Origin: Candidatus Latescibacterota bacterium
Lineage (GTDB): Bacteria; Latescibacterota; UBA2968
DNA length: 64,000 nt
NCBI GenBank assembly: GCA_965208125.1
Contig: OZ242320.1
Span: 2,688,001 to 2,752,000 of the forward strand
Direction of reading: 5' to 3'
Part shown: piece after piece, positions 1 through 64,000 of the stretch
Layout: each line of letters begins with the position of its first letter
How positions within the stretch are numbered: position 1 is the first letter of the stretch
The notes under the pieces: model-generated
Databases searched by the model: none
What the model was told of the DNA's origin: nothing
Seen by the model: the letters and a program-made list of their open reading frames with translations, nothing else
Translations under genes and position numbers: made by a program

Positions 1-2028
1 CCGCAATTGCAGGATCGCGGCGTATTGCGAGTTATCGTTAGTGAGGAGCCGATTACCTATATTCCCCGGCAGGCGGAGCCGGTGACCTTGGACTACGATA
101 TTGCCCGTAGTCTGGCCGATGCACTCAAGCTGAAGTTGGAGCTTGTAAAGGCCGATAATTACGTTCAGATGTTGGAAAAACTACTCGCAGGCGAGGGCGA
201 TATTATCGCCTCCAGCTTGACGGTTACGCCAGATCGAGAAAAGATAGCAGCGTTTTCAGTTCCGTATTTATACGTCGATGAATATTTGATTACAGCGCGG
301 GCAGATAGTCTGCCTGAGACAGTGACTGATCTGGCGGGTATGGAGATCAGCGTGCGGCAGTCCAGTTCGTATTATCAGACCTTGATCGATGTTCAGAAGG
401 AGGTGCCGTCTTTACGCATCCACACTGTGTCAGATACGCTCGGTACTGAGGATCTGATTAAAGGCATTGCTCAAGGCGAATACAAAGCGACCTTGTGCGA
501 CGCGCATTTATGGCATGCCATTGCCAATTATTACAACAATCTCGTTGCGCCGCTCGTTGTGGCCGAAAAGCGTCCGCTCGCTCTGATGATGCGCCCAAAT
601 GATACACAGCTCAAGGTCGTGGTGGATGAGTATTTGCTGGCGCATCAATTTACGCGGCATCGTCAACAAACGTTTACCGACGATTTGTCCGGTCTGAAAG
701 AACGTCGCCGGTTGCGGATGATTACGCGCAATAATGCGATGACTTATTTTATTTACCGGGGGCAGCAGATAGGGTTTGAATACGAGCTTATAAAGCGATT
801 TGCCTCGCAGCACGACCTGCGTCTCGAAATTGTCATTCCGGACAGTCATGCCGAACTGTTGCCGTATTTGAATGAAGGCAAGGGCGATGTCGTGGCTTCG
901 GCGATGACTATTACTGAGAAACGACAAGAGCAGGCCGCGTTTACGCAACCCTATAAGGAAGTGAGTGAACTGGTGGTGGTGCATGCGGATGACGATTCGA
1001 TTGGCAGTCTTCGGGATCTGGCCGGGCGGACGATACATGTGCGCGCCAGTTCTTCGTTTTATACGACGCTGATGGCGTTGCAGGATTCCGTCAAAGGGCT
1101 CGAGATTGCCATAGTGCCCGATGACGTAGAGACTGAAGATATCTTAGCAGGGGTTGAAGAGGGTATTTATGATCTCACGATGTGCGACTCCCATTTGCTC
1201 GATATAGAACTTGCGTATGGCCGCCGTCTCAAAGCCGCTTTGAGTATCAAGCCCACGGCATTGGGCTGGGCGGTTCGCAAGGACAATCCGGAGTTGCTGG
1301 CAGCACTTGATGAATATATAAAGAAAGAAAAAGGCGGCTTGTTTTTTAATATGATGAAAAATAGGTATTTTAAGAGCACGCGCGCTGTCGCCAGAGCCAA
1401 AGATTCAATGCGGGTCGGTTTGAGCGGTCAGTTGTCGCCTTATGATGATCTAACAAAAAAATACGCCGCTCAATACGGGCAGGACTGGCGGTTGATTACC
1501 GCACAGATGTACCAGGAATCCAGATTTGATCCAGAAGCCGTTAGCTGGGTCGGCGCTCAGGGGCTGATGCAAGTGATGCCGAGCACCGGGCAGGATTTGG
1601 GTTTTACCAATCTTCATGATCCCCAAGAGAGCATTCACGCAGGGGTCAAGTATATGCGTCAACTAATCAACCGGTTCGATCACAATCTGCCGATGGAAGA
1701 GCGGATTCGCTTTGCGCTGGCTTCCTATAATGCGGGGTACGGGCATGTGCTTGACGCCCGCCGCCTGGCGCGAGAAATGGGATGGGATTCCAACCGCTGG
1801 TTTGGCAACGTGGAAAAGGCGATGCGATTGCTGTCCCAACCTTACTACTACGAGCGGGCGCGATACGGTTTTTGCCGTGGCGGCCAGCCCGTGCATTATG
1901 TTGAAAATATTCAGCGTTTCTATGATGCTTATGTCGAAGTACTGAATACGGCGATACCCGTGAAGGTGACACAACCACTTAGTTCGGGCTTCGTCGGACC
2001 TCCGCTTGCTGCAGAAGACCGTCGCTGA
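1..2028 (+). CDS. mltF: MltF-like lytic murein transglycosylase with two tandem SBP (family 3) domains plus SLT domain; 5'-partial
   Basis: Two repeats of the SBP pattern (GEGDIIASSLTVTPDR / GKGDVVASAMTITEKR); SLT motifs MYQESRF, GLMQVMP, ASYNAG; the frame is open from base 1. Confidence 0.85.
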   Translation, partial: PQLQDRGVLRVIVSEEPITYIPRQAEPVTLDYDIARSLADALKLKLELVKADNYVQMLEKLLAGEGDIIASSLTVTPDREKIAAFSVPYLYVDEYLITARADSLPETVTDLAGMEISVRQSSSYYQTLIDVQKEVPSLRIHTVSDTLGTEDLIKGIAQGEYKATLCDAHLWHAIANYYNNLVAPLVVAEKRPLALMMRPNDTQLKVVVDEYLLAHQFTRHRQQTFTDDLSGLKERRRLRMITRNNAMTYFIYRGQQIGFEYELIKRFASQHDLRLEIVIPDSHAELLPYLNEGKGDVVASAMTITEKRQEQAAFTQPYKEVSELVVVHADDDSIGSLRDLAGRTIHVRASSSFYTTLMALQDSVKGLEIAIVPDDVETEDILAGVEEGIYDLTMCDSHLLDIELAYGRRLKAALSIKPTALGWAVRKDNPELLAALDEYIKKEKGGLFFNMMKNRYFKSTRAVARAKDSMRVGLSGQLSPYDDLTKKYAAQYGQDWRLITAQMYQESRFDPEAVSWVGAQGLMQVMPSTGQDLGFTNLHDPQESIHAGVKYMRQLINRFDHNLPMEERIRFALASYNAGYGHVLDARRLAREMGWDSNRWFGNVEKAMRLLSQPYYYERARYGFCRGGQPVHYVENIQRFYDAYVEVLNTAIPVKVTQPLSSGFVGPPLAAEDRR

Positions 2029-2048
2029 GTCTGCATTCCTTATTAAAA

Positions 2049-2080
2049 CAGGTATTGCTCAAAAAATAGAGCAATACCTG
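2049..2080. terminator. Bidirectional intrinsic terminator between convergent mltF and thiC
   Basis: Perfect 12-bp inverted repeat CAGGTATTGCTC / GAGCAATACCTG. Confidence 0.75.
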
Positions 2081-2109
2081 ATTCCCTTCCTCGGTTTTAT
2101 CTTTCTGCC

Positions 2110-3937
<1,828 letters not shown>

Positions 3938-3953
3938 TCAGCGTTGTTTTGAA

Positions 3954-3982
3954 AATGTAATGAATATATTGGCGTCTGTCAA
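3954..3982 (-). promoter_or_regulatory. Sigma70-type promoter for thiC
   Basis: TTGACA-N17-TACATT on the minus strand, just upstream of the aptamer. Confidence 0.65.
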
Positions 3983-3985
3983 GTC

Positions 3986-4279
3986 GTGACGACTCCCAAC
4001 CGTGAACGTGTTGGGCTTCTTGGCGATTAACCCCGCCTGGGTACATCATCCTGGACCCATGGGCAAAGCAATGTATCTTGTTCACTGGGTAAAAGCAGAG
4101 CAAATAGGCTCTGACCTTCAGGTTTTACCTACACAGGAGGTATGTTTCGTGTAGAACGCCATACCTGACAGCAGTATATTCACACTTTGGAGGTCTGTCA
4201 ATGTTCATTTACGCTAAAGCTATGAAAGGAAGCCCTTATTATCCCACGCCTGAAGGCTGTGGGTTTTACGGGCTATTTG
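3986..4279 (-). mobile_element. Non-autonomous IS200/IS605-family mini-element (left end, internal promoter, structured RNA region, right end); no tnpA or tnpB
   Basis: Minus strand: TTAT|CAAATAGCCCGTAAAACCCACAGCCTTCAGGCGTGGGATAATAAGGGC (left-end hairpin after a tetranucleotide target) and AAGAAGCCCAACACGTTCACGGTTGGGAGTCGTCAC| (right-end hairpin ending in TCAC); no target-site duplication. Confidence 0.75.
4173..4201 (-). promoter_or_regulatory. Near-consensus sigma70 promoter inside the mini-element
   Basis: TTGACA-GACCTCCAAAGTGTGAA(17)-TATACT on the minus strand. Confidence 0.7.
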
Positions 4280-4293
4280 ATAAGGGGAATATC

Positions 4294-4322
4294 TTGACCT
4301 GAAGATGTGAAAATGGTATCTT
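4294..4322 (+). promoter_or_regulatory. Sigma70-type promoter for the thiO operon
   Basis: TTGACC-N17-TATCTT directly upstream of the second aptamer. Confidence 0.65.
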
Positions 4323-4338
4323 TGCAGATTGAAAGAAG

Positions 4339-4411
4339 ACAGGGGTGCTTGCTGTTGCAAGCTGAGATTATACCCTTTGTACCTGATCCGGATCGTGCCG
4401 GCGTAGGGAGT
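4339..4411 (+). ncRNA. TPP riboswitch (thiO operon)
   Basis: ACAGGGGTGCTTGC..GCAAGCTGAGATTATACCCTTTGTACCTGATCCGGATCGTGCCGGCGTAGGGAGT matches the TPP consensus. Confidence 0.95.
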
Positions 4412-4427
4412 TTGTTAGACGGATGGT

Positions 4428-4467
4428 GAGACCACTTTTCGACTCTATGCGAAGGGTGGTTTTTTTT
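4428..4467 (+). terminator. Riboswitch expression-platform terminator upstream of thiO
   Basis: ACCACTTTTCG-loop-CGAAGGGTGGT followed by a T-run. Confidence 0.75.
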
Positions 4468-4478
4468 ACCTTGAGGTT

Positions 4479-5618
4479 GTGATGGCACAAAAGCGCGTGC
4501 TCATTGTGGGCGGTGGGGCAATTGGACTGGCGGTTGGCTGGCGGTTGGCGCGTGCGGGGCTTGCTGTGGCTCTGTTTGATCGGGGCCGCGTTGGGCACTC
4601 GGCGAGTTGGGCTTCAGCGGGTATGTTATCGCCGCTGTCAGAGGTGCAATTCGAAGAGGAAGATCTGTTGCATCTCGGCCTGAAGGGGCTGGCGGTTTAT
4701 CCCGAATTTGTCAGTGAATTGGAGGCTGACACCGGGAGTTGTGTGGGCTATCGCCGCGATGGGGTGCTGCTGGTGGGCATTACGCAAGACGATCTGGAGT
4801 ACTTAAAATTTCGGTATCGCTATCAGCTCGATTTGGGATTGTCTGTTACTTATCTCTCGGGCGATGAGGCGCGGGAACGGGAGCCGCATTTGTCGGCTCA
4901 GGTGAGTGCGGCTGTGTGGTGTCCGGGCGATCATCAAGTGGATAATCGACGTCTGGTGATGGCGTTGAAGAAGGGGCTTGTGGCAGCGGGTGGCGAGGTG
5001 TTTGAAGAGATGGGGGTAGATGAACTTTTGATAGATGGGAAGCGAGTGCGCGGGGTGCGAGTTGGCGAGGAAGTTTGCGAGGGCGATACAGTGGTGTTGG
5101 CTTCGGGATGCTGGTCGCGATTGATACCGGGTTTGCCCGATTGTGCCAGGCCTCCGGTGCGACCTGTGCGCGGGCAGATTATGCGCCTGACGATGACGGA
5201 GGATTTCGCGCTCAATACAATGGTCTGGTATTCGCGGGTGGCGACTTCCACAGTGGCGTATCTCGTGCCCAAGGATAATGGCCATCTCGTTTTGGGTGCT
5301 ACTTCAGAAGAGATGGGGTTTGATGAAGATGTGACCGCGGGGGGGATGTTTGAACTGTTGCGCGCCGCATGGGAAGTGGTGCCGGGGGTTTACGATTTGT
5401 CTGTGGTTGAGTCCGTGGCGGGATTGCGTCCTGGTAGCCGGGATGACGCGCCTATTTTGGGCGAGACGCCTATTGAGGGTTTGATTATGGCAACAGGCCA
5501 TTATCGGAAAGGTATTTTGCTGGCGCCGCTGACGGCACTATCTATTGCCGAAGTGATTTTGGAGCGGCGCACCCCGGCACTTATTCGGCCTTTTGGGATT
5601 GACCGATTTGGATTATAA
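4479..5618 (+). CDS. thiO: Glycine oxidase ThiO
   Basis: GGGAIG FAD motif, ASWASAGML, PVRGQ, GLRPGS, TGHYRKGILLAP; thi operon context. Confidence 0.93.
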   Translation: MMAQKRVLIVGGGAIGLAVGWRLARAGLAVALFDRGRVGHSASWASAGMLSPLSEVQFEEEDLLHLGLKGLAVYPEFVSELEADTGSCVGYRRDGVLLVGITQDDLEYLKFRYRYQLDLGLSVTYLSGDEAREREPHLSAQVSAAVWCPGDHQVDNRRLVMALKKGLVAAGGEVFEEMGVDELLIDGKRVRGVRVGEEVCEGDTVVLASGCWSRLIPGLPDCARPPVRPVRGQIMRLTMTEDFALNTMVWYSRVATSTVAYLVPKDNGHLVLGATSEEMGFDEDVTAGGMFELLRAAWEVVPGVYDLSVVESVAGLRPGSRDDAPILGETPIEGLIMATGHYRKGILLAPLTALSIAEVILERRTPALIRPFGIDRFGL

Positions 5619-5622
5619 ACCG

Positions 5623-5829
5623 ATGCAACTTACAGTAAATGGTCAAGATCAATCAGTGGATGATGCGTCAACGCTGCTCGATTTGCTGATTGAGATGAAT
5701 TTTAACGCCGAACAAAAAGGTATTGCCGTGGCTGTAAATGCCGAGGTCGTAGCGCGGGCGATGTGGGCAGATACGCGGTTGTGCAATGGCGACCGGGTGG
5801 ATATTATTCATGCGGTTCAGGGGGGATAG
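5623..5829 (+). CDS. thiS: Sulfur carrier protein ThiS
   Basis: MQLTVNG...AVAVN...AVQGG with a C-terminal GG. Confidence 0.95.
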
Positions 5830-5852
5830 CGGGGAATAACAGTGAGGGTATT

Positions 5853-6629
5853 ATGACAGGCGATTTTAAGATAGCAGGCGTAAAATATCGTTCACGGCTG
5901 TTGATAGGCACTGCGCGTTATCCCAATATGCAGGTGATGCTGAAGTCCGTGGAAACCAGTGGCGCAGAGATTGTAACGGTGGGCATTCGGCGGCTCAATA
6001 TGAATGATGAATCTGGCGAGGGTGTTCTCAATTTGCTCGACCGGTCGCGATACACCATTTTGCCAAATACTGCCGGATGTTTTACGGCTCAAGACGCGGT
6101 GCTTACTGCGCGGTTGGCCCGCGAAGCGCTGGAAACCGATCTGATTAAGTTAGAGGTGATTGGGGATGAACGCACGTTGTTTCCAGATGTGGTGGGGTTA
6201 CTCCAGGCGGCGGAGACCCTGGTGAACGATGGGTTTACGGTGCTGCCCTATTGCAATGACGATCCGATTACCTGTAAGAAGCTGGAAGATTTGGGGTGTG
6301 CCGCTGTGATGCCTCTGGGTGCGCCTATTGGTTCGGGGATGGGGATTCGCAATCCGTACAATATTCAGATTATTCTGGATTCGGTGAAGGTGCCGGTCAT
6401 TGTCGATGCGGGGGTGGGAACCGCATCGGATGCTGCTCTGGCGATGGAATTGGGTTGCGATGGCGTGTTGTTGAATACGGCGGTGGCAGGTGCCCGGCAT
6501 CCGGTGAAGATGGCGATGGCAATGAAGAAGGGAGTTGAAGCGGGGCGGTATGCTTTTGAAGCCGGACGGATTCCCAGAAAGCTGTACGCGACAGCTTCGA
6601 CGGCGATGGAAGGGCGGGTGGAAATTTGA
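5853..6629 (+). CDS. thiG: Thiazole synthase ThiG
   Basis: [37 protein letters not shown] motifs. Confidence 0.97.
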
Positions 6630-7240
6630 ATTCATTACCACCTCTCTATCTGATTGCCGATCGGGCAACGTGCGGTGATCGACCAATGCTGGATGTGCTC
6701 GCGTGTGCGCTGGATGCGGGGGTGCGGCTGGTGCAGTTGCGGGAAAAAAATCTGGATAGAGATGTATTAGAGGCTCTGGCTGAGCAGGTGTTGTCGTTGG
6801 TGGCGCGTTATGATGCGATGCTGTTGATTAACTCAGTAGCAGATATTGCCGTGAAGATCGGTGCTCAGGGTGTGCATTTGCCAGGTGATGCATTGCCGCG
6901 GGCGGTCCGAGGTCGGGTGGGGCCGTCATTTTTAATCGGCTATTCCACACATACCTGTGTGGAATTAGATTGCGCTGACGGGGCAGATTTTGTGACTTAT
7001 AGCCCCATTTTTACACCGGGGTCTAAACCCGGGTGTGATGGCGTGGAAGTAGGGCTTGCGGGATTGGCAAATGCGGTGGCGCATTCTCGCTTACCCGTTT
7101 ATGCGCTGGGTGGAATTACACCTGATCGCGCAGCCAAATGCCATGCAACGGGATGTGCGGGTGTCGCGGTGATGTCGGGTATTTTGGCGGCGAGAGATCC
7201 GGCCAGGGCGGTACGTGAATTTTTGAAGGTATGGGAATGA
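6626..7240 (+). CDS. ThiE/TenI-family protein, probably a TenI-like thiazole tautomerase
   Basis: VQLREK, GVHL, ALGGI present, but INS replaces IND and GQDD is absent; directly after thiG. Confidence 0.7.
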
Positions 7241-8031
7241 AACAAGCCCTGACAATTGCGGGTTCGGATTCCGGCGGTGGTGCGGGCATTCAGGCGGATT
7301 TGAAAACATTTCACGCCCATGGCGTGTTTGGTCTGTCTGCGATTACATCGGTTACTGCTCAAAATACGCAAGAGGTGCGTGCGGCTTGTGATTTGCCCGA
7401 AGAGATTGTCCGCGCTCAGATAAGTGCCGTGTTTGACGATTTTGAGATTGCTGCGGTGAAGACGGGGATGTTGTCTTCGCGTGAGATTGTAGAGGCTGTG
7501 GCCGATGAGTTGACAGTTCGCAATGAGCAACCGCTCGTGGTTGATCCGGTGATGATTTCGACGAGTGGGTTTCCGTTGCTTAAGGGCGATGCGATACAAT
7601 GTATCACAGATCGTTTGTTGCCGCTCGCTACATTGGCGACGCCGAATTGCCCTGAAGCAGAATTGTTGATGCATAAAAAGATAAAAACGCGAGGGGATGC
7701 CGGATTTGCTGCGCGCAAAATTGCCGATTTGGGCGCGTGTGCCGTGTTGGTGAAGGGGGGACATTTGGAGGGTACAGCGGTGGATGTGTTGTGGGATGGG
7801 GCGTGTGAAACGATTTTTGAGAGTGAACGCATAGATACCGGGAATACACACGGGACAGGTTGTACACTGGCATCGGCGATAGCTGCCAATTTTGCGCTGG
7901 GATACGGGTTGTGCGATGCGATAGATCGGGCAAAAAATTATGTTACAGAAGCTATCCGGCATGGTCTGGATATTGGCGAAGGTAACGGTCCTACGAATCA
8001 TTTTTATTTTTTAAATTATACTGACCGCTAA
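7237..8031 (+). CDS. thiD: Hydroxymethylpyrimidine / HMP-P kinase ThiD
   Basis: TIAGSDSGGGAGIQADLKT, DPVM, KGGH, HGTGCT. Confidence 0.97.
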   Translation: MKQALTIAGSDSGGGAGIQADLKTFHAHGVFGLSAITSVTAQNTQEVRAACDLPEEIVRAQISAVFDDFEIAAVKTGMLSSREIVEAVADELTVRNEQPLVVDPVMISTSGFPLLKGDAIQCITDRLLPLATLATPNCPEAELLMHKKIKTRGDAGFAARKIADLGACAVLVKGGHLEGTAVDVLWDGACETIFESERIDTGNTHGTGCTLASAIAANFALGYGLCDAIDRAKNYVTEAIRHGLDIGEGNGPTNHFYFLNYTDR

Positions 8032-8039
8032 CGTCTAAT

Positions 8040-8651
8040 ATGAAAAAAATTGGCAGACTTCACGTCATAACCGATGTTGTTTTGCAAGATCGCTTTTCAC
8101 ACAGTGCGCTGGCGCAAATGGCTGTTGCCGGCGGAGCGGATACCATTCAGTTTCGACAAAAAGAGGGTTCGACGCGCGCGTTGATTGAGACCGCTATTGC
8201 CGTGAAGCATGCGTGTGGTGATGTGCCTTTGATTGTGAATGATCGGGTTGATGTGGCGATTGCCGCAGAGGCCGATGGGGTGCATTTGGGACAAGATGAT
8301 TTTCCCATTGAAAAGGCACGCGATTTGCTTGGGGAAGATGCTGTGATTGGCGGGACGGCAAAGACGCTTTCACAGGCGCATCAGTGTGTTGCCGAAGGTG
8401 CGGATTACATCGGTTTTGGACCGATTTATGCAACTGGTTCAAAGGCAGATGCGGGTATGGTGAAAGGTCTGGAGGGGTTGCGCGAGATGGTCAATGGAGT
8501 ACGTATGCCAATTATTGCTATTGGGGGCATTGGAATAGAAAATGCTGGCGAGGTAATGCGCGCAGGGGCGCACGGTATTGCGGTGATTTCAGCCGTGTGT
8601 TGTCAACCCGATTCCACTGAGGCGACCCAAAGGTTGATGGATCAAATATAG
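8040..8651 (+). CDS. thiE: Thiamine phosphate synthase ThiE
   Basis: VNDRVDVA, GVHLGQDD, GPIYATGSK, AIGGI. Confidence 0.93.
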   Translation: MKKIGRLHVITDVVLQDRFSHSALAQMAVAGGADTIQFRQKEGSTRALIETAIAVKHACGDVPLIVNDRVDVAIAAEADGVHLGQDDFPIEKARDLLGEDAVIGGTAKTLSQAHQCVAEGADYIGFGPIYATGSKADAGMVKGLEGLREMVNGVRMPIIAIGGIGIENAGEVMRAGAHGIAVISAVCCQPDSTEATQRLMDQI

Positions 8652-8659
8652 GTACGATT

Positions 8660-10597
8660 TTGTCTAAAAGCCATTTGATTATTCGCACGCTGGTTCTGAT
8701 CCCGATTTTTGCGGGGTGTCAGCCAGGTGAACAGGTGACAGTTTCGGGTGCGGTTGCAAAGCCGGGTACTTATGTATATCAGTCCGATAAATCGGCGAAC
8801 AGTTATCTCGAAGATGCCGGTGGCATGACGGAAGAAGCACTTCTCGATAGTGCATATCTGGTTCGCGGTTTGGTTGACTCTTCTGGCAAAGAGATAATCA
8901 AAAGTGTGACGATTTCCCTGTTGGAGCATCCAGAAGTTTTGCCCGATGATGTGATTAAAGTGCCAGTTCGCGTTTATGACGTGCGATTGGATACGGTTCG
9001 CGTTTTGCGCGATGTCCGATTGGTTCAAGAGAATCGGATTTTCAAAATTCCCGCGGGTGCCCTGGTGTCTGGGTGGACAGAGCGCGGCGTGCTGGTCGCG
9101 TTGTTACTTGGCCGTGGAAAAGTTTACGAGATGGCTGATACCGCAAAGGCAGTATGGGCTTTTCACTACTTATACGTTCATTTGCATCCCGATGAATACG
9201 ATCGCCTGAGGAGTTTTGCGGGAGATGTGATTGACAGTTTGGAGGCTCTGGAAGATGCACACGCCATCCATACACGCACCAGAACGCAGTTGGATTATGT
9301 GCATTACGCAGGGTTGCAACTTCCGCCTGCGGGTTATTGGCGCGTGTTGCTCGGGATTTTGCTAACGCCCAGGAGTGCATCCTTCCCGGGTAGTGGATTG
9401 CGCCGGCGTCGCTTTGAGGATGGGCGTGTGTGGACGACTTTTCCCAATGGGCGACAACGCTGGCAGTATCCCGATGGGCGGGTGGAGGTGATATTTCCCG
9501 GGGGCGTGAAGAAAGAAACCCGATTTCCCGATGGGCGGGTTGTGTCTGCCGCTGAACTGCAGGTGTCTCGCTTGAAAGATGAGTCGGCGGTTCGCAATGG
9601 TGTAGCCGGCGGCGCAATGGAGGAACGCGCTTCGGAAAGGGTGACGGAGATTTCGGCAGGGATAATACCCGATGGCTCTATAGTAACCCGCAAAAAAGAG
9701 GGAAATGAGCCTGCTATTCAGCCCGATGGATATATGATTGTGAAAGGGGTGGATGGTTCAACTCGAGAAACATTTCCCGATGGGCGAGAGATCGAGAGTA
9801 ATCGCTTTGGACAAAAGATCACCTCGTGGCCCGATGGTCGAAAAGAAGTGCGAATGCCGGTGGCATACAGTTATCCCGGTCCGTTGCGAACAGATCTCGC
9901 GGAGGTCAATCCGCTTCCAGATTCGATTGCTGTAGGTGAAGAACTGACGGTTACAGGGCAGTTACACAGCGAGGTGGAAGATATATCTGTCGCTGCTTTT
10001 ATCGCGCCCGATGGCAATGTGATCAAAGGGGCTGTGCGAAGGCGGGGGCGGCGGTTTCAGGCTCGGTTTCGGTTTGGGGAGGTGGGACATTGTCGCGTAC
10101 AGGTTCAGGTTGTCCTGCCCAGGGCACGCACCTTTACGGTTTCGCACCAGGCTGTGGTTGTTGGCAATCCCGAGAAGTTAGAAGATGAAGTTTTGACAAT
10201 AGCCCCTTATCCAGGCGATGAGGCGGCTGAACAATTTTTGATTGATCAAATTAATGCGGCGCGAAGGCGGATTGGATGTCAGGCTGTACTTCCACATCCC
10301 AATTTGATGCATGTGGCGCGCATCCGCCTCGAGGAAATGTTGGCTTTGGGTGAGGTATCCCACTTTTCTTTTGGAGGATTGGATGTGATGTGGCATGTAA
10401 CCGCCCGACGCTTGCCATTTTCCCAGGTGGGTGAAAATGTGGCAAACGGACATTTTGTCGAAACGATGCAGGCAGGTTGGATGTTAAGTGCGGGCCATCG
10501 TTCAAATATATTGGCGAGACACTGGACACATGTGGGGGTAGCTGTGGCAAAAGATAGGGACCTGGTGTGGGGCGTTCAGGTGTTTGCACGGCAATAA
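8660..10597 (+). CDS. Putative lipoprotein: SLBB domain, central (F/Y/W)PDG beta-hairpin repeats and C-terminal CAP (SCP) domain
   Basis: Lipobox-like FAGC; VTVSGAVAKPGTY..AGG (SLBB); about 9 PDG/PNG units; INAARR..SH..GENVA..WMLSAGHRSNIL..GVAV (CAP). Confidence 0.7.
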   Translation: MSKSHLIIRTLVLIPIFAGCQPGEQVTVSGAVAKPGTYVYQSDKSANSYLEDAGGMTEEALLDSAYLVRGLVDSSGKEIIKSVTISLLEHPEVLPDDVIKVPVRVYDVRLDTVRVLRDVRLVQENRIFKIPAGALVSGWTERGVLVALLLGRGKVYEMADTAKAVWAFHYLYVHLHPDEYDRLRSFAGDVIDSLEALEDAHAIHTRTRTQLDYVHYAGLQLPPAGYWRVLLGILLTPRSASFPGSGLRRRRFEDGRVWTTFPNGRQRWQYPDGRVEVIFPGGVKKETRFPDGRVVSAAELQVSRLKDESAVRNGVAGGAMEERASERVTEISAGIIPDGSIVTRKKEGNEPAIQPDGYMIVKGVDGSTRETFPDGREIESNRFGQKITSWPDGRKEVRMPVAYSYPGPLRTDLAEVNPLPDSIAVGEELTVTGQLHSEVEDISVAAFIAPDGNVIKGAVRRRGRRFQARFRFGEVGHCRVQVQVVLPRARTFTVSHQAVVVGNPEKLEDEVLTIAPYPGDEAAEQFLIDQINAARRRIGCQAVLPHPNLMHVARIRLEEMLALGEVSHFSFGGLDVMWHVTARRLPFSQVGENVANGHFVETMQAGWMLSAGHRSNILARHWTHVGVAVAKDRDLVWGVQVFARQ

Positions 10598-10611
10598 AAG
10601 CGAGGTTTGGT

Positions 10612-12207
10612 GTGAATAAAAAACAGGCCGATGTGCCCGATTTGCTTCAGATTGAAGGCGGGTTAAATTCAGGTACATCGCGGGAGGTGTCGCAACAAAC
10701 CGGTGTTCCCGAAGCACATGTCTATGGCGTGGGTAGTTTTTTTGATTTGTTGACGGATACGGACAAAAAAGTGCGGGTCTGCACGGGTTTGTCGTGTCGC
10801 ATGGCGGGTGCAGATCAGGTGCTGCAGGCGATGGAAGATGCGGGTCTGCCCGCGATGGGGTGTTCGTGTCTGGCAGCTTGTGATCGTCCGCCTGCGGTGT
10901 TGCGAGACCGCGATGTATTGCCCGCTGTATCGGTCGAAGATGTGGTGCGGGCAGATGGCGATTGGACAAGGCTTTTGCCTGAAATTGTGTCCAGTGACAA
11001 AAGCTGGTTGGGGCATGTGGGGCCAGAGGTGGATGATCCAGATACTATGGCGATTAATTTGTTGGGTCAGGCCGATTGGTCGGGCAAAGCGTTTGCTAAA
11101 GCCGCGAAGATGCGTCCCGAAGAAATTATCGAAGAAATAGAGACGTCAGGGCTGCAGGGTCGCGGTGGTGCGGGTTTTTCTGCTTCTTTTAAGTGGAATG
11201 CCGTGTGTTCAGAAAAAGAGACCACGCGTTATGTGGTCTTAAATGGCGATGAGAGCGAGCCAGGTACATTTAAGGATAGAGAGATTTTGATGCGTCGTCC
11301 CGATCTGGTTATTGAGGGATTGGCGATTGCGGCTTATACAATTGGGGCGAGAGATGTTTATTTGTACTTGCGGGGCGAGTTCGCTTTTCCAAAGGCTGTG
11401 ATGGCAAAAGCTATTGCGGAGTTTGAATCACATAATATATTTCCCGATATCCGTTTTCACATGCACTCGGGGCAGGGGGCGTATATTTGCGGCGAGGAGA
11501 CGGCACTTTTAGAGGCTTTGGAGGGCAAGCGCGGGATGCCGCGTTTGCGACCACCGTATCCCACAGAATACGGTCTGTGGGGAAAACCCACTCTTATTCA
11601 CAATGTGGAGACTGTTGCGTGCGTGCCTTCGATTATTTCTAACGGCGGTGATTGGTTTCGCGATTTGGGGCGCACAGAGGCGGGGTCAAAAGTGTATTGT
11701 ATTAGCGGGCATGTCAAACGCCCCGGTGTCTATGAGTTGCCATTGGGCATGACTTTGGATGAATTGGTTGAAGAGGCGGGCGGATATATTGGCACTCCGA
11801 AGGCGTTTAGCCCTGGGGGTGCGAGTTCGGGATTTTTGCCAGCTAAATACAGAGATCAGCCATTGGATTTTAAGACAATGGATGGATTGGGTTCGCTGCT
11901 CGGCTCGGCTGGTGTTGTCGTGTTGAACGATACGGTGGATATGAAATGGTCGGTCAGTCAACAGTTGAGATTTTTTCACGATGAAAGCTGCGGCCAATGC
12001 GCCCCCTGTCGCATTGGCACGCGGTATTTACACGAGGCACTGGAAAATCGCATTTGCAATCGGGAACAGGACCACAAACCTCATTTGCAACACGCAGAAG
12101 ATGTGGCGTGGCAAATGAGTGAGGGTTCGATATGTGGTCTTGGGCAAATTGCTGCTCTCCCCCTGACGAGTGCCCAAAAATTCTTCCCCGAGGAGTTTGA
12201 TGAATAA
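10612..12207 (+). CDS. Fused NuoE/NuoF-like (FdsG/FdsB-like) diaphorase subunit of an NAD-linked formate dehydrogenase
   Basis: VCTGLSC..CLAAC 2Fe-2S motif; GRGGAGF, DESEPGTFKDR, GAYICGEE FMN/NADH motifs; CGQCAPC..CGLG 4Fe-4S; GTG start at 10612 after GAGG. Confidence 0.88.
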   Translation: MNKKQADVPDLLQIEGGLNSGTSREVSQQTGVPEAHVYGVGSFFDLLTDTDKKVRVCTGLSCRMAGADQVLQAMEDAGLPAMGCSCLAACDRPPAVLRDRDVLPAVSVEDVVRADGDWTRLLPEIVSSDKSWLGHVGPEVDDPDTMAINLLGQADWSGKAFAKAAKMRPEEIIEEIETSGLQGRGGAGFSASFKWNAVCSEKETTRYVVLNGDESEPGTFKDREILMRRPDLVIEGLAIAAYTIGARDVYLYLRGEFAFPKAVMAKAIAEFESHNIFPDIRFHMHSGQGAYICGEETALLEALEGKRGMPRLRPPYPTEYGLWGKPTLIHNVETVACVPSIISNGGDWFRDLGRTEAGSKVYCISGHVKRPGVYELPLGMTLDELVEEAGGYIGTPKAFSPGGASSGFLPAKYRDQPLDFKTMDGLGSLLGSAGVVVLNDTVDMKWSVSQQLRFFHDESCGQCAPCRIGTRYLHEALENRICNREQDHKPHLQHAEDVAWQMSEGSICGLGQIAALPLTSAQKFFPEEFDE

Positions 12208-15016
12208 ATTGACATTGAACGGACAGACGGTGTGCTTTGCCGAAGGGGAAACCCTGCTGGATATTGCATCCCGTTATGGATTGGAGATTCCAACCCTGTG
12301 TCACGATCCGCGTTTAGAGCCCGCGGGTGCGTGTCGCTCTTGTCTTGTGGAAGTTGCAGGAGAACGATTGATGACGCCGGCCTGTGCGCGCATGGCACGA
12401 GACGGGATGGTGGTGACGACCGAGAATGAGCGCATTGATCGGCACCGCCAAACCCTGATGGCTCTGTACATGACTGATCATCCGCACGAGCGCGAAGTAT
12501 CGGAAGTCGGTTCGCCGGATTTATTGCTGGATATGGCTGCCGAGTTTGACGCACCGATGGATTGGGGCTGGATGGAGCCGATGCGGGGAGATCGAGAAGA
12601 TCACAATCCCTATGTGGATTTTAATCCCGAGACCTGTATTGCGTGTGCGCGGTGCGTGCGCTATTGCGAGGAAGTAGAAGGCGTTTCGGCTATTACTCTT
12701 GCAGGTAGAGGGTCGCATACGACGATTTCTACGGTGGAAGAAAAATCACTGCTGGATACGACGTGCGAGTTGTGCGGTGGATGTATTGATGTGTGTCCAA
12801 CTGGTGCCATGAATGAAAAATTGCCACTTATGCGCGGGCAAAAACCCGAGCGCGAACTGGTAAAGGTGCGGTCAACCTGCAACTTCTGTGGGGTGGGCTG
12901 TCAACTCGATCTCAATGTGGATTTAGAAGGACGAGATGGCAAGGGTCAAATCGTCAAGGTGACGAGTCCTCCGCCGGGCACGACGACTAATGACGGCAAT
13001 TTGTGTGTCAAGGGACGCTTTGCCTATGACTTTGTCCATCACAAGGACCGGTTGACGCAGCCGCTTGTGCGGGGTGAGGATGGCGTATTACATCCGACTA
13101 CCTGGGACGATGCGCTCCAAAAAGCGGCGGATGGGTTGTTGGGCGTTGCGGAGCGACACGGCGCAGATGCCCTGGGTTTTGTGAGTTCGTCGCGGTGTAC
13201 GATGGAGGAAAATTTTCTCGTTCAGAAGATGGCGCGCGCACTGTTTCGGGCAAATCACGTCCATCAGTGCGCGGCCACGTGACACGCGCCAACCGTGGCC
13301 GGTCTGGTCGAAACATTTGGTGCGGGTGCTATGACGAATTCAATTGGCGAGATACGCGATGTTGATTTTCTGTTTGTGATTGGCAGCAATACGAGCGAGG
13401 CGCATCCGATTATTGCTATGGAAATGAAGCGCGCGATTCGCAAAGGCGCGACCTTGGTTGTCGCCGATCCCCGGGCGATATGGATGACGTCTATTGCGGA
13501 AAAGCATTTGCAACTCAATCCCGGTACAGATGTGTGGTTGCTCAATGCCATGGCGCATGTCATTGTGGCAGAGGATTTGATCGACCGCGAATTTATCGAA
13601 AATCAGACTGAAAATTTTGAGCAGGTCAAAGAGACTGTCGCGTCTTATACACCCGAAAAGGCGGAAGAGATAACGGGTATTTCAGCAGATGATATTCGCT
13701 GGACTGCGCGGCAGTACGCTACGACGGAAAAAGCGGGTATATACTATACGCTGGGCATTACGGAACACGCACACGGGACGGATAATGTGTATGCGCTTGC
13801 AAATCTGGTTTTGATGACGGGGCATCTGGGCAAGCCATCAACCGGGATGAATCCCCTGCGCGGACAGAATAATGTGCAGGGTGCAAATGACGCGGGTGCC
13901 ACGCCGATGTTTTATCCGGGTTATCAGCGCGTGGATAATCCAGAGGTGCGGGAAAAGTACGAAAAGTCATGGGGTGTTCCACTGTCCCCTGTGCCGGGTT
14001 TGAATCTCAATGAGATGATGAAGACGGTGGGGGAACAGATGCGCGGCTTTTTTGTGATGGGTGAAGATATTGTGTTGTCCGAGCCAAATGTTCTCGAGTT
14101 GGAAAAGGGGTTGAATAATGTCGATTTTATCGTGATGCAAGATGCGTTTATGAATGAGACGGCGCGTTTTGCCGATGTGATTTTGCCCGCAGCCGTGTTT
14201 GCCGAGAAGGAGGGGACGTTCACCAATTCAGAGCGTCGCATTCAGAGGGTTCGCAAAGCGGTTGAACCCCCTGGGGAAGCGCTTCCAGATTGGGAAATTC
14301 TGGTTATGCTGGCGAATAAGATGGGCGCGAATTGGTCGTACAAAGATCCGGCAGAGGTGTATGCCGAGATGGTTAAAGACGTTCCTCAATTTGCCGGTAT
14401 CAGTCACGAGAAATTGGAAAAGATAGATCGCACAGCAGGAGAAGAGAGCATAGCGGGCTTGCAGTGGCCGTGTCCCGATGCGGATCATCCGGGTACAAAA
14501 TTTTTACACGAAGATGGGATTTTGCGGGGTAAGGGGTTGTTTATGCCCGTGCATTATATCCCGCCGGCAGAATTGCCAGATGAAGATTACGGTCTTTTTC
14601 TTTCTACGGGACGCACGCTGTATCACTACAATGCCGCAACGCAGACGCGCCGAGAGTCCGGGCTTGATGCAAAACAGTCCGAGGCTTTTGTGGAGTTGCA
14701 TCCGCGCGATGCGCGGAAACGGGGTGTTCATCACGGGGATATGGTGGAGGTGACGACGCGGCGCGGGCGTGTGCAGTTGCGGGCTATTTTGTCGCGGCAA
14801 GTGCGCCCGGGGTGTATCTGGATGCCGTTGCATTTTGCCGAGGCGCGCGCCAATGTGCTGACCAATGATGTGGGCGATGCAGTGACGGGGACAGCTGAGT
14901 ACAAGGTGTGTGCGGCGGAGGTGCGATTGGTCGAGTCGATGCCCGATAATGAAAAGTTCTTTCCGGGGAGCTATTACTACGAGAAGGGACCGGGGTTGCA
15001 GCGCGTGGGTGATTGA
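12200..15016 (+). CDS. fdhF: Selenocysteine-containing formate dehydrogenase alpha subunit (Sec codon TGA 13280-13282); one gene split into two ORFs by the ORF track
   Basis: ORFs 12170-13282 and 13295-15016 are in the same frame; readthrough gives HQCAAT-U-HAPTVAGL, aligning with the FdhF CARVUHGPSVAGL motif; PLRGQNNVQG, EKEGTFTNSERRIQ, and N-terminal Fe-S motifs. Confidence 0.93.
13283..13328 (+). promoter_or_regulatory. Bacterial SECIS element
   Basis: After UGA: CACGCGCCA..GGCCGGUCUGGUC..UGGUGCGGGUG; the apical GGUCUG matches the fdhF-type SECIS, and the lower stem GCGCCA/UGGUGC can pair. Confidence 0.75.
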
Positions 15017-15028
15017 GTCGGGGGATTT

Positions 15029-15062
15029 AAAAAAGCCGCGAGTATAATTCGCGGTTTTTTTT
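15029..15062. terminator. Bidirectional intrinsic terminator
   Basis: A-run, GCCGCGAG-loop-TTCGCGGT, T-run between convergent genes. Confidence 0.8.
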
Positions 15063-16521
15063 AATAGGCTAACGCCTCTCGACCGAATCGCTCGGCAGCC
15101 TCAAGGGTCTCGCGCACATCGTCCCAGTTCGTGGTGTGGTTGGCGATGCACAGCCGGAGTGAAAACTTTCCATGCAGAAGCGTTGAGGATATAAAGGCTT
15201 TGTCTTCCCAAAAGATGCGGGCGAGTATTGTCTTGTTGATCTCTGCGAGTTCTTCTTCGTCAACAGCGGTATCGGTGGATTTGACGCGGAAGCATACGAT
15301 CCCCAGTGACGCGGGGTTTAACATCTCCAGTATTTGGCTTTCGCAGACGTACTCTTCCGCACGGGCGGCCAATTCCATTCCCTTTGCTACAGCCCCCCGA
15401 AATGCGGCCATCCCAAAGGTCTGGATCGACATCCAGATCTTAAGAGCGCGTACCGAACGGCTCAGTTGCAGGCCGCGATCCGAGAAGTTCGGGTGGTTCG
15501 CGCCCCATATTGTGTCCTGGAGAATGTCGTGGTGAACGCCGAAGGCGTTTTCAAGTGTACTAAGGTCTTTGACCAGCAGACAGCCGGCCTCATAAGGCTG
15601 GAAGAACCATTTGTGCGCGTCCAGGCCGATGGAATCAGCCCGCTCGATCCCGCGCAAGAGTTCTTTGCCCTGTTCGGTTACGACAGCGAAGCCGCCGTAA
15701 GCAGCATCAACGTGTAGCCATATACCTTCTGCCTCGCAGTAGTCTGACATGGTTACGAGTGGATCAATAGTCCCGGTACTGCTCGTTCCTGCGTTGGCGC
15801 ATACCGCAATGGGGGTGAATCCCGCTGCGCGGTCATCGGCTACAGTCTGTGCGAGTGCTTCCATGTCCAGGCGGAAGAGGTCGTCGCTTGGGATCAGGCG
15901 TATGCATTCCGGGCGAATGCCGATGATCCTGGCTGCGCGGATGTGCGCGCTATGGCTCTGGTCGCTCATATAAACAGTGGCGCGTTCAGGGTGGCCCGCT
16001 GCTTCTCGCGCTGCGACGAGGGCATCGAGGCTGGCCGCCGAGCCGCCGCTCGTCAAAAGCCCACCCGCGCTTTCTGGATATCCGAGCCATTGCCGCAACC
16101 AATCAATGACGACCAGTTCGAGTTGACTCGGACCGCTTCCGACCAGCCAGGTGCATGCGTTGACGTTGTATCCGGCGGCCATGAAATCGGCCAGCACGCT
16201 GGGCCATGTGGGCGACGATGGGATAAACGCGAAGCAACGGGGGTGGTCCAGTCGCATCGCAATTGGTAGGATTCCGTGTGCGGCCTGTTCAATAACTTCC
16301 ACTGGGGGCCGTCCATCTTCGGGCGGATCTTTCAGGAGTTGTTTCTCCAGTCCCTGCCGGAACTCTCCGTCCCAGGCATTTTCCCCTGGCAAGGTCTCGG
16401 TTCGCGCTACCAAAAGCTCCGCGGCTTTGTGCGCGAGTTCAAGCATGAGTTCGGGGGCCATCTGGAGGCTGTTACCCGTCTCGTCTGAAAGTTCTTGTTT
16501 TGTGTCTGATCTTCTTTCCAT
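15061..16521 (-). CDS. PLP-dependent group II (aromatic-L-amino-acid-type) decarboxylase
   Basis: HPRCFAFIP, SGGSAA, SDQSHS, GTSSTGTIDP, WLHVDAAYGG, DAHKW (PLP lysine); start 16521 (or 16533 with an ATGA overlap). Confidence 0.9.
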   Translation of the reverse strand: MERRSDTKQELSDETGNSLQMAPELMLELAHKAAELLVARTETLPGENAWDGEFRQGLEKQLLKDPPEDGRPPVEVIEQAAHGILPIAMRLDHPRCFAFIPSSPTWPSVLADFMAAGYNVNACTWLVGSGPSQLELVVIDWLRQWLGYPESAGGLLTSGGSAASLDALVAAREAAGHPERATVYMSDQSHSAHIRAARIIGIRPECIRLIPSDDLFRLDMEALAQTVADDRAAGFTPIAVCANAGTSSTGTIDPLVTMSDYCEAEGIWLHVDAAYGGFAVVTEQGKELLRGIERADSIGLDAHKWFFQPYEAGCLLVKDLSTLENAFGVHHDILQDTIWGANHPNFSDRGLQLSRSVRALKIWMSIQTFGMAAFRGAVAKGMELAARAEEYVCESQILEMLNPASLGIVCFRVKSTDTAVDEEELAEINKTILARIFWEDKAFISSTLLHGKFSLRLCIANHTTNWDDVRETLEAAERFGREALAY

Positions 16522-16529
16522 ACCCCTTC

Positions 16530-17459
16530 TCATTTTTTCACCTGCGGATAAAAGCCCGAGAGGAAGGTTAATTCCATGCCGGTTTGTGAGTCAGTGATTG
16601 GGATGGCATAACTGATCTTGGGCGAGCCAATGGGATCGCCTACTAATTCGCCATCACCATTCTCATCTACCGCCGGATTATCGAAGTAATACTCGACAAA
16701 ACCGCCACCTGCTGCGGCTGCAGCGATGAGTTCCTGGACGTATTTGACGCCATTGGGATCTTCAAAGTTAATCAGGTTTTGTCCCTCGAGATCTGCATTG
16801 GCTGCGTGAAATAATATGACGCCCTCGCTGTTTAAAACTGCGAGGTAGATGGCTTCGTGTTTCCACCTGCCATCTTCTTGTCTGAATTCTTCTGCGATGT
16901 CTTCGGAAAAGGGGAAGCTTTTCGCGTATTCTTTTGCGGCTTCTACAAAGGCTTTCAGGGTTTTCTTATCTACTACATCTCTGGCTGTGATCTGCTTTGT
17001 TGGCTCTTCCAGGGAGTATGAACCTTTCACCTGTACTTTTCCGCCAATGGGTAAATAGAGTATGACCTTATAGCCTGCGTTAATTGGTATGCTGGACCAG
17101 GAGCCGATCTCGACTCCGTCCTGCGAAGCACGCGCCTGGTAATAACCATTGCCCGATGAGATTTCCACCAGTGTTTGACCTTTTTCATCTGTTGTGCCAG
17201 ACCACTCATAGGCTGGCGTCTGTCCGGCAATGGAGCGCGAAAATTCTACGGTTGCACCGCTTACTGATGCGCCATCACGATGCAAAGTGACCATGACAAC
17301 AGCCTGTGCTTTGTGATGGGCTACTGCTAATTTGCTCAGGGGATGTCCAATCTGTTCCTCTGTGCCGACTTCTGGCTGCGTCACGCGCTCTCCGCCGCAG
17401 TTCCACATCAGTCCTGCAGCGAGAGCTATGATAGCTATACTGCGAATGTGGTTCATCAC
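16530..17459 (-). CDS. Putative lipoprotein: shared ~85-aa beta-rich domain plus one Cache_2-type domain
   Basis: Signal ending LMWNCGG; VEFSRSIAG..GTTD..GYYQAR..WSSIPIN..LPIGG domain; YLAVLNSEGVILFH..GQNL...DPNGVKYVQELI..GGGFVEYYF..PKISY (Cache). Confidence 0.75.
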   Translation of the reverse strand: MMNHIRSIAIIALAAGLMWNCGGERVTQPEVGTEEQIGHPLSKLAVAHHKAQAVVMVTLHRDGASVSGATVEFSRSIAGQTPAYEWSGTTDEKGQTLVEISSGNGYYQARASQDGVEIGSWSSIPINAGYKVILYLPIGGKVQVKGSYSLEEPTKQITARDVVDKKTLKAFVEAAKEYAKSFPFSEDIAEEFRQEDGRWKHEAIYLAVLNSEGVILFHAANADLEGQNLINFEDPNGVKYVQELIAAAAAGGGFVEYYFDNPAVDENGDGELVGDPIGSPKISYAIPITDSQTGMELTFLSGFYPQVKK

Positions 17460-17518
17460 CGGTCCTCCGTTTGTTGAATTTATTTTTTTGTGGTTCAAGG
17501 GTTATCAGTTACCTGTCT

Positions 17519-17548
17519 TCAAAGGGTCAATGTGGTTATATGCTTCAA
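17519..17548 (-). pseudogene. Dead N-terminal remnant (MKHITTLTL*) paralogous to the start of 19561-21159
   Basis: GGAGG RBS, TTG start and upstream UTR match 21160-21214; CTT TGA AGA here aligns with CTT TGG GGA in the intact gene. Confidence 0.45.
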
Positions 17549-17613
17549 GGTGATTACCTCCTTTTTTAAGTTTGATACTGTGAACTATGCCTTTCTATGA
17601 CTAAAGCAGGCAC

Positions 17614-17642
17614 ATTTTAGGGTTAAGAGATCAATTTGTCAA
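17614..17642 (-). promoter_or_regulatory. Sigma70-type promoter
   Basis: TTGACA-N17-TAAAAT on the minus strand. Confidence 0.6.
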
Positions 17643-17700
17643 ACTATATTAGAAGCAAAGCCCCAGGGATCTATGCTCCAAAAGGCGGTCAAATAAAAAC

Positions 17701-17738
17701 AAACCGCTCTCTTTTTTCGCCGTGCAAGAGAGCGGTTT
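17701..17738 (-). terminator. Intrinsic terminator after the SBP lipoprotein gene (paralog at about 21347-21382)
   Basis: AACCGCTCTCTT / AAGAGAGCGGTT inverted repeat, present at both paralogous sites. Confidence 0.75.
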
Positions 17739-17777
17739 GAGTGTAGTAAAAATGGATTGTTGATCGATTTCAGGACC

Positions 17778-19385
17778 TCACGGCGTGAACCGATAGACCA
17801 CGGGCAATTGCGCGGGGTCTGTGATGTTCAAATCTGTGTGGTGGTAGATGTTTATGCGCCCGGTGCCGCAGTCTCCAAATTCGTCGCAGGTGAGCGTGCC
17901 CAGGAGGCCCTGAAAGCCGGATGTCGCGTGGAGTTCTCTGCGCAGTGCGGCGCGATCTACATACAATTTCCCGCCAGCTTCGCCTGCAACAATCTCGATG
18001 GCGTTGAGCAGTAGCGTTGTGGCGTCGTAAGCGTGCGCCCAGTAAGGCGTGTTCGGAGACCCGCCGTACGTGGCTGCAAATGCGGCGAGGACTTCATCTA
18101 CGCTCTTGCCGGTGGCAGCATTGACGTTTGAGCCAATCACTGGCTCCGGGCCGGCAAAGTAGATGCCCTCCGATTGCGGCAGGGCGAGGAATTCTGTCAG
18201 GAGGAGGGCCGAACTCGTGATGAGTGTCGCGTCTTTCAGGCTGTCGTGTTCCCGCACCTGCTCGGCGAAGGGCGCGCCTTCCAGATCGAAGAGTGGAAAA
18301 TAGATGCCGTCCGGCTCGGCTGCTGCAAATTCCGTGAGGACAGATGCCATGTCCGTCTGCCCTTTCTCGATCCTGGCGGTGGCCGCAACTTCACCGCCCA
18401 GGGCGCTAAACGCATTGCCAAACGCGACGGTGAGGCCCATGGTGTACGGGTCGCCATCGTCTATGGCCACCAGGCGCCGCAGGCCCAATTCACTATATGC
18501 GAAATCGGCTACTGCGTTTGCCTCATAGAGGTCGTTGTTAGAGGTGCGGAAATAGCCGGAGTGGTAATTGGGACTCGCGTTACCGGCGAGGTCAGAGGTG
18601 AGCGCAGGCGAGGTGTTGGACGGCGAGATCATTACCAGCCCTGCCTCGCTGATCACCGGTGAGGCCGCCACTGCCGCACCCGAGCAGTTCGTGCCGATGA
18701 CGCCGACTACCTGCGGGTCGGCGATGATCTGCTCTGCGCCCATGCGTCCGCCTTCCGGTCCGCATCCGGTGTCCAGTGATTCGCCAAGTTCAACCGCGTG
18801 ACCGTGGATCAGGCCGAAGTCTCGCACGGCCAATTCAATAGCGTACCGCGACCACTCAGCAAGCCCCGGCACGACGGTGTGCGAGAGCAACGAACGGATT
18901 TGAACGGCTTCGCCCTCGTCAATCGTGACTAAAGAGCGCATGGATGAACCAGTCACCTGTGCTTGTCCACCGATGGGCAAATCGAGCATGACCTCGTAGC
19001 CCGCGTTGATTGGAATGCTCGACCAGGAACCGATTTCGATCCCGTCCTGTGAGACTCGCGCTTGATAATAACCATTGCTCGATGTGATTTCCACCCAGGC
19101 CTGACCATTGTCGTCGGTTGTGCCCGACCACTGATAGTCCGGGGCCTGTCCTGCAATGGAGCGCGAAAATTCTACAGTTGCACCGCTTACTGGTGCGCCA
19201 TCCTGGTGTACAGTGACCCCTATCGTAGCCTGTACGGCATCTTCGTGCGCCACCAATTTGCTCAGGGGACGGCCAACCTGCTCTTCTGTTCCGGTTTCTG
19301 ACTGTGTAACGCGCTCGCCGCCGCAGTTCCACATCAGTCCTGCAGCGAGAGCTATGATAGCTATACTGCGAATGTGTCTCATCAC
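17778..19385 (-). CDS. Putative lipoprotein: shared ~85-aa domain plus LivJ-type (branched-chain amino acid) substrate-binding domain
   Basis: Same leader and shared domain as 16530-17459; DTGC..VIGTNCSGA, MISPSNTSP, YFR, AYDA, FQGLLG. Confidence 0.82.
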   Translation of the reverse strand: MMRHIRSIAIIALAAGLMWNCGGERVTQSETGTEEQVGRPLSKLVAHEDAVQATIGVTVHQDGAPVSGATVEFSRSIAGQAPDYQWSGTTDDNGQAWVEITSSNGYYQARVSQDGIEIGSWSSIPINAGYEVMLDLPIGGQAQVTGSSMRSLVTIDEGEAVQIRSLLSHTVVPGLAEWSRYAIELAVRDFGLIHGHAVELGESLDTGCGPEGGRMGAEQIIADPQVVGVIGTNCSGAAVAASPVISEAGLVMISPSNTSPALTSDLAGNASPNYHSGYFRTSNNDLYEANAVADFAYSELGLRRLVAIDDGDPYTMGLTVAFGNAFSALGGEVAATARIEKGQTDMASVLTEFAAAEPDGIYFPLFDLEGAPFAEQVREHDSLKDATLITSSALLLTEFLALPQSEGIYFAGPEPVIGSNVNAATGKSVDEVLAAFAATYGGSPNTPYWAHAYDATTLLLNAIEIVAGEAGGKLYVDRAALRRELHATSGFQGLLGTLTCDEFGDCGTGRINIYHHTDLNITDPAQLPVVYRFTP

Positions 19386-19446
19386 CGGTCCTCCCTTTGT
19401 TGAGTTTTTTCAGGTTTTGCGAAAGTCTGCTATATGGTGTAAATGC

Positions 19447-19475
19447 AGTTTATGCTTAGAAACTCTATTTGTCAA
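19447..19475 (-). promoter_or_regulatory. Sigma70-type promoter
   Basis: TTGACA-N17-TAAACT on the minus strand upstream of 19385. Confidence 0.6.
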
Positions 19476-19503
19476 ATATGTTTGTGAAGTCCTTGAGTAA
19501 AAT

Positions 19504-19535
19504 AAAAAAGCCGCGAATTATGCTCACGGCTTTTT
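19504..19535 (-). terminator. Intrinsic terminator
   Basis: AAAAAAGCCGCGAAT-loop-CTCACGGCTTTTT; similar to the one at 15029-15062. Confidence 0.7.
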
Positions 19536-19560
19536 AGCCTCCGTTTGTTGAATCTCATAT

Positions 19561-21159
19561 TTATTTTACCAGAAGCAGCCGTCGAATGATGACGCTACTT
19601 GAATGTGCCAACCGATAAATGTAAACGCCGCTGGAAACTTCTCGGCCAAACTCGTCCTTGCCATCCCAGGTGACACGATAATGACCAGATGCCTGACTGT
19701 CCTGTACAAGGACGCGAACCTGCTGTCCCAATGTGTTGTATATCGCCAGGCTCACATGCCCTGTTTCGGGTATCTGATAGGCGATTTGCGTAGAGGGGTT
19801 GAAAGGGTTGGGGACGTTGGGATGTAGGACGAGGCCCTGCATAGCCATCTGGGCGCGATCGCCTATGGGAAGGGAGAGCGTTGTGGGTTCCCCACTGTTG
19901 ATGGGAATGCTGTTCCAGGTGGCGAGTGTGTTGCCATCTGCGTCCTTCGCACGGGCGAGGTAGTAGCCCGAAGCGTCGCTATCAGATTGAATTTCGATGG
20001 TGGTGCGTCCTTCGGCATCAGTGGTGCCTTGCCACAGGTATTCGGATGCGCGACCCGCAATGGATCGGGAGAATTCGACTGTGGCGTCTGCTACAGGCTG
20101 ATCGTTCTGGGTGAGGGTGATATTCACCATAGCGCGCTTGAGGTCTTTATAGAACCCGGCGCCGACGATATACTCCCCGCCACGGAACACAACGAGTTCG
20201 GCGTAGCTCACTTTAGGCGAACCGATGTCTTCATCGCCTTCTACCGCAGGGTCGTCGAAGTAATATTCGACATATCCACCGCCCGCCTTTGCCACGTTAA
20301 TGAGTTCTCGGATGAACTTAACCCCGTTTATATCCACCCGATCGAGACTGCTCACAAACCTGTGCTCTACCGATCGGTCGGCACCGTGAAAGTACACATA
20401 ACCGTCCGTGGTGAAGACAAAAAAGTAAACGGAGCCTTGTCTATAGGGGCCACCTTCTTCTCTGAAGAGATCCTGATTTTGCTGAAGTATGTCAAGCCCG
20501 ACTTGCTCTATGGCTTTTAGATAGCGGTTTCCCGTCCCCTGTACGAATGCCTTGAGGGTTTCCCGATCAACCACGTCGGCGGCTGTGACGTCGGGAGGAG
20601 GGATGAGGGACGGATCGAACGGCGTTGCACTGGCATGCGAAACATCCTGGTAATAGCCGCCGATCAGGACCACCGTGGTTCCGGCTATTCCGGAGGTATA
20701 ATTGACGGCGTAGGCGACCTTGGGGGTGTCCTCGTCTCCTTCCACTGCCGGGTCATCCCAGTAATACTCGACGTGGCCTCCGCCCATGTTGGCTGCTGCA
20801 AGGAGGTTTTGCACGACCTTATTGCCGCGGGCGTCTTCGATGTCGTACAGGTGCTTGCCGTTCACGCTGATGTCACCGGCATGATGAAATACCGTGCCAT
20901 CTGGTAACATGATGATGAGGTACGTGTTCCCGTGTTTCCAATCCCCCTCGATGCTAATGCTGTGGAGATACGGCGCGAGGTTGTTGGGGTCGGTAAAAGC
21001 TTCCGCATGTGATTTTGCATATAATACGAATGCCTCCAATGTCTCCGCATCTACCACTTCGCTGGCGGTTATCTTCTGAGGTGATTGAGCTATGGCAGGT
21101 TGCACTGCTGCAAAGAGACTTGCCATTCCCCAAAGGATTACTGCTGTTAGACGTCTCAA
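19561..21159 (-). CDS. Secreted protein: two Cache_2-type domains, shared ~85-aa domain, and C-terminal FlgD-Ig / T9SS-like sorting domain
   Basis: Signal peptide ending AIA-Q; two GGG(H/Y)VEYY(W/F)DDP..PKV(A/S)YA units; VEFSRSIAG domain; PNPFNPSTQIAY..IYNTLGQ..WDG.D..G..VSSGVYIY tail. Confidence 0.8.
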   Translation of the reverse strand: MRRLTAVILWGMASLFAAVQPAIAQSPQKITASEVVDAETLEAFVLYAKSHAEAFTDPNNLAPYLHSISIEGDWKHGNTYLIIMLPDGTVFHHAGDISVNGKHLYDIEDARGNKVVQNLLAAANMGGGHVEYYWDDPAVEGDEDTPKVAYAVNYTSGIAGTTVVLIGGYYQDVSHASATPFDPSLIPPPDVTAADVVDRETLKAFVQGTGNRYLKAIEQVGLDILQQNQDLFREEGGPYRQGSVYFFVFTTDGYVYFHGADRSVEHRFVSSLDRVDINGVKFIRELINVAKAGGGYVEYYFDDPAVEGDEDIGSPKVSYAELVVFRGGEYIVGAGFYKDLKRAMVNITLTQNDQPVADATVEFSRSIAGRASEYLWQGTTDAEGRTTIEIQSDSDASGYYLARAKDADGNTLATWNSIPINSGEPTTLSLPIGDRAQMAMQGLVLHPNVPNPFNPSTQIAYQIPETGHVSLAIYNTLGQQVRVLVQDSQASGHYRVTWDGKDEFGREVSSGVYIYRLAHSSSVIIRRLLLVK

Positions 21160-21423
21160 AACAATTCCTCCCTTTTTGAGTTGTGATACTGTGAACTATA
21201 CTTTTCTTATGGATAATAAAGATACGACTCCTCCCCCAAAAAAAGTAGTTTTATTTATACAAACGTTTTCTTTTATTAATTCTATTTACGATACAAGCAG
21301 AAGCTCAGATCCAGGATGCTCTGCTTTGAAAGGAGGGCTAAAAAACAACCGCTCTCTTGTTGGAACTTGTAAGAGAGCGGTTGAGTGTCGTAAAGAAATG
21401 GATTGTTGATTGATTTCAGGACA

Positions 21424-23031
21424 TCACGGTGAGAAGCGATAGACCACGGGCAATTGCGCGGGGTCTGTGATGTTCAAATCTGTGTGGTGATAGATGTTTA
21501 TGCGCCCGGTGCCGCAGTCTCCAAATTCGTCGCAGGTGAGCGTGCCGAGGAGGCCCTGGAAGCCGGATGTATGATGGAGTTCCCTGCGCAGTGCGGCGCG
21601 ATCGACATACAATTTCCCGTCATCTTCGCCCGCGACAATCTCGATGGCATTGAGCAGTAGCGTTGTGGCGTCGTAAGCGTGCGCCCAGTAAGGCGTGCCT
21701 GGAAATCCGCCATACGCGGCTTCATACGCGACGAGCACGTCATCTACGCTTTTACCCGTTGTAGAATTGACATTTGTGCCGAGGTCCGTCTCAGGTCCCG
21801 CAGCGTAAATGCCCTCTGACTGCGGTTTGGCGAGGAACTCCGAATCGAGGAGAGCCGCACCCGCGATAAGTGTCGCGTCTTTCAGGCTGTCGTGTTCCCG
21901 CACTTGCTTGGCGAAAGGTATGCCTTCTTCGTCGAAGAGCGGGAAGAAGATGCCGTCTGGTGTGGCTGCCGCGAATTCCGTGAGGACAGATGTCATGTCC
22001 GTCTGTCCTTTCGCGATCCTGGCGGTGGCTGCAACTTCGCCGCCGATAGCGCTAAACGCATTGTCAAATGCGACGGTGAGGCCCATGGTGTAAGGGTCAC
22101 CATCGTTGATGGCCGCCATGCGCCGCAGGCCCAATTCATTATACGCGAAATCGGCGACTGCCCGCGCCTGATAGAGATCGTTGACCGATACGCGGAAATA
22201 GCCGGGGTGATAGTCGGAACTCGCGTTGCCCGCGAGGTCCGATGTGAGTGCTGGCGAGGTGTTGGACGGCGAGATCATTACCAGTCCCGCCGCGCTGATT
22301 ACTGGCGAGGCCGCCACTGCTGCGCCGGAGCAGGATGTGCCGATGACGCCCAGTACCTGCGGGTCGGCGATGATCTGCTCTGCACCCATGTGTCCGCCTT
22401 CCGGTCCACACCCGGTGTCTATTGACTCGCCGAGTTCGACCGCGTGACCGTGGATCAGACCGAAGTCTTGCACGGCCAACTCAATAGCGTGCCGCGATGG
22501 GACACCGAGCGACGCCGCGATGGTATGTGTGAGCAACGAGCGGATCTGCACGGCTTCGCCTTCCTCAATCTCGACCTGAGATCGCACGGATGAACCAGTT
22601 ACATGCGCCCTTCCACCAATGGGCAAATCGAGCATGACCTCGTAGCCCGCGTTGATCGGAATGCTCGACCAGGAACCGATCACGACCTCGTCCTGAGAGG
22701 CACGCGCCTGGTAATAACCATTGCCAGATTTGATTTCCACCCATGCATGACCGTGGTCGTCGGTCGTGCCCGACCAATGGTAGTCTGGTGCCTGTCCTGC
22801 AATGGAACGCGAAAATTCTAAAGTTGCACCGCTTACTGGTGCGCCATCACGGTGCACAGTGGCTCTTACTATAGCCTGTACGGCATCTCCGTGCGCTACC
22901 AATTTGCTCAGGGGACGTCCAATCTGTTCGTCTGTCCCGGTCTCTGACTGCGTGACGCGCTCACCGCCGCAGTTCCACATCAGTCCTGCGGCAAGAGCTA
23001 TGACAACTATAATGCGGATGTGTTTCATCAC
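21424..23031 (-). CDS. Putative lipoprotein, close paralog of 17778-19385 (shared domain plus LivJ-type SBP)
   Basis: Collinear and highly similar over the full length at both protein and DNA level; GGAGGACCGGTGATG start context. Confidence 0.82.
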   Translation of the reverse strand: MMKHIRIIVVIALAAGLMWNCGGERVTQSETGTDEQIGRPLSKLVAHGDAVQAIVRATVHRDGAPVSGATLEFSRSIAGQAPDYHWSGTTDDHGHAWVEIKSGNGYYQARASQDEVVIGSWSSIPINAGYEVMLDLPIGGRAHVTGSSVRSQVEIEEGEAVQIRSLLTHTIAASLGVPSRHAIELAVQDFGLIHGHAVELGESIDTGCGPEGGHMGAEQIIADPQVLGVIGTSCSGAAVAASPVISAAGLVMISPSNTSPALTSDLAGNASSDYHPGYFRVSVNDLYQARAVADFAYNELGLRRMAAINDGDPYTMGLTVAFDNAFSAIGGEVAATARIAKGQTDMTSVLTEFAAATPDGIFFPLFDEEGIPFAKQVREHDSLKDATLIAGAALLDSEFLAKPQSEGIYAAGPETDLGTNVNSTTGKSVDDVLVAYEAAYGGFPGTPYWAHAYDATTLLLNAIEIVAGEDDGKLYVDRAALRRELHHTSGFQGLLGTLTCDEFGDCGTGRINIYHHTDLNITDPAQLPVVYRFSP

Positions 23032-23134
23032 CGGTCCTCCTGAAAAACGTTGTGTGAAAATACTGTCTCGATAAAAGCCATGCCTAAAAATAGAAACCTC
23101 CCTGGAGAAAAAGCGTTGTGTGGAATACTGTCGA

Positions 23135-24157
23135 TTACGCAAATGCCAGAGCTTTTCTGGCAGCTTGAGCCTGAGGTGAGTTGGGATCGCGTCGTATGGC
23201 GCGATTCATAGCAAGATGTGCGCGTTTATCTCCGGTTTTAGCCAGTTCGAGGGCTTCTGCAAAACCTTTCTCCGAATAGCTGTGGTCGCGGGGTATGATG
23301 CGATTGTCCTGGTTTTGCCAGTAATATTTGAGGTCTTCGGTTTCCCAGTCTTTGTACACGTCTTCCCAGGTGAGATTGTTAAAGATGTTCAGATGGGGTT
23401 CGAGCATGTGTTCAGATAGGGTATCGCCGAGTTTTTGATAGCGGTTGTCGAGGGATACGCGAAGGCGGTCTTCGGTGAGATTTGGTAGAGCCTGGTGTAC
23501 TGTGAGTGCGGGAAAGATGAGGGTATCGCCGATTTCGTAGTTGGTGCTGTGCCATTGGCCTTTCAATTCGTCGGTGTGGATGCACAGGCCGCCCGCGCCG
23601 AGGGAGAAGTGGTGGTTCATCACGGCATTGATTTTGTGAGAGCCGGGCAGTACGGCGAGGCCACCGAGTTCAATGGGGCAGTCGCCTACAGGTGCCCAGC
23701 AGGTGTAGGTGTCGAAGTTGCCCTGAAAGTGGACAAAGTCCTGGTGAATCGGTGTGGTGTGCGCCGTGTATTTGGGAAACCACAGGCGAGCGACTTTGTG
23801 CGGATGCGGGAAAACAGAGCCGTCCATTACTTTTTCGAGCAGGTCGAGTACTTCTGGTTCATGGGCAATGCGGTGAAAGGCTTCGAGTTTGTACACTTCG
23901 TGATATACGTCGGTGTATTCGGGGTCGCCTTCGGTACATTGCCTGGAAATATCGGCAATGCCATCTATGGGGTCGATTCCCTCGACGAGCCAGGGTGTCA
24001 TTTTGTTGAGCATTTGTCGCCGCAAATCCCAGAGTTTGTCCGGGTTTTGCAATTTGCGGAAGAAGATATATCCCTCTTCTCGGATGCGCCGTCGCAACTC
24101 TTCCGAATCGTTGATCGCGTCGTTGGATACGCGCAATTCTGCAATCTGGTCAGGCAT
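23135..24157 (-). CDS. Phytanoyl-CoA dioxygenase (PhyH) family Fe(II)/2OG oxygenase
   Basis: TPIHQD (HxD), GGLAVLPGSH, GDTLIF..VH, RVSLDNRY. Confidence 0.88.
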   Translation of the reverse strand: MPDQIAELRVSNDAINDSEELRRRIREEGYIFFRKLQNPDKLWDLRRQMLNKMTPWLVEGIDPIDGIADISRQCTEGDPEYTDVYHEVYKLEAFHRIAHEPEVLDLLEKVMDGSVFPHPHKVARLWFPKYTAHTTPIHQDFVHFQGNFDTYTCWAPVGDCPIELGGLAVLPGSHKINAVMNHHFSLGAGGLCIHTDELKGQWHSTNYEIGDTLIFPALTVHQALPNLTEDRLRVSLDNRYQKLGDTLSEHMLEPHLNIFNNLTWEDVYKDWETEDLKYYWQNQDNRIIPRDHSYSEKGFAEALELAKTGDKRAHLAMNRAIRRDPNSPQAQAARKALAFA

Positions 24158-24363
24158 GGCATGCTCCTGGGTTAATGAGGAGATTTAGGCGTTTTCTCTT
24201 CGGAGGGGATAGCCAAATTCCCTATAATGTATGTATTCCGTATATTAGAATGCAACTTAAATTAGCAGAGATAAGTTTAATTTATATGATAGGGCATCGC
24301 AAACTTTGTTTGCCAAATCTGTGCAAATCTTCGATAATTAAGGGTTATTTGTTTCGCATTACA

Positions 24364-24388
24364 GGCGGGTTGGGAAACCCGCCCCTAC
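24364..24388 (-). repeat. GTAG-type REP-like palindrome
   Basis: Minus strand GTAGGGGCGGGTTTCCCAACCCGCC; related copy at 39793-39817. Confidence 0.6.
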
Positions 24389-24396
24389 GTCTAATC

Positions 24397-24422
24397 ACTG
24401 ACAACTGACAACTGACAACTGA
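24397..24422 (+). repeat. Heptamer tandem repeat (ACTGACA) x ~3.7
   Basis: ACTGACAACTGACAACTGACAACTGA just before the RND start codon. Confidence 0.8.
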
Positions 24423-24429
24423 ATTTGCC

Positions 24430-27400
24430 ATGAATCCCAAATCTTCTCTTTTGCCGCGTATTTCGGTGTTGCGACCCGTGTCCGTTACCATGTGCCTTGT
24501 TGCACTACTGGTACTGGGGGCGGTGGCGTATGTGCGTATGCCCGTCGAGATGATGCCCGATGGTTTGACGCCGCCATTTTTGGCTGTGTCTGTTGGGTTT
24601 CGCAATGCCTCTCCGCAGGAGACCGAGCAACAGATTACCCTGCCGCTGGAAGAGACGCTGCGTACTGTAAAGGGTATTAAGACCCTGCGTAGCTACAGTT
24701 CTCGGGGCGTGCGCGTGCATATGGAATTTCGCCAATATACAGATATGGTGGTTGCGTACAATCAGGTTTCGGATCGGCTCGAGCGCCTCAAGCCCTTGTT
24801 GCCAGAAGAGGCGCGAGACGAGGTGCGTATTCACAAATACGATCAGGATTCGAAGTCTGTTATGTATGTGGCTGTGTCGATTGACTCGGACATTACAGAA
24901 CCCTTTCAGTTTATCGAGACCTTTGTGCAGTATCCTCTGGAGCGCGTGGATGGGGTTGGGCGTGTGGATATATTTGGCGCAGATCGCAAGGAAGTGATGG
25001 TGGAGGTGGATCAAGAGCGCATGAGGGCGCGCGGTGTGCGCATTGGCGAGATTGTTTCGACCTTGAGGAGCGACAATTTCGCGCTTGCCGGGGGCTATGT
25101 GCGCGAAGGCACAAAGAAATTTTACGTGCGGTCGCTGGCGCAGTATGTCACGTTGCGGGAAATTGAAAATATCCAGATTCAATCGCGGGCAGGCAAGGTG
25201 CGCCTGGGCGATGTGGCTTCGGTGGTTTTCGAGGTGCCCGAAAAGTCGTGGACGCAGCGCATTGATGGCAAAAGAGGTATGAGTTTTGGCATCAGACAGG
25301 AATCGGGTGCAAATGTCGCGGATGTGACCGATCGGGTTGTGGCAAAATTGAAAGCTATCGAAGAAGATCCGCACATGGCCGGGCAGGTGTCGTTTCAAGT
25401 GATGTTCAATCAGGGATTTTTTGTCAAGGAATCGATTCGCAATCTTCGGGAAACCGGGCTTTGGGGCGGGCTGTTTGCCGCGCTGGTGTTGTTGTTCTTT
25501 TTGCGTACCGTGCGGATGACGGCCATTATTACTTTGGCTATTCCGCTGTGTGTGATGATTGCGATGACCGCGTTGTATTTTGTCGGCTGGTCGCTCAATG
25601 TGGTGACTATGATGGGACTTATGGTTGGGATTGGGCTGGTTGTGGATAATGCCATTGTGATTTTGGAGAATATTTATCGCCGGCGGGGAAATGGCGAGGC
25701 GCCTGAAGATGCCGCTATCTTTGGCGCGAGTGAGGTGGGGCAGGCCATTACTATGGCGACGTTTACGACGGTGGTGGTGTTTTTGCCTATGATGTTGTTT
25801 AGCGGCAATATGTTTATGACTTTTTACATGACGCGTCTGGGCGTTCCGGTTGGGGTGGCTCTGGTGGGGTCGCTATTTGTGGCGCTGTTATTTATTCCCC
25901 TGGCATCTGTGCGATTGGGCAAAGGTCGGGTGCGTCCCAATCCCAAAATTATTGTGAAGGCGCGAGGAATTTATGAGCGCATGTTGAACTGGACATTGAG
26001 ACACCGGAGGGACGCGGTATTGATCGCGCTGGCACTTGCGGCAACGACGATGTATCCCCTGGATAATCTGAAGCGCGCAGACCGCCACCGCGGTGGCGCA
26101 TTTAACGATTTGGATGTGCGGTTGAGGTTGCCGCGTCACTTTTCGCCAGAAGAAACCGAGGATATTGTGGGGGAGGTTGAGGAATTTCTGGAGGCGCGGC
26201 GTGAAAAATACGGCTATGAAACCCTGCGCGTTTACTACCGACCTGGCTACGGTAATCTGAGCTTGTATATGCCGGCCAGGAGCGATGATCCGTGGTGGTA
26301 CGTGGCGTACAAAAATACGCGCAGTGCTCTGGGGATACCCGTTGCTGGACCCATGGAACGGGCTGAAGTCGCGGAAGATATTAGCAAAAATATGCCCAGA
26401 TATGTGGGTGTGCGGCATTCCGTGGAAGGGGCTCGCAATGAGGGCGGTGGTAGTGATCCGGGCGTGTCGATTTATCTGGAAGGCGATGATACCGAGGTCC
26501 TGGTCAGTCTCGTCGATGAGGTGGAGCGACGCTTGCGACAGATCCCGTCTCTCGTCGGTGTTGATACAGATTTGGAACTTGCCGATGACGAGGTGCGGGT
26601 CGTGATTGATCGGGAGCGGGCGAAACGACTTGGGATTTCTGTACGGGATGTTGCGCGCTATATCTCTTATGGTCTGCAAGGGGTGTCGTTGCCCCGTTTT
26701 AAGTCCGATGACGGCGAGGTGCGGGTGCGGCTTTTTCTGGATAGGACAGACCGACAAAATTTGAATCAGTTGCGCAATTTTCCGTTTGAGACCGACGATG
26801 GTACAGAAGTGGCTTTGAGCGAAGTCGCCTTCTTCCAGGTCTCGCGGGGGATGGGGCGCATTGCGCGGTACGATGGCAAGGTCAAGTTGCGTGTCAGGGC
26901 TTATACGACGCGTGCAGATATTAAGGGTCTGGCCGAGGAGATTGACAAAGTGATGGATGGTCTCGAGTTGCCCCGCGGGTATTCGTGGGACAAGGGAGAG
27001 AGTTTCAAGCAACTTAGAGAGGACGAAGCCTCTGAGCGGCTGGGAATTGTGATGGCGGTGATATGTGTGTTTTTGTTGATGGGCGTTTTGTTCGAGTCGT
27101 TTATTTTGCCGTTTTCAGTGCTTTTTTCAATTCCATTTTCTTTTTTGGGTGTTTACTGGACGCTGTATTTGACAGGCACGCCCATGGATAGGATGGCGTC
27201 TGTGGGGGTGATTGTGTTGATCGGTGTGGTGGTGAATAACGCGATTGTGCTGGTGGATATGGTCAATCGCTTGCGTGCCGATGGCATGAATCGCTTTGAT
27301 GCCATTATGGAAGCGGGGCACAATCGCTTTCGCCCCATTTTGATGACGACGTTTACAACGGTCTTTGGCTTGTTGCCCATGGCTGTGGGCGATAGCAATG

Positions 27401-27597
27401 CAATGGGTACGTCTTATGCGCCTTTGGGACGCACGATGATGGGCGGGCTGTTGGCCTCGACATTCCTGACGTTGCTGGTTGTGCCTCTGTTTTATACCTT
27501 GCTCGACGATTTGCGTCTGGCGATTCGGCGTTTGAGCGCGAGTGTATTTGCCGCTCGCGCGAGGGATGAGGCTTATGATACGGCTGACGATGATTGA
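24430..27597 (+). CDS. RND efflux transporter permease (AcrB/AcrD/AcrF family)
   Basis: 1055 aa; RPV N-terminus, GLVVDNAIVILENI, GVVVNNAIVLVD, RFRPILMT. Confidence 0.93.
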   Translation: MNPKSSLLPRISVLRPVSVTMCLVALLVLGAVAYVRMPVEMMPDGLTPPFLAVSVGFRNASPQETEQQITLPLEETLRTVKGIKTLRSYSSRGVRVHMEFRQYTDMVVAYNQVSDRLERLKPLLPEEARDEVRIHKYDQDSKSVMYVAVSIDSDITEPFQFIETFVQYPLERVDGVGRVDIFGADRKEVMVEVDQERMRARGVRIGEIVSTLRSDNFALAGGYVREGTKKFYVRSLAQYVTLREIENIQIQSRAGKVRLGDVASVVFEVPEKSWTQRIDGKRGMSFGIRQESGANVADVTDRVVAKLKAIEEDPHMAGQVSFQVMFNQGFFVKESIRNLRETGLWGGLFAALVLLFFLRTVRMTAIITLAIPLCVMIAMTALYFVGWSLNVVTMMGLMVGIGLVVDNAIVILENIYRRRGNGEAPEDAAIFGASEVGQAITMATFTTVVVFLPMMLFSGNMFMTFYMTRLGVPVGVALVGSLFVALLFIPLASVRLGKGRVRPNPKIIVKARGIYERMLNWTLRHRRDAVLIALALAATTMYPLDNLKRADRHRGGAFNDLDVRLRLPRHFSPEETEDIVGEVEEFLEARREKYGYETLRVYYRPGYGNLSLYMPARSDDPWWYVAYKNTRSALGIPVAGPMERAEVAEDISKNMPRYVGVRHSVEGARNEGGGSDPGVSIYLEGDDTEVLVSLVDEVERRLRQIPSLVGVDTDLELADDEVRVVIDRERAKRLGISVRDVARYISYGLQGVSLPRFKSDDGEVRVRLFLDRTDRQNLNQLRNFPFETDDGTEVALSEVAFFQVSRGMGRIARYDGKVKLRVRAYTTRADIKGLAEEIDKVMDGLELPRGYSWDKGESFKQLREDEASERLGIVMAVICVFLLMGVLFESFILPFSVLFSIPFSFLGVYWTLYLTGTPMDRMASVGVIVLIGVVVNNAIVLVDMVNRLRADGMNRFDAIMEAGHNRFRPILMTTFTTVFGLLPMAVGDSNAMGTSYAPLGRTMMGGLLASTFLTLLVVPLFYTLLDDLRLAIRRLSASVFAARARDEAYDTADDD

Positions 27598-27615
27598 TGA
27601 TTGAGAGGATGAGTA

Positions 27616-27705
27616 ATGGAAACAGTCATTGGCATGATCGTAGTAACGGGCCTGTGTGGGCTTACCGCCTTGCTGGTAAGGTGGCAAGCAAAAAAGAAGA
27701 AGTAA
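27616..27705 (+). CDS. 29-aa single-pass membrane peptide METVIGMIVVTGLCGLTALLVRWQAKKKK
   Basis: GAGGA RBS, one hydrophobic helix, basic tail; lies between the RND stop and the terminator. Confidence 0.6.
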   Translation: METVIGMIVVTGLCGLTALLVRWQAKKKK

Positions 27706-27710
27706 CGATT

Positions 27711-27738
27711 GTGGCGGTTTTGAGACCGCCACTTTTTT
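27711..27738 (+). terminator. Intrinsic terminator
   Basis: GTGGCGGTTT-loop-AGACCGCCAC-TTTTTT. Confidence 0.8.
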
Positions 27739-27750
27739 GTTGGATTTATT

Positions 27751-28782
27751 ATGCTTGAGAAAGACGATTTAGACAAACGCCCGCTGATGGGTATTACGAT
27801 GGGCGATCCGTGTGGTATAGGACCGGAAGTGATTTTGAAGGCTCTGGCACATGAGGAAAGCTATCGCGTGTGCAGACCACTGGTTATTGGGCATCCCGCC
27901 ATTTTGAAGCGCGATATGGCTATGGCCGGTGTGCGACTGGATGTGCGGGTTGTGGCGCGACCCGAAGATGGTGCGTTTGAATTTGGGTGTGTTGATGTCT
28001 GGTGTCCGGTGGATGTGGATGTGGATCAGATTGCTATGGGCGAGGTGTGTTGCGAGGCGGGAAGAGTAGCGGCTGAGTGGGTGATTCGCGCGGTTGATCT
28101 GGCGATGGCGGATCGCATTGACGGTATTGTGACGGCGCCTTTGAATAAGGAGGCAATGAATCTGGCGGGTTATTCCTTTGCGGGTCATACGGAGTTGCTG
28201 GCTGAGAAATCAGGTGCAGGACGCGCACATCTTATGCTGGCATCTGACCGCCTGACTGTGTCGCATGTGACGGGGCATATTGCGTTGCACGAGGTTCCAG
28301 ACAGGCTTACGGTCGATTTGATTTACGATACTGTTCGGTTGACCCGCGATGTGCTTATCGGCATGGGAAAGTTAGATCCCAGGGTTGCAATATGCGGGTT
28401 AAATCCACACGCGGGCGAAAATGGCTTGTTTGGTAGCGAGGACGCGGAGATCGTGCGTCCGGCTGTTGAAAAGGCTCTGGATAAGGGCTGGTGCGTTGAA
28501 GGTCCGCTGCCTGCGGATACGACTTTTTTGAAGGCCTACAATGGGCTGTACGACGGGGTGGTGGCGATGTATCACGATCAAGGCCATGTGCCCGCAAAGC
28601 TGGTGGCGTTTGACGAGGCTGTCAATGTGACCCTGGGCTTGCCGATTGTGCGGGCGTCTGTGGATCACGGTACGGCTTATGATATCGCGGGCAAAGGTAT
28701 CGCTAAAGCCGTGAATATGTTGCAGGCAATTCGCGTGGGGAGTAAGTTGGCGATTTATAGAAGTGTGAAGGATGAAGTGTGA
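27751..28782 (+). CDS. pdxA: 4-hydroxythreonine-4-phosphate dehydrogenase (PdxA/PdxA2 family)
   Basis: ITMGDPCGIGPE, TAPLNK, GHTE, LNPHAGE, AMYHDQG, DHGTAYDIAG. Confidence 0.93.
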   Translation: MLEKDDLDKRPLMGITMGDPCGIGPEVILKALAHEESYRVCRPLVIGHPAILKRDMAMAGVRLDVRVVARPEDGAFEFGCVDVWCPVDVDVDQIAMGEVCCEAGRVAAEWVIRAVDLAMADRIDGIVTAPLNKEAMNLAGYSFAGHTELLAEKSGAGRAHLMLASDRLTVSHVTGHIALHEVPDRLTVDLIYDTVRLTRDVLIGMGKLDPRVAICGLNPHAGENGLFGSEDAEIVRPAVEKALDKGWCVEGPLPADTTFLKAYNGLYDGVVAMYHDQGHVPAKLVAFDEAVNVTLGLPIVRASVDHGTAYDIAGKGIAKAVNMLQAIRVGSKLAIYRSVKDEV

Positions 28783-28839
28783 AGGGGATGATGCACCTGC
28801 CTTTGGGTGGTTGGGCGGGGCCTTCTTCCTTCTCACTTC

Positions 28840-29217
28840 TCACTTCATTCCTGCAATGACATCGAGGAGTATGAGGTGTGCGCCGGTATCGCCGAAGATG
28901 GGGGTGCGCGTGGGGGCGTTTTCGGGGAAAAATTCGGCGTAGGCGTCGTTGAAGTCCGAAAAAAGAGAGCGATCTTTGAGGATGGCGGTTACTTTCAGGA
29001 CGTTGTCGAGCGATGTTCCCGCGTCTTCGAGTATGCCCGATATGTTGGTGAGAATGCATCGGGTTTGCGTTTTGATATCGTCTCCGACAATTTCATCGGT
29101 TTCCGGATCGACCGGGGGTTGGGCAGAGATGAAGATGAGGTCGCCGTAGATTATGGCCTGGGAGTAGGGGAATTTGGGGATGTTGCCGCGTTTGCTGGTG
29201 AAGGGTTGTTTTTTCAT
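28840..29217 (-). CDS. RidA / YjgF family protein
   Basis: PYSQAI..GDLIFISAQ, QTR..N, VLKVT, Y..FF..PTRT. Confidence 0.85.
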   Translation of the reverse strand: MKKQPFTSKRGNIPKFPYSQAIIYGDLIFISAQPPVDPETDEIVGDDIKTQTRCILTNISGILEDAGTSLDNVLKVTAILKDRSLFSDFNDAYAEFFPENAPTRTPIFGDTGAHLILLDVIAGMK

Positions 29218-29366
29218 TGTGGTCTCCTTGTGAAATGAATATTGAGGATGCGTAAATATAATTCCCAAGAAAAAAAATCAAAACGTTTAGATGGGAGATG
29301 ATAGGTGGGAACGTTCTGGTGTATTGGGTGGTCTAAGGATTAGTGATTAAAAAATAGGAATGCGTT

Positions 29367-29846
29367 TTGGATATATCAACTCAACGGTCTTGGCGGGGAG
29401 ACGCCGATACGCTTCGGCGTTTTGTTCTCGCTATTTTGATAATGGGAATCGTCGGCACGGGAGCCGAGCTTGTTCTTCTCGAGCATATGGAGGATTTCTG
29501 GCAGTGGGTGCCCCTCGTGCTCTTTGTGGCGGCACTTCCGTGCGCCGGCTGGCTCTTTGTCGCGCCTGGCGTGGCGAGTGTCCGCGTTTTTCAGATTGTG
29601 ATGGTGCTGTTCGTTGTTTCGGGCTTTGTCGGTCAGTGGCTTCACTACAAGGGAAATGTCGAGTTCGAGTTGGAGATGTATCCATCCCGCGGCGGGCTTG
29701 AACTCATTTGGGAAGCTTTGGGCGGTGCCACCCCGTCGCTGGCACCAGGGACGATGACACTTCTCGGGTTGCTCGGTTTAGCGGTTTGTTTTCGCCACCC
29801 CGGCTTGCGGGCTGGTGAAGTGAGAAATTCTCAGGAGGGAACATGA
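29367..29846 (+). CDS. Hypothetical membrane protein (about 4 TM)
   Basis: Four hydrophobic segments; ATGA overlap with the next gene. Confidence 0.7.
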   Translation: MDISTQRSWRGDADTLRRFVLAILIMGIVGTGAELVLLEHMEDFWQWVPLVLFVAALPCAGWLFVAPGVASVRVFQIVMVLFVVSGFVGQWLHYKGNVEFELEMYPSRGGLELIWEALGGATPSLAPGTMTLLGLLGLAVCFRHPGLRAGEVRNSQEGT

Positions 29847-30532
29847 ATATTTGCGGTAGAAGCGTGAAGTTTATCAACACGGCGGTGCTGCTCGTGTGTT
29901 TTGCGATGCTCTGGGGTTGTGGTGGGTCGAACGTGGATGAGACACCTGTCTCCGACGCTCCCACGGAAGAAGCCGCGAGTAGCGCGGTGGTCGTCAATCC
30001 AAATCTCGCAGGATCCGATGAACTCGGCGCCCTTATGAGTAAAGAACTCGCTGACGCGATTGTAGCGCAGCGCCCGTTCCTCGGTATGGTAGCATTGCAC
30101 CCGGTCGTGTCACAGCATCTCGGTCAGGAGGAGGTCGAGAAGCTCTACGTTCAGATGTTCATTCCGCTTAATCTGAATACTGCCAGCGAGGAGGAGATTC
30201 TTCTGGTGCCTGGCGTGGGAAAGCGGATGGCGCACGAGTTTGAGGAGTACCGTCCTTATACGGCTATTGCCCAATGGCGCCGTGAGATGGGTAAGTATGT
30301 AGATGATACCGAGGTTGCGCGGATGGAGCAGTATGTTTTTGTGCCTATCGACTTGAATACGGCTACTGAGGAGGAGATCCTCGCCATTCCCGGTGTGGGA
30401 AAGCGGATGGCACACGAGTTTGAGGAGTACCGTCCGTATTCGAGTATGGAACGGTTCCGGCGCGAGATTGGCAAGTATGTCGATGATGGCGAAGTCGCAC
30501 GCCTGGAGCGGTACGTGGAGATTCGACCTTAG
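29843..30532 (+). CDS. Lipoprotein with tandem ComEA-like helix-hairpin-helix repeats
   Basis: LWGC lipobox; two near-identical 60-aa units LNTA.EEEIL..PGVGKRMAHEFEEYRPY (180-bp period) plus one degenerate unit. Confidence 0.75.
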   Translation: MNICGRSVKFINTAVLLVCFAMLWGCGGSNVDETPVSDAPTEEAASSAVVVNPNLAGSDELGALMSKELADAIVAQRPFLGMVALHPVVSQHLGQEEVEKLYVQMFIPLNLNTASEEEILLVPGVGKRMAHEFEEYRPYTAIAQWRREMGKYVDDTEVARMEQYVFVPIDLNTATEEEILAIPGVGKRMAHEFEEYRPYSSMERFRREIGKYVDDGEVARLERYVEIRP

Positions 30533-30605
30533 TGTTTTTTTATTCAGATTGCCTATATTGAGCTTGATTATCTAACGTAGAAAATTTTATGCAATGGAGG
30601 TTGTG

Positions 30606-31301
30606 ATGTCTGTTAATCGCCGACGTTTTCTGTATCAGTCCGCTGCATTGGGTGCGGCGGTTTTTGTGACACCAGGGGTTTTTGCCGAGCAACTGACGCT
30701 TACACCCCGGCAAACCGAGGGGCCATATTATCCGAATAAGATGCCGCTGGATGTCGATAATGATCTCGTGATAATCAACGATGCGATTACGCCCGCAGTG
30801 GGAGAGATTACGCATTTGACCGGGCGCGTTCTGGATGTGAATGCCAATCCCGTAAAGAATGCCATAGTGGAGATCTGGCAGGTCGATAGCAATGGGGTTT
30901 ATATTCATACCGGGGCTCCGCGGCAGAATAGGCGAGACACGAATTTTCAGGGTTTTGGGCGTTTTGAGACGGGATCTACGGGTGAATACCGCTTTCGGAC
31001 GATTAAGCCCGTGCGGTACGGGGGGTCGCGAACCGCTCATATTCATTTTGCGATTAATAAAAATGGGCACCGGCTTTTGACGTCGCAGATGTACGTGAAA
31101 GACAATCCGGACAATAAGTGGGATTCTATTTTCAGGAATACTGGTCGCGCATCTCACGATTTGTTGTCCGTGCCGTTTAAGCCTTTGCCCGGGTCTGAGG
31201 TTGGCGAATTGACGGCAAATTTTGATATTGTGATTGGCGAGACGCCCGAAGACCGGGAAAATGACCGCGGGCGACGAGGCCGACGTCGCGGGTGGTGGTA
31301 A
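30606..31301 (+). CDS. Tat-exported intradiol ring-cleavage dioxygenase family protein
   Basis: NRRRFL Tat motif; EGPYY, VEIWQ.D..G.Y, FRTIKP..Y, AHIHF. Confidence 0.88.
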   Translation: MSVNRRRFLYQSAALGAAVFVTPGVFAEQLTLTPRQTEGPYYPNKMPLDVDNDLVIINDAITPAVGEITHLTGRVLDVNANPVKNAIVEIWQVDSNGVYIHTGAPRQNRRDTNFQGFGRFETGSTGEYRFRTIKPVRYGGSRTAHIHFAINKNGHRLLTSQMYVKDNPDNKWDSIFRNTGRASHDLLSVPFKPLPGSEVGELTANFDIVIGETPEDRENDRGRRGRRRGWW

Positions 31302-31395
31302 AAAAGATATGTGTCTCTTGACGAAATAAGCGCTTTTGGCTATTTTTTTGAAAGGACGTTTCCATCCTGCGCTTATCTAAAGGAACACTCGAATT

Positions 31396-31770
31396 ATGTC
31401 AGATGAAGACTATAAAGATGGTCTTTCTGGAAGACCCCACGGTCGTTGGTCTCCCACCACAAAGCAAACTCGAGACTTCGTACAGGGAATCCGAGATCGC
31501 CAAACCATAGATGCAGATAATAAAACGAGAAACAAGGATTCATCTACGACTGAGGGCCTTGGTGATTTCTTGGAATTTATTTTTTCGCCAGCAGGTTTGA
31601 TATACCTGATACTTACAGTTTTGGTTGTGTTTATATTTGATGCGATTAATCCTGATATGTCTTTATTGTGGGGCCTAGTCATATTGATATTTTCTCCCGA
31701 TATTTTTAGCACTATGTCTTTTGGCTTTATTGGTGATCGTGTTGATCTTGGTAGCACTTTTTTAATTTAG
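31396..31770 (+). CDS. Hypothetical low-GC membrane protein (2 TM), possibly truncated
   Basis: AAGGA RBS, charged N-terminal half and hydrophobic C-terminal half; no recognised motif. Confidence 0.5.
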   Translation: MSDEDYKDGLSGRPHGRWSPTTKQTRDFVQGIRDRQTIDADNKTRNKDSSTTEGLGDFLEFIFSPAGLIYLILTVLVVFIFDAINPDMSLLWGLVILIFSPDIFSTMSFGFIGDRVDLGSTFLI

Positions 31771-31887
31771 GGTTTGATGTTACTTAGCGACTCTATATCT
31801 TGTGATTTATTTTTAAGAGATATACAAGATATTGTGGTAAAATGAAATATTTTTTGATAAACTGCGTAACATCAGTTAGGATATTGA

Positions 31888-32292
31888 ATGCAGAGAATCC
31901 CTGAGATTGTTTTCCGGGCAATGAAAGAGGATTCTGATGGTAAACCTCTCGTGGAAAGGTCGGCAAGGGCATTAGGAGTTCGCATTGGGGAAAGACACCC
32001 CGATATTCATATTGATATTCAAGGACAAGTACATCCAAAGACAGGCGGGATGTCTGTAACACCTGATGATTATAGACAACTACCGAACCACAGATTGCCT
32101 GAATCTCTAGGTGGCAGAGGACGCCATCCTATTTTTTCTTTTCAAGTCGTTGACTTACCTTCTACTTCTTTAGCCCTGCGTAGAGATAAACCAAATCACG
32201 CGCTTATTGAACCATCGAAGTCCTGTTTGTTCGAAGAATATGAGCAGAATTTACATAGCACCAGAGAAGATTGGGTGAAATGTCATGAGTGA
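31888..32292 (+). CDS. Putative Tse2-like ADP-ribosyltransferase toxin domain protein
   Basis: VFR10, GGMS56VTP and H104ALIEP fall in the order of an R-S-H triad; SARALGVR and LGG.G..P are typical of this polymorphic-toxin tip family (recalled, not searched). Confidence 0.6.
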   Translation: MQRIPEIVFRAMKEDSDGKPLVERSARALGVRIGERHPDIHIDIQGQVHPKTGGMSVTPDDYRQLPNHRLPESLGGRGRHPIFSFQVVDLPSTSLALRRDKPNHALIEPSKSCLFEEYEQNLHSTREDWVKCHE

Positions 32293-32572
32293 AGCTTTCG
32301 AGCGATATCGTTCTTTAGAACACGATCTCATTCATATCCGCTGGCAACATGCAGGATTTGATTCTGAGGAAGAAGAGTCGATATTAGAGGACATGGATGT
32401 GGTGTGGTATGAATTGAGCGAAGAAGAGCAGCAGCTACTATACAGCGAAGGGGCGAAGTCTCTAATTCGCGACGCCAGAGCAACTTTACCGCATAGCGGT
32501 TGGGTTGATGAAGAAGTCTATAGAGTTTCCAATTCCAGCACACCAGTTCGCACGTTTAGGGAGGCGGCCTGA
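32285..32572 (+). CDS. Small acidic helical protein, candidate immunity protein or antitoxin
   Basis: 95 aa, D/E-rich (DSEEEESILEDMD, ELSEEEQ); 8-bp overlap with the upstream gene. Confidence 0.55.
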   Translation: MSEAFERYRSLEHDLIHIRWQHAGFDSEEEESILEDMDVVWYELSEEEQQLLYSEGAKSLIRDARATLPHSGWVDEEVYRVSNSSTPVRTFREAA

Positions 32573-33330
32573 TGTATCTCACAACTCACAGAGTGCGACG
32601 AATAAGAGGTGAGAAGGTCGAGGTCGGTATCAATTCTTTTCTCTACCAGCACAGGGAGCTTGAACTTCCCGAAGATATGAAAGACAATAAAAATATCATT
32701 GACCAGATCGCCTATGAGAATCCAGGCAAACTAATCGCGGAATCTGTAGATTTAGTGCCGGGAGGCAATTCAGTTCTCAGTTTTGTCGATATAGTTGGCA
32801 AGGAAGGTCTTGATCAAGAGTACATCCAAGACTTCCTTGACCAAATGGAGAGCGATATAGAAGACCATTTTCAAGAGAAAAATGTACCCTTTGCCGACTT
32901 TGATCAAGATATCGCCGTTAGATTTGAAATCACTTATGGCTTAAAGGGCCAGGAGATAAGAGAGTATAAAGCCCTTAAGGAAAGGGCAATGCATCTGTTC
33001 CAGTCTCAGGAACCTCCCAGGTGGCGATCTGAAGACCCGTGGATAGTGATTCATCGCAATATTTCTCATAACCAGGAAACATTCAGCTTATCAACAGAAA
33101 CTGCCGAGAAACTCAAACAGATGTATGATGAATCTTGGATTCCAGCGAAGATTTCTGTAGATCGACACACAAAGGATAATGTCGAACTCATACATGGTGA
33201 CCTGATAAATAATATTGCACCGGTCTTAACCGATTTAACGCTTGAACAAATTGCTGCACAGGGTGGATTAATACTTTGTGATTCTTTGACCGAAAAAAAA
33301 ATTAAATGGCCTGAGCTAAGGGAAATATAG
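32572..33330 (+). CDS. Hypothetical protein, third gene of the ART operon
   Basis: 252 aa; TGATG coupling with a GGAGG RBS; no recognised domain. Confidence 0.7.
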   Translation: MYLTTHRVRRIRGEKVEVGINSFLYQHRELELPEDMKDNKNIIDQIAYENPGKLIAESVDLVPGGNSVLSFVDIVGKEGLDQEYIQDFLDQMESDIEDHFQEKNVPFADFDQDIAVRFEITYGLKGQEIREYKALKERAMHLFQSQEPPRWRSEDPWIVIHRNISHNQETFSLSTETAEKLKQMYDESWIPAKISVDRHTKDNVELIHGDLINNIAPVLTDLTLEQIAAQGGLILCDSLTEKKIKWPELREI

Positions 33331-33355
33331 CTCAGGTAGAAATAGAGGATATTTT

Positions 33356-33706
33356 TTGCGACGTTTTGCTCACATTTGTATTGTCTCGCTGACGCTTATA
33401 GGAATGGTTGCGCCCTGTCTGTGTTGGGCGCATCAGGCTTCGATGCCAGAGTGTCATGCTGCGGCAGAGATGAAAGATTGCTGTTGTAGCAAAGAGGCGA
33501 CAGTTGATCGAGAGATGCCGGCGCGCGATCTGGCTGTTTTGCCCGGTGAATGGCAAAATCCAAAGTTGGATTTGACTTGTGTGACGTTGTATCCCTCGGT
33601 TGTTCTTTCCCAGAGTGATTTCCTTCCTTTTATGGTGGATGATCGCCAGAGAGCTTTGCGATCACCGCCCGATCTGTATCTTCTCCACGCAGCATTTCTC
33701 ATCTGA
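33356..33706 (+). CDS. Exported Cys-rich uORF with C-terminal RSPP motif (DUF2946 / CruR / CutF-like)
   Basis: GAGGA RBS, TTG start, signal peptide, CH..CCC cluster, LRSPP near the C-terminus; upstream of a cus-type operon. Confidence 0.65.
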   Translation: MRRFAHICIVSLTLIGMVAPCLCWAHQASMPECHAAAEMKDCCCSKEATVDREMPARDLAVLPGEWQNPKLDLTCVTLYPSVVLSQSDFLPFMVDDRQRALRSPPDLYLLHAAFLI

Positions 33707-33841
33707 TTTTTCCTTCCTGTGCTTGAATGGCATTTGGGGATAGGTGTGTACAAATTGTTCCCGATTGTCGTTTTTTCTGCCGCATGTTTTGCGGACTTTT
33801 TCCTTTTTAAATACTAAATATAGATTCTCTGGAGGTGGCTT

Positions 33842-35101
33842 GTGTATGCTATCCGAGCCATGATCGGACTATGTCTCATGGGTATATCTATTTTGCCTGT
33901 GCGGGCAGATGAACTGGATCTGGATGCGCTGATTCAGGAGGCTGTGGAAAATAATCCCAATTTGTCGGTTTTGCGGGCGCGGTTGGCTGCTTTTGAAGCG
34001 AAAATTCCGCAGGCGGGGGCATTGGAAGATCCGTCTTTTCGCTTTGAGGTGAGCAATGTGCCGTTGGGCGACTTCAATTTGAGCAGTACGCCGATGAGCG
34101 GAAATCAATTTGTGCTTAGCCAGAAGTTTTCTTTGCCGGGAAAACAGTGGGCGCGCGAGCAATCGGCCCAGTTTGCCTCAGAGTCTGTTGCCTGGCTGTT
34201 GCGCGACCGAGAATTGGCTATTGCCAATGCGGTCAAGCAGCCTTTTTTTGATCTGGCTTATGTGACCCGTGCTATTGCTATTATGGAAAAGAATCGGGTG
34301 TTGTTGCAAGACCTTGTTCGCATTGCCCGCACGAAATACGCCGTTGGAAAAGGGTTGCAACAGGATGTGTTGAAAGCCCAGGTTTCGCTGTCGGCACTGG
34401 ATACGGAGTTGATTGCGCTTCGGGCTAAAAAACAATTGGCAGAGGCGCGTTTAAATCTGGTGTTGAATCGGTCTCCGCAAAGTCCTCTGGGTGCGCCGCC
34501 AGATACTATTGGTCTTTCGAGCGTGCCACTGACGGTTGATGCCTTGCAAGTGCTTGCCGATGAGGGACATCCATCCCTGAAGGCAATGGATCAATCGATT
34601 TTGATGTGGCAAGCAGAGGTTGAGGTTGCAGGAAGAAATCTTTGGCCGGATATGACGGTGAGTTTGGGGTATCGTCAGCGCGTGTCTGCGGCTAATGATC
34701 CGGTGATAGGAAGCGATTTTATATCTGTTGGTATAGGTATTCCATTGCCCGTGTTTGGCGGGCGCAAGCAACGCCAGCAGATTGCAGAAGCGCGGGCTAA
34801 TTTGCGAGAGGCTGAGGCTCAAAAGGTCGCTGAACGCGAGCAGATTCACTACGAGATTCAGCGTCTGATTATTGAGGCAAGACAACACCGGGAAAGCGCC
34901 GAGTTGTTTCGCACTGCGATGTTGCCTCAGGCAGAGCAGTCGCTGGCGTCGGCATTGTCGGGTTATCGGGTGGATAAGGTGGATTTTTTGACGTTGTTGG
35001 ACAATCAGATGACGCTGTTGAATTTTGAGATCGCACATTATCGACATGTGATTGAGCATGAAAAACGGGTGGCGGATCTGGCGGCGGCGGTGGGACATTA
35101 G
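33842..35101 (+). CDS. TolC-family outer-membrane factor (CusC-like)
   Basis: Signal peptide, A.ENNP.L, Y..G...QQDVL.AQ, Y....VDFL.LLD.Q. Confidence 0.88.
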
Positions 35102-35108
35102 GTCTGAG

Positions 35109-35133
35109 GTCGGAGCAGGCTCTGTGCCTGTCC
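35109..35133 (+). repeat. Degenerate REP-like palindrome
   Basis: GTCGGAGCAGGC-TCTGT-GCCTGTCC in the intergenic gap. Confidence 0.4.
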
Positions 35134-35153
35134 GTTTAACAAGGAGTTGTGAC

Positions 35154-36533
35154 ATGAAATATCTCTTTCCAATTTTAGTATTGATCGCGGGATTGATCGC
35201 GGGATTTGTTGGCGGGGTCTGGATTGCGGGAGATACGCATACAGAGCAGATGCAGGCGTTGGAGACATATATTTGTCCGATGCATCCGACGGTGGTGTCG
35301 GATAAGCCGGGCAGTTGTCCCATTTGCGGTATGGATCTGGTGGTGAAGGAGGTGGATGGTGGGCACGGTCATAAGATGCAGGCGTTGGAGACATATATTT
35401 GTCCGATGCATCCGACGGTGGTGTCGGATAAGCCCGGGTCTTGTCCAATCTGTGGTATGGATCTGGTGGTGAAAGAGGCTGATGCGTCGTCAGTTCAGGA
35501 TAGAAGCGTGCAGATTGATCCTGTGACGATTCAGAATATTGGTGTGAAGACAATGGTGGTGGAAAAGCAGTCTTTGAAGCGCACAGTGCGCGCGGTGGGC
35601 AGGGTGGATTATGACGAGACGCGGATTATGGATGTAAATAGCAAGGTCGCCGGATGGGTTGAGCAGTTGTATGTGGATTATACCGGTCAGTGGGTGAAAA
35701 AGGGGCAGCCTTTGCTCGCGCTTTACAGTCCGGAACTGGTCGCGGCGCAAGAGGAGTATTTGACGGCTCTGGATTATGCGGAGAGAATGCGCGGTGGTGT
35801 GGATCGAGATGTGGCGCAAAGTGCCGAAGATTTGCTCGCTGCTGCGAGGCAAAGGTTGCTGTACTGGGATATTTCGGCGGGTCAGATTGCGGAGTTGGAA
35901 AAGACGCGACAGGTTGGACGAACAATGCCCATTCTGGCTCCTCGTTCGGGGATTGTGACGCACAAAGATGTGCTGGAGGGGGCGTATATCAGGTCGGGTC
36001 AACATTTGTATCGCATTGCGGATCTGTCGGTGGTGTGGATTTATGCGGATGTGTACGAATACGAGATGCCGTGGATTTCCAAAGGGCAGCGCGCAGAGGT
36101 GTCGCTGTCTTATTTGCCGGGCGAGCAATTTGAGGGAAAAGTGGATTATATTTTTCCGTTTATGAATGAAAAGACGCGCACGGTGCAGGTGCGGATGGTT
36201 TTTGACAATGCAGATGGTGCGCTTAAACCGGATATGTATGCCGATGTGGTAATTCGTCCCGAGGTGTCGCGTGAGGGGGTTGTGATACCCGCGCAGGCGG
36301 TGATTCATTCGGGGACGCGCAGGGTTGTTGTGATGGCTCACGGAAACGGTAGGTTTGAGCCGCGCGAGATTCACATCGGGGTCGAGACTGAGGATGGCTA
36401 TGAGGTCATGCACGGGCTAAATCCGGGGGATCAGATTGTGACTTCGGCGCAATTTTTGATCGATTCAGAGAGCAATTTAAAGGCTGCACTGGCGGGGATG
36501 CTTGGAGATCCTATGAAACATGGTGGACATTGA
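35154..36533 (+). CDS. cusB: CusB-like membrane fusion protein with two heavy-metal-binding (YxCPMHP) domains
   Basis: 2x [18 protein letters not shown]; [26 protein letters not shown]; AAGGAG RBS. Confidence 0.88.
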
Positions 36534-36562
36534 GGCGCGCATTTTGAGGAGGCTGGAACGCG

Positions 36563-39500
36563 ATGCTAAATCGAATTATTGAAGCGAGTGTCGAGAATCG
36601 GTTCCTGGTGGTGATCGCTACTTTGATGGTGATTGGATGGGGGGTGTACGCGATGCTGAATACGCCACTGGATGCGATTCCCGATTTGTCGGATGTGCAG
36701 GTGATCGTGTTTAGCGAATATCCGGGTCAGGCACCGCAGGTGGTGGAAGATCAGGTGACGTATCCGCTGACGACGGCGATGTTGTCCGTGCCTTATGCAA
36801 AGACGGTGCGGGGATATTCGTTTTTTGGCATTTCTTATGTATATGTGATTTTTGAGGATGGAACGGATATGTATTGGGCGCGCAGTCGGGTGTTGGAGTA
36901 TCTTAATTCCGCGTCTGATAGATTGCCGCAGGGGGTAACGCCAAAGCTGGGACCAGATGCGACGGGTGTGGGCTGGGTCTATCAATATACGGTGCTGGAT
37001 ACGACTGGAAGACATGATCTTTCAGAGTTGAGGTCGATTCAGGATTGGTATTTGCGATATGAGTTGAGCAGTGTGCAGGGTGTGTCGGAAGTGGCGTCTG
37101 TGGGTGGGTTTGTGAAGCAGTATCAGGTGGTTGTGGATCCCAATCGCTTGCTGGCATACAATATTCCTTTGCAGAAGGTTCGGACGGCGATTCAGCGCAG
37201 CAATAGCGATGTGGGAGGGCGATTGGTCGAGCTGGCAGAGACGGAATTTATGGTGCGCGGGTTGGGGTATATCCGTTCTGTGGCAGATATTGAGCAGATT
37301 GCCCTGGGCGTGGATGAACACGGTACGCCGATTCGCGTAAAAGATGTTGCTACTGTGCAGGTGGGGCCAGAGCTTAGAAGGGGATTGGCCGAGTGGAATG
37401 GCGAGGGGGAGGTGGTGGGGGGTATTGTGGTGATGCGGTATGGGGAAAATGCGCTCAAAGTTATTGATCGGGTGAAAGAGAAGATGGAATCGCTCAAACC
37501 CGGTCTTCCGGAGGGCGTAGTGGTGGTCGCCAATTACGATCGCTCGGCACTTATTCTGCGCGCGGTTGATCATTTGCAAAAAAAGCTGATTGAAGAGATC
37601 GCGATAGTGGCTGTGGTGTGTATTGTTTTTTTACTCCATTTTCGCAGTGCTTTTGTGGCTGTTTTCACGTTGCCGATGGGGATTTTAATTGCGTTTGCCG
37701 CGATGTATCACCAGGGCGTCAATTCGAATATTATGTCTCTTGGAGGCATTGCTATTGCTATTGGGGCGATGGTGGATGCCGCTATTGTGATGATCGAAAA
37801 TGCGCACAAGCATATGGAACGCGATGGCGGGACAAAGTCGCATAGTGAGATGATTATTGCCGCTTCGAAAGAGGTGGGACCGGCGCTGTTCTTTTCGCTG
37901 TTGATTATTACGCTGTCGTTTTTGCCGGTTTTTACACTGGAGGCGCAGGAGGGACGGTTGTTTAAGCCGCTCGCATATACCAAAACTTATGCTATGGCGG
38001 CGGCGGCATTTTTGGCGATTACGGTTGTGCCGGTGCTGATGACTTTTTTTGTGCGCGGCAAAATTCGGTCTGAGGCACAGAATCCCATCAGTCGCGTGTT
38101 GATCTATCTGTACCGGCCCGTGATTGATTGGGTGCTGCGACATCGGGTGATGACTGTGGCGTTGGGCGGGCTGGTGTTGTTTGTGACGGTGTTTCCTTTT
38201 CGGGATATTGTGGTGTCGCGTTTTTCCGATCGACCGCAGAGTTTGACTTATAAGGCACTGGTGAAGTTGGACGCGTTGTTTCCTATGGAAAAAATTGGAT
38301 CGGAATTTATGCCGCCTCTGTACGAGGGCGATCTGTTGTATATGCCCACGACATTGCCGGGGATATCGATTACGAGGGCGCGGGCGCTGTTGCAACAGAC
38401 GGATAAAATCATTCGCACTTTTCCCGAAGTTGAACACGTATTTGGCAAGATTGGTCGGGCGGAGACTGCGACAGATCCGGCGCCGTTGTCGATGATTGAG
38501 ACGACGATTATGCTCAAGCCCGAGTCCGAGTGGCGAGAAGGCATGACGCCTCAAAAATTAATTCGGGAGTTGAATCAGGCGGTGAAATTTCCGGGATTGA
38601 CAAATGCGTGGACTATGCCGATTAAGACGCGCATCGATATGCTTTCAACGGGTATTAAGACGCCTGTGGGTATCAAGGTGGTGGGGGATGATCTGGAGAC
38701 ATTGCAGATGTTGGGTGAGAAAATCGAGACGGTGGTGCGCGATTTGCCGGGTACGCTGAGTGTGTTTGCCGAGCGCGCAGCAGGTGGCAATTATCTGGAT
38801 TTTGAGATCGATAGACAGGCTGCTGCGCGTTATGGGCTGACGGTTGGGGATGTGCAGGATGTTATTATGTCTGCATTGGGCGGGATGAATATCACCCATA
38901 CTGTGGAGGGTTTGGAGCGCTATCCGGTGAATTTGCGTTATGGGAGGGAGTTACGCGACAATTTGCCCGCGCTTCGGCGCGTGCTGGTGCCCACGCCGAT
39001 GGGGGCGCAGATTCCCATTGGGCAGTTGGCAGATCTTCATATTCGGAAGGGTCCACCGGGTATTAAGAGCGAGAATGCGCGGTTAAATGCGTGGGTCTAT
39101 GTCGATATTGAAGGCGTGGATGTGGGAACTTATGTCGCGCGGGCGCAACAGGCGGTGTTGGAGCAGGTTCAGATGCCACCCGGGTACACCGCGATCTGGA
39201 GCGGTCAGTATGAATATATGTTGCGGGCAGAGAAGAAGCTGAAGGTTGTGGTGCCCGTGACGCTGGCGATCATTTTTGTGCTGTTGTATCTGAATTTTAG
39301 AAATGTGGCTGAGACCGCGATTGTGATGCTTTCTCTGCCCTTTGCTCTGGTCGGCGGGATATGGTTGATGTATATTTTGGATTACGATATGAGTATTGCC
39401 GTGGGGGTTGGGTTTATCGCGCTGGCGGGATTGGCTGCCGAGACGGGGGTGGTGATGCTGATTTATCTGGATCAGGCTTATGATAGTCTTAGACGTGAGA

Positions 39501-39772
39501 ATGGCGATGTTTTGACGCTGGCGGACTTAAATCAGGCGGTGATGTCCGGTGCTGTGGAGCGGGTGCGTCCTAAGTTGATGACGGTGTTTTCAACGATGAT
39601 GGGGCTGTTGCCGATTATGTGGTCAACGGGTACGGGGTCCGAGGCGATGAAGCGCATTGCTGCGCCTATGGTGGGGGGGATGGTGTCATCGACGATTTTG
39701 ACGCTGTTGGTGATTCCGGCGATTTATGCGTTGTGGAAAGAGAGAAGGGTATCCGCAGATGGACGCAGATAG
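36563..39772 (+). CDS. cusA: CusA/CzcA heavy-metal RND pump (Cu/Ag type)
   Basis: DAIPDLSDVQV, GPDATGVGW, GAMVDAAIVMIEN, EFMPPL.EG, DPAPLSMIET, RIDMLSTG, RPKLMT. Confidence 0.95.
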   Translation: MLNRIIEASVENRFLVVIATLMVIGWGVYAMLNTPLDAIPDLSDVQVIVFSEYPGQAPQVVEDQVTYPLTTAMLSVPYAKTVRGYSFFGISYVYVIFEDGTDMYWARSRVLEYLNSASDRLPQGVTPKLGPDATGVGWVYQYTVLDTTGRHDLSELRSIQDWYLRYELSSVQGVSEVASVGGFVKQYQVVVDPNRLLAYNIPLQKVRTAIQRSNSDVGGRLVELAETEFMVRGLGYIRSVADIEQIALGVDEHGTPIRVKDVATVQVGPELRRGLAEWNGEGEVVGGIVVMRYGENALKVIDRVKEKMESLKPGLPEGVVVVANYDRSALILRAVDHLQKKLIEEIAIVAVVCIVFLLHFRSAFVAVFTLPMGILIAFAAMYHQGVNSNIMSLGGIAIAIGAMVDAAIVMIENAHKHMERDGGTKSHSEMIIAASKEVGPALFFSLLIITLSFLPVFTLEAQEGRLFKPLAYTKTYAMAAAAFLAITVVPVLMTFFVRGKIRSEAQNPISRVLIYLYRPVIDWVLRHRVMTVALGGLVLFVTVFPFRDIVVSRFSDRPQSLTYKALVKLDALFPMEKIGSEFMPPLYEGDLLYMPTTLPGISITRARALLQQTDKIIRTFPEVEHVFGKIGRAETATDPAPLSMIETTIMLKPESEWREGMTPQKLIRELNQAVKFPGLTNAWTMPIKTRIDMLSTGIKTPVGIKVVGDDLETLQMLGEKIETVVRDLPGTLSVFAERAAGGNYLDFEIDRQAAARYGLTVGDVQDVIMSALGGMNITHTVEGLERYPVNLRYGRELRDNLPALRRVLVPTPMGAQIPIGQLADLHIRKGPPGIKSENARLNAWVYVDIEGVDVGTYVARAQQAVLEQVQMPPGYTAIWSGQYEYMLRAEKKLKVVVPVTLAIIFVLLYLNFRNVAETAIVMLSLPFALVGGIWLMYILDYDMSIAVGVGFIALAGLAAETGVVMLIYLDQAYDSLRRENGDVLTLADLNQAVMSGAVERVRPKLMTVFSTMMGLLPIMWSTGTGSEAMKRIAAPMVGGMVSSTILTLLVIPAIYALWKERRVSADGRR

Positions 39773-39784
39773 ACGCAGATGAAA
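39749..39784 (+). repeat. Dispersed 36-bp element built from (xxxCGCAGAT) decamers, copy 1
   Basis: GTATCCGCAGATGGACGCAGATAGACGCAGATGAAA; 35/36 identical to 54451-54486. Confidence 0.8.
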
Positions 39785-39792
39785 GGCAAGAC

Positions 39793-39817
39793 GTAGGGGT
39801 GGGTTTTTAACCCACCC
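39793..39817 (+). repeat. GTAG-type REP-like palindrome
   Basis: GTAGGGGTGGGTT-TTT-AACCCACCC. Confidence 0.6.
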
Positions 39818-39858
39818 GATGTAAACCCCAAAGTTATTCACTTATCAGGAGGTATATT

Positions 39859-40215
39859 ATGAAGTCTCGTATTTTTGCATTATTGGTCATTGGCGCGACA
39901 GCGATAGGCATGGCGGGATGGGTTGGCTGTTCGTCAAAGTCGGAGGCGACGACTGTCGAGGTGAAGTTGGCAACGATGCAGTGCGCTATGTGTTCGCATA
40001 CCATAGAGGAAGCCCTGAAAAAGGTTGATGGTGTTGAGAGTGTGGAAGTCAATCTGGATGCGAAAACAGCGAAGGTGACGTTTGATGACAAGGTGACCAG
40101 TGTTCCCGCTCTGGAGCAGGCCGTTGTGAAGGTGGGTTATGCGGCTAATGACAAAAAGGCCGATGCCGATGCGTATGCAAAGTTGCCCAGTTGCTGCCAG
40201 GTTCCTGAGAATTAA
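39859..40215 (+). CDS. Exported heavy-metal-associated (HMA; MerP/CopZ-like) lipoprotein
   Basis: VGC lipobox, MQCAMC motif, C-terminal LPSCCQ. Confidence 0.88.
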   Translation: MKSRIFALLVIGATAIGMAGWVGCSSKSEATTVEVKLATMQCAMCSHTIEEALKKVDGVESVEVNLDAKTAKVTFDDKVTSVPALEQAVVKVGYAANDKKADADAYAKLPSCCQVPEN

Positions 40216-40234
40216 TCTGCCGATTGTTGGATCA

Positions 40235-40270
40235 AAGCCCCGGATGTTTGATAAATTCGGGGCTTGTTTT
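40235..40270. terminator. Bidirectional terminator
   Basis: AAGCCCCGGAT-loop-ATTCGGGGCTT-GTTTTT. Confidence 0.7.
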
Positions 40271-41409
40271 TATAATTGTGCAACACCCAACCCCAGCAAT
40301 GCCAGAGCGATAGCTGATAAGACACCCAATATCACCGGTTTTATACCGCCGGCTTTCATTGCAGCAAATGCCGTAGATAATCCAACTCCGGCCATCGCGC
40401 ACGTAATAATCCACTTGCCGCTCTGGCTCAATAAGCCAGATAGGTCTATATGCCGGTCGCCTGCACCAAACACAAATTGTTCAGATAAATGTAATGTCAC
40501 TTCTGGCAAAAAGCCCAGGGTTCGCAGCAGTGCCATTGCCAGAAATAACACGACAAAACCCGGGACCAGCCTGGAATAACGCACTGGTTCATCGATATAA
40601 ATCGCCTGTCGCTGCGTATAAGCAAACCACGCTCCCAGCACAAATACGACAGGTCCCAAAAGTGAGATGCGCACCAGTTTTACAATTGTCGCCATTTCCC
40701 CCGCTGTCTGCCCATCTCCTGCATGCGCGAATCCCGCGGCAATTACCTGTGGTGTTGCGTGAATGCCCAATCCACACCAGATGCCATATACTTCTGCATC
40801 CAGCATTTCCAGAGATCCAACCACGGGAAATAGCAGCATCGCCACTACGCCCAGCAGATTGATCACGCCAACTGAATACGTTATGTCTTCGTTGTTGGCT
40901 TTGATCAGGGGCGCGAGGGCTACAATGGCAGAGCTTCCGCAAACCCCTGTGCCCACACCAATCAATAGCCCCATTTTTTTTTCGATGTTAAGCCAGCGCG
41001 ATATTAGATGGGTGAATATAACAATTATTGCAATTAACACGGCCGCACCAATCAGGACCTGTACTGCGACGCGAATCAAATCGTAAAAATCCAACCGCGC
41101 ACCCAGGAGCACAATTCCAACGGGCAGCCACTTTTGCACCACTGTATCTATACCGGGCTTTAATTTTGCTGTTGACGGCATCACATTGCACAATAGCATG
41201 CCCAATAACAATGCCAGTAATACTGCGCTCAGGGGATGTTGGCCCGAGGACAGTGTAAACGGAGGAAAAGGCAATGTGTTTAAATATATTGCTGCCCACG
41301 ACAAGATTACACATACCCCAATGCCTGGCCAGGGACTTTCTTTGGGCCAGATAGAGAGTTTTTTGCGAAATTGCGCTTCAAATGATCGCTCTTTTCCGCT
41401 CAGATTCAT
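40270..41409 (-). CDS. YeiH / UPF0324 membrane protein (putative sulfate exporter family)
   Basis: GIVLLG, G.GVCGSSAI.A, PQV.AAG, VKL.R, AMAGVGL.T. Confidence 0.88.
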   Translation of the reverse strand: MNLSGKERSFEAQFRKKLSIWPKESPWPGIGVCVILSWAAIYLNTLPFPPFTLSSGQHPLSAVLLALLLGMLLCNVMPSTAKLKPGIDTVVQKWLPVGIVLLGARLDFYDLIRVAVQVLIGAAVLIAIIVIFTHLISRWLNIEKKMGLLIGVGTGVCGSSAIVALAPLIKANNEDITYSVGVINLLGVVAMLLFPVVGSLEMLDAEVYGIWCGLGIHATPQVIAAGFAHAGDGQTAGEMATIVKLVRISLLGPVVFVLGAWFAYTQRQAIYIDEPVRYSRLVPGFVVLFLAMALLRTLGFLPEVTLHLSEQFVFGAGDRHIDLSGLLSQSGKWIITCAMAGVGLSTAFAAMKAGGIKPVILGVLSAIALALLGLGVAQL

Positions 41410-41421
41410 ACCTTCATTTCC

Positions 41422-42381
41422 CTATAGAAGCGCATTTACATTTTGTACTTCGTCGCGCCGAAAATATTCTTCAATACTGAAGTATCGGGTTCCCGTATCA
41501 CACAGCACTGTTACGACTACGTCATCGCTCGAAAGTCTCTGGGCCACGCGCCGGGCTGCCAGTACATTTGCCCCCGAAGAAATTCCGACCAATAGTGCCT
41601 CTTCTCGCGCGAGAGTTTCCGTCATGTCAAATGCCTCGCGATCTTCTATTGTGATTACCTCATCCAGTATATTACAATTTAAAATTGATGGAATAAATCC
41701 CGCTCCAATTCCCTCGATCGCGTGAGGACCCCGGCTTTTACCACTCAATACAGCCGAACCTGCAGGCTCAACAGCTATCACTTTTGCATCTGGCACTTCT
41801 GCCTTGAGTACTTCGCCTACACCCGTAATTGTCCCACCTGTCCCTACTCCCGACACAAAAGCCGTTATCTTTCCTCCTGTTGCTTTTACTATTTCTGGCC
41901 CTGTGGTCTGTCGATGCGCTTCTGGATTAGCTGGATTGTCAAACTGCTTTAACTCAATGCAATTTGCATTCTTTTTTACGATCTCCTGCGCCCGCTGTTT
42001 TGCGCCATCCATATCGCCTGAGCCGGGTGTGATGACCACTTCGGCTCCGTATCTGGTTACCAGTGCTCGTCGTTCAAAACTCATTGTTTCCGGCATTGTC
42101 AATACCAGCCGATATTTGAGTTTGGCACACAACATCGCCAGACCGATCCCGGTATTTCCACTGGTCGCCTCTACAATGGTCATGCCGGGTTTGAGTGTTT
42201 TGGTTTTCTCTGCATCTCGAATCATACTTAGCGCGATGCGGTCTTTTACGCTGCCACCCGGATTGAGATATTCCATTTTGGCCAGAATGGTAGCGCCCCC
42301 CGCTGGCGACAAATTCTCTAACCGAACCATCGGCGTTCCACCAATGATATCGGAAACGCGACCTACAATTGTATCTGGCAT
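41422..42381 (-). CDS. cysK: Cysteine synthase A
   Basis: IGGTP, NPGGSVKDR, EATSGNTG, QFDNPAN, GTGGT, GISSGA. Confidence 0.95.
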   Translation of the reverse strand: MPDTIVGRVSDIIGGTPMVRLENLSPAGGATILAKMEYLNPGGSVKDRIALSMIRDAEKTKTLKPGMTIVEATSGNTGIGLAMLCAKLKYRLVLTMPETMSFERRALVTRYGAEVVITPGSGDMDGAKQRAQEIVKKNANCIELKQFDNPANPEAHRQTTGPEIVKATGGKITAFVSGVGTGGTITGVGEVLKAEVPDAKVIAVEPAGSAVLSGKSRGPHAIEGIGAGFIPSILNCNILDEVITIEDREAFDMTETLAREEALLVGISSGANVLAARRVAQRLSSDDVVVTVLCDTGTRYFSIEEYFRRDEVQNVNALL

Positions 42382-42531
42382 AGCATTCTCCCTTGAAGTA
42401 CATTCGACGCGATGGGGTGAGGAATACGAGGTACGCGCCAGTGTGACAATATAATCCCCGATGTTAAAAAATAAACAGGTTTATGGGTATTGAGGTTTAG
42501 AGATTGGGAGGTTTTTTAAATCAGTTGTGTC

Positions 42532-42560
42532 TTGAATTATTCACAGGTGATGAGTATATT
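42532..42560 (+). promoter_or_regulatory. Putative sigma70 promoter of the R-M operon
   Basis: TTGAAT-N17-TATATT. Confidence 0.45.
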
Positions 42561-42614
42561 CGACTTGAAATATTCTTCAGTATTATTCTCAATTTTAAGC
42601 CAGAGAAATAGAAA

Positions 42615-43898
42615 ATGGATGCCAAACCTTTAGCTATTAGTCTCTTTGCAGGCGCAGGCGGTTGCTCTTTGGGTTTCAAACGCGCTGGCTATAATATTCT
42701 TTACGCCATAGATATAAACAAAAATGCTGTGAGAACTTACAGACATAATTTTCCTGATACTCAATGTGAAATGGGGGATATTATGTCTTGTGATTTTGAA
42801 AAACTTCTTAAAAATTTGAAGTTAAAAACGGGTGAGTTGGATATTCTTATTGGTGGGCCTCCCTGTCAGGGCTTTAGCACAGCGGGTATGCGGTTTTGGG
42901 ACGATCCAAGAAACGGATTATTGAAGCATTACGTCAACGCCTTAGATATCTTACGTCCCAAGTGGTTTATTATGGAAAATGTTGAAGGTTTGCTTACGGC
43001 TAAAGGTGGTATATACGTCTATGAAGCAGCAAGAGCCTTTATCAAATTGGGATATTCGATAAGAATCGATAAAATTTATGCGCAGGAATACGGGATACCA
43101 CAAAGACGAAAGAGAACTCTGATTATTGGCAATAGATTGGGAATGGAATTTAATTTGCCAGAACCAATTGTGCATGTGCATGGTCGAATTTTTAAGAATG
43201 CCGATATTACACTTAGACATACGATTGGAGAACTTCCCAATCCGACACTGGATAAGAGCAGTCCTATCTGCTACATCGGCAAGCCCAAACATGAGTGGGA
43301 AGAACAACTGCGTGATGGAAATAAAAAATTATATGATCATTTTACACCCAAAATTGAGGGTGTCCAACTTGAGAGAATTAAAAATTTAAAATCAGGACAA
43401 TCGATGAAGGATCTGCCAGAATCGCTTCATCATGAATCATTTAGAAGGAGAGCCAATCGACGTGTTATGGATGGAACGCCCACGGAAAAACGAGGAGGTG
43501 CGCCCTCGGGAATTAAGCGATTGATTTTTGATGAACCGAGTTTAACTATTACAGGGGCCGCTATAAGAGAATTTATACATCCAGAAGACAATCGCCCGTT
43601 AACTTTGCGTGAATGCGCTCGGATACAAACATTTCCCGATTGGTTCAGATTTCAAGGAAATACTTCAGAGAGAATCAAGCAGATAGGGAATGCGATTCCC
43701 CCATTGTTAGCAGAAATTTTTGCAATGCATTTACTGGTTAATTATGGTTTTGGAGAAACAAAACGCATTTCACCAGGTAGGTTATTTGCACACACTTTAA
43801 CAAAAGCAACTGCTATGAGTCCAGCTCTCACAAAAACGGATAATATGCTTCAGGAATTGTATAAAAAAAAGAATCCTCAACTCAGTCTTTTTGGATAA
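42615..43898 (+). CDS. C5-cytosine DNA methyltransferase, M.ApaLI-like
   Basis: FAGAGG, GGPPCQGFS, ENV, Q.R.R, RECARIQTFPD, GNA; the TRD RRRANRRV.DGTPTEKRGGAPSGIKRL matches M.ApaLI as I recall it. Confidence 0.92.
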   Translation: MDAKPLAISLFAGAGGCSLGFKRAGYNILYAIDINKNAVRTYRHNFPDTQCEMGDIMSCDFEKLLKNLKLKTGELDILIGGPPCQGFSTAGMRFWDDPRNGLLKHYVNALDILRPKWFIMENVEGLLTAKGGIYVYEAARAFIKLGYSIRIDKIYAQEYGIPQRRKRTLIIGNRLGMEFNLPEPIVHVHGRIFKNADITLRHTIGELPNPTLDKSSPICYIGKPKHEWEEQLRDGNKKLYDHFTPKIEGVQLERIKNLKSGQSMKDLPESLHHESFRRRANRRVMDGTPTEKRGGAPSGIKRLIFDEPSLTITGAAIREFIHPEDNRPLTLRECARIQTFPDWFRFQGNTSERIKQIGNAIPPLLAEIFAMHLLVNYGFGETKRISPGRLFAHTLTKATAMSPALTKTDNMLQELYKKKNPQLSLFG

Positions 43899-43903
43899 TT
43901 ATT

Positions 43904-44953
43904 ATGGCGAGTATTACAATTCAGAATTTACTCTCAGAGTGTAAGGTTCACGGGAGTGGCAAAGCTCAGGTTACTCTGGAAGATTCTGAAATATATGCAT
44001 TATTTTGCATTTGTTTACGTGATTTGGGATGGGATTTCAATGCCATTGGCGTTGAGGATATTGAAAAGCCTGATGATGACTATTTTAAGATTCCAATAAA
44101 ATGGTTCAATGAACTTCGGTTTTCGAACGTTACGCCAAAGATTCTTTTAGATGTTCTTGAGAGAGCCTGCGCTATCAATGAAGATTTCGGATTATATATA
44201 AGAAATCTCTGTGCATTGCATCGCAGACGAGTGAAATACCAACGCATTCTCTCCGCTCAACCATTGCCACAGATGGATCAAATAGGTCCGCGTTCTTTAT
44301 TGGAATACGGAGAATGTGATGATGAACTTTTGTCGGGATGGATGTCCTGGAGAAAATGGATTTATGATATAGACAATCGCTCTGCACAGGAAACGGGATA
44401 TTTGTTTGAGCCTGTGTTAGCAAGTTGTCTGGGAGGTACGCCTGTTGGTGCGAGAAGTTCACCTGTAAAACGAGTTGATAGTAATGGAAACCAAACACCA
44501 AGAGGCAGACAAGTTGATTGTTTTGTGGCTGGAGAAAATCTCGCCTATGAATTCAAAATGAGGGTGACAATTGCTGCGAGTGGGCAAGGCCGATTCGGCG
44601 AAGAATTATCGTTTCCCTTTGAATGTCAGGTAGCGGGATTCAAACCTATTCTCATAGTGCTCGATCCCACACCTTCCCCAAGGCTTGATGAACTGAGAAC
44701 GGCTTTTGAAAATGCGGCTGGCTCTTCATACATTGGGGAGGAGGCATGGCAGCATATAAAAGAAAAATCGGGGGAAATTTTATCTATATTTGTCCAAAAA
44801 TATATTAGACCACCTATAGAATCCATTGAGAGTCTTCATCAAAATATCCCACCTGATTTATATTTGCAATGGCGGGATAGCGCAGTTTTGATAAAATCAC
44901 CCTCAAGTGAGTATTTGATAGAACGAAATGTGAACCCATACCAAGAAAATTGA
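43904..44953 (+). CDS. Type II restriction endonuclease, ApaLI family
   Basis: YD.DNRSAQETGYLFEP, RQVDC, YEFK.RVTIAASGQGRFGEELSF (PD-(D/E)xK-like); adjacent to the methyltransferase; AT-rich. Confidence 0.82.
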   Translation: MASITIQNLLSECKVHGSGKAQVTLEDSEIYALFCICLRDLGWDFNAIGVEDIEKPDDDYFKIPIKWFNELRFSNVTPKILLDVLERACAINEDFGLYIRNLCALHRRRVKYQRILSAQPLPQMDQIGPRSLLEYGECDDELLSGWMSWRKWIYDIDNRSAQETGYLFEPVLASCLGGTPVGARSSPVKRVDSNGNQTPRGRQVDCFVAGENLAYEFKMRVTIAASGQGRFGEELSFPFECQVAGFKPILIVLDPTPSPRLDELRTAFENAAGSSYIGEEAWQHIKEKSGEILSIFVQKYIRPPIESIESLHQNIPPDLYLQWRDSAVLIKSPSSEYLIERNVNPYQEN

Positions 44954-44987
44954 TATAGCTAATACCTACAGGTTAAAGGAGGTATTT

Positions 44988-45896
44988 ATGGCTCTTGCGA
45001 TGACAGAGCAGCAAGAGAGAGATTTTGATGAGAAGGGATTTATTATTCTCGAGGATTTCTTTACTCAGGACGAGGTGAATCGGCTTTTGCTGGCTATTGA
45101 TGAGGTGGCAGGTCGGATTCGAAAGGCCGAGGGTCTGGGGCCTGATGATCCTTTTGCCGTGCGCAATGCCCTGTCGCAACATGAAGCTTTTCTCGATTTG
45201 ATCGATCATCCGCGCATGTTGCCTCTGGTGGTGGATGCGATTGGCTGGAATATTCAGATTCGAACTACGCATCTGGACTATCGACCGCCGTATCCCGAGG
45301 GCTTGAAAGCAGGCGATGTTGGCGTTGGCAAGGGCGAAGATCAGGAGGTGGGGTACCGCAATGTGGCCTGGCATCCCGATTTGGCGAGCGATATGCTGTT
45401 TCTGGGTCCTTCGCTGGATGGGCGTCTCCCGTTTATGGAGATCAAGGTTTTTTATGTGCTTTACGATATGACTGAATCCAATTGTGGCAATTTGTGGTTG
45501 GTGCCGGGCAGTCACAAGCGCAAGCCCGAAGAGTTGCGGGAAATGGGGCGCGAGGTCAATCCGGAAGAGGCGGTCGAGCTTAAGTTGCGGGCTGGTTCTG
45601 CAGTGTTGTGGCGAACAGCGGTGTGGCACTGCGTGGGTCCCAATTTGTCGAGGAAAACGCGAAAAATTATGCATGTGGGGTATAATTATCGGTGGCTTCG
45701 TCCAACCGATTATATTGAGCAGGATGCGGCGCTCATTGAACGGAGTTCGCCAATTCGGCGTCAGTTGTTGGGCGCGCTGGCATCGGGAAAAGATCCACTG
45801 GGACCAGAGCCGGATTTTCACCCTTCGTCACAATACTGGCTGACAAAGAATTGGAATGATGTTCCATTGCGAGCCTGGGCACAGGCGCGAGCTTGA
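44988..45896 (+). CDS. PhyH-family Fe(II)/2OG dioxygenase
   Basis: WHPD, GNLWLVPGSH, AG.A......WH, N....R. Confidence 0.88.
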   Translation: MALAMTEQQERDFDEKGFIILEDFFTQDEVNRLLLAIDEVAGRIRKAEGLGPDDPFAVRNALSQHEAFLDLIDHPRMLPLVVDAIGWNIQIRTTHLDYRPPYPEGLKAGDVGVGKGEDQEVGYRNVAWHPDLASDMLFLGPSLDGRLPFMEIKVFYVLYDMTESNCGNLWLVPGSHKRKPEELREMGREVNPEEAVELKLRAGSAVLWRTAVWHCVGPNLSRKTRKIMHVGYNYRWLRPTDYIEQDAALIERSSPIRRQLLGALASGKDPLGPEPDFHPSSQYWLTKNWNDVPLRAWAQARA

Positions 45897-45912
45897 ATAT
45901 TGAGAAAAAATA

Positions 45913-45940
45913 AAACCCCAGGAGCGTGCTTCTGGGGTTT
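45913..45940. terminator. Bidirectional terminator
   Basis: AAACCCCAGGAG-loop-CTTCTGGGGTTT. Confidence 0.75.
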
Positions 45941-45958
45941 GTGGTGTGTCGGGCGCTA

Positions 45959-46630
45959 TCAGGAGGGATCAAATTTGTAGCCGACACCGCGTACTGTGGT
46001 AATGGCTTTGCCCGATTCGCCGAGTTTGGAGCGCAAGCGGCGAATGTGGACGTCAACGGTGCGCATGCCGCCGTAATAGTCATAGCCCCAGATGCTGTCG
46101 AGCAGGTCCGATCGCGTAAATACGCGGGCTTCGTGGGTGACCAGATGTTTGAGTAGTTCGTATTCTTTGAGTGTGAGTTCGACAACGCTGCCCTTGACGC
46201 GCACTTCATAGCGCGCCATATTGATGACGAGGTCGTCTATTTTGAGGGTGTGGTCGTCGGGGGGATGGTCGTCGTTCCAAAGAGCCAGGCGCAGGCGGGC
46301 TTCGAATTCGCGCAGGCTATAGGGCTTGATGACAAAATCTGAAATGCCGAGTGAAAAATCGAGGTTGAGTGCGGTCATTTCATCGGTGATGACGAGCAGG
46401 GAACTGTCGTTGGCAGGGCGCTGTTGTTGAAGGTGCGCAATGGTCTGTGCGAGGCGGTCGAGGGAGGATTCGGGGTCAATGATGGTCAAATCAATGCCGT
46501 TGGCGGGTATGGGAGGCAAGTTGCTCCGTCCGCTCAGGATCACATGTTCAACCTGATGCCCGATGTATTCGAGGTCTGATTTGAGACGCGCGCCGTAGGC
46601 TTCGTCCGCGAGAAGAAGAATAGTTGCCAT
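45959..46630 (-). CDS. OmpR-family regulator with a degenerate receiver domain (GlnR-like)
   Basis: LT.KEYELL..L......VFTR..LL..IWGYDYYGG.RTVDVHIRRLR.KLG wHTH; the receiver keeps DF..KP but lacks a canonical acidic pocket; no kinase adjacent. Confidence 0.8.
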   Translation of the reverse strand: MATILLLADEAYGARLKSDLEYIGHQVEHVILSGRSNLPPIPANGIDLTIIDPESSLDRLAQTIAHLQQQRPANDSSLLVITDEMTALNLDFSLGISDFVIKPYSLREFEARLRLALWNDDHPPDDHTLKIDDLVINMARYEVRVKGSVVELTLKEYELLKHLVTHEARVFTRSDLLDSIWGYDYYGGMRTVDVHIRRLRSKLGESGKAITTVRGVGYKFDPS

Positions 46631-46840
46631 TGGAGACGAAATTGGGAATAAGGGAGGAACTGATATTACGCATTTTAATGCGCCCGTGTGTAACATCAGT
46701 GCTGAAAACAGAAAGCCGAAAATTAGTGGCCTCATGGCATTTTGTCAAGGTGTATCTAAGAATACGGGCGTTAGAGTTAGAGAGAAATTGACAAAACACT
46801 TTTATCACTTTTTATCAAAAAACCGTCTCAGGAGTACATT

Positions 46841-48478
46841 ATGTCTTCTCCTCATGCAATTGCTCATCCCGCTTTCAGGCCGTCCATTATGGGTAGGAAT
46901 GGCGTGGTCACATCGGGACACCATCTCGCTTCTCAAGCAGGTATTCAGGTTATGATGGCGGGTGGCAATGCCATTGATGCGGCTATTGCCACGGCTGCTG
47001 CGCTCGGTGTGGTTGAACCGCAATCTTCAGGCGCAGGAGGGGATGGTTTTATTTTAATTTACTCGGCTAAGACGGGTACCGTATCTGCGATCAATGCCAC
47101 TGGCGCAGCCCCAACGGGCGCAACCCGAGAATTTTATCTCAAACGGGGTGGTATCCCGATGAAGGGTATTCTGAGCGTTTCCATCCCCGGTCTGGTAGAT
47201 GGTTGGCTCGTTGCTCACGAGCGCTTTGGCACGCGCCCGCTCGAAGATATTTTTGCGCCGGCAATCGCCCTTTGTGAAGAGGGCTTTCCGCTCAGTCACA
47301 AATTGGCGGATAGCTTGCGGGGGGAGACAAAACGCTTTGCTTCCGATCCATATACGCGGGCGGTTTTTACAAATGATGGTCAGCCTCTCAGTGCCGGGGA
47401 TATTGTCTATCAGAAAGACCTGGGTAAGACCTTGCGAAAGATCGCCGCAGAGGGGCGCGACGCCTATCGCACGGGTGAAATAGCCCGGGCACTTGTTGCA
47501 TTTAGCCAGTCGCGAGGTGGTTTGTTTACCGAAGCCGATTTGAAAAACCATCGCGCCCGCATTGGCGATCCTATTGCCGTGACCTACAAAGGTTATACCG
47601 TATATGAAACGCCTCCCAATTCGAGCGGGCATATTTTGCTTCAGGAACTCAATATTGTCGAAAATTTTGATCTTCAGGCACTGGGCTGTAATACTGCCGA
47701 GAGTATCCACCTTATGGTCGAAGCCAAAAAACTCGCTTTTGCAGACCGCGAAAAATACGTGGCCGATCCAGATTGGGTCGATGTGCCAATTGATGGACTT
47801 CTCTCGAAAGATTATGCAAAAGAACGCGCTTCGTGCATCGATCTCGAACGCACTGCTATTCATGTCCCGCCCGGTATCCCGGAATCGGTTGAGGATACTA
47901 CATGTTTTTGCGTGGCTGACGGCGAGGGCAATGCGGTTTGTCAATTGCAGAGTATTCAATCCGGCTGGGGATCAAGTCTTATTGCGGGAGATACGGGTAT
48001 TCTTCTCAATAACCGTATGACGTACTGGCATTTGGAAAAAGATCATCCCAATTGTCTGATGCCTGGTAAGCGAGTTCGCCACACTATGAATCCCGTTATT
48101 GTTGCGAAAGACGGCAAACCCGTTTTGATATGCGGCACGCCGGGCGCAGATACACAGGTGCAGACCAATTTGCAACTGGTGACACATATTCTGGAATTTG
48201 GCATGACACCTCAAGAGGCTGTTGAAGCCCCCCGCTGGCGTTCTCTGCAAAATCCTATGGAATCCACGGTTCCCCATACGTGCGAAGATGTGCTTCAACT
48301 CGAAAGCCGTTTTCCTACAATCCAGTGCGAAGCTCTTGCTCGGAAAGGCCATGACCTTCGTATCCTCTCAGATTGGGGTGGGCCGGGGAATGCTCAGGCC
48401 ATTCAGATCAATCCCGAGACCGGTACTCTGATGGGTGGTTCAGATCCCAGACGAGATGGATACGCCATTGCTTTTTAA
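46841..48478 (+). CDS. ggt: Gamma-glutamyltransferase family protein
   Basis: GGNAIDAA, EP.SSG.GGD, catalytic DTT, LNNR, GTPG, DPRRDG. Confidence 0.9.
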   Translation: MSSPHAIAHPAFRPSIMGRNGVVTSGHHLASQAGIQVMMAGGNAIDAAIATAAALGVVEPQSSGAGGDGFILIYSAKTGTVSAINATGAAPTGATREFYLKRGGIPMKGILSVSIPGLVDGWLVAHERFGTRPLEDIFAPAIALCEEGFPLSHKLADSLRGETKRFASDPYTRAVFTNDGQPLSAGDIVYQKDLGKTLRKIAAEGRDAYRTGEIARALVAFSQSRGGLFTEADLKNHRARIGDPIAVTYKGYTVYETPPNSSGHILLQELNIVENFDLQALGCNTAESIHLMVEAKKLAFADREKYVADPDWVDVPIDGLLSKDYAKERASCIDLERTAIHVPPGIPESVEDTTCFCVADGEGNAVCQLQSIQSGWGSSLIAGDTGILLNNRMTYWHLEKDHPNCLMPGKRVRHTMNPVIVAKDGKPVLICGTPGADTQVQTNLQLVTHILEFGMTPQEAVEAPRWRSLQNPMESTVPHTCEDVLQLESRFPTIQCEALARKGHDLRILSDWGGPGNAQAIQINPETGTLMGGSDPRRDGYAIAF

Positions 48479-48489
48479 GAGGAAAAACT

Positions 48490-49668
48490 ATGAAAATTAA
48501 AAATATTCGCGCAGTTGCCGTCAATATTTCTCCCGCTCAAAAAACAGAACCTCGCGTCCCGAAGCTACCTACAGATGGGTTTATTAGCCCTATGGCGCGA
48601 TATCCCGAATTTAAAAGATCGAAGTGGGGTTCAAATTGGACTCGTGCAGCCTGTGTCGTGACCGCGCAAGATGGCACATGGGGAATTGGTTTCACTATCA
48701 ATAGCGGCCCGGTAATCAGTATTATCAACGATCACTTTGCCCCTTTGCTCGAAGGGCAAAATTGTATGGCGACTGAAAAGTTATGGGATATGATGCGCCG
48801 GGCTTCTTCGCCTTATCACACGGCGGGTTTGTCCAGCTATGCCATCAGTGCTTTGGATAATGCCCTGTGGGACTTGAAAGGAAAAATTTTGCAGCGTCCT
48901 GTTTACGAGCTTTTGGGCGGTCCGCAAAAAGAAAAAATTTTCTGTTATGCCAGCAATACAGATATATCTTATGGTACGGAAAACAGTATTGAATGGTTTC
49001 TGGAATTGGGTTTCAAGGCGGTCAAGCTTTTTGCGCGATATGGACCGGAGTCCGGTATTGAGGGAATAAATAAGACTGAAGAACTGGTTGCCAAAACGCG
49101 CGAGCAGATTGGCGATGATGTCGAACTTATGCTCGATGCGTGGATGTCGCTCAATGTCGAATACACGGTTCGCCTCGTCGAAGCATTAAAACCGTATCGC
49201 CTCAAGTGGCTTGAAGATTACGTGCTGCCCGAAGATATGGAAAGCTATACAAAGGTACGCCAACGCGTTTCCGGGCAAATTCTCGCAACGGGTGAGCACT
49301 GGTACACCATCCATCCCTTTGCCACAGCCGCGAGCCAGGGGCTTGTCGATATTTTGCAGCCCGATATTCAGTGGGCAGGTGGTGTGACGGCCTTGATGCG
49401 GATATGCCATATTGCCGAGGCGCATGGGCTAACGGTCATTAGTCACGCGGGCATGAATTATCCCTATGGTCAGCACCTTTCTTATGCTATGCCGGCGATA
49501 CAGTGGGGCGAACGTTCCGAAGGGGTATCGCCTCCGGGTGTTCCGCTCGAAGAACGCGTCGCGCTGCCGGGAACCCCTGTGATCAAAGACGGTTATCTAA
49601 TTCCGAGCAATGCCCCCGGTTTTGGTCTTGAAATCACGAAAGATTGGCTGGAACAAAAGGCTGTATAA
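48490..49668 (+). CDS. Mandelate racemase subgroup enolase (sugar-acid / L-rhamnonate dehydratase-like)
   Basis: A.D.ALWDL.GK, PVY.LLGG, KxxK, LMLDAW, WLED, TGEH, ILQPD, H. Confidence 0.85.
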   Translation: MKIKNIRAVAVNISPAQKTEPRVPKLPTDGFISPMARYPEFKRSKWGSNWTRAACVVTAQDGTWGIGFTINSGPVISIINDHFAPLLEGQNCMATEKLWDMMRRASSPYHTAGLSSYAISALDNALWDLKGKILQRPVYELLGGPQKEKIFCYASNTDISYGTENSIEWFLELGFKAVKLFARYGPESGIEGINKTEELVAKTREQIGDDVELMLDAWMSLNVEYTVRLVEALKPYRLKWLEDYVLPEDMESYTKVRQRVSGQILATGEHWYTIHPFATAASQGLVDILQPDIQWAGGVTALMRICHIAEAHGLTVISHAGMNYPYGQHLSYAMPAIQWGERSEGVSPPGVPLEERVALPGTPVIKDGYLIPSNAPGFGLEITKDWLEQKAV

Positions 49669-49683
49669 CTAATTGGAGACGAT

Positions 49684-50229
49684 ATGGCGCAAGAGTGGAA
49701 ACATTTGCTCAAGTTTCGCTGCACTCGCTGTGGAAATTGCTGTCGAGACCCCATTGTTCTGGTTACTGACGAAGATGTGCGCCGCATTATTGAGGGCACA
49801 GATCAGGCGGCTTGTGATGTTGTCGATTTTTATAAGCCGAGTGAGATTGAATGGGGCGAAGACCAGCCCGGCTGGATACGTTTGAGGTCTGGTCTGCGCA
49901 TTATGGGATTGCGTAGAACCGAGAGCGGATGCCAATATCTGAGCGAAGACGATTTGTGTACTATCTACGATTATCGCCCGGTGACTTGCCGACGATATCC
50001 ATTTGATCTCGAGTTTGACGAAGAGGGCGATATCGAGTTGCTCAGTATTAGTCAATCTACCGATTGTCCGTATGAACTCGATGGATACACGCCATTGGGT
50101 GAGATTAAGGCTATTGCAAAATGGGAGACGTGGGAAGAAGAACCATATTATGCGAGAGTTGAAGCGTGGAACGCACGCAAAGAGACAGGCGGGAGAAAGA
50201 CATTTCTCAAATTTATTGGGTTGGGATGA
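49684..50229 (+). CDS. YkgJ / UPF0153 cysteine-cluster protein
   Basis: CTRCGNCC, C.YL...CTIY..RP.TCR.YPF, CP. Confidence 0.85.
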   Translation: MAQEWKHLLKFRCTRCGNCCRDPIVLVTDEDVRRIIEGTDQAACDVVDFYKPSEIEWGEDQPGWIRLRSGLRIMGLRRTESGCQYLSEDDLCTIYDYRPVTCRRYPFDLEFDEEGDIELLSISQSTDCPYELDGYTPLGEIKAIAKWETWEEEPYYARVEAWNARKETGGRKTFLKFIGLG

Positions 50230-50259
50230 AATGGTCTGGATCAGGATGGAAGATACTCT

Positions 50260-51120
50260 ATGAGTCACGACATTTTTGAGCGCGCTGAAGAATTTATTTA
50301 TAACAATGCGAGGTTGCTCGAGCGGCAGTTGTTTGCCTATCATTTTAAAGGCGGTTCGCAAGAGCAGGTGCTCACAGCGCTTCGCGCCTATCAGAATGCA
50401 GATGGCGGGTTTGGGCATGCGCTTGAACCGGATATTCGCTGTCCAGAAAGCCAACCCGTGCCGATTCAGCACGCGCTTGAGTTTCTCGATGCCGTGGGTT
50501 TTGATGCCGATATGGTGCAGCGCGCCTGCGATTATTTGATGGAGATTACTACGCCCGAAGGCGGCGTTCCGTGGTTGTTGCCTTCTGCACATCGCTATCC
50601 GCGAGCATCATGGTGGAATACGGTTGAAAATCCGCCAGCGTCTTTGAATCCAACGGCTGCGATTGCTGGTTTGTTACACAAGAATCGCGTTCGACATGCG
50701 TGGGTAGATTGCGCGACAGCGTACTGCTGGTCAAAGATAGCTGATTTGCAACCTGTAGAGATGCATGAAATGGGTGTGGTGCTGACTTTTCTCTATTATG
50801 TGCCGGACCGGGCGCGCGCAGAGCGCGAAATTGAGCGTCTGATCGGTGGGATGTTTTCTGCAGGTCTCGTTGCCGATGCAAATGCCACGGGCTATGTCCG
50901 CAAACCGCTCGATTGGGCGAATACGCCCGATCATCCGCTTCGCGATTACTTTCGAGAAGAGGATATTGCGGCAAATCTCGATGCAATTGTTGCGGGACAA
51001 CAAGCAGATGGGGGGTGGAATATTACCTGGCAAGCCGTGAGTCCGGGTTGCGAACTCGAATGGCGCGGCTGGGTGACGTTGGGTACACTGCTGACGCTCA
51101 GGGCGAATGGGCGGTTGTAA
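50260..51120 (+). CDS. Hypothetical protein with prenyltransferase / squalene-cyclase-like repeats
   Basis: YQNADGGFG and QQADGGW (QW-like) motifs. Confidence 0.65.
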   Translation: MSHDIFERAEEFIYNNARLLERQLFAYHFKGGSQEQVLTALRAYQNADGGFGHALEPDIRCPESQPVPIQHALEFLDAVGFDADMVQRACDYLMEITTPEGGVPWLLPSAHRYPRASWWNTVENPPASLNPTAAIAGLLHKNRVRHAWVDCATAYCWSKIADLQPVEMHEMGVVLTFLYYVPDRARAEREIERLIGGMFSAGLVADANATGYVRKPLDWANTPDHPLRDYFREEDIAANLDAIVAGQQADGGWNITWQAVSPGCELEWRGWVTLGTLLTLRANGRL

Positions 51121-51137
51121 TTGTACAGAGAGTTATC

Positions 51138-51887
51138 ATGTTGATTGCCAAGACCGAAGGATACTACCATTTTCTCAAGGGTATTGACCCCTATTCCTGC
51201 GGCGTTATTGCCGATCTCGGCTGGGAGATTGTCCATGTTACCCTGGAACAGGCTCTGCCCTGGCGTCAGGGTTTTGATCGGATTGAGGCGCATTTGCAGG
51301 AGGTCGGGCGAGACCGACAGGCATTGTGCGGCATGGAGTTGCGTTCGCCTGCGCCTTTTACTATGGCGGGGTTTATCGCTTTTAATCGGGATTATTGTCG
51401 GGTGCTCAAGGCATGGGACCTGTACGTGGGAGAGTTGAATCCGATAGCCCGCACCAATGTGGTACCGCTGTTCGATCCGCCCGAGGAACCGGTGCTGCAC
51501 GCTTTTTCCTATACGGTGCCAGCAGCGGTCGATGTCCCCCGGACTCTGGTGATCGCCGGGGCTGGGGAATTGCGCGAGGGGGTACTTGTGGAGCAGGGTA
51601 TTGTCCGCAGCGGGGATACCAGTGCAGAAGCGATGCGGGAGAAGGTTGGTTATGTGGTGGATGTAATGGTCGAGCGTTTGTTTGGCCTGGGTGGGGCATG
51701 GGAGATGATCAATGCGGTGGATGTGTACACGGTGCATTCTCTGGACGGGCTGGTAGAGGATATTTTGTTCAATCGCATTGGGCCAGTCCGACAGCACGGT
51801 TTCCGCTGGCACTTTACCCGGCCGCCAGTGGTCGATATTGAATTTGAGATGGATATGCGGGGGGTGCGGCGGGACTTTGTGATATAA
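51138..51887 (+). CDS. CnbZ-like (RidA superfamily) deaminase
   Basis: YS.GV, ELRSP.PF..GF..FN, NP.AR.NV, AG.GE, RPPV...EFEMD.R. Confidence 0.65.
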   Translation: MLIAKTEGYYHFLKGIDPYSCGVIADLGWEIVHVTLEQALPWRQGFDRIEAHLQEVGRDRQALCGMELRSPAPFTMAGFIAFNRDYCRVLKAWDLYVGELNPIARTNVVPLFDPPEEPVLHAFSYTVPAAVDVPRTLVIAGAGELREGVLVEQGIVRSGDTSAEAMREKVGYVVDVMVERLFGLGGAWEMINAVDVYTVHSLDGLVEDILFNRIGPVRQHGFRWHFTRPPVVDIEFEMDMRGVRRDFVI

Positions 51888-51935
51888 GATCATGGGCAGG
51901 GATGGGGTGGGTTGATTGCGAAATGATATTTTTTC

Positions 51936-51965
51936 TTGACATATTCCACTGAGATTGCGTAAGTT
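51936..51965 (+). promoter_or_regulatory. Putative promoter of the ilv-leu operon
   Basis: TTGACA-N18-TAAGTT upstream of the leader ORF. Confidence 0.45.
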
Positions 51966-52011
51966 ATTCAATCTAAAATACATTATTACTTCTTTTCCCA
52001 AGTCTTCTATT

Positions 52012-52164
52012 ATGCGCTCAATTTCCACATTGGCGATTTCCACAATGCGAGACGGTGTGCAACTGCGTATCCGTTCTTTGCGCCTTTCTATTGCAGGGCG
52101 AGTTCTGCTCATTCTGCACCTTCTCCTGCTCGTGAGCCTTTTTCTATCTATTATCACTCATTAG
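52012..52164 (+). CDS. Branched-chain amino-acid attenuation leader peptide (start 52012 or 52045)
   Basis: Last 20 codons read VLLILHLLLLVSLFLSIITH (9 Leu, 3 Ile, 2 Val); directly upstream of ilvN-leuA, followed by alternative hairpins. Confidence 0.7.
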   Translation: MRSISTLAISTMRDGVQLRIRSLRLSIAGRVLLILHLLLLVSLFLSIITH

Positions 52165-52266
52165 TTTCAGGCTCTTTCCCCAACTCTTGCGACAACACCC
52201 ATAAAAGGACAGAGCCTGTGATTTACTCATAGGTCGTTGTCACCTCATGTATTCAGGAAATTTTTA

Positions 52267-52758
52267 ATGACTCAAAAACACACGATAAGTGCCCTGGTCG
52301 AAAATCATTTTGGCGTTCTGTGTCGCGTTGCGGGCCTTTTTTCCAGTCGCGGATTCAATATCGATAGTCTGTCCGTTGGCGAGACAGAAGACCCGAGTAT
52401 TTCTCGCATGACTATTGTCGTCGGTGGCGACGATAGCGTGCTCGAGCAAGTGGTCAAGCAATTGGATCGCCTCATTGATGTCATTCGGGTGATCGATATT
52501 ACGCAGGGCGCATTTGTCGAACGCGAACTCATGTTGATCAAGGTCAAAGCCGATACAACAACGCGTGCAGAAATTATCCAAATTGCCGAAGTGTTTCGCT
52601 CAAATATTGTCGATGTATGTCCCAGATCGATGACCATAGAGGTTACGGGCAAAAATGATAAAATTCAGGCTATCATTGGCATGCTCAGTTCTTTTGGCAT
52701 CGAAGAAATCGCGCGTACAGGCACAGTTGCCCTGTTGCGAGATTCCGCGACGCAATAA
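52267..52758 (+). CDS. ilvN: Acetolactate synthase small (regulatory) subunit
   Basis: [36 protein letters not shown]. Confidence 0.95.
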
Positions 52759-52771
52759 GGAGGTGATGCAG

Positions 52772-52885
52772 ATGGATCCCGATCTCGGTGATCTTACCGA
52801 AGAACTCGCTCTCGTTTGGCAGATGGGAAAAGACAGCCAGAGCGTTCCATCTGCCCATTTCCACTTCGATTCTGGCATGTTTTAA
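52772..52885 (+). CDS. 37-aa small ORF between ilvN and leuA
   Basis: AAGGAGGTG RBS overlapping the ilvN stop; MDPDLGDLTEELALVWQMGKDSQSVPSAHFHFDSGMF fills the whole gap. Confidence 0.45.
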   Translation: MDPDLGDLTEELALVWQMGKDSQSVPSAHFHFDSGMF

Positions 52886-52894
52886 GGAATAAAA

Positions 52895-54451
52895 ATGTCA
52901 AACGCGAAAAACAAAGACCGCGTCATTATTTTTGATACCACTTTGAGAGACGCGGAACAGACGCCGGGGGCTTCGCTCGCGTTGCGCGAAAAGGTCGAAA
53001 TTGCCCATCAACTCGCAAGGCTCAATGTCGATGTTATCGAGGCCGGATTTCCCATATCGTCCGATCAGGATTTTAATGCGGTGCGGCGCATTGCACACGA
53101 GGTCGAAGGTCCTGTTATTTGCGGTCTGTCTCGCGCAATCTTCAAAGATATTGACCGCGCAGGTGAAGCTCTGAAAGATGCGCCAAATCCGCGCATACAC
53201 ACGTTTATTGGGACATCTCCGCTCCATATTTCCATGGTTGGCAAAACGCCCGATCAAGTTCTACAAATGGCTGTTGATGCGGTTGCACGAGCCAAATCGC
53301 ATTGCGAAGATGTGGAATTTTCGCCGATGGATGCTGCGCGCACAGAACCGCAATATCTCCTCGATGTTATCGAGGCTACCATTGAAGCGGGTGCGACAAC
53401 CATCAATATTCCCGATACCGTAGGCTACGCAGTTCCCGACCAGTTTGGCCGCATTATTCGCAATATTTGTGAGAAAGTGCCCAATGTCGATCGTGCCATT
53501 ATCAGTGTCCACTGCCACGACGATTTGGGCATGGCGACTATCAATGCTCTCGAAGCACTCAGAAATGGCGCCCGTCAGGTCGAATGCACCGTGAATGGGT
53601 TGGGTGAACGCGCGGGCAATACCTCGCTTGAAGAAGTGGTTATGGCCGTCAAGACGCGCGGGGATTATTTCGATCTCTATACGGATATCAAGACGCGCGA
53701 AATCGTAAATACGAGCCGTCTGGTCAGCCGCCTCATGGGTATTGTCGTTCCGCCCAACAAGCCCATTGTAGGAGCCAATGCCTTTGCACATAGCTCGGGT
53801 ATCCATCAGGACGGGGTGCTCAAAGACCGCGAAAATTTCGAAATTATCGATCCCAAATCTGTGGGTTGGGAAGAATCGAGCATTGTGCTCACGGCGCGTT
53901 CTGGTCGCCACGCATTGCGCCATCGTCTGGAAGAACTCGGCTATCATCTCAATCAGGATGAATTAAATATCGCTTATGAGCGTTTTGTCAAAGTTGCCGA
54001 TAAAAAGAAGGAAGTTTATGACGAAGATCTCATGGCTATTGTGGAAGATGAAATTCGAGACTTTCCCATGCGGTTCGTGCTGGACTATTTGCATACTGTG
54101 AGTGGTACTGGCACGGTTCCCTCTGCGACGGTTCGCATTGGTATTGACGGTAAAAACCACGTCCAGGAATCTGCCTGGGGCGATGGACCGGTAGATGCAA
54201 CGTATCGGGCGATCAAGAAAGCCACAGATAATACAAATACAAAAGTGGAAGAATATACTATCCGCGGCGTTACCGGGGGTGCCGAAGCGATGGGAGAAGT
54301 CACGGTCAATGTGTCGTGCAATGGACGCCTGACCAGGGGACGCGGCGTTTCAACCGATATTATCGAAGCCAGTGCCAAAGCTTTTCTCGATGCGCTCAAT
54401 CGCCTGGCCATTCAGCAGGACAATCACAAGGAGCGAGAACCAACCGTTTAG
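52895..54451 (+). CDS. leuA: 2-isopropylmalate synthase
   Basis: FDTTLRD.EQ, IEAGFP, PDTVG, HCHDD.G, GERAGN, H.SGIHQDG, G.GPVDA. Confidence 0.97.
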   Translation: MSNAKNKDRVIIFDTTLRDAEQTPGASLALREKVEIAHQLARLNVDVIEAGFPISSDQDFNAVRRIAHEVEGPVICGLSRAIFKDIDRAGEALKDAPNPRIHTFIGTSPLHISMVGKTPDQVLQMAVDAVARAKSHCEDVEFSPMDAARTEPQYLLDVIEATIEAGATTINIPDTVGYAVPDQFGRIIRNICEKVPNVDRAIISVHCHDDLGMATINALEALRNGARQVECTVNGLGERAGNTSLEEVVMAVKTRGDYFDLYTDIKTREIVNTSRLVSRLMGIVVPPNKPIVGANAFAHSSGIHQDGVLKDRENFEIIDPKSVGWEESSIVLTARSGRHALRHRLEELGYHLNQDELNIAYERFVKVADKKKEVYDEDLMAIVEDEIRDFPMRFVLDYLHTVSGTGTVPSATVRIGIDGKNHVQESAWGDGPVDATYRAIKKATDNTNTKVEEYTIRGVTGGAEAMGEVTVNVSCNGRLTRGRGVSTDIIEASAKAFLDALNRLAIQQDNHKEREPTV

Positions 54452-54486
54452 TATCCGCAGATGGATGCAGATAGACGCAGATGAAA
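54451..54486 (+). repeat. Dispersed 36-bp decamer element, copy 2, with a partial inverted copy at about 54501-54519
   Basis: GTATCCGCAGATGGATGCAGATAGACGCAGATGAAA ... TGTGTCTGCACATCTGTGG. Confidence 0.8.
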
Positions 54487-54550
54487 TGTAGTGGCAGTGT
54501 TGTGTCTGCACATCTGTGGTTCCAAAGGGTTTTAAGAATAGAGGTTATAG

Positions 54551-55948
54551 ATGGGTCAAAGTTTATTTCACAAAGTTTGGGACGCGCATGCGGTGCGAAC
54601 GCTGCCGTCGGGGCAGACGCAGTTGTTTATCGGCCTGCATCTCGTTCACGAGGTTACCAGCCCGCAGGCTTTTGATATGCTCAGAGAGCTAGGTCTCACC
54701 ATTGCGTATCCAGATCGCACATTTGCTACGGTTGATCACATTGTGCCCACAAGCGATGTGGCACGCCCATTTGCCGATGAGATGGCCGAGGACATGATGA
54801 TCGCCATTGAAGAAAATGCCCAGCAGTTTGGCCTTTCTTTTTTTGGTCTGGACGACGAGCGTCAGGGTATTGTCCACGTCATTGGTCCCGAACTGGGTCT
54901 GACACAGCCGGGCATGACCATTGCCTGCGGCGATAGCCACACTTCAACGCACGGTGCTTATGGCGCTATTGCATTTGGCATTGGCACTTCGCAGGTGCGC
55001 GATGTGCTCGCCACACAGTGTCTGGCGATGGATCCTCTCAAAGTGCGCCGCATTGAAGTCTCCGGTACGCTGGGCAATGGGGTTTACGCCAAAGATGTTA
55101 TTCTCAATATTATTCGCAATCTCGGCGTAAAAGGCGGTACGGGCTATGCTTACGAATATGCCGGATCCGCTATTGAAGCTATGGATATGGAAGCGCGTAT
55201 GTCGGTGTGCAATATGTCGATTGAGGGCGGTGCCCGCGCGGGATATGTGAATCCCGATCAGACGACTTATGACTATCTGCAGGGGCGCACTTATGCACCT
55301 TCGGGCGAAGCCTTTGATCGCGCAGTTTCCTGGTGGCGTGCTATGGCTTCCGATGCCGATGCCGATTACGACGATGTTTATCATCTCGATGGCTCCGCTC
55401 TTGAGCCTACCGTGACATGGGGCATCACACCGGGGCAGGCGCTCTTTGTAACAGAAAAAGTGCCTGCGCTGACGGATCTGCCCGATGATGATCGCGATGT
55501 TGCAGCCGAAGCGTATGATTATATGGACTTAAAGCCGGGTACGGCCATATCTGGTATGCCCATTGATGTGGCTTTTGTGGGATCGTGTACCAACAGCCGT
55601 ATCTCTGACCTCAGAGAAGCTGCCAGAGTTGTCGAGGGTCACAAGGTGGCCGATGGCGTCAAAGCGCTTGTTGTGCCGGGGTCCAAATCCGTTCTCAAGA
55701 CAGCCGAAGCGGAAGGTTTGCACCACATTTTTGAAGATGCGGGCTTTGAATGGCGCGGTGCGGGGTGTTCGATGTGTTTGGCTATGAATCCCGACAAATT
55801 GCAGGGACGCGAGGTGTGCGCGTCTTCGAGTAATCGCAATTTCAAAGGGCGTCAGGGCAGCCCCACGGGGCGCACGCTCTTGATGAGTCCCGCAATGGTC
55901 GCAGCCGCGGCTATCGCGGGTGAGGTTATTGACGTACGCGCGATGTGA
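54551..55948 (+). CDS. leuC: 3-isopropylmalate dehydratase large subunit
   Basis: [34 protein letters not shown]. Confidence 0.98.
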
Positions 55949-55961
55949 AGAAAGGTTATTT

Positions 55962-56555
55962 ATGAATTCATCTGTGATCCAGTATGTAGAAGGACGCGCG
56001 ATTCCCATTCGGGGAAATGACATCGATACCGATCGCATTATTCCCGCGCGGTATCTTCGCGCTATTACGTTTGATGGCCTGGGTGAGTACGCATTTGAAG
56101 ACGACCGAAAATCAAATCCCGATCACCCATTTGATGATCCACGCTATCAAGGTGCGTCCATCCTTGTTGCCAATGGCAATTTTGGGTGTGGATCATCCAG
56201 AGAACACGCGCCTCAGGCGCTGATGCGCTGGGGGATTTGTGCTATTGTGGGCGAATCTTTTGCCGAAATTTTTCTGGGCAATTGCACGGCTATGGGTGTG
56301 CCTTGCCTGACTGCTTCATCCGGGGATATTGCCCAAATACAGGACGCGGCTGAAGCAGATCCGCAGCGGGAGATGACTGTTGATTTACAAGAGAAAAAAT
56401 TGACATTTGGCGATATAGAAGTCGATCTCCAAATTGCAGAAGGCAATCGGCTCCAACTCATCGAGGGCGCGTGGGATGCAACGGGCATGCTCCTCGAAGG
56501 CCGCGATGCGGTGCGGGAGATTGCCAATAAACTTCCCTATGTTACGGGCTTTTAA
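55962..56555 (+). CDS. leuD: 3-isopropylmalate dehydratase small subunit
   Basis: DTD.IIP, NFGCGSSREHA, SFA.IF. Confidence 0.97.
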   Translation: MNSSVIQYVEGRAIPIRGNDIDTDRIIPARYLRAITFDGLGEYAFEDDRKSNPDHPFDDPRYQGASILVANGNFGCGSSREHAPQALMRWGICAIVGESFAEIFLGNCTAMGVPCLTASSGDIAQIQDAAEADPQREMTVDLQEKKLTFGDIEVDLQIAEGNRLQLIEGAWDATGMLLEGRDAVREIANKLPYVTGF

Positions 56556-56726
56556 CCTTTTTCACGCCCGCATCTCGCGTTGCTCATTTTGCGAGTTATT
56601 ATGCATTCTCACATGCGAATAGGCAGGAGATATTATCCGGGCACTCGTTGCCCGGAGGCCATTGGTTTGGGAATTGGATCGTTTTGTATGATCGCTCTTT
56701 TTTAATTCCAAACCAGAGGAAATCAC

Positions 56727-58307
56727 ATGTCTGAACTTGTACAAATCTACGATTCGACCCTTCGAGATGGCGCGCAGGCCGAGGGCATTTCATTTTCGGC
56801 TGAAGACAAAACTATGATTGCTCTGCATCTTGATGCGATGGGCATTCACTATGTTGAAGGCGGTTGGCCCAATCCGACGAATCCCAAGGATCTCGAATTT
56901 TTTAATCGCGTGCGCGATCTCGAATTTCACAATACCAAAATTGTCGCCTTTGGCAGTACATGCAGAGTTGACAATCCACCCGAAGACGATCCTACCCTCA
57001 CCACTTTGCTAAAGGCAGGAACAGAGGTTATCACGCTCTTTGGAAAAAGCTGGACGCTTCACGTGACCGATGTGTTGCGGGCTACACTGGACGAGAACCT
57101 GCAAATTATCAGGGATTCTTGCGCCTGGCTCAAGGAAAACGGCCGAGAAGTTATTTACGATGCCGAACACTTTTTTGACGGTTATAAAGCCGATCCTGAA
57201 TACGCACTGGAAACTTTGTTGGCAGCGCAAGCAGGCGGAGCCGAGGTGCTCGTCTTGTGCGATACCAATGGCGGCATGATGCCATATCAGATACAGGAGA
57301 TTATCAGCGGTATTCAACCCAGCCTCAATGTGCCTTTGGGCATTCACACGCACAATGACGCGGGAATGGCTGTGGCCAATAGCATTGTCGCACTCGAAAT
57401 GGGTGCTACACATGTGCAGGGGACTATCAATGGATATGGGGAACGCTGTGGCAATGCCAATCTGTGTTCGGTGATTCCAAATATTGAATTTAAGTTGGGG
57501 ATGAAAGCTATTGGCGCGACAAATCTGAAAAGACTTATGGAATTATCGCGTTTTGTCAGCGAAATAGCCAATGTCTATCACGATCACCGCCAACCTTATG
57601 TGGGCGAGAGTGCTTTTGCACACAAAGCGGGGGTTCACGTGGATGCAATGCTCAAACAACCCGCCGCGTATGAGCATTGCGATGCAGAAGCCGTGGGCAA
57701 CCAGCGCCGGTTTCTTCTTTCGGAACAATCGGGCGGCGGGGCTGTTGCAGCAAAATTGGACCATTTGATTCCGGGCCTGGACAAACGCCATCCAACCGTC
57801 CAAAAATTGCTGCAAAAAATTAAGCAACTCGAACACGAGGGCTATGTTTTTGAAGCCGCCGAAGCGTCGTTTGAAATTATTGCCCGTCAGATATTGGGCA
57901 GTATTCGCAAACCGTTCAAGCTCATCAATTACAGGACGATCAATCGCAAAAGTGCTGCAGGCTCTGAAGTAGAAGCCATTGTGAAAATAGAGATCGAAGG
58001 ACAGATCTACCATACGGTTGGCGAGGGCGATGGCCCTGTTAATGCCCTCGATTCGGCATTGCGTCTCGCACTGGAACCCAAGTATCCCACACTTAAAGAT
58101 GTGCGCCTGGAAGACTACAAAGTGCGCGTGTTATCCAGTGCTGATGGTACGGCAGCCAAGGTGCGAGTGCTGATCGAGTCTTCTGACCGGCGGCGCGTGT
58201 GGAGTACTGTGGGTGTATCTGAAAATATTATCGAAGCCAGTTGGACAGCACTGGTCGATAGTTTGACCTATAAATTGCTACTTGACGATATTATCGTCGT
58301 TGACTGA
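56727..58307 (+). CDS. cimA: Citramalate synthase
   Basis: YD.TLRDG.Q.EG, EGGWP, YDAEHFFDG, LCDTNGG, AFAHK.G.H, DYKVR, W.TVGVS.NII.AS. Confidence 0.93.
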   Translation: MSELVQIYDSTLRDGAQAEGISFSAEDKTMIALHLDAMGIHYVEGGWPNPTNPKDLEFFNRVRDLEFHNTKIVAFGSTCRVDNPPEDDPTLTTLLKAGTEVITLFGKSWTLHVTDVLRATLDENLQIIRDSCAWLKENGREVIYDAEHFFDGYKADPEYALETLLAAQAGGAEVLVLCDTNGGMMPYQIQEIISGIQPSLNVPLGIHTHNDAGMAVANSIVALEMGATHVQGTINGYGERCGNANLCSVIPNIEFKLGMKAIGATNLKRLMELSRFVSEIANVYHDHRQPYVGESAFAHKAGVHVDAMLKQPAAYEHCDAEAVGNQRRFLLSEQSGGGAVAAKLDHLIPGLDKRHPTVQKLLQKIKQLEHEGYVFEAAEASFEIIARQILGSIRKPFKLINYRTINRKSAAGSEVEAIVKIEIEGQIYHTVGEGDGPVNALDSALRLALEPKYPTLKDVRLEDYKVRVLSSADGTAAKVRVLIESSDRRRVWSTVGVSENIIEASWTALVDSLTYKLLLDDIIVVD

Positions 58308-58327
58308 CCCTTTTCAAAGAGTATGGT

Positions 58328-59500
58328 ATGCAAATCAATTCTCGCCGCATTGAACGCTTGCCGCCCTATGTTTTTCACGAGGTCAATGCCCGCAAGATGT
58401 ACCTGCGGCGCAAGGGCGTTGATATTATTGATCTGGGTATGGGCAATCCCGACCAGCCGACGCCGCCACATATTATTGATAAACTCACTGAGGTTGTCCA
58501 CGACCCCAAGACGCATGGGTATTCGCCATCGGCGGGCCTTCCGGCTTTGAGGCGGGCGATTTGTCGCCATTACAAACGGCGTTTTGACGTTGATCTCGAT
58601 CCGGAAACAGAAGCTATTGTCACTATTGGTTCGAAAGAGGGGTTGGCGCATATTTGTCTCGCGCTTCTCGATCCGGGCGATCTCGCCATTGTGCCAAATC
58701 CGGCGTATCCTCTGCACCTTTATGGTGTTGCGATTGCCAATGGCAATGTCTTTAGCATGCCTTTGCGACCAGAAAAAGAATTTGTTCCAGACCTGCAAAT
58801 GATTCCGCGGGAACTGTGGCCCAAACCCAAAGTGATGATTTTTAATTTTCCTCACAATCCCACCACAGCTACTGTTGATATTTCTTTTTTTGAGGAGATC
58901 GTGGCTTTTGCCCGCCGCCAAAATATTATTGTTATTCACGATATGGCCTATTCGGATATCGCGTTTGACGACACTGTGGTGCCGAGTCTTTTACAGGTTA
59001 AGGGTGCCAAAGAAGTGGGGGTCGAATTTTACACGATGTCCAAGTCCTACAATATGGCCGGTTGGCGCGTCGGGTTTTGTCTCGGAAATCCGGAGGTGAT
59101 TAAAGCGCTTTCCGTGATCAAAAATTACTACGACTACGGCGTTTTTACCCCTATTCAGGTCGCTGCAATTGCCGCGCTTGATGGCCCGCAAGACTGCGTA
59201 CAGCAATCGGCCGCCAGGTATCAGAGCCGCAGGGATACGCTGGTAGAAGGTCTCAATCGCATTGGTTGGCCCGTCAATAAGCCCAGAGCGTCGATGTTTG
59301 TTTGGGCACCTATTCCAGAAAAGTATCGGTATCTCGGTTCTATGAATTTTGCCCTCAAGCTCATGGAGGAGGCCGAAGTTGCGGTTTCTCCCGGTATTGG
59401 TTTTGGCGATATGGGCGAGGGCTATGTACGCATTTCTCTGGTCGAAAATGAACACCGAATCCGCCAGGCTGTTCGCAATGTCAAACGCGCGCTTTTTTAA
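58328..59500 (+). CDS. Class I/II aminotransferase (AlaC / LL-DAP aminotransferase-like)
   Basis: LPPYVF, DLGMGNPD, GSKEG, NFPHNPT, SKSYNMAGWRVG. Confidence 0.88.
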   Translation: MQINSRRIERLPPYVFHEVNARKMYLRRKGVDIIDLGMGNPDQPTPPHIIDKLTEVVHDPKTHGYSPSAGLPALRRAICRHYKRRFDVDLDPETEAIVTIGSKEGLAHICLALLDPGDLAIVPNPAYPLHLYGVAIANGNVFSMPLRPEKEFVPDLQMIPRELWPKPKVMIFNFPHNPTTATVDISFFEEIVAFARRQNIIVIHDMAYSDIAFDDTVVPSLLQVKGAKEVGVEFYTMSKSYNMAGWRVGFCLGNPEVIKALSVIKNYYDYGVFTPIQVAAIAALDGPQDCVQQSAARYQSRRDTLVEGLNRIGWPVNKPRASMFVWAPIPEKYRYLGSMNFALKLMEEAEVAVSPGIGFGDMGEGYVRISLVENEHRIRQAVRNVKRALF

Positions 59501-59517
59501 TAGAAAGAAGGTCTTTT

Positions 59518-60714
59518 GTGACGATTAACGAAAATGCCATCTATCCTCCAAAAGGTTATAAGGCCGCCGGGCTGCATTGTGGTCTCAAAGAGGGGAATGA
59601 AAAAGATCTCGCGCTTATTGTTTCTGATCGGGCGGCTTCGGCAGCGGGGATGTTTACGACAAATCGCGTGTGTGCAGCACCCGTGCATCTCAATCGGGAA
59701 CATTTGCAAAATGGACGGGCGCGAGCCGTTGTGGTCAATAGCAAAAATGCCAATGCTTGTACCGGAGATCAGGGCATGACCGATGCGCGGCAGATGGCGC
59801 AATGGGTGGGCAGTGGATTGGATATTGCACCAGAAGATGCGCTGGTCAATTCGACGGGGGTCATTGGTGTGCCTCTTCCGATGGGGTGCCTTGAAAGGGG
59901 TATTCAAAACATCATTCCACAACTCGATGTTGAGGGATGGGACGATGCTGCAGAGGGGATTATGACGACTGATACCGTGCCGAAGAAAGCATCTGTGCGA
60001 TGTGAAATAGATGGGTGCGATATTACCATTGCGGGGATCGCCAAGGGCGCGGGTATGATTGCGCCAAATATGGCGACTATGCTCGCTTTTGTGCTCACAG
60101 ATGCAGCCCTTTCCCCCGGGGTACTCCAGGACGCGCTTTGTGAAGCTGTTACACAATCTTTTAATTGCATTACTGTTGACGGCGATATGAGTACCAATGA
60201 TACAGTTCTGGCTCTGGCAAATGGCGCGGCGAGGAAGCGCGAACTCGCAGGCGAAGACCTCTGTACCTTCCAGGACGCGCTCAATGCAGTCTGTATTAGT
60301 CTGGCCAAACAAATTGCACGCGATGGCGAGGGCGCGACCAAACTTATCACTGTGCGCGTTGATGGTGCCGCTACCGCGGCTGATGCACGCACTGTGGGGC
60401 TGTCTGTTGCCAACTCAAATCTGGTCAAGACCGCTGTTTTTGGACGCGATCCCAATTGGGGCCGAATTTTGTGTGCGGTGGGTTATGCCGGCGTGGCGGT
60501 GGATCCCGACCGCACAGCCGTTTCAATGACCGGTATCCCCATTTATGCCAATGGCGGTGGTCTGCCTTTTGACCAGGACTGCGCCATTGAAGCTCTGGGT
60601 GCTTCCGATATAGATATTGACATCAATTTGAACATCGGCGAGGCATCGGCTACTATTTATACGTGTGATTTGACTTATGACTACGTTCGCATAAATGCGG
60701 AATACACGACATAA
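59518..60714 (+). CDS. argJ: Ornithine acetyltransferase ArgJ
   Basis: NANACTG, STGVIG, IMTTD, KGAGMIAPNMATML, STND, DGEGATK, INAEYTT. Confidence 0.97.
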   Translation: MTINENAIYPPKGYKAAGLHCGLKEGNEKDLALIVSDRAASAAGMFTTNRVCAAPVHLNREHLQNGRARAVVVNSKNANACTGDQGMTDARQMAQWVGSGLDIAPEDALVNSTGVIGVPLPMGCLERGIQNIIPQLDVEGWDDAAEGIMTTDTVPKKASVRCEIDGCDITIAGIAKGAGMIAPNMATMLAFVLTDAALSPGVLQDALCEAVTQSFNCITVDGDMSTNDTVLALANGAARKRELAGEDLCTFQDALNAVCISLAKQIARDGEGATKLITVRVDGAATAADARTVGLSVANSNLVKTAVFGRDPNWGRILCAVGYAGVAVDPDRTAVSMTGIPIYANGGGLPFDQDCAIEALGASDIDIDINLNIGEASATIYTCDLTYDYVRINAEYTT

Positions 60715-60722
60715 TACTTCAC

Positions 60723-61928
60723 ATGCCCAAATCTCCTTTTACACAGCGCGTTCTCAATATCCAGGCTTCTGCGACGGTATCGGCTTTTGCCAGGGCAGGA
60801 GAACTGAAACGACAGGGTGTTGATCTCATTTCTCTCGTTGCGGGTGAGCCTGACTTTGAGACTCCTGAGCACATAAGAGATGCTGCGATTCGGGCTATTA
60901 AAGCGGGCCATACGCGATATACGAATCCCGCGTCGGGTATTCCCGAACTCAAAGACGCGATATGCGATAAATTTGAGCGCGACAATAATTTGCATTATGC
61001 TCCCTCACAGATCATCGTGACGTGTGGGGCAAAACAAACCATCTTTGACGCTATTATTGTTTTAATAGAGGAGGGGGACGAAGCCATTATTCCCGCTCCT
61101 TATTGGACGAGTTATGCCGATCAGGTGCGCTTAATGGGTGGCAATCCGATCATTGTGCCGACTACACAAGATTCGGATTTTTGCATGACAGCGCGACAAC
61201 TTCAGGATGCTATTACCCCACGAACAAAATTTGTGCTCTTAAATAGTCCCTGCAATCCTACGGGAAGTGTTTATACCCGTGAGAACCTGAATGCACTGGC
61301 CGATGTGATTGCGGGTGCTAATATTTATGTGATTGCCGATGAAATCTACGAAAAGCTCCTCTACGAAGATGCCGAGCATGTGTCTATCGCCGCTTTGTTG
61401 CCCGAGTTGGCAGATAAAACACTGACTGTCAATGGGGTATCAAAATCCTATGCGATGACCGGATGGCGCGTGGGGTATGGCGCAGGTCCCCAGACTTTGA
61501 TCGATTTGATGATCAAAGTCCAGACTCAGGAGACCACAAATACGTGCTCGATTTCCCAATACGCCGCGCTCGAAGCTCTTACAGGACCTCAAGACTGTGT
61601 CGAAGTGATGCGGCAAGCTTATGTTAAACGACGCGATCAAATCGTTTCTCGCCTCAATCAGATGCCGGGTGTGTCTTGCAATATGCCCCGGGGTGCGTTT
61701 TATGTTTTTCCCGATATCTCTGAATACATTGGCAAGTCGTCATCTTGCGGGCGTATTGACAGCGATGTTGCGTTTTGCAATTTCCTGCTCGAAGAAGCGC
61801 GTGTCGCCTGCGTTCCCGGCACGGGTTTTGGAGCACCGGGATATTTGAGGTTTTCCTATGCTGCGTCACCCGAGCAAATCGCCCGGGGCATGGATCGCAT
61901 TGAAGCGGCGTTGACCGCACTTTTATAA
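60723..61928 (+). CDS. aspC: Aspartate aminotransferase (class I)
   Basis: GEPDF, GAKQ, NSP.NPTG, DEIY, SKSYAMTGWR.G. Confidence 0.9.
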   Translation: MPKSPFTQRVLNIQASATVSAFARAGELKRQGVDLISLVAGEPDFETPEHIRDAAIRAIKAGHTRYTNPASGIPELKDAICDKFERDNNLHYAPSQIIVTCGAKQTIFDAIIVLIEEGDEAIIPAPYWTSYADQVRLMGGNPIIVPTTQDSDFCMTARQLQDAITPRTKFVLLNSPCNPTGSVYTRENLNALADVIAGANIYVIADEIYEKLLYEDAEHVSIAALLPELADKTLTVNGVSKSYAMTGWRVGYGAGPQTLIDLMIKVQTQETTNTCSISQYAALEALTGPQDCVEVMRQAYVKRRDQIVSRLNQMPGVSCNMPRGAFYVFPDISEYIGKSSSCGRIDSDVAFCNFLLEEARVACVPGTGFGAPGYLRFSYAASPEQIARGMDRIEAALTALL

Positions 61929-61941
61929 AGGACGATCATTT

Positions 61942-62910
61942 ATGAGCGACCGATCTTATCTCGACTTTGAACAGCCTCTGGCCGACTTAGAGACAAAAAT
62001 CTCCGCGCTTCGAGAACGCGCCAAAGCGGAAGGTCTGGATGTGACTGACGCGATTGACGTTCTCGAAAAACGCCGCGAGAAACTCGAACGCGATATTTTT
62101 CGCAATCTCACGCGATGGCAAAAATATCAGCTATCACGCCACCCTCAACGACCTTATTCGCTGGACTATATCGATCGTATAACTTCTGATTTTATCGAAT
62201 TACACGGCGACCGCTGTAGTGGAAATGATCAGGCGATTGTCGGGGGATTGGCGTATTTTGAAGGCCAACCCATCGTCGTTATCGGACAACAAAAAGGGCG
62301 CAATACAAGCGAGAATCTCAAGCGCAATTTTGGCCTTCCACATCCTGAAGGATATCGCAAAGCTCTGAGGTTGATGCAGTTGGCTGCCAAATTTGGTCGT
62401 CCCGTGCTTTGTATGGTCGATACACCGGGTGCGTTTCCAGGTCTGGCCTCGGAACAGCGAAGTATATCAGAAGCTATTGCTCGCAACCTTTTAGAGATGG
62501 CACGGCTACCCGTTCCTATTGTCGTCGCAATTATCGGTGAAGGCGCGAGCGGAGGGGCACTGGGCATTGGTGTAGGCGACCAAATTCTCATGCTCGAAAA
62601 TGCCTGGTATTCAGTGATCAATCCCGAATCCTGTTCGCTCATTCTCTGGCGCAACCGGGACAAGCGCACAGAAGCTGCAGAAGCTATGAAAATCGCAGCA
62701 GAAGATCTCCTGGATCTCGGTGTTATTGACTGCATTGTGCCAGAGCCTTATGGGGGGGCACATCGCGATTTTGAGCTGGCCGCACAAAATCTGAAGAAAG
62801 CCGTTTCAGACGCACTTGCAGAGATTGTTAAAATACCCGTTGAAAATCTTCCAGAATTACGGGTTGAAAAATTCAATCGAATGGGGATTTGGGAAGAATC
62901 TCATAGATAG
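61942..62910 (+). CDS. accA: Acetyl-CoA carboxylase carboxyltransferase alpha subunit
   Basis: LDFE.P, RHP.RP, ELHGDR, PEGYRKA, GEG.SGGALG, YSVI.PE. Confidence 0.97.
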   Translation: MSDRSYLDFEQPLADLETKISALRERAKAEGLDVTDAIDVLEKRREKLERDIFRNLTRWQKYQLSRHPQRPYSLDYIDRITSDFIELHGDRCSGNDQAIVGGLAYFEGQPIVVIGQQKGRNTSENLKRNFGLPHPEGYRKALRLMQLAAKFGRPVLCMVDTPGAFPGLASEQRSISEAIARNLLEMARLPVPIVVAIIGEGASGGALGIGVGDQILMLENAWYSVINPESCSLILWRNRDKRTEAAEAMKIAAEDLLDLGVIDCIVPEPYGGAHRDFELAAQNLKKAVSDALAEIVKIPVENLPELRVEKFNRMGIWEESHR

Positions 62911-63413
62911 TGAGGCACACCTCCAGTCTGCATATTCTCGTCAGAAAACGCATTCGTTTTTCAAGAGCTATTTTTCCGTTACAATGTCGTACCTTCAGCC
63001 TGCATATCCGCTCTGAGAGCCTCTGAAACTTTTTTTCTTTAGCGATGTTCTTAAGTTTCAAGACCTTATTTCAATCGCGGAAAAAAAACCGACAATAAAG
63101 GTCAATTTAGTAGTTGACGCGCGGACTTTCACTGTATATATTCTATTTGTGATTCAAATGAGTTTTTTGTTGTATCTTTATATTTTTAATATGGTTATGG
63201 GTATTTTTATTTAGGTGGGTGGAGGTTGCTCTAATCTTTAAGCCCTGAATTGGTCCAGGAGGAATTTGGGTTGGACTTTAACGGTTAAACTATGGTATTA
63301 CCGGGGGAGATAATACTATGGTACTGGCCGACAATATGAAGAAACCACATCCCTATTTCGGTGCACTCCAATTAGTGGAGGCTGATGGAAAAGATACCTT
63401 CATCCACCTGAAC

Positions 63414-63445
63414 AAAAAAGCGGTCCTATATGGATCGCTTTTTTC
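63414..63445. terminator. Bidirectional terminator downstream of comEC
   Basis: AAAAAAGCGGTCC-TATAT-GGATCGCTTTTTT. Confidence 0.75.
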
Positions 63446-64000
63446 ATTTTTTTTCATTTTTGAGCCACGGCACGATATCGATGTGTCCGCGATCTATTCT
63501 CACTGCGATTGCACCCGAATGATCGGTTCGCCAAATTTGTATTCCCATATCGCGAAAGCGCTGTAAAACTTCTGGCGAAGGATGCCGGAACTTATTGTTT
63601 ATTCCACACGATATGGCCACAACGCTGGGCGTGACACCCGCGAGGAACTCGGGTGTTGAGGATGTGCGCGAGCCGTGGTGCGCGGCTTTGAGGATGTCTG
63701 ACTGCAGGCGATGACCCCAGCGCATCAGATCGCTATCTGTCTCGTGTTCTATATCTCCAGTCAATAATATCGCTGTTTCCCGATAGACAATTCGAATGAC
63801 GACAGAACCATTGTTCACGCCATCGGGCGCCGGTCCCGAGTCGGAGACATAAGCCGATGTCGGATGTAGTACCAGACCGCCAATACCCACCAGACTATCT
63901 CCCGCAGCCACAGTATGATATCTGATGCCTTTTGCCTTTACGACCTCTTGAAGTCGTTTGCCGGTAAAAGAATCAACGTGTTGTCCCGCATCGAGATAAT
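63444..64000 (-). CDS. comEC: ComEC/Rec2 metallo-beta-lactamase domain, C-terminal part (5'-partial)
   Basis: NN.S.V, LLTGD.E, K..HHGS.TSS, S.G..N.F.HP, RTD..G; the frame is open to the window end. Confidence 0.85.
   Translation of the reverse strand, partial: YLDAGQHVDSFTGKRLQEVVKAKGIRYHTVAAGDSLVGIGGLVLHPTSAYVSDSGPAPDGVNNGSVVIRIVYRETAILLTGDIEHETDSDLMRWGHRLQSDILKAAHHGSRTSSTPEFLAGVTPSVVAISCGINNKFRHPSPEVLQRFRDMGIQIWRTDHSGAIAVRIDRGHIDIVPWLKNEKK

Follow-up and report, generated by a model that had tools for sequence, protein, structure and literature searches.

The gingipain RgpB carries an Ig-like domain before its C-terminal tail, and type IX secretion cargo of this kind follows the order head, beta-sandwich and C-terminal sorting domain. 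During type IX secretion, the tail is cleaved and a lipid-linked glycan is attached to the C-terminus thus exposed. Domains of the carboxypeptidase-regulatory (CarboxypepD_reg)/transthyretin-like clan have an accessory role in cell-envelope proteins, and LivJ/LivK-type substrate-binding proteins (SBPs), tethered and orphan, combine the Peripla_BP_6 fold with a lipobox. One permease can be served by several different binding proteins. In BtuH2, a lipoprotein signal is followed by one or more beta-sandwich domains, of the PKD-type Ig kind, and a small-molecule-binding head; the protein has a Bacteroides export signal and is encoded in a locus with a TonB-dependent transporter, and some of its homologues have the N-terminal domains whereas others lack them (PMC8941943). 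In a sponge metaproteome, binding proteins of the LivK type ranked second in number among bacterial functions (PMC6081418). Stand-alone Cache domains have been called 'highly unusual' in a preprint, as > 90% of all Cache domains occur in fusion with output modules, and the sCache_heme family is described there as soluble in the periplasm and as binding c-type haem via CXXCH (bioRxiv 10.64898/2026.02.01.703092).

Within the window (the whole 64,000-nucleotide stretch of DNA that was analysed, from an uncultured Latescibacterota-like bacterium), four co-oriented genes, g2–g5 (16530–23031, minus strand), form an array whose products share one domain, hereafter called the module. Proteins with the module behind a lipoprotein-like leader are referred to as N-class, and those with the module before a C-terminal secretion tail as C-class. 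The features of the locus are as follows.

23135..24157, minus strand: g6, PhyH-family Fe(II)/2-oxoglutarate dioxygenase (Pfam PhyH 52 bits, cut-off 22)
21424..23031/23142, minus strand: g5, N-class, lipoprotein-like leader, linker, module and LivJ-type (Peripla_BP_6) head
22969..23031, minus strand: g5 leader, with the putative lipidated Cys at its end (..LMWNC/GGE.., the slash marking the end)
22579..22923, minus strand: g5 linker (PLSKL motif) and beta-sandwich module
19561..21159, minus strand: g4, C-class, Sec signal peptide, two sCache_2 domains, module and T9SS C-terminal domain
20632..20934, minus strand: g4 sCache_2 core match 1 (genome 2708632-2708934, 45.4 bits)
20128..20445, minus strand: g4 sCache_2 core match 2 (genome 2708128-2708445, 39.2 bits)
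19843..20136, minus strand: g4 module, immediately N-terminal to the secretion tail
19564..19812, minus strand: g4 T9SS type A C-terminal sorting domain, residues 450-529 (TIGR04183, also FlgD_ig)
19505..19535, minus strand: terminator-like hairpin, 13-pair stem and T run, 3' of the g4 stop (consensus scan only)
19447..19475, minus strand: promoter-like site upstream of g3, TTGACA-17-TAAACT, 10/12 (consensus scan only)
17778..19385, minus strand: g3, N-class, leader, linker, module and LivJ-type head
18933..19277, minus strand: g3 linker and module, folded beta-sandwich at ~18939-19235
17781..18932, minus strand: g3 LivJ-type head (Peripla_BP_6 118.1 bits)
17614..17642, minus strand: promoter-like site upstream of g2, TTGACA-17-TAAAAT, 11/12 (consensus scan only)
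16530..~17459 (5' end 17456/17498), minus strand: g2, N-class, leader, linker, module and one sCache_2 head
17007..17351, minus strand: g2 linker and module
16533..17006, minus strand: g2 sCache_2 head (Pfam)
15061..16533, minus strand: g1, group II PLP-dependent decarboxylase (Pyridoxal_deC 221.9 bits)
15036..15054, minus strand: terminator-like hairpin 3' of the g1 stop (consensus scan only)

The first gene of the conserved locus, g6, lacks a signal peptide and lies 5' of the array in all 13 syntenic relatives. At the other end, the g2 stop overlaps the start of g1, which also lacks a signal peptide and is kept in six of the 13 syntenic relatives and in two more distant arrays; its best NCBIfam match, L-2,4-diaminobutyrate decarboxylase, scored 212 bits, far below the cut-off of 900. 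The preliminary description had begun the cluster at 15061 and thereby took in this decarboxylase (15061–16533), a fifth gene outside the set of four. Its account of the four themselves was borne out by Pfam and by leader comparison: near-identical leaders precede the module in three proteins, followed by a LivJ-type SBP (g3, g5) or one Cache domain (g2), and the fourth, g4, has two Cache domains, the module and a FlgD-Ig/T9SS-like tail.

Aligned over ~100 residues, the module copies of g2–g5 shared 42 invariant columns, with 44%–69% identity to the g2 copy. A search of the genome with the g3 module returned the other three copies at E 8.5e-61, 2.8e-49 and 7.1e-25, all well past chance level and the last being that of g4 (49% identity), which confirmed that one domain recurs in four adjacent, co-oriented genes. 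The AlphaFold2 model of the g3 linker and module (mean pLDDT 87.5; below 50 in the first 12 residues, which belong to the linker) contained eight strands, in agreement with a seven- to eight-stranded prealbumin-like beta-sandwich. On alignment with VIA-align, the model matched YedX (2igl) and transthyretin (4pwe) at Z 10.4, a Bacteroides fragilis domain (3e8v) at Z 10.3 (26% identity, rmsd 2.5), the transthyretin-like domain of carboxypeptidase D (5aq0) at Z 9.7 and the SusC N-terminal extension (9hfj) at Z 8.8, and Foldseek returned transthyretins at E ~1e-4. The domain had been taken as an unknown one of ~85 residues, for which structure prediction was proposed; the prediction instead gave a recognisable transthyretin-like fold (pLDDT 87.5, Z 9.7–10.4), and the folded part comprises about 95–100 residues.

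By this model, the module is a divergent carboxypeptidase-regulatory/transthyretin-like beta-sandwich, and we regard it as lineage-specific. It shares with that clan the fold, the accessory role in cell-envelope proteins, and the T-T-D-x-x-G turn and G-Y-Y strand, which are typical of the family. However, it differs from the clan in having its own conserved loop, S-R-S-I-A-G-Q-x-P-D-Y, and in being bound to one leader and linker in one cassette, and the copies in the window fall below the Pfam cut-off: CarboxypepD_reg (PF13620) scored 28.0 bits on g3 (gathering cut-off 32.3) and had no match at E <= 0.1 on g2, g4 or g5. On paralogues it scored 25.0 and 18.9 bits, and some module homologues carry a precomputed PF13620 label. 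The residues kept in at least 90% of 54 diverse members (three Gly, R, W, T, Y, Y, A, W, S and P) are, in our judgement, mostly of the kind that usually defines a fold. A generic carboxypeptidase-regulatory spacer, which the preliminary description had named as counter-evidence to its own interpretation, was therefore found in part, in the matching fold and in these mostly fold-type residues.

Near-identical leaders (..IALAAGLMWNCGGERVTQ..) occur in g2, g3 and g5, and all ORFs in the genome that match the leader motif contain the module as well (6/6 with a strict pattern, 7/7 with a looser one). The module always adjoins an anchor: among the 16 module proteins in the genome, it lies right after the leader, behind the putative lipidated Cys, in eight and right before FlgD_ig/Por_Secre_tail in the other eight. 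In the window's copies, the lipobox reads L-M-W-N-C and departs from the canonical form at −2 and −1; a lipobox-like Cys occurs at the homologous position in 51 of 54 N-class members, many of them with canonical boxes (L-T-G-C, L-V-G-C). From these distant members, we infer that the window's N-class proteins are lipidated. Behind the Cys, the window's copies read G-G-E-R-V-T-Q; of 51 N-class members, 38 have Gly at position +2 and 39 have an acidic residue (Glu or Asp) at +4. The Bacteroidetes surface-lipoprotein export signal, K-(D/E)2 or Q-A-(D/E)2 after the Cys (PMC5080379), had no match there; as it comes from a different phylum, export may occur despite the mismatch. Of 51 members, 39 have the linker motif L-[S/G]-K, where shuffled sequences give an expectation of 6.2.

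Among N-class paralogues in the genome, the modules are 56%–82% identical, and the heads are unrelated or 22%–31% identical, except in two recent pairs; the g5 and g3 heads share 84% identity. At the DNA level, g2, g3 and g5 are 76%–100% identical in most 50-column windows (low points 60%–66%) from ~40 nt upstream of the start through the end of the module, beyond which the identity of g2 with g3 or g5 drops to ~20%–40%. We read this pattern as the spread of leader, linker and module as a ~500-bp cassette. The arrays comprise two to six genes, with two to four module genes in differing combinations in each of the 13 syntenic relatives. A contig of one public run lacks g3, because 17431 is joined to 19363 in it. 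Thus, the array expands and contracts.

The heads of the array comprise two LivJ-type domains (Peripla_BP_6, g3 118.1 and g5 123.5 bits, cut-off 31.7) and three sCache_2 domains (PF17200, cut-off 25; g2 53.4 bits, g4 78.6 bits over two stretches). By sequence, two Leu/Ile/Val-type binding proteins, 4n0q (E 1.1e-18) and 3td9 (E 1.3e-17), are the nearest solved relatives of the g3 head, and those of the g2 head are the chemoreceptor sensor domains 4exo, 2qhk, 3ub6 (TlpB) and 4k08. The LivJ-type heads thus share fold, lipobox and Leu/Ile/Val-type solved relatives with LivJ/LivK proteins, but have an inserted pedestal domain and are arrayed with, and sometimes fused to, Cache proteins, with no permease near any of 80 related loci. 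Such fusions of a Cache and a binding-protein head in a single protein occur in L055, P0306 and P0307; the L055 type combines dockerin-like repeats with a plain signal peptide. Homologues of the g3 head that lack the module are also lipoproteins, in several phyla and including Dehalococcoidia MAGs, which parallels the BtuH2 homologues and speaks against a surface location. A Dehalococcoidia lipoprotein of this type would ordinarily work at the cytoplasmic membrane as the partner of an ABC importer.

The absence of transmembrane helices and outputs noted earlier was upheld: Kyte-Doolittle analysis found no TM-like segment past the N-terminal signal in the four proteins, save residues 233–254 of g5 inside the binding-protein core, and Pfam found no kinase, chemoreceptor or cyclase output domain in them. 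An output domain is likewise missing from all four sCache_2 proteins encoded in the genome. In this respect, the Cache heads resemble the extracytoplasmic sCache_heme domains, which likewise lack a signalling output; unlike these, they are plain sCache_2 domains with no CXXCH in their sequences and lie on proteins predicted to be lipid-anchored or secreted by the type IX system. Among 37 longer relatives of the Cache heads, 15 carry an autotransporter beta-domain, nine FlgD_ig, 11 Cache domains only, and two are chemoreceptors; autotransporters with four or five tandem sCache_2 repeats were confirmed. That most of these relatives are autotransporter passengers or have secretion tails favours surface display.

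The g4 tail scored 32.6 bits on TIGR04183 (NCBIfam; cut-off 23; 35.3 bits in the own-genome scan) and 38.4 bits on FlgD_ig (cut-off 27). The genome has 21 type IX C-terminal domain matches, eight of them with the module before the tail, as well as SprA (505.6 bits, above cut-off) and a PorU-like match (265 bits, below the cut-off of 420). In its order of domains, g4 resembles RgpB-like cargo, but its cargo consists of Cache domains rather than proteases or adhesins, and its pre-tail module belongs to the same family as the post-anchor domain of the lipoproteins. The N-class proteins in turn resemble BtuH2, except that their sandwich is transthyretin-like and the export signal is unmatched. A TonB-dependent receptor gene lies near only one of the three other N-class loci of the genome whose neighbours were scanned (L019). 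The low PorU-like score, the non-canonical lipobox and the sequence C-G-G-E-R, unlike the Bacteroidetes export signal, are points against the surface reading.

In the wider family, the best 150 of 470 clusters (E <= 0.001, from 1.84 billion representatives) placed the module near the N-terminus in 71, near the C-terminus in 39, near both ends of short proteins in 18 and in the middle in 15; three were multi-copy and four were not re-detected. FlgD_ig occurred in 32 and WD40 propellers in six of these 39 C-class members, and seven of the same 150 representatives had long tandem runs of 7–32 module stretches in giant proteins. The 54 N-class members examined carried Peripla_BP_6 (11), SnoaL (7), sCache_2 (4), and LRR, Sod_Cu, Esterase and Exo_endo_phos (2 each), with single cases of CCP_MauG, OpuAC, Laminin_G_3, Pentaxin, Cytochrome_P460, PrcB_C and SGL. 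The catalogue of partner domains proposed at the outset thus returned 16 module proteins in the genome and varied heads among these 54 and 39 members. The module is reused on many unrelated proteins and is not specific to small-molecule-binding heads. This did not fit the proposal of an assembler of such heads, as SnoaL, superoxide dismutase, LRR, esterase, nuclease/phosphatase, haem enzymes and WD40 are also carried. Some genomes have a single module copy only.

The window's locus has no LivH/LivM permease gene and no LivG/LivF ATPase gene. A tblastn search with LivH/LivM of the same genome found no match in the 80 related loci, which span at least six labelled taxa, and weak ABC-ATPase similarity (22%–29% identity) appeared in eight of them; Pfam found neither BPD_transp_2 nor a kinase among 19 neighbouring proteins. 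Syntenic liv permease or kinase genes, named beforehand as counter-evidence, were accordingly seen in none of these places. The earlier statement that a transporter is lacking therefore stood for the locus and the 80 related loci, but not for the genome, which has one LivHMGF-type cluster: a BPD_transp_2 (LivH/LivM-type) pair lies ~1.05 Mb away, at 1647872-1649731, adjoined by a Peripla_BP_6 gene at 1651692-1652762. The genome holds 10 Peripla_BP_6 domain matches for this one Liv-type permease pair.

We consider it probable that the module is a generic anchor-proximal pedestal for extracytoplasmic proteins and that the N-class proteins capture ligands, most likely at the outer face. They might instead be periplasmic tethered SBPs, anchored by lipid to the inner membrane or to the inner leaflet of the outer membrane and feeding amino-acid-type ligands to the single distant LivHMGF system, with the module as a spacer and the secreted C-class Cache proteins as a separate group reusing the same stable fold. 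The single Liv-type cluster with its own binding protein, which orphan binding proteins could use, the surplus of Peripla_BP_6 matches, the module-free lipoprotein homologues and the Leu/Ile/Val-type relatives of the head argue for this arrangement; the cluster and the module-free homologues also count against the pedestal at the surface. Cu/Zn superoxide dismutase, cytochrome c peroxidase and cytochrome P460 are usually periplasmic, and their occurrence as heads on the module elsewhere points the same way. Nevertheless, type IX cargo, which exits the periplasm, carries the same module; the Cache heads that alternate in the array are mostly related to autotransporter passengers or tailed proteins; fusions of both head types have a plain signal peptide and dockerin-like repeats; and a syntenic permease gene was found in 0 of 80 loci from at least six labelled taxa. 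We regard the periplasmic arrangement as rather unlikely.

The public runs in which the locus occurs carry sponge or marine metagenome labels, and LRR, WD40, pentaxin and laminin-G heads on the module elsewhere, one possibly spondin-like head (Atlas only, score 0.93) and the adhesin-like tandem arrays of Cache-head relatives on autotransporters would suit heads that bind host or matrix components, with the module displaying 'eukaryote-like' domains to an animal host. However, all solved relatives found for the sCache_2 and LivJ-type heads are small-molecule binders, metabolic enzymes flank the locus and no result points to a host target, which makes this reading very unlikely. The least probable is the one closest to the preliminary description, in which the module docks or polymerises exchangeable heads into a multi-protein surface receptor. 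The transthyretin fold can form oligomers, the module is far better conserved than the heads among paralogues, its genes are co-encoded in arrays, and the L-[S/G]-K linker could be a short recognition motif; yet enzymes and repeat proteins are carried as well, the conserved residues are mostly Gly, aromatic or Pro with a single charged one, and the tandem runs in giant proteins and the genomes with one copy sit poorly with docking. What stood of that interpretation is a portable module with exchangeable heads, tied to anchoring or display; nothing obtained supports docking or polymerisation. Still, the conservation of the module exceeds what we would expect of a passive spacer, and together with the conserved linker motif it leaves a specific partner of the module possible.

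The module occurs in two mirror-image formats. N-class proteins run from a lipoprotein-like signal with its Cys through a ~25-residue disordered linker (L-[S/G]-K) and the sandwich to any head, and C-class proteins from a head through the sandwich directly to the type IX C-terminal domain; under the pedestal reading, since the tail is cleaved and the new terminus joined to a lipid-linked glycan, the sandwich would lie nearest the lipid anchor in both formats and keep the head away from the membrane. We read the module as not assembling ligand-binding heads, and the four proteins as no new receptor machine. The heads would do the work, as tethered ligand-capture proteins rather than signal transducers, most likely at the outer cell face. 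The captured compound could then be taken up via transporters encoded elsewhere, and the dioxygenase and decarboxylase encoded at the same locus may process it in the cytoplasm.

Six co-oriented genes, all on the minus strand, lie in the region:

g6: 23135-24157, minus strand, PhyH-family dioxygenase
g5: 21424-23031, minus strand, LivJ-type Peripla_BP_6 protein
g4: 19561-21159, minus strand, protein with two sCache_2 domains and a FlgD_ig/type IX secretion tail
g3: 17778-19385, minus strand, LivJ-type Peripla_BP_6 protein
g2: 16530-17459, minus strand, protein with one sCache_2 domain
g1: 15061-16533, minus strand, group II PLP-dependent decarboxylase, its start overlapping the g2 stop

The preliminary description had reported four adjacent genes with a common domain, and this was borne out: g2-g5 shared a module of ~100 residues with 42 invariant columns in the alignment of the four copies, and pairwise E values in the genome search ranged from 7.1e-25 to 8.5e-61. 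The shared module is a real, well-defined modular feature. Since g1 is not among the four genes, the interval originally assigned to the cluster took in one gene too many. The leaders of g2, g3 and g5 were near-identical, ending in ..LMWNC-GGERVTQ.., and g4 had an ordinary signal peptide. Besides these signals, no transmembrane-like segment was found in g2-g5, save one hydrophobic window in the binding-protein core of g5. Consensus matches alone indicated promoter-like sites before g2 and g3 and terminator-like hairpins after g4 and g1. RNA-library contigs from three runs, 90%-99% like the window, covered parts of g1, g2, g4, g5 and g6. The contigs were assembled from relatives, and the libraries may contain DNA; they give only a weak hint of expression, and nothing follows from stretches left uncovered (much of g3). 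A link of g6 and g1 to ectoine or diaminobutyrate metabolism was considered and dropped, because g6 matched none of the ectoine-hydroxylase models at E ≤ 0.1 and the g1 decarboxylase scored far under the equivalog cut-off.

Two side observations concern the surrounding sequence. The formate dehydrogenase ORFs at 12170-13282 and 13295-15016 (plus strand) lie in the same frame with a single TGA (13280-13282) between them; with this codon read as selenocysteine the junction becomes ..HQCAAT-U-HAPTVAGLVETFGAGAMTNS.., so 12170-15016 probably represents a single fdhA gene that encodes a selenocysteine protein. A split into 371 and 577 residues was also present in the syntenic relatives. Across the whole window, plus-strand GC skew was strongly positive (0.2-0.3) in stretches with plus-strand genes and near zero over 16-24 kb, a stretch of minus-strand genes; coding strands seem to be rich in G throughout.

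The module had been described as an unknown domain, but its fold is recognisable. A confident AlphaFold2 model built from the 16 copies in this genome (mean pLDDT 87.5) was an eight-stranded beta-sandwich preceded by 12 disordered linker residues. A structural scan of the whole PDB placed it among transthyretin-like and carboxypeptidase-regulatory-like domains, with matches to YedX and transthyretin (Z 10.4), a Bacteroides fragilis domain (Z 10.3, 26% identity, rmsd 2.5), the transthyretin-like domain of carboxypeptidase D (Z 9.7) and the N-terminal extension of a SusC transporter (Z 8.8). Foldseek gave the same placement, and the fold is therefore a known one. Pfam CarboxypepD_reg scored 28.0 bits on g3, just below its cut-off of 32.3, and the curated Pfam threshold does not yet capture the sequence family. 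Matches in the ESM Atlas, several of them CarboxypepD_reg or PEGA clusters, scored ≤ 0.85 and serve as leads only.

A profile search of all six-frame ORFs found 16 module proteins in the 5.75-Mb genome, in two layouts of eight proteins each. In the N-class, a lipoprotein-like leader, a linker and the module precede a head. The N-class heads were as follows:

g2: one sCache_2
g3, g5 and one more protein: Peripla_BP_6
one protein: two Peripla_BP_6 domains
one protein (locus L023): Peripla_BP_6 and Cu/Zn superoxide dismutase
one protein: weak SBP_bac_3 match
one protein (L017:7914-9659, plus strand): no Pfam match

For the last of these heads, the ESM Atlas returned clusters with Spond_N (spondin N-terminal domain) in 12%-32% of members at a score of 0.93, a lead only. 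In the C-class, a signal peptide and a Cache-type region precede the module, which is followed by FlgD_ig/Por_Secre_tail; these proteins (g4, a single one elsewhere, and tandem groups of four and of two) accounted for 8 of the 21 secretion-tail matches in the genome. The tandem paralogues, four at L021 (genome 1361605-1370059) and two at L022 (genome 2391278-2395212), are ~600-640 residues long. In these, a signal peptide is followed by an N-terminal region of ~250 residues that matched no Pfam family, and then by a weak dCache_2 match, the module and the tail. In both layouts, the module adjoins the anchoring end, which is the main argument for a pedestal role.

The N-terminal parts behaved as one portable DNA unit, or cassette. 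Among the eight N-class paralogues, modules were 56%-82% identical, and heads were unrelated or 22%-31% identical, apart from two recent pairs (g3/g5, 84%; one other, 59%). At the DNA level, g2, g3 and g5 had 76%-100% identity in most 50-column windows (low points 60%-66%) from ~40 nt before the start codon through to the module end, past which identity between g2 and g3/g5 dropped to ~20%-40%. The leader never occurred without the module in this genome (6/6 strict-pattern and 7/7 looser-pattern matches). One public-run contig joined 17431 to 19363, with the joint inside the shared leader, so that g3 is absent from that contig.

To assess its wider distribution, we searched 1.84 billion representative proteins with a profile from the 16 copies; 470 clusters passed E ≤ 0.001, and 268 passed E ≤ 1e-10. 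Among the best 150 of the 470, the module lay near the N-terminus in 71, 60-130 residues from the C-terminus in 39, near both ends of short proteins in 18 and mid-protein in 15; three had several copies and four were not re-detected. Seven of these 150 were giant proteins with 7-32 tandem stretches. Heads were scanned in the 54 of 89 N-terminal cases that had at least 200 residues and a Cys before the module (35 were dropped). They included Peripla_BP_6 (11), SnoaL (7), sCache_2 (4), two each of LRR, Sod_Cu, Esterase and Exo_endo_phos, and single cases of cytochrome c peroxidase, OpuAC, Laminin_G_3, pentaxin, cytochrome P460, PrcB_C and SGL. The 39 C-terminal cases carried FlgD_ig in 32 and WD40 propellers in 6. 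This variety in both groups indicates a general-purpose part, not one dedicated to small-molecule-binding heads. A lipobox-like Cys was present in 51 of the 54 N-class members; position +2 was Gly in 38 and position +4 Glu or Asp in 39 of these 51. The linker motif [LIVM]-[STAG]-K occurred in 39/51, against 6.2 expected from shuffled linkers. Within the phylum, 71 of 151 sampled genomes had the module (1-21 copies), all belonging to four related families (28/29, 19/19, 21/64 and 2/2); the ten remaining families searched, with 35 genomes, gave no match.

Full-length matches to g3, module included, occurred in 17 of 80 related loci from named MAGs; 16 of these were labelled Latescibacterota/Latescibacteria and one (L037) 'uncultured bacterium'. 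Thirteen loci retained the flanks of the window, with an RND pump on the opposite strand, PhyH, the array and formate dehydrogenase. Their arrays contained 1-3 binding-protein genes, 0-2 double-Cache and 0-1 single-Cache genes, and the decarboxylase was present in six. In two more distant loci, the decarboxylase came after five or six module genes. In tblastn searches, LivH and LivM of this genome had no match in any of the 80 loci; weak ABC-ATPase similarity occurred in eight. Pfam found no BPD_transp_2 and no kinase in 19 neighbouring proteins. Consistent synteny with a permease or kinase was therefore not found, and the reported lack of such partners extends from this locus to its relatives. 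The broader statement that no transporter is present applies to the locus and its relatives but not to the genome, which has one LivHMGF-type cluster with its own binding protein ~1.05 Mb away.

The LivJ-type head also occurs without the module. In loci L040-L103, the module-free g3 head was 55%-76% identical between MAGs labelled as at least six taxa (Latescibacterota, Gemmatimonadota/Longimicrobiales, Dehalococcoidia, Spirochaetia, Arenicellales and Rhodothermales), with no nearby LivH/LivM gene in any of these loci. Judged by sequence identity, the head may have been exchanged between phyla that share a habitat. In 53 of 63 module-free loci, a regular expression detected a hydrophobic segment before the head that ended in Cys; four more were recognised by eye. 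Members of the head family are therefore usually lipoproteins, with the pedestal inserted between anchor and head in this lineage. The commonest neighbouring family was sulfatase (15/64 loci); creatininase, hydrolases, phosphopantetheinyl transferase, rotamase and a thioredoxin-like protein also recurred, and none of the recurrent neighbours in the 64 loci indicated a transporter or pathway. Among 49 longer relatives of the head, 41 were fused with other binding-protein families, six with Ser/Thr kinase domains and two with Cache. The 41 (among the set P0308-P0354) were chains of several substrate-binding-protein families in one polypeptide of 950-1600 residues. In a Latescibacterota MAG, a 741-residue protein (L055:8933-11158, plus strand) consisted of a signal peptide, dockerin-like repeats, an Ig-like region, sCache_2 and the LivJ-type head; P0306 and P0307 were similar fusions. 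These fusions hint that Cache and LivJ-type heads may work together.

The Cache head resembled the sCache_2 sensor domains of chemoreceptors in the PDB. Its 37 longer relatives comprised 15 proteins with an autotransporter beta-domain, nine with a FlgD_ig tail, 11 with Cache only and two chemoreceptors, and none of the four sCache_2 proteins in this genome had an output domain. Display, rather than transmembrane sensing, is therefore the main use of this Cache subfamily. The autotransporters (P0271, P0276 and 13 further relatives) have 1000-1700 residues, and the source assigns one of this type to a Gemmatimonadetes MAG. The two checked had a passenger of four or five tandem sCache_2 stretches and a beta-domain above cut-off. 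Output-less Cache proteins are "highly unusual" but documented for a haem-binding family, according to a preprint (bioRxiv 10.64898/2026.02.01.703092). Full-text searches of a limited literature collection found no paper combining Cache domains with type IX secretion, and nothing on Cache domains with autotransporters (the sole match was off-topic by its title and abstract opening). Unusual in this system are the use of Cache domains for display, whether anchored or secreted, and a LivJ-type head without a permease that is highly identical across MAGs of several phyla.

Based on established knowledge of lipoprotein processing and type IX secretion, N-class proteins would be lipidated at the Cys, and C-class proteins would lose the tail and attach by their new C-terminus. 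In both, the sandwich would be the membrane-proximal domain and keep the head off the membrane. The fold, the anchor-adjacent position, the cassette, the varied cargo and the lack of syntenic permeases or kinases are observations. On their function, we consider that the proteins probably capture ligands while tethered, most likely on the cell surface, and that transporters encoded at other loci would take these ligands up. The main rival, to which we assign a clearly smaller but real chance, is that N-class proteins stay in the periplasm, tethered there to bind ligands for the one Liv importer. The module carries some periplasmic-type enzymes as heads (superoxide dismutase, cytochrome c peroxidase and P460), which favours this, as do the lipoprotein homologues of the LivJ-type head in Dehalococcoidia. 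The nearest functional parallel to the module proteins is found in Bacteroidetes surface lipoproteins such as BtuH2. The N-class proteins did not match the Bacteroidetes export signal (PMC5080379). At L023:5226-6917 (plus strand; genome 3580226-3581920), a POTRA and Omp85-family gene, itself preceded by a gene for a protein of 1032 residues that matched no Pfam family, lies 35 bases upstream of the Peripla_BP_6 and superoxide dismutase lipoprotein. Seen at one locus, it may encode a translocon for lipoproteins of this class; this gene and a TonB-dependent receptor near another paralogue (L019) are single cases and form no pattern.

The preliminary description had proposed a docking or polymerisation device that assembles exchangeable receptor heads. 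This strong claim found no support, the module being a general-purpose part on varied cargo, and we regard it as highly improbable. The two-copy complex prediction (score 0.00; mark 0.42) counts neither for nor against oligomerisation, and the full-length g2 model (pLDDT 62.8, pTM 0.42, linker disordered) was unreliable on module-head packing. A role in host adhesion appears hardly more probable. A bolder extension of surface capture, which we think rather unlikely, is that the cassette (lipobox, G-G-E, linker with the L-S-K motif and transthyretin-like sandwich), together with its mirror form before the secretion tail, is a dedicated surface-display system of a Latescibacterota class, coating the cell with tethered small-molecule catchers. 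Cache domains would then be re-used as solute-binding heads rather than sensors, LivJ-type proteins would have moved from the periplasm to the cell surface, and the conserved linker motif would be a sorting signal for outer-membrane export. Such a system would be a non-glycan counterpart of Sus and BtuG/BtuH capture in an organism inside an animal host. In a sponge metaproteome, LivK-type binding proteins ranked near the top of the bacterial proteins by number (Table 2 of PMC6081418). The terms branched-chain, substrate-binding, type IX/T9SS, Cache and lipoprotein were absent from the main text of a paper on sponge-associated Latescibacterota (PMC12993501), whose supplementary gene tables could list such genes.

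These results do not overturn current understanding; anchor-adjacent beta-sandwich spacers are ordinary. The 55%-76% identity of the LivJ-type head over at least six taxa, never with a nearby permease, would, if the reading of tethered surface capture is true, point to a habitat-specific ligand worth identifying. On the same reading, Cache domains would have roles outside signal transduction, being lipid-anchored, type IX-secreted or arranged in tandem on autotransporters. The anchoring cassette would be compact and portable (~500 bp, starting at the ribosome-binding region and ending with the sandwich), and one bacterial class would have pasted it onto dozens of unrelated extracytoplasmic proteins, so that it could serve in practice as a marker to predict which proteins of these uncultured organisms belong to the cell envelope.
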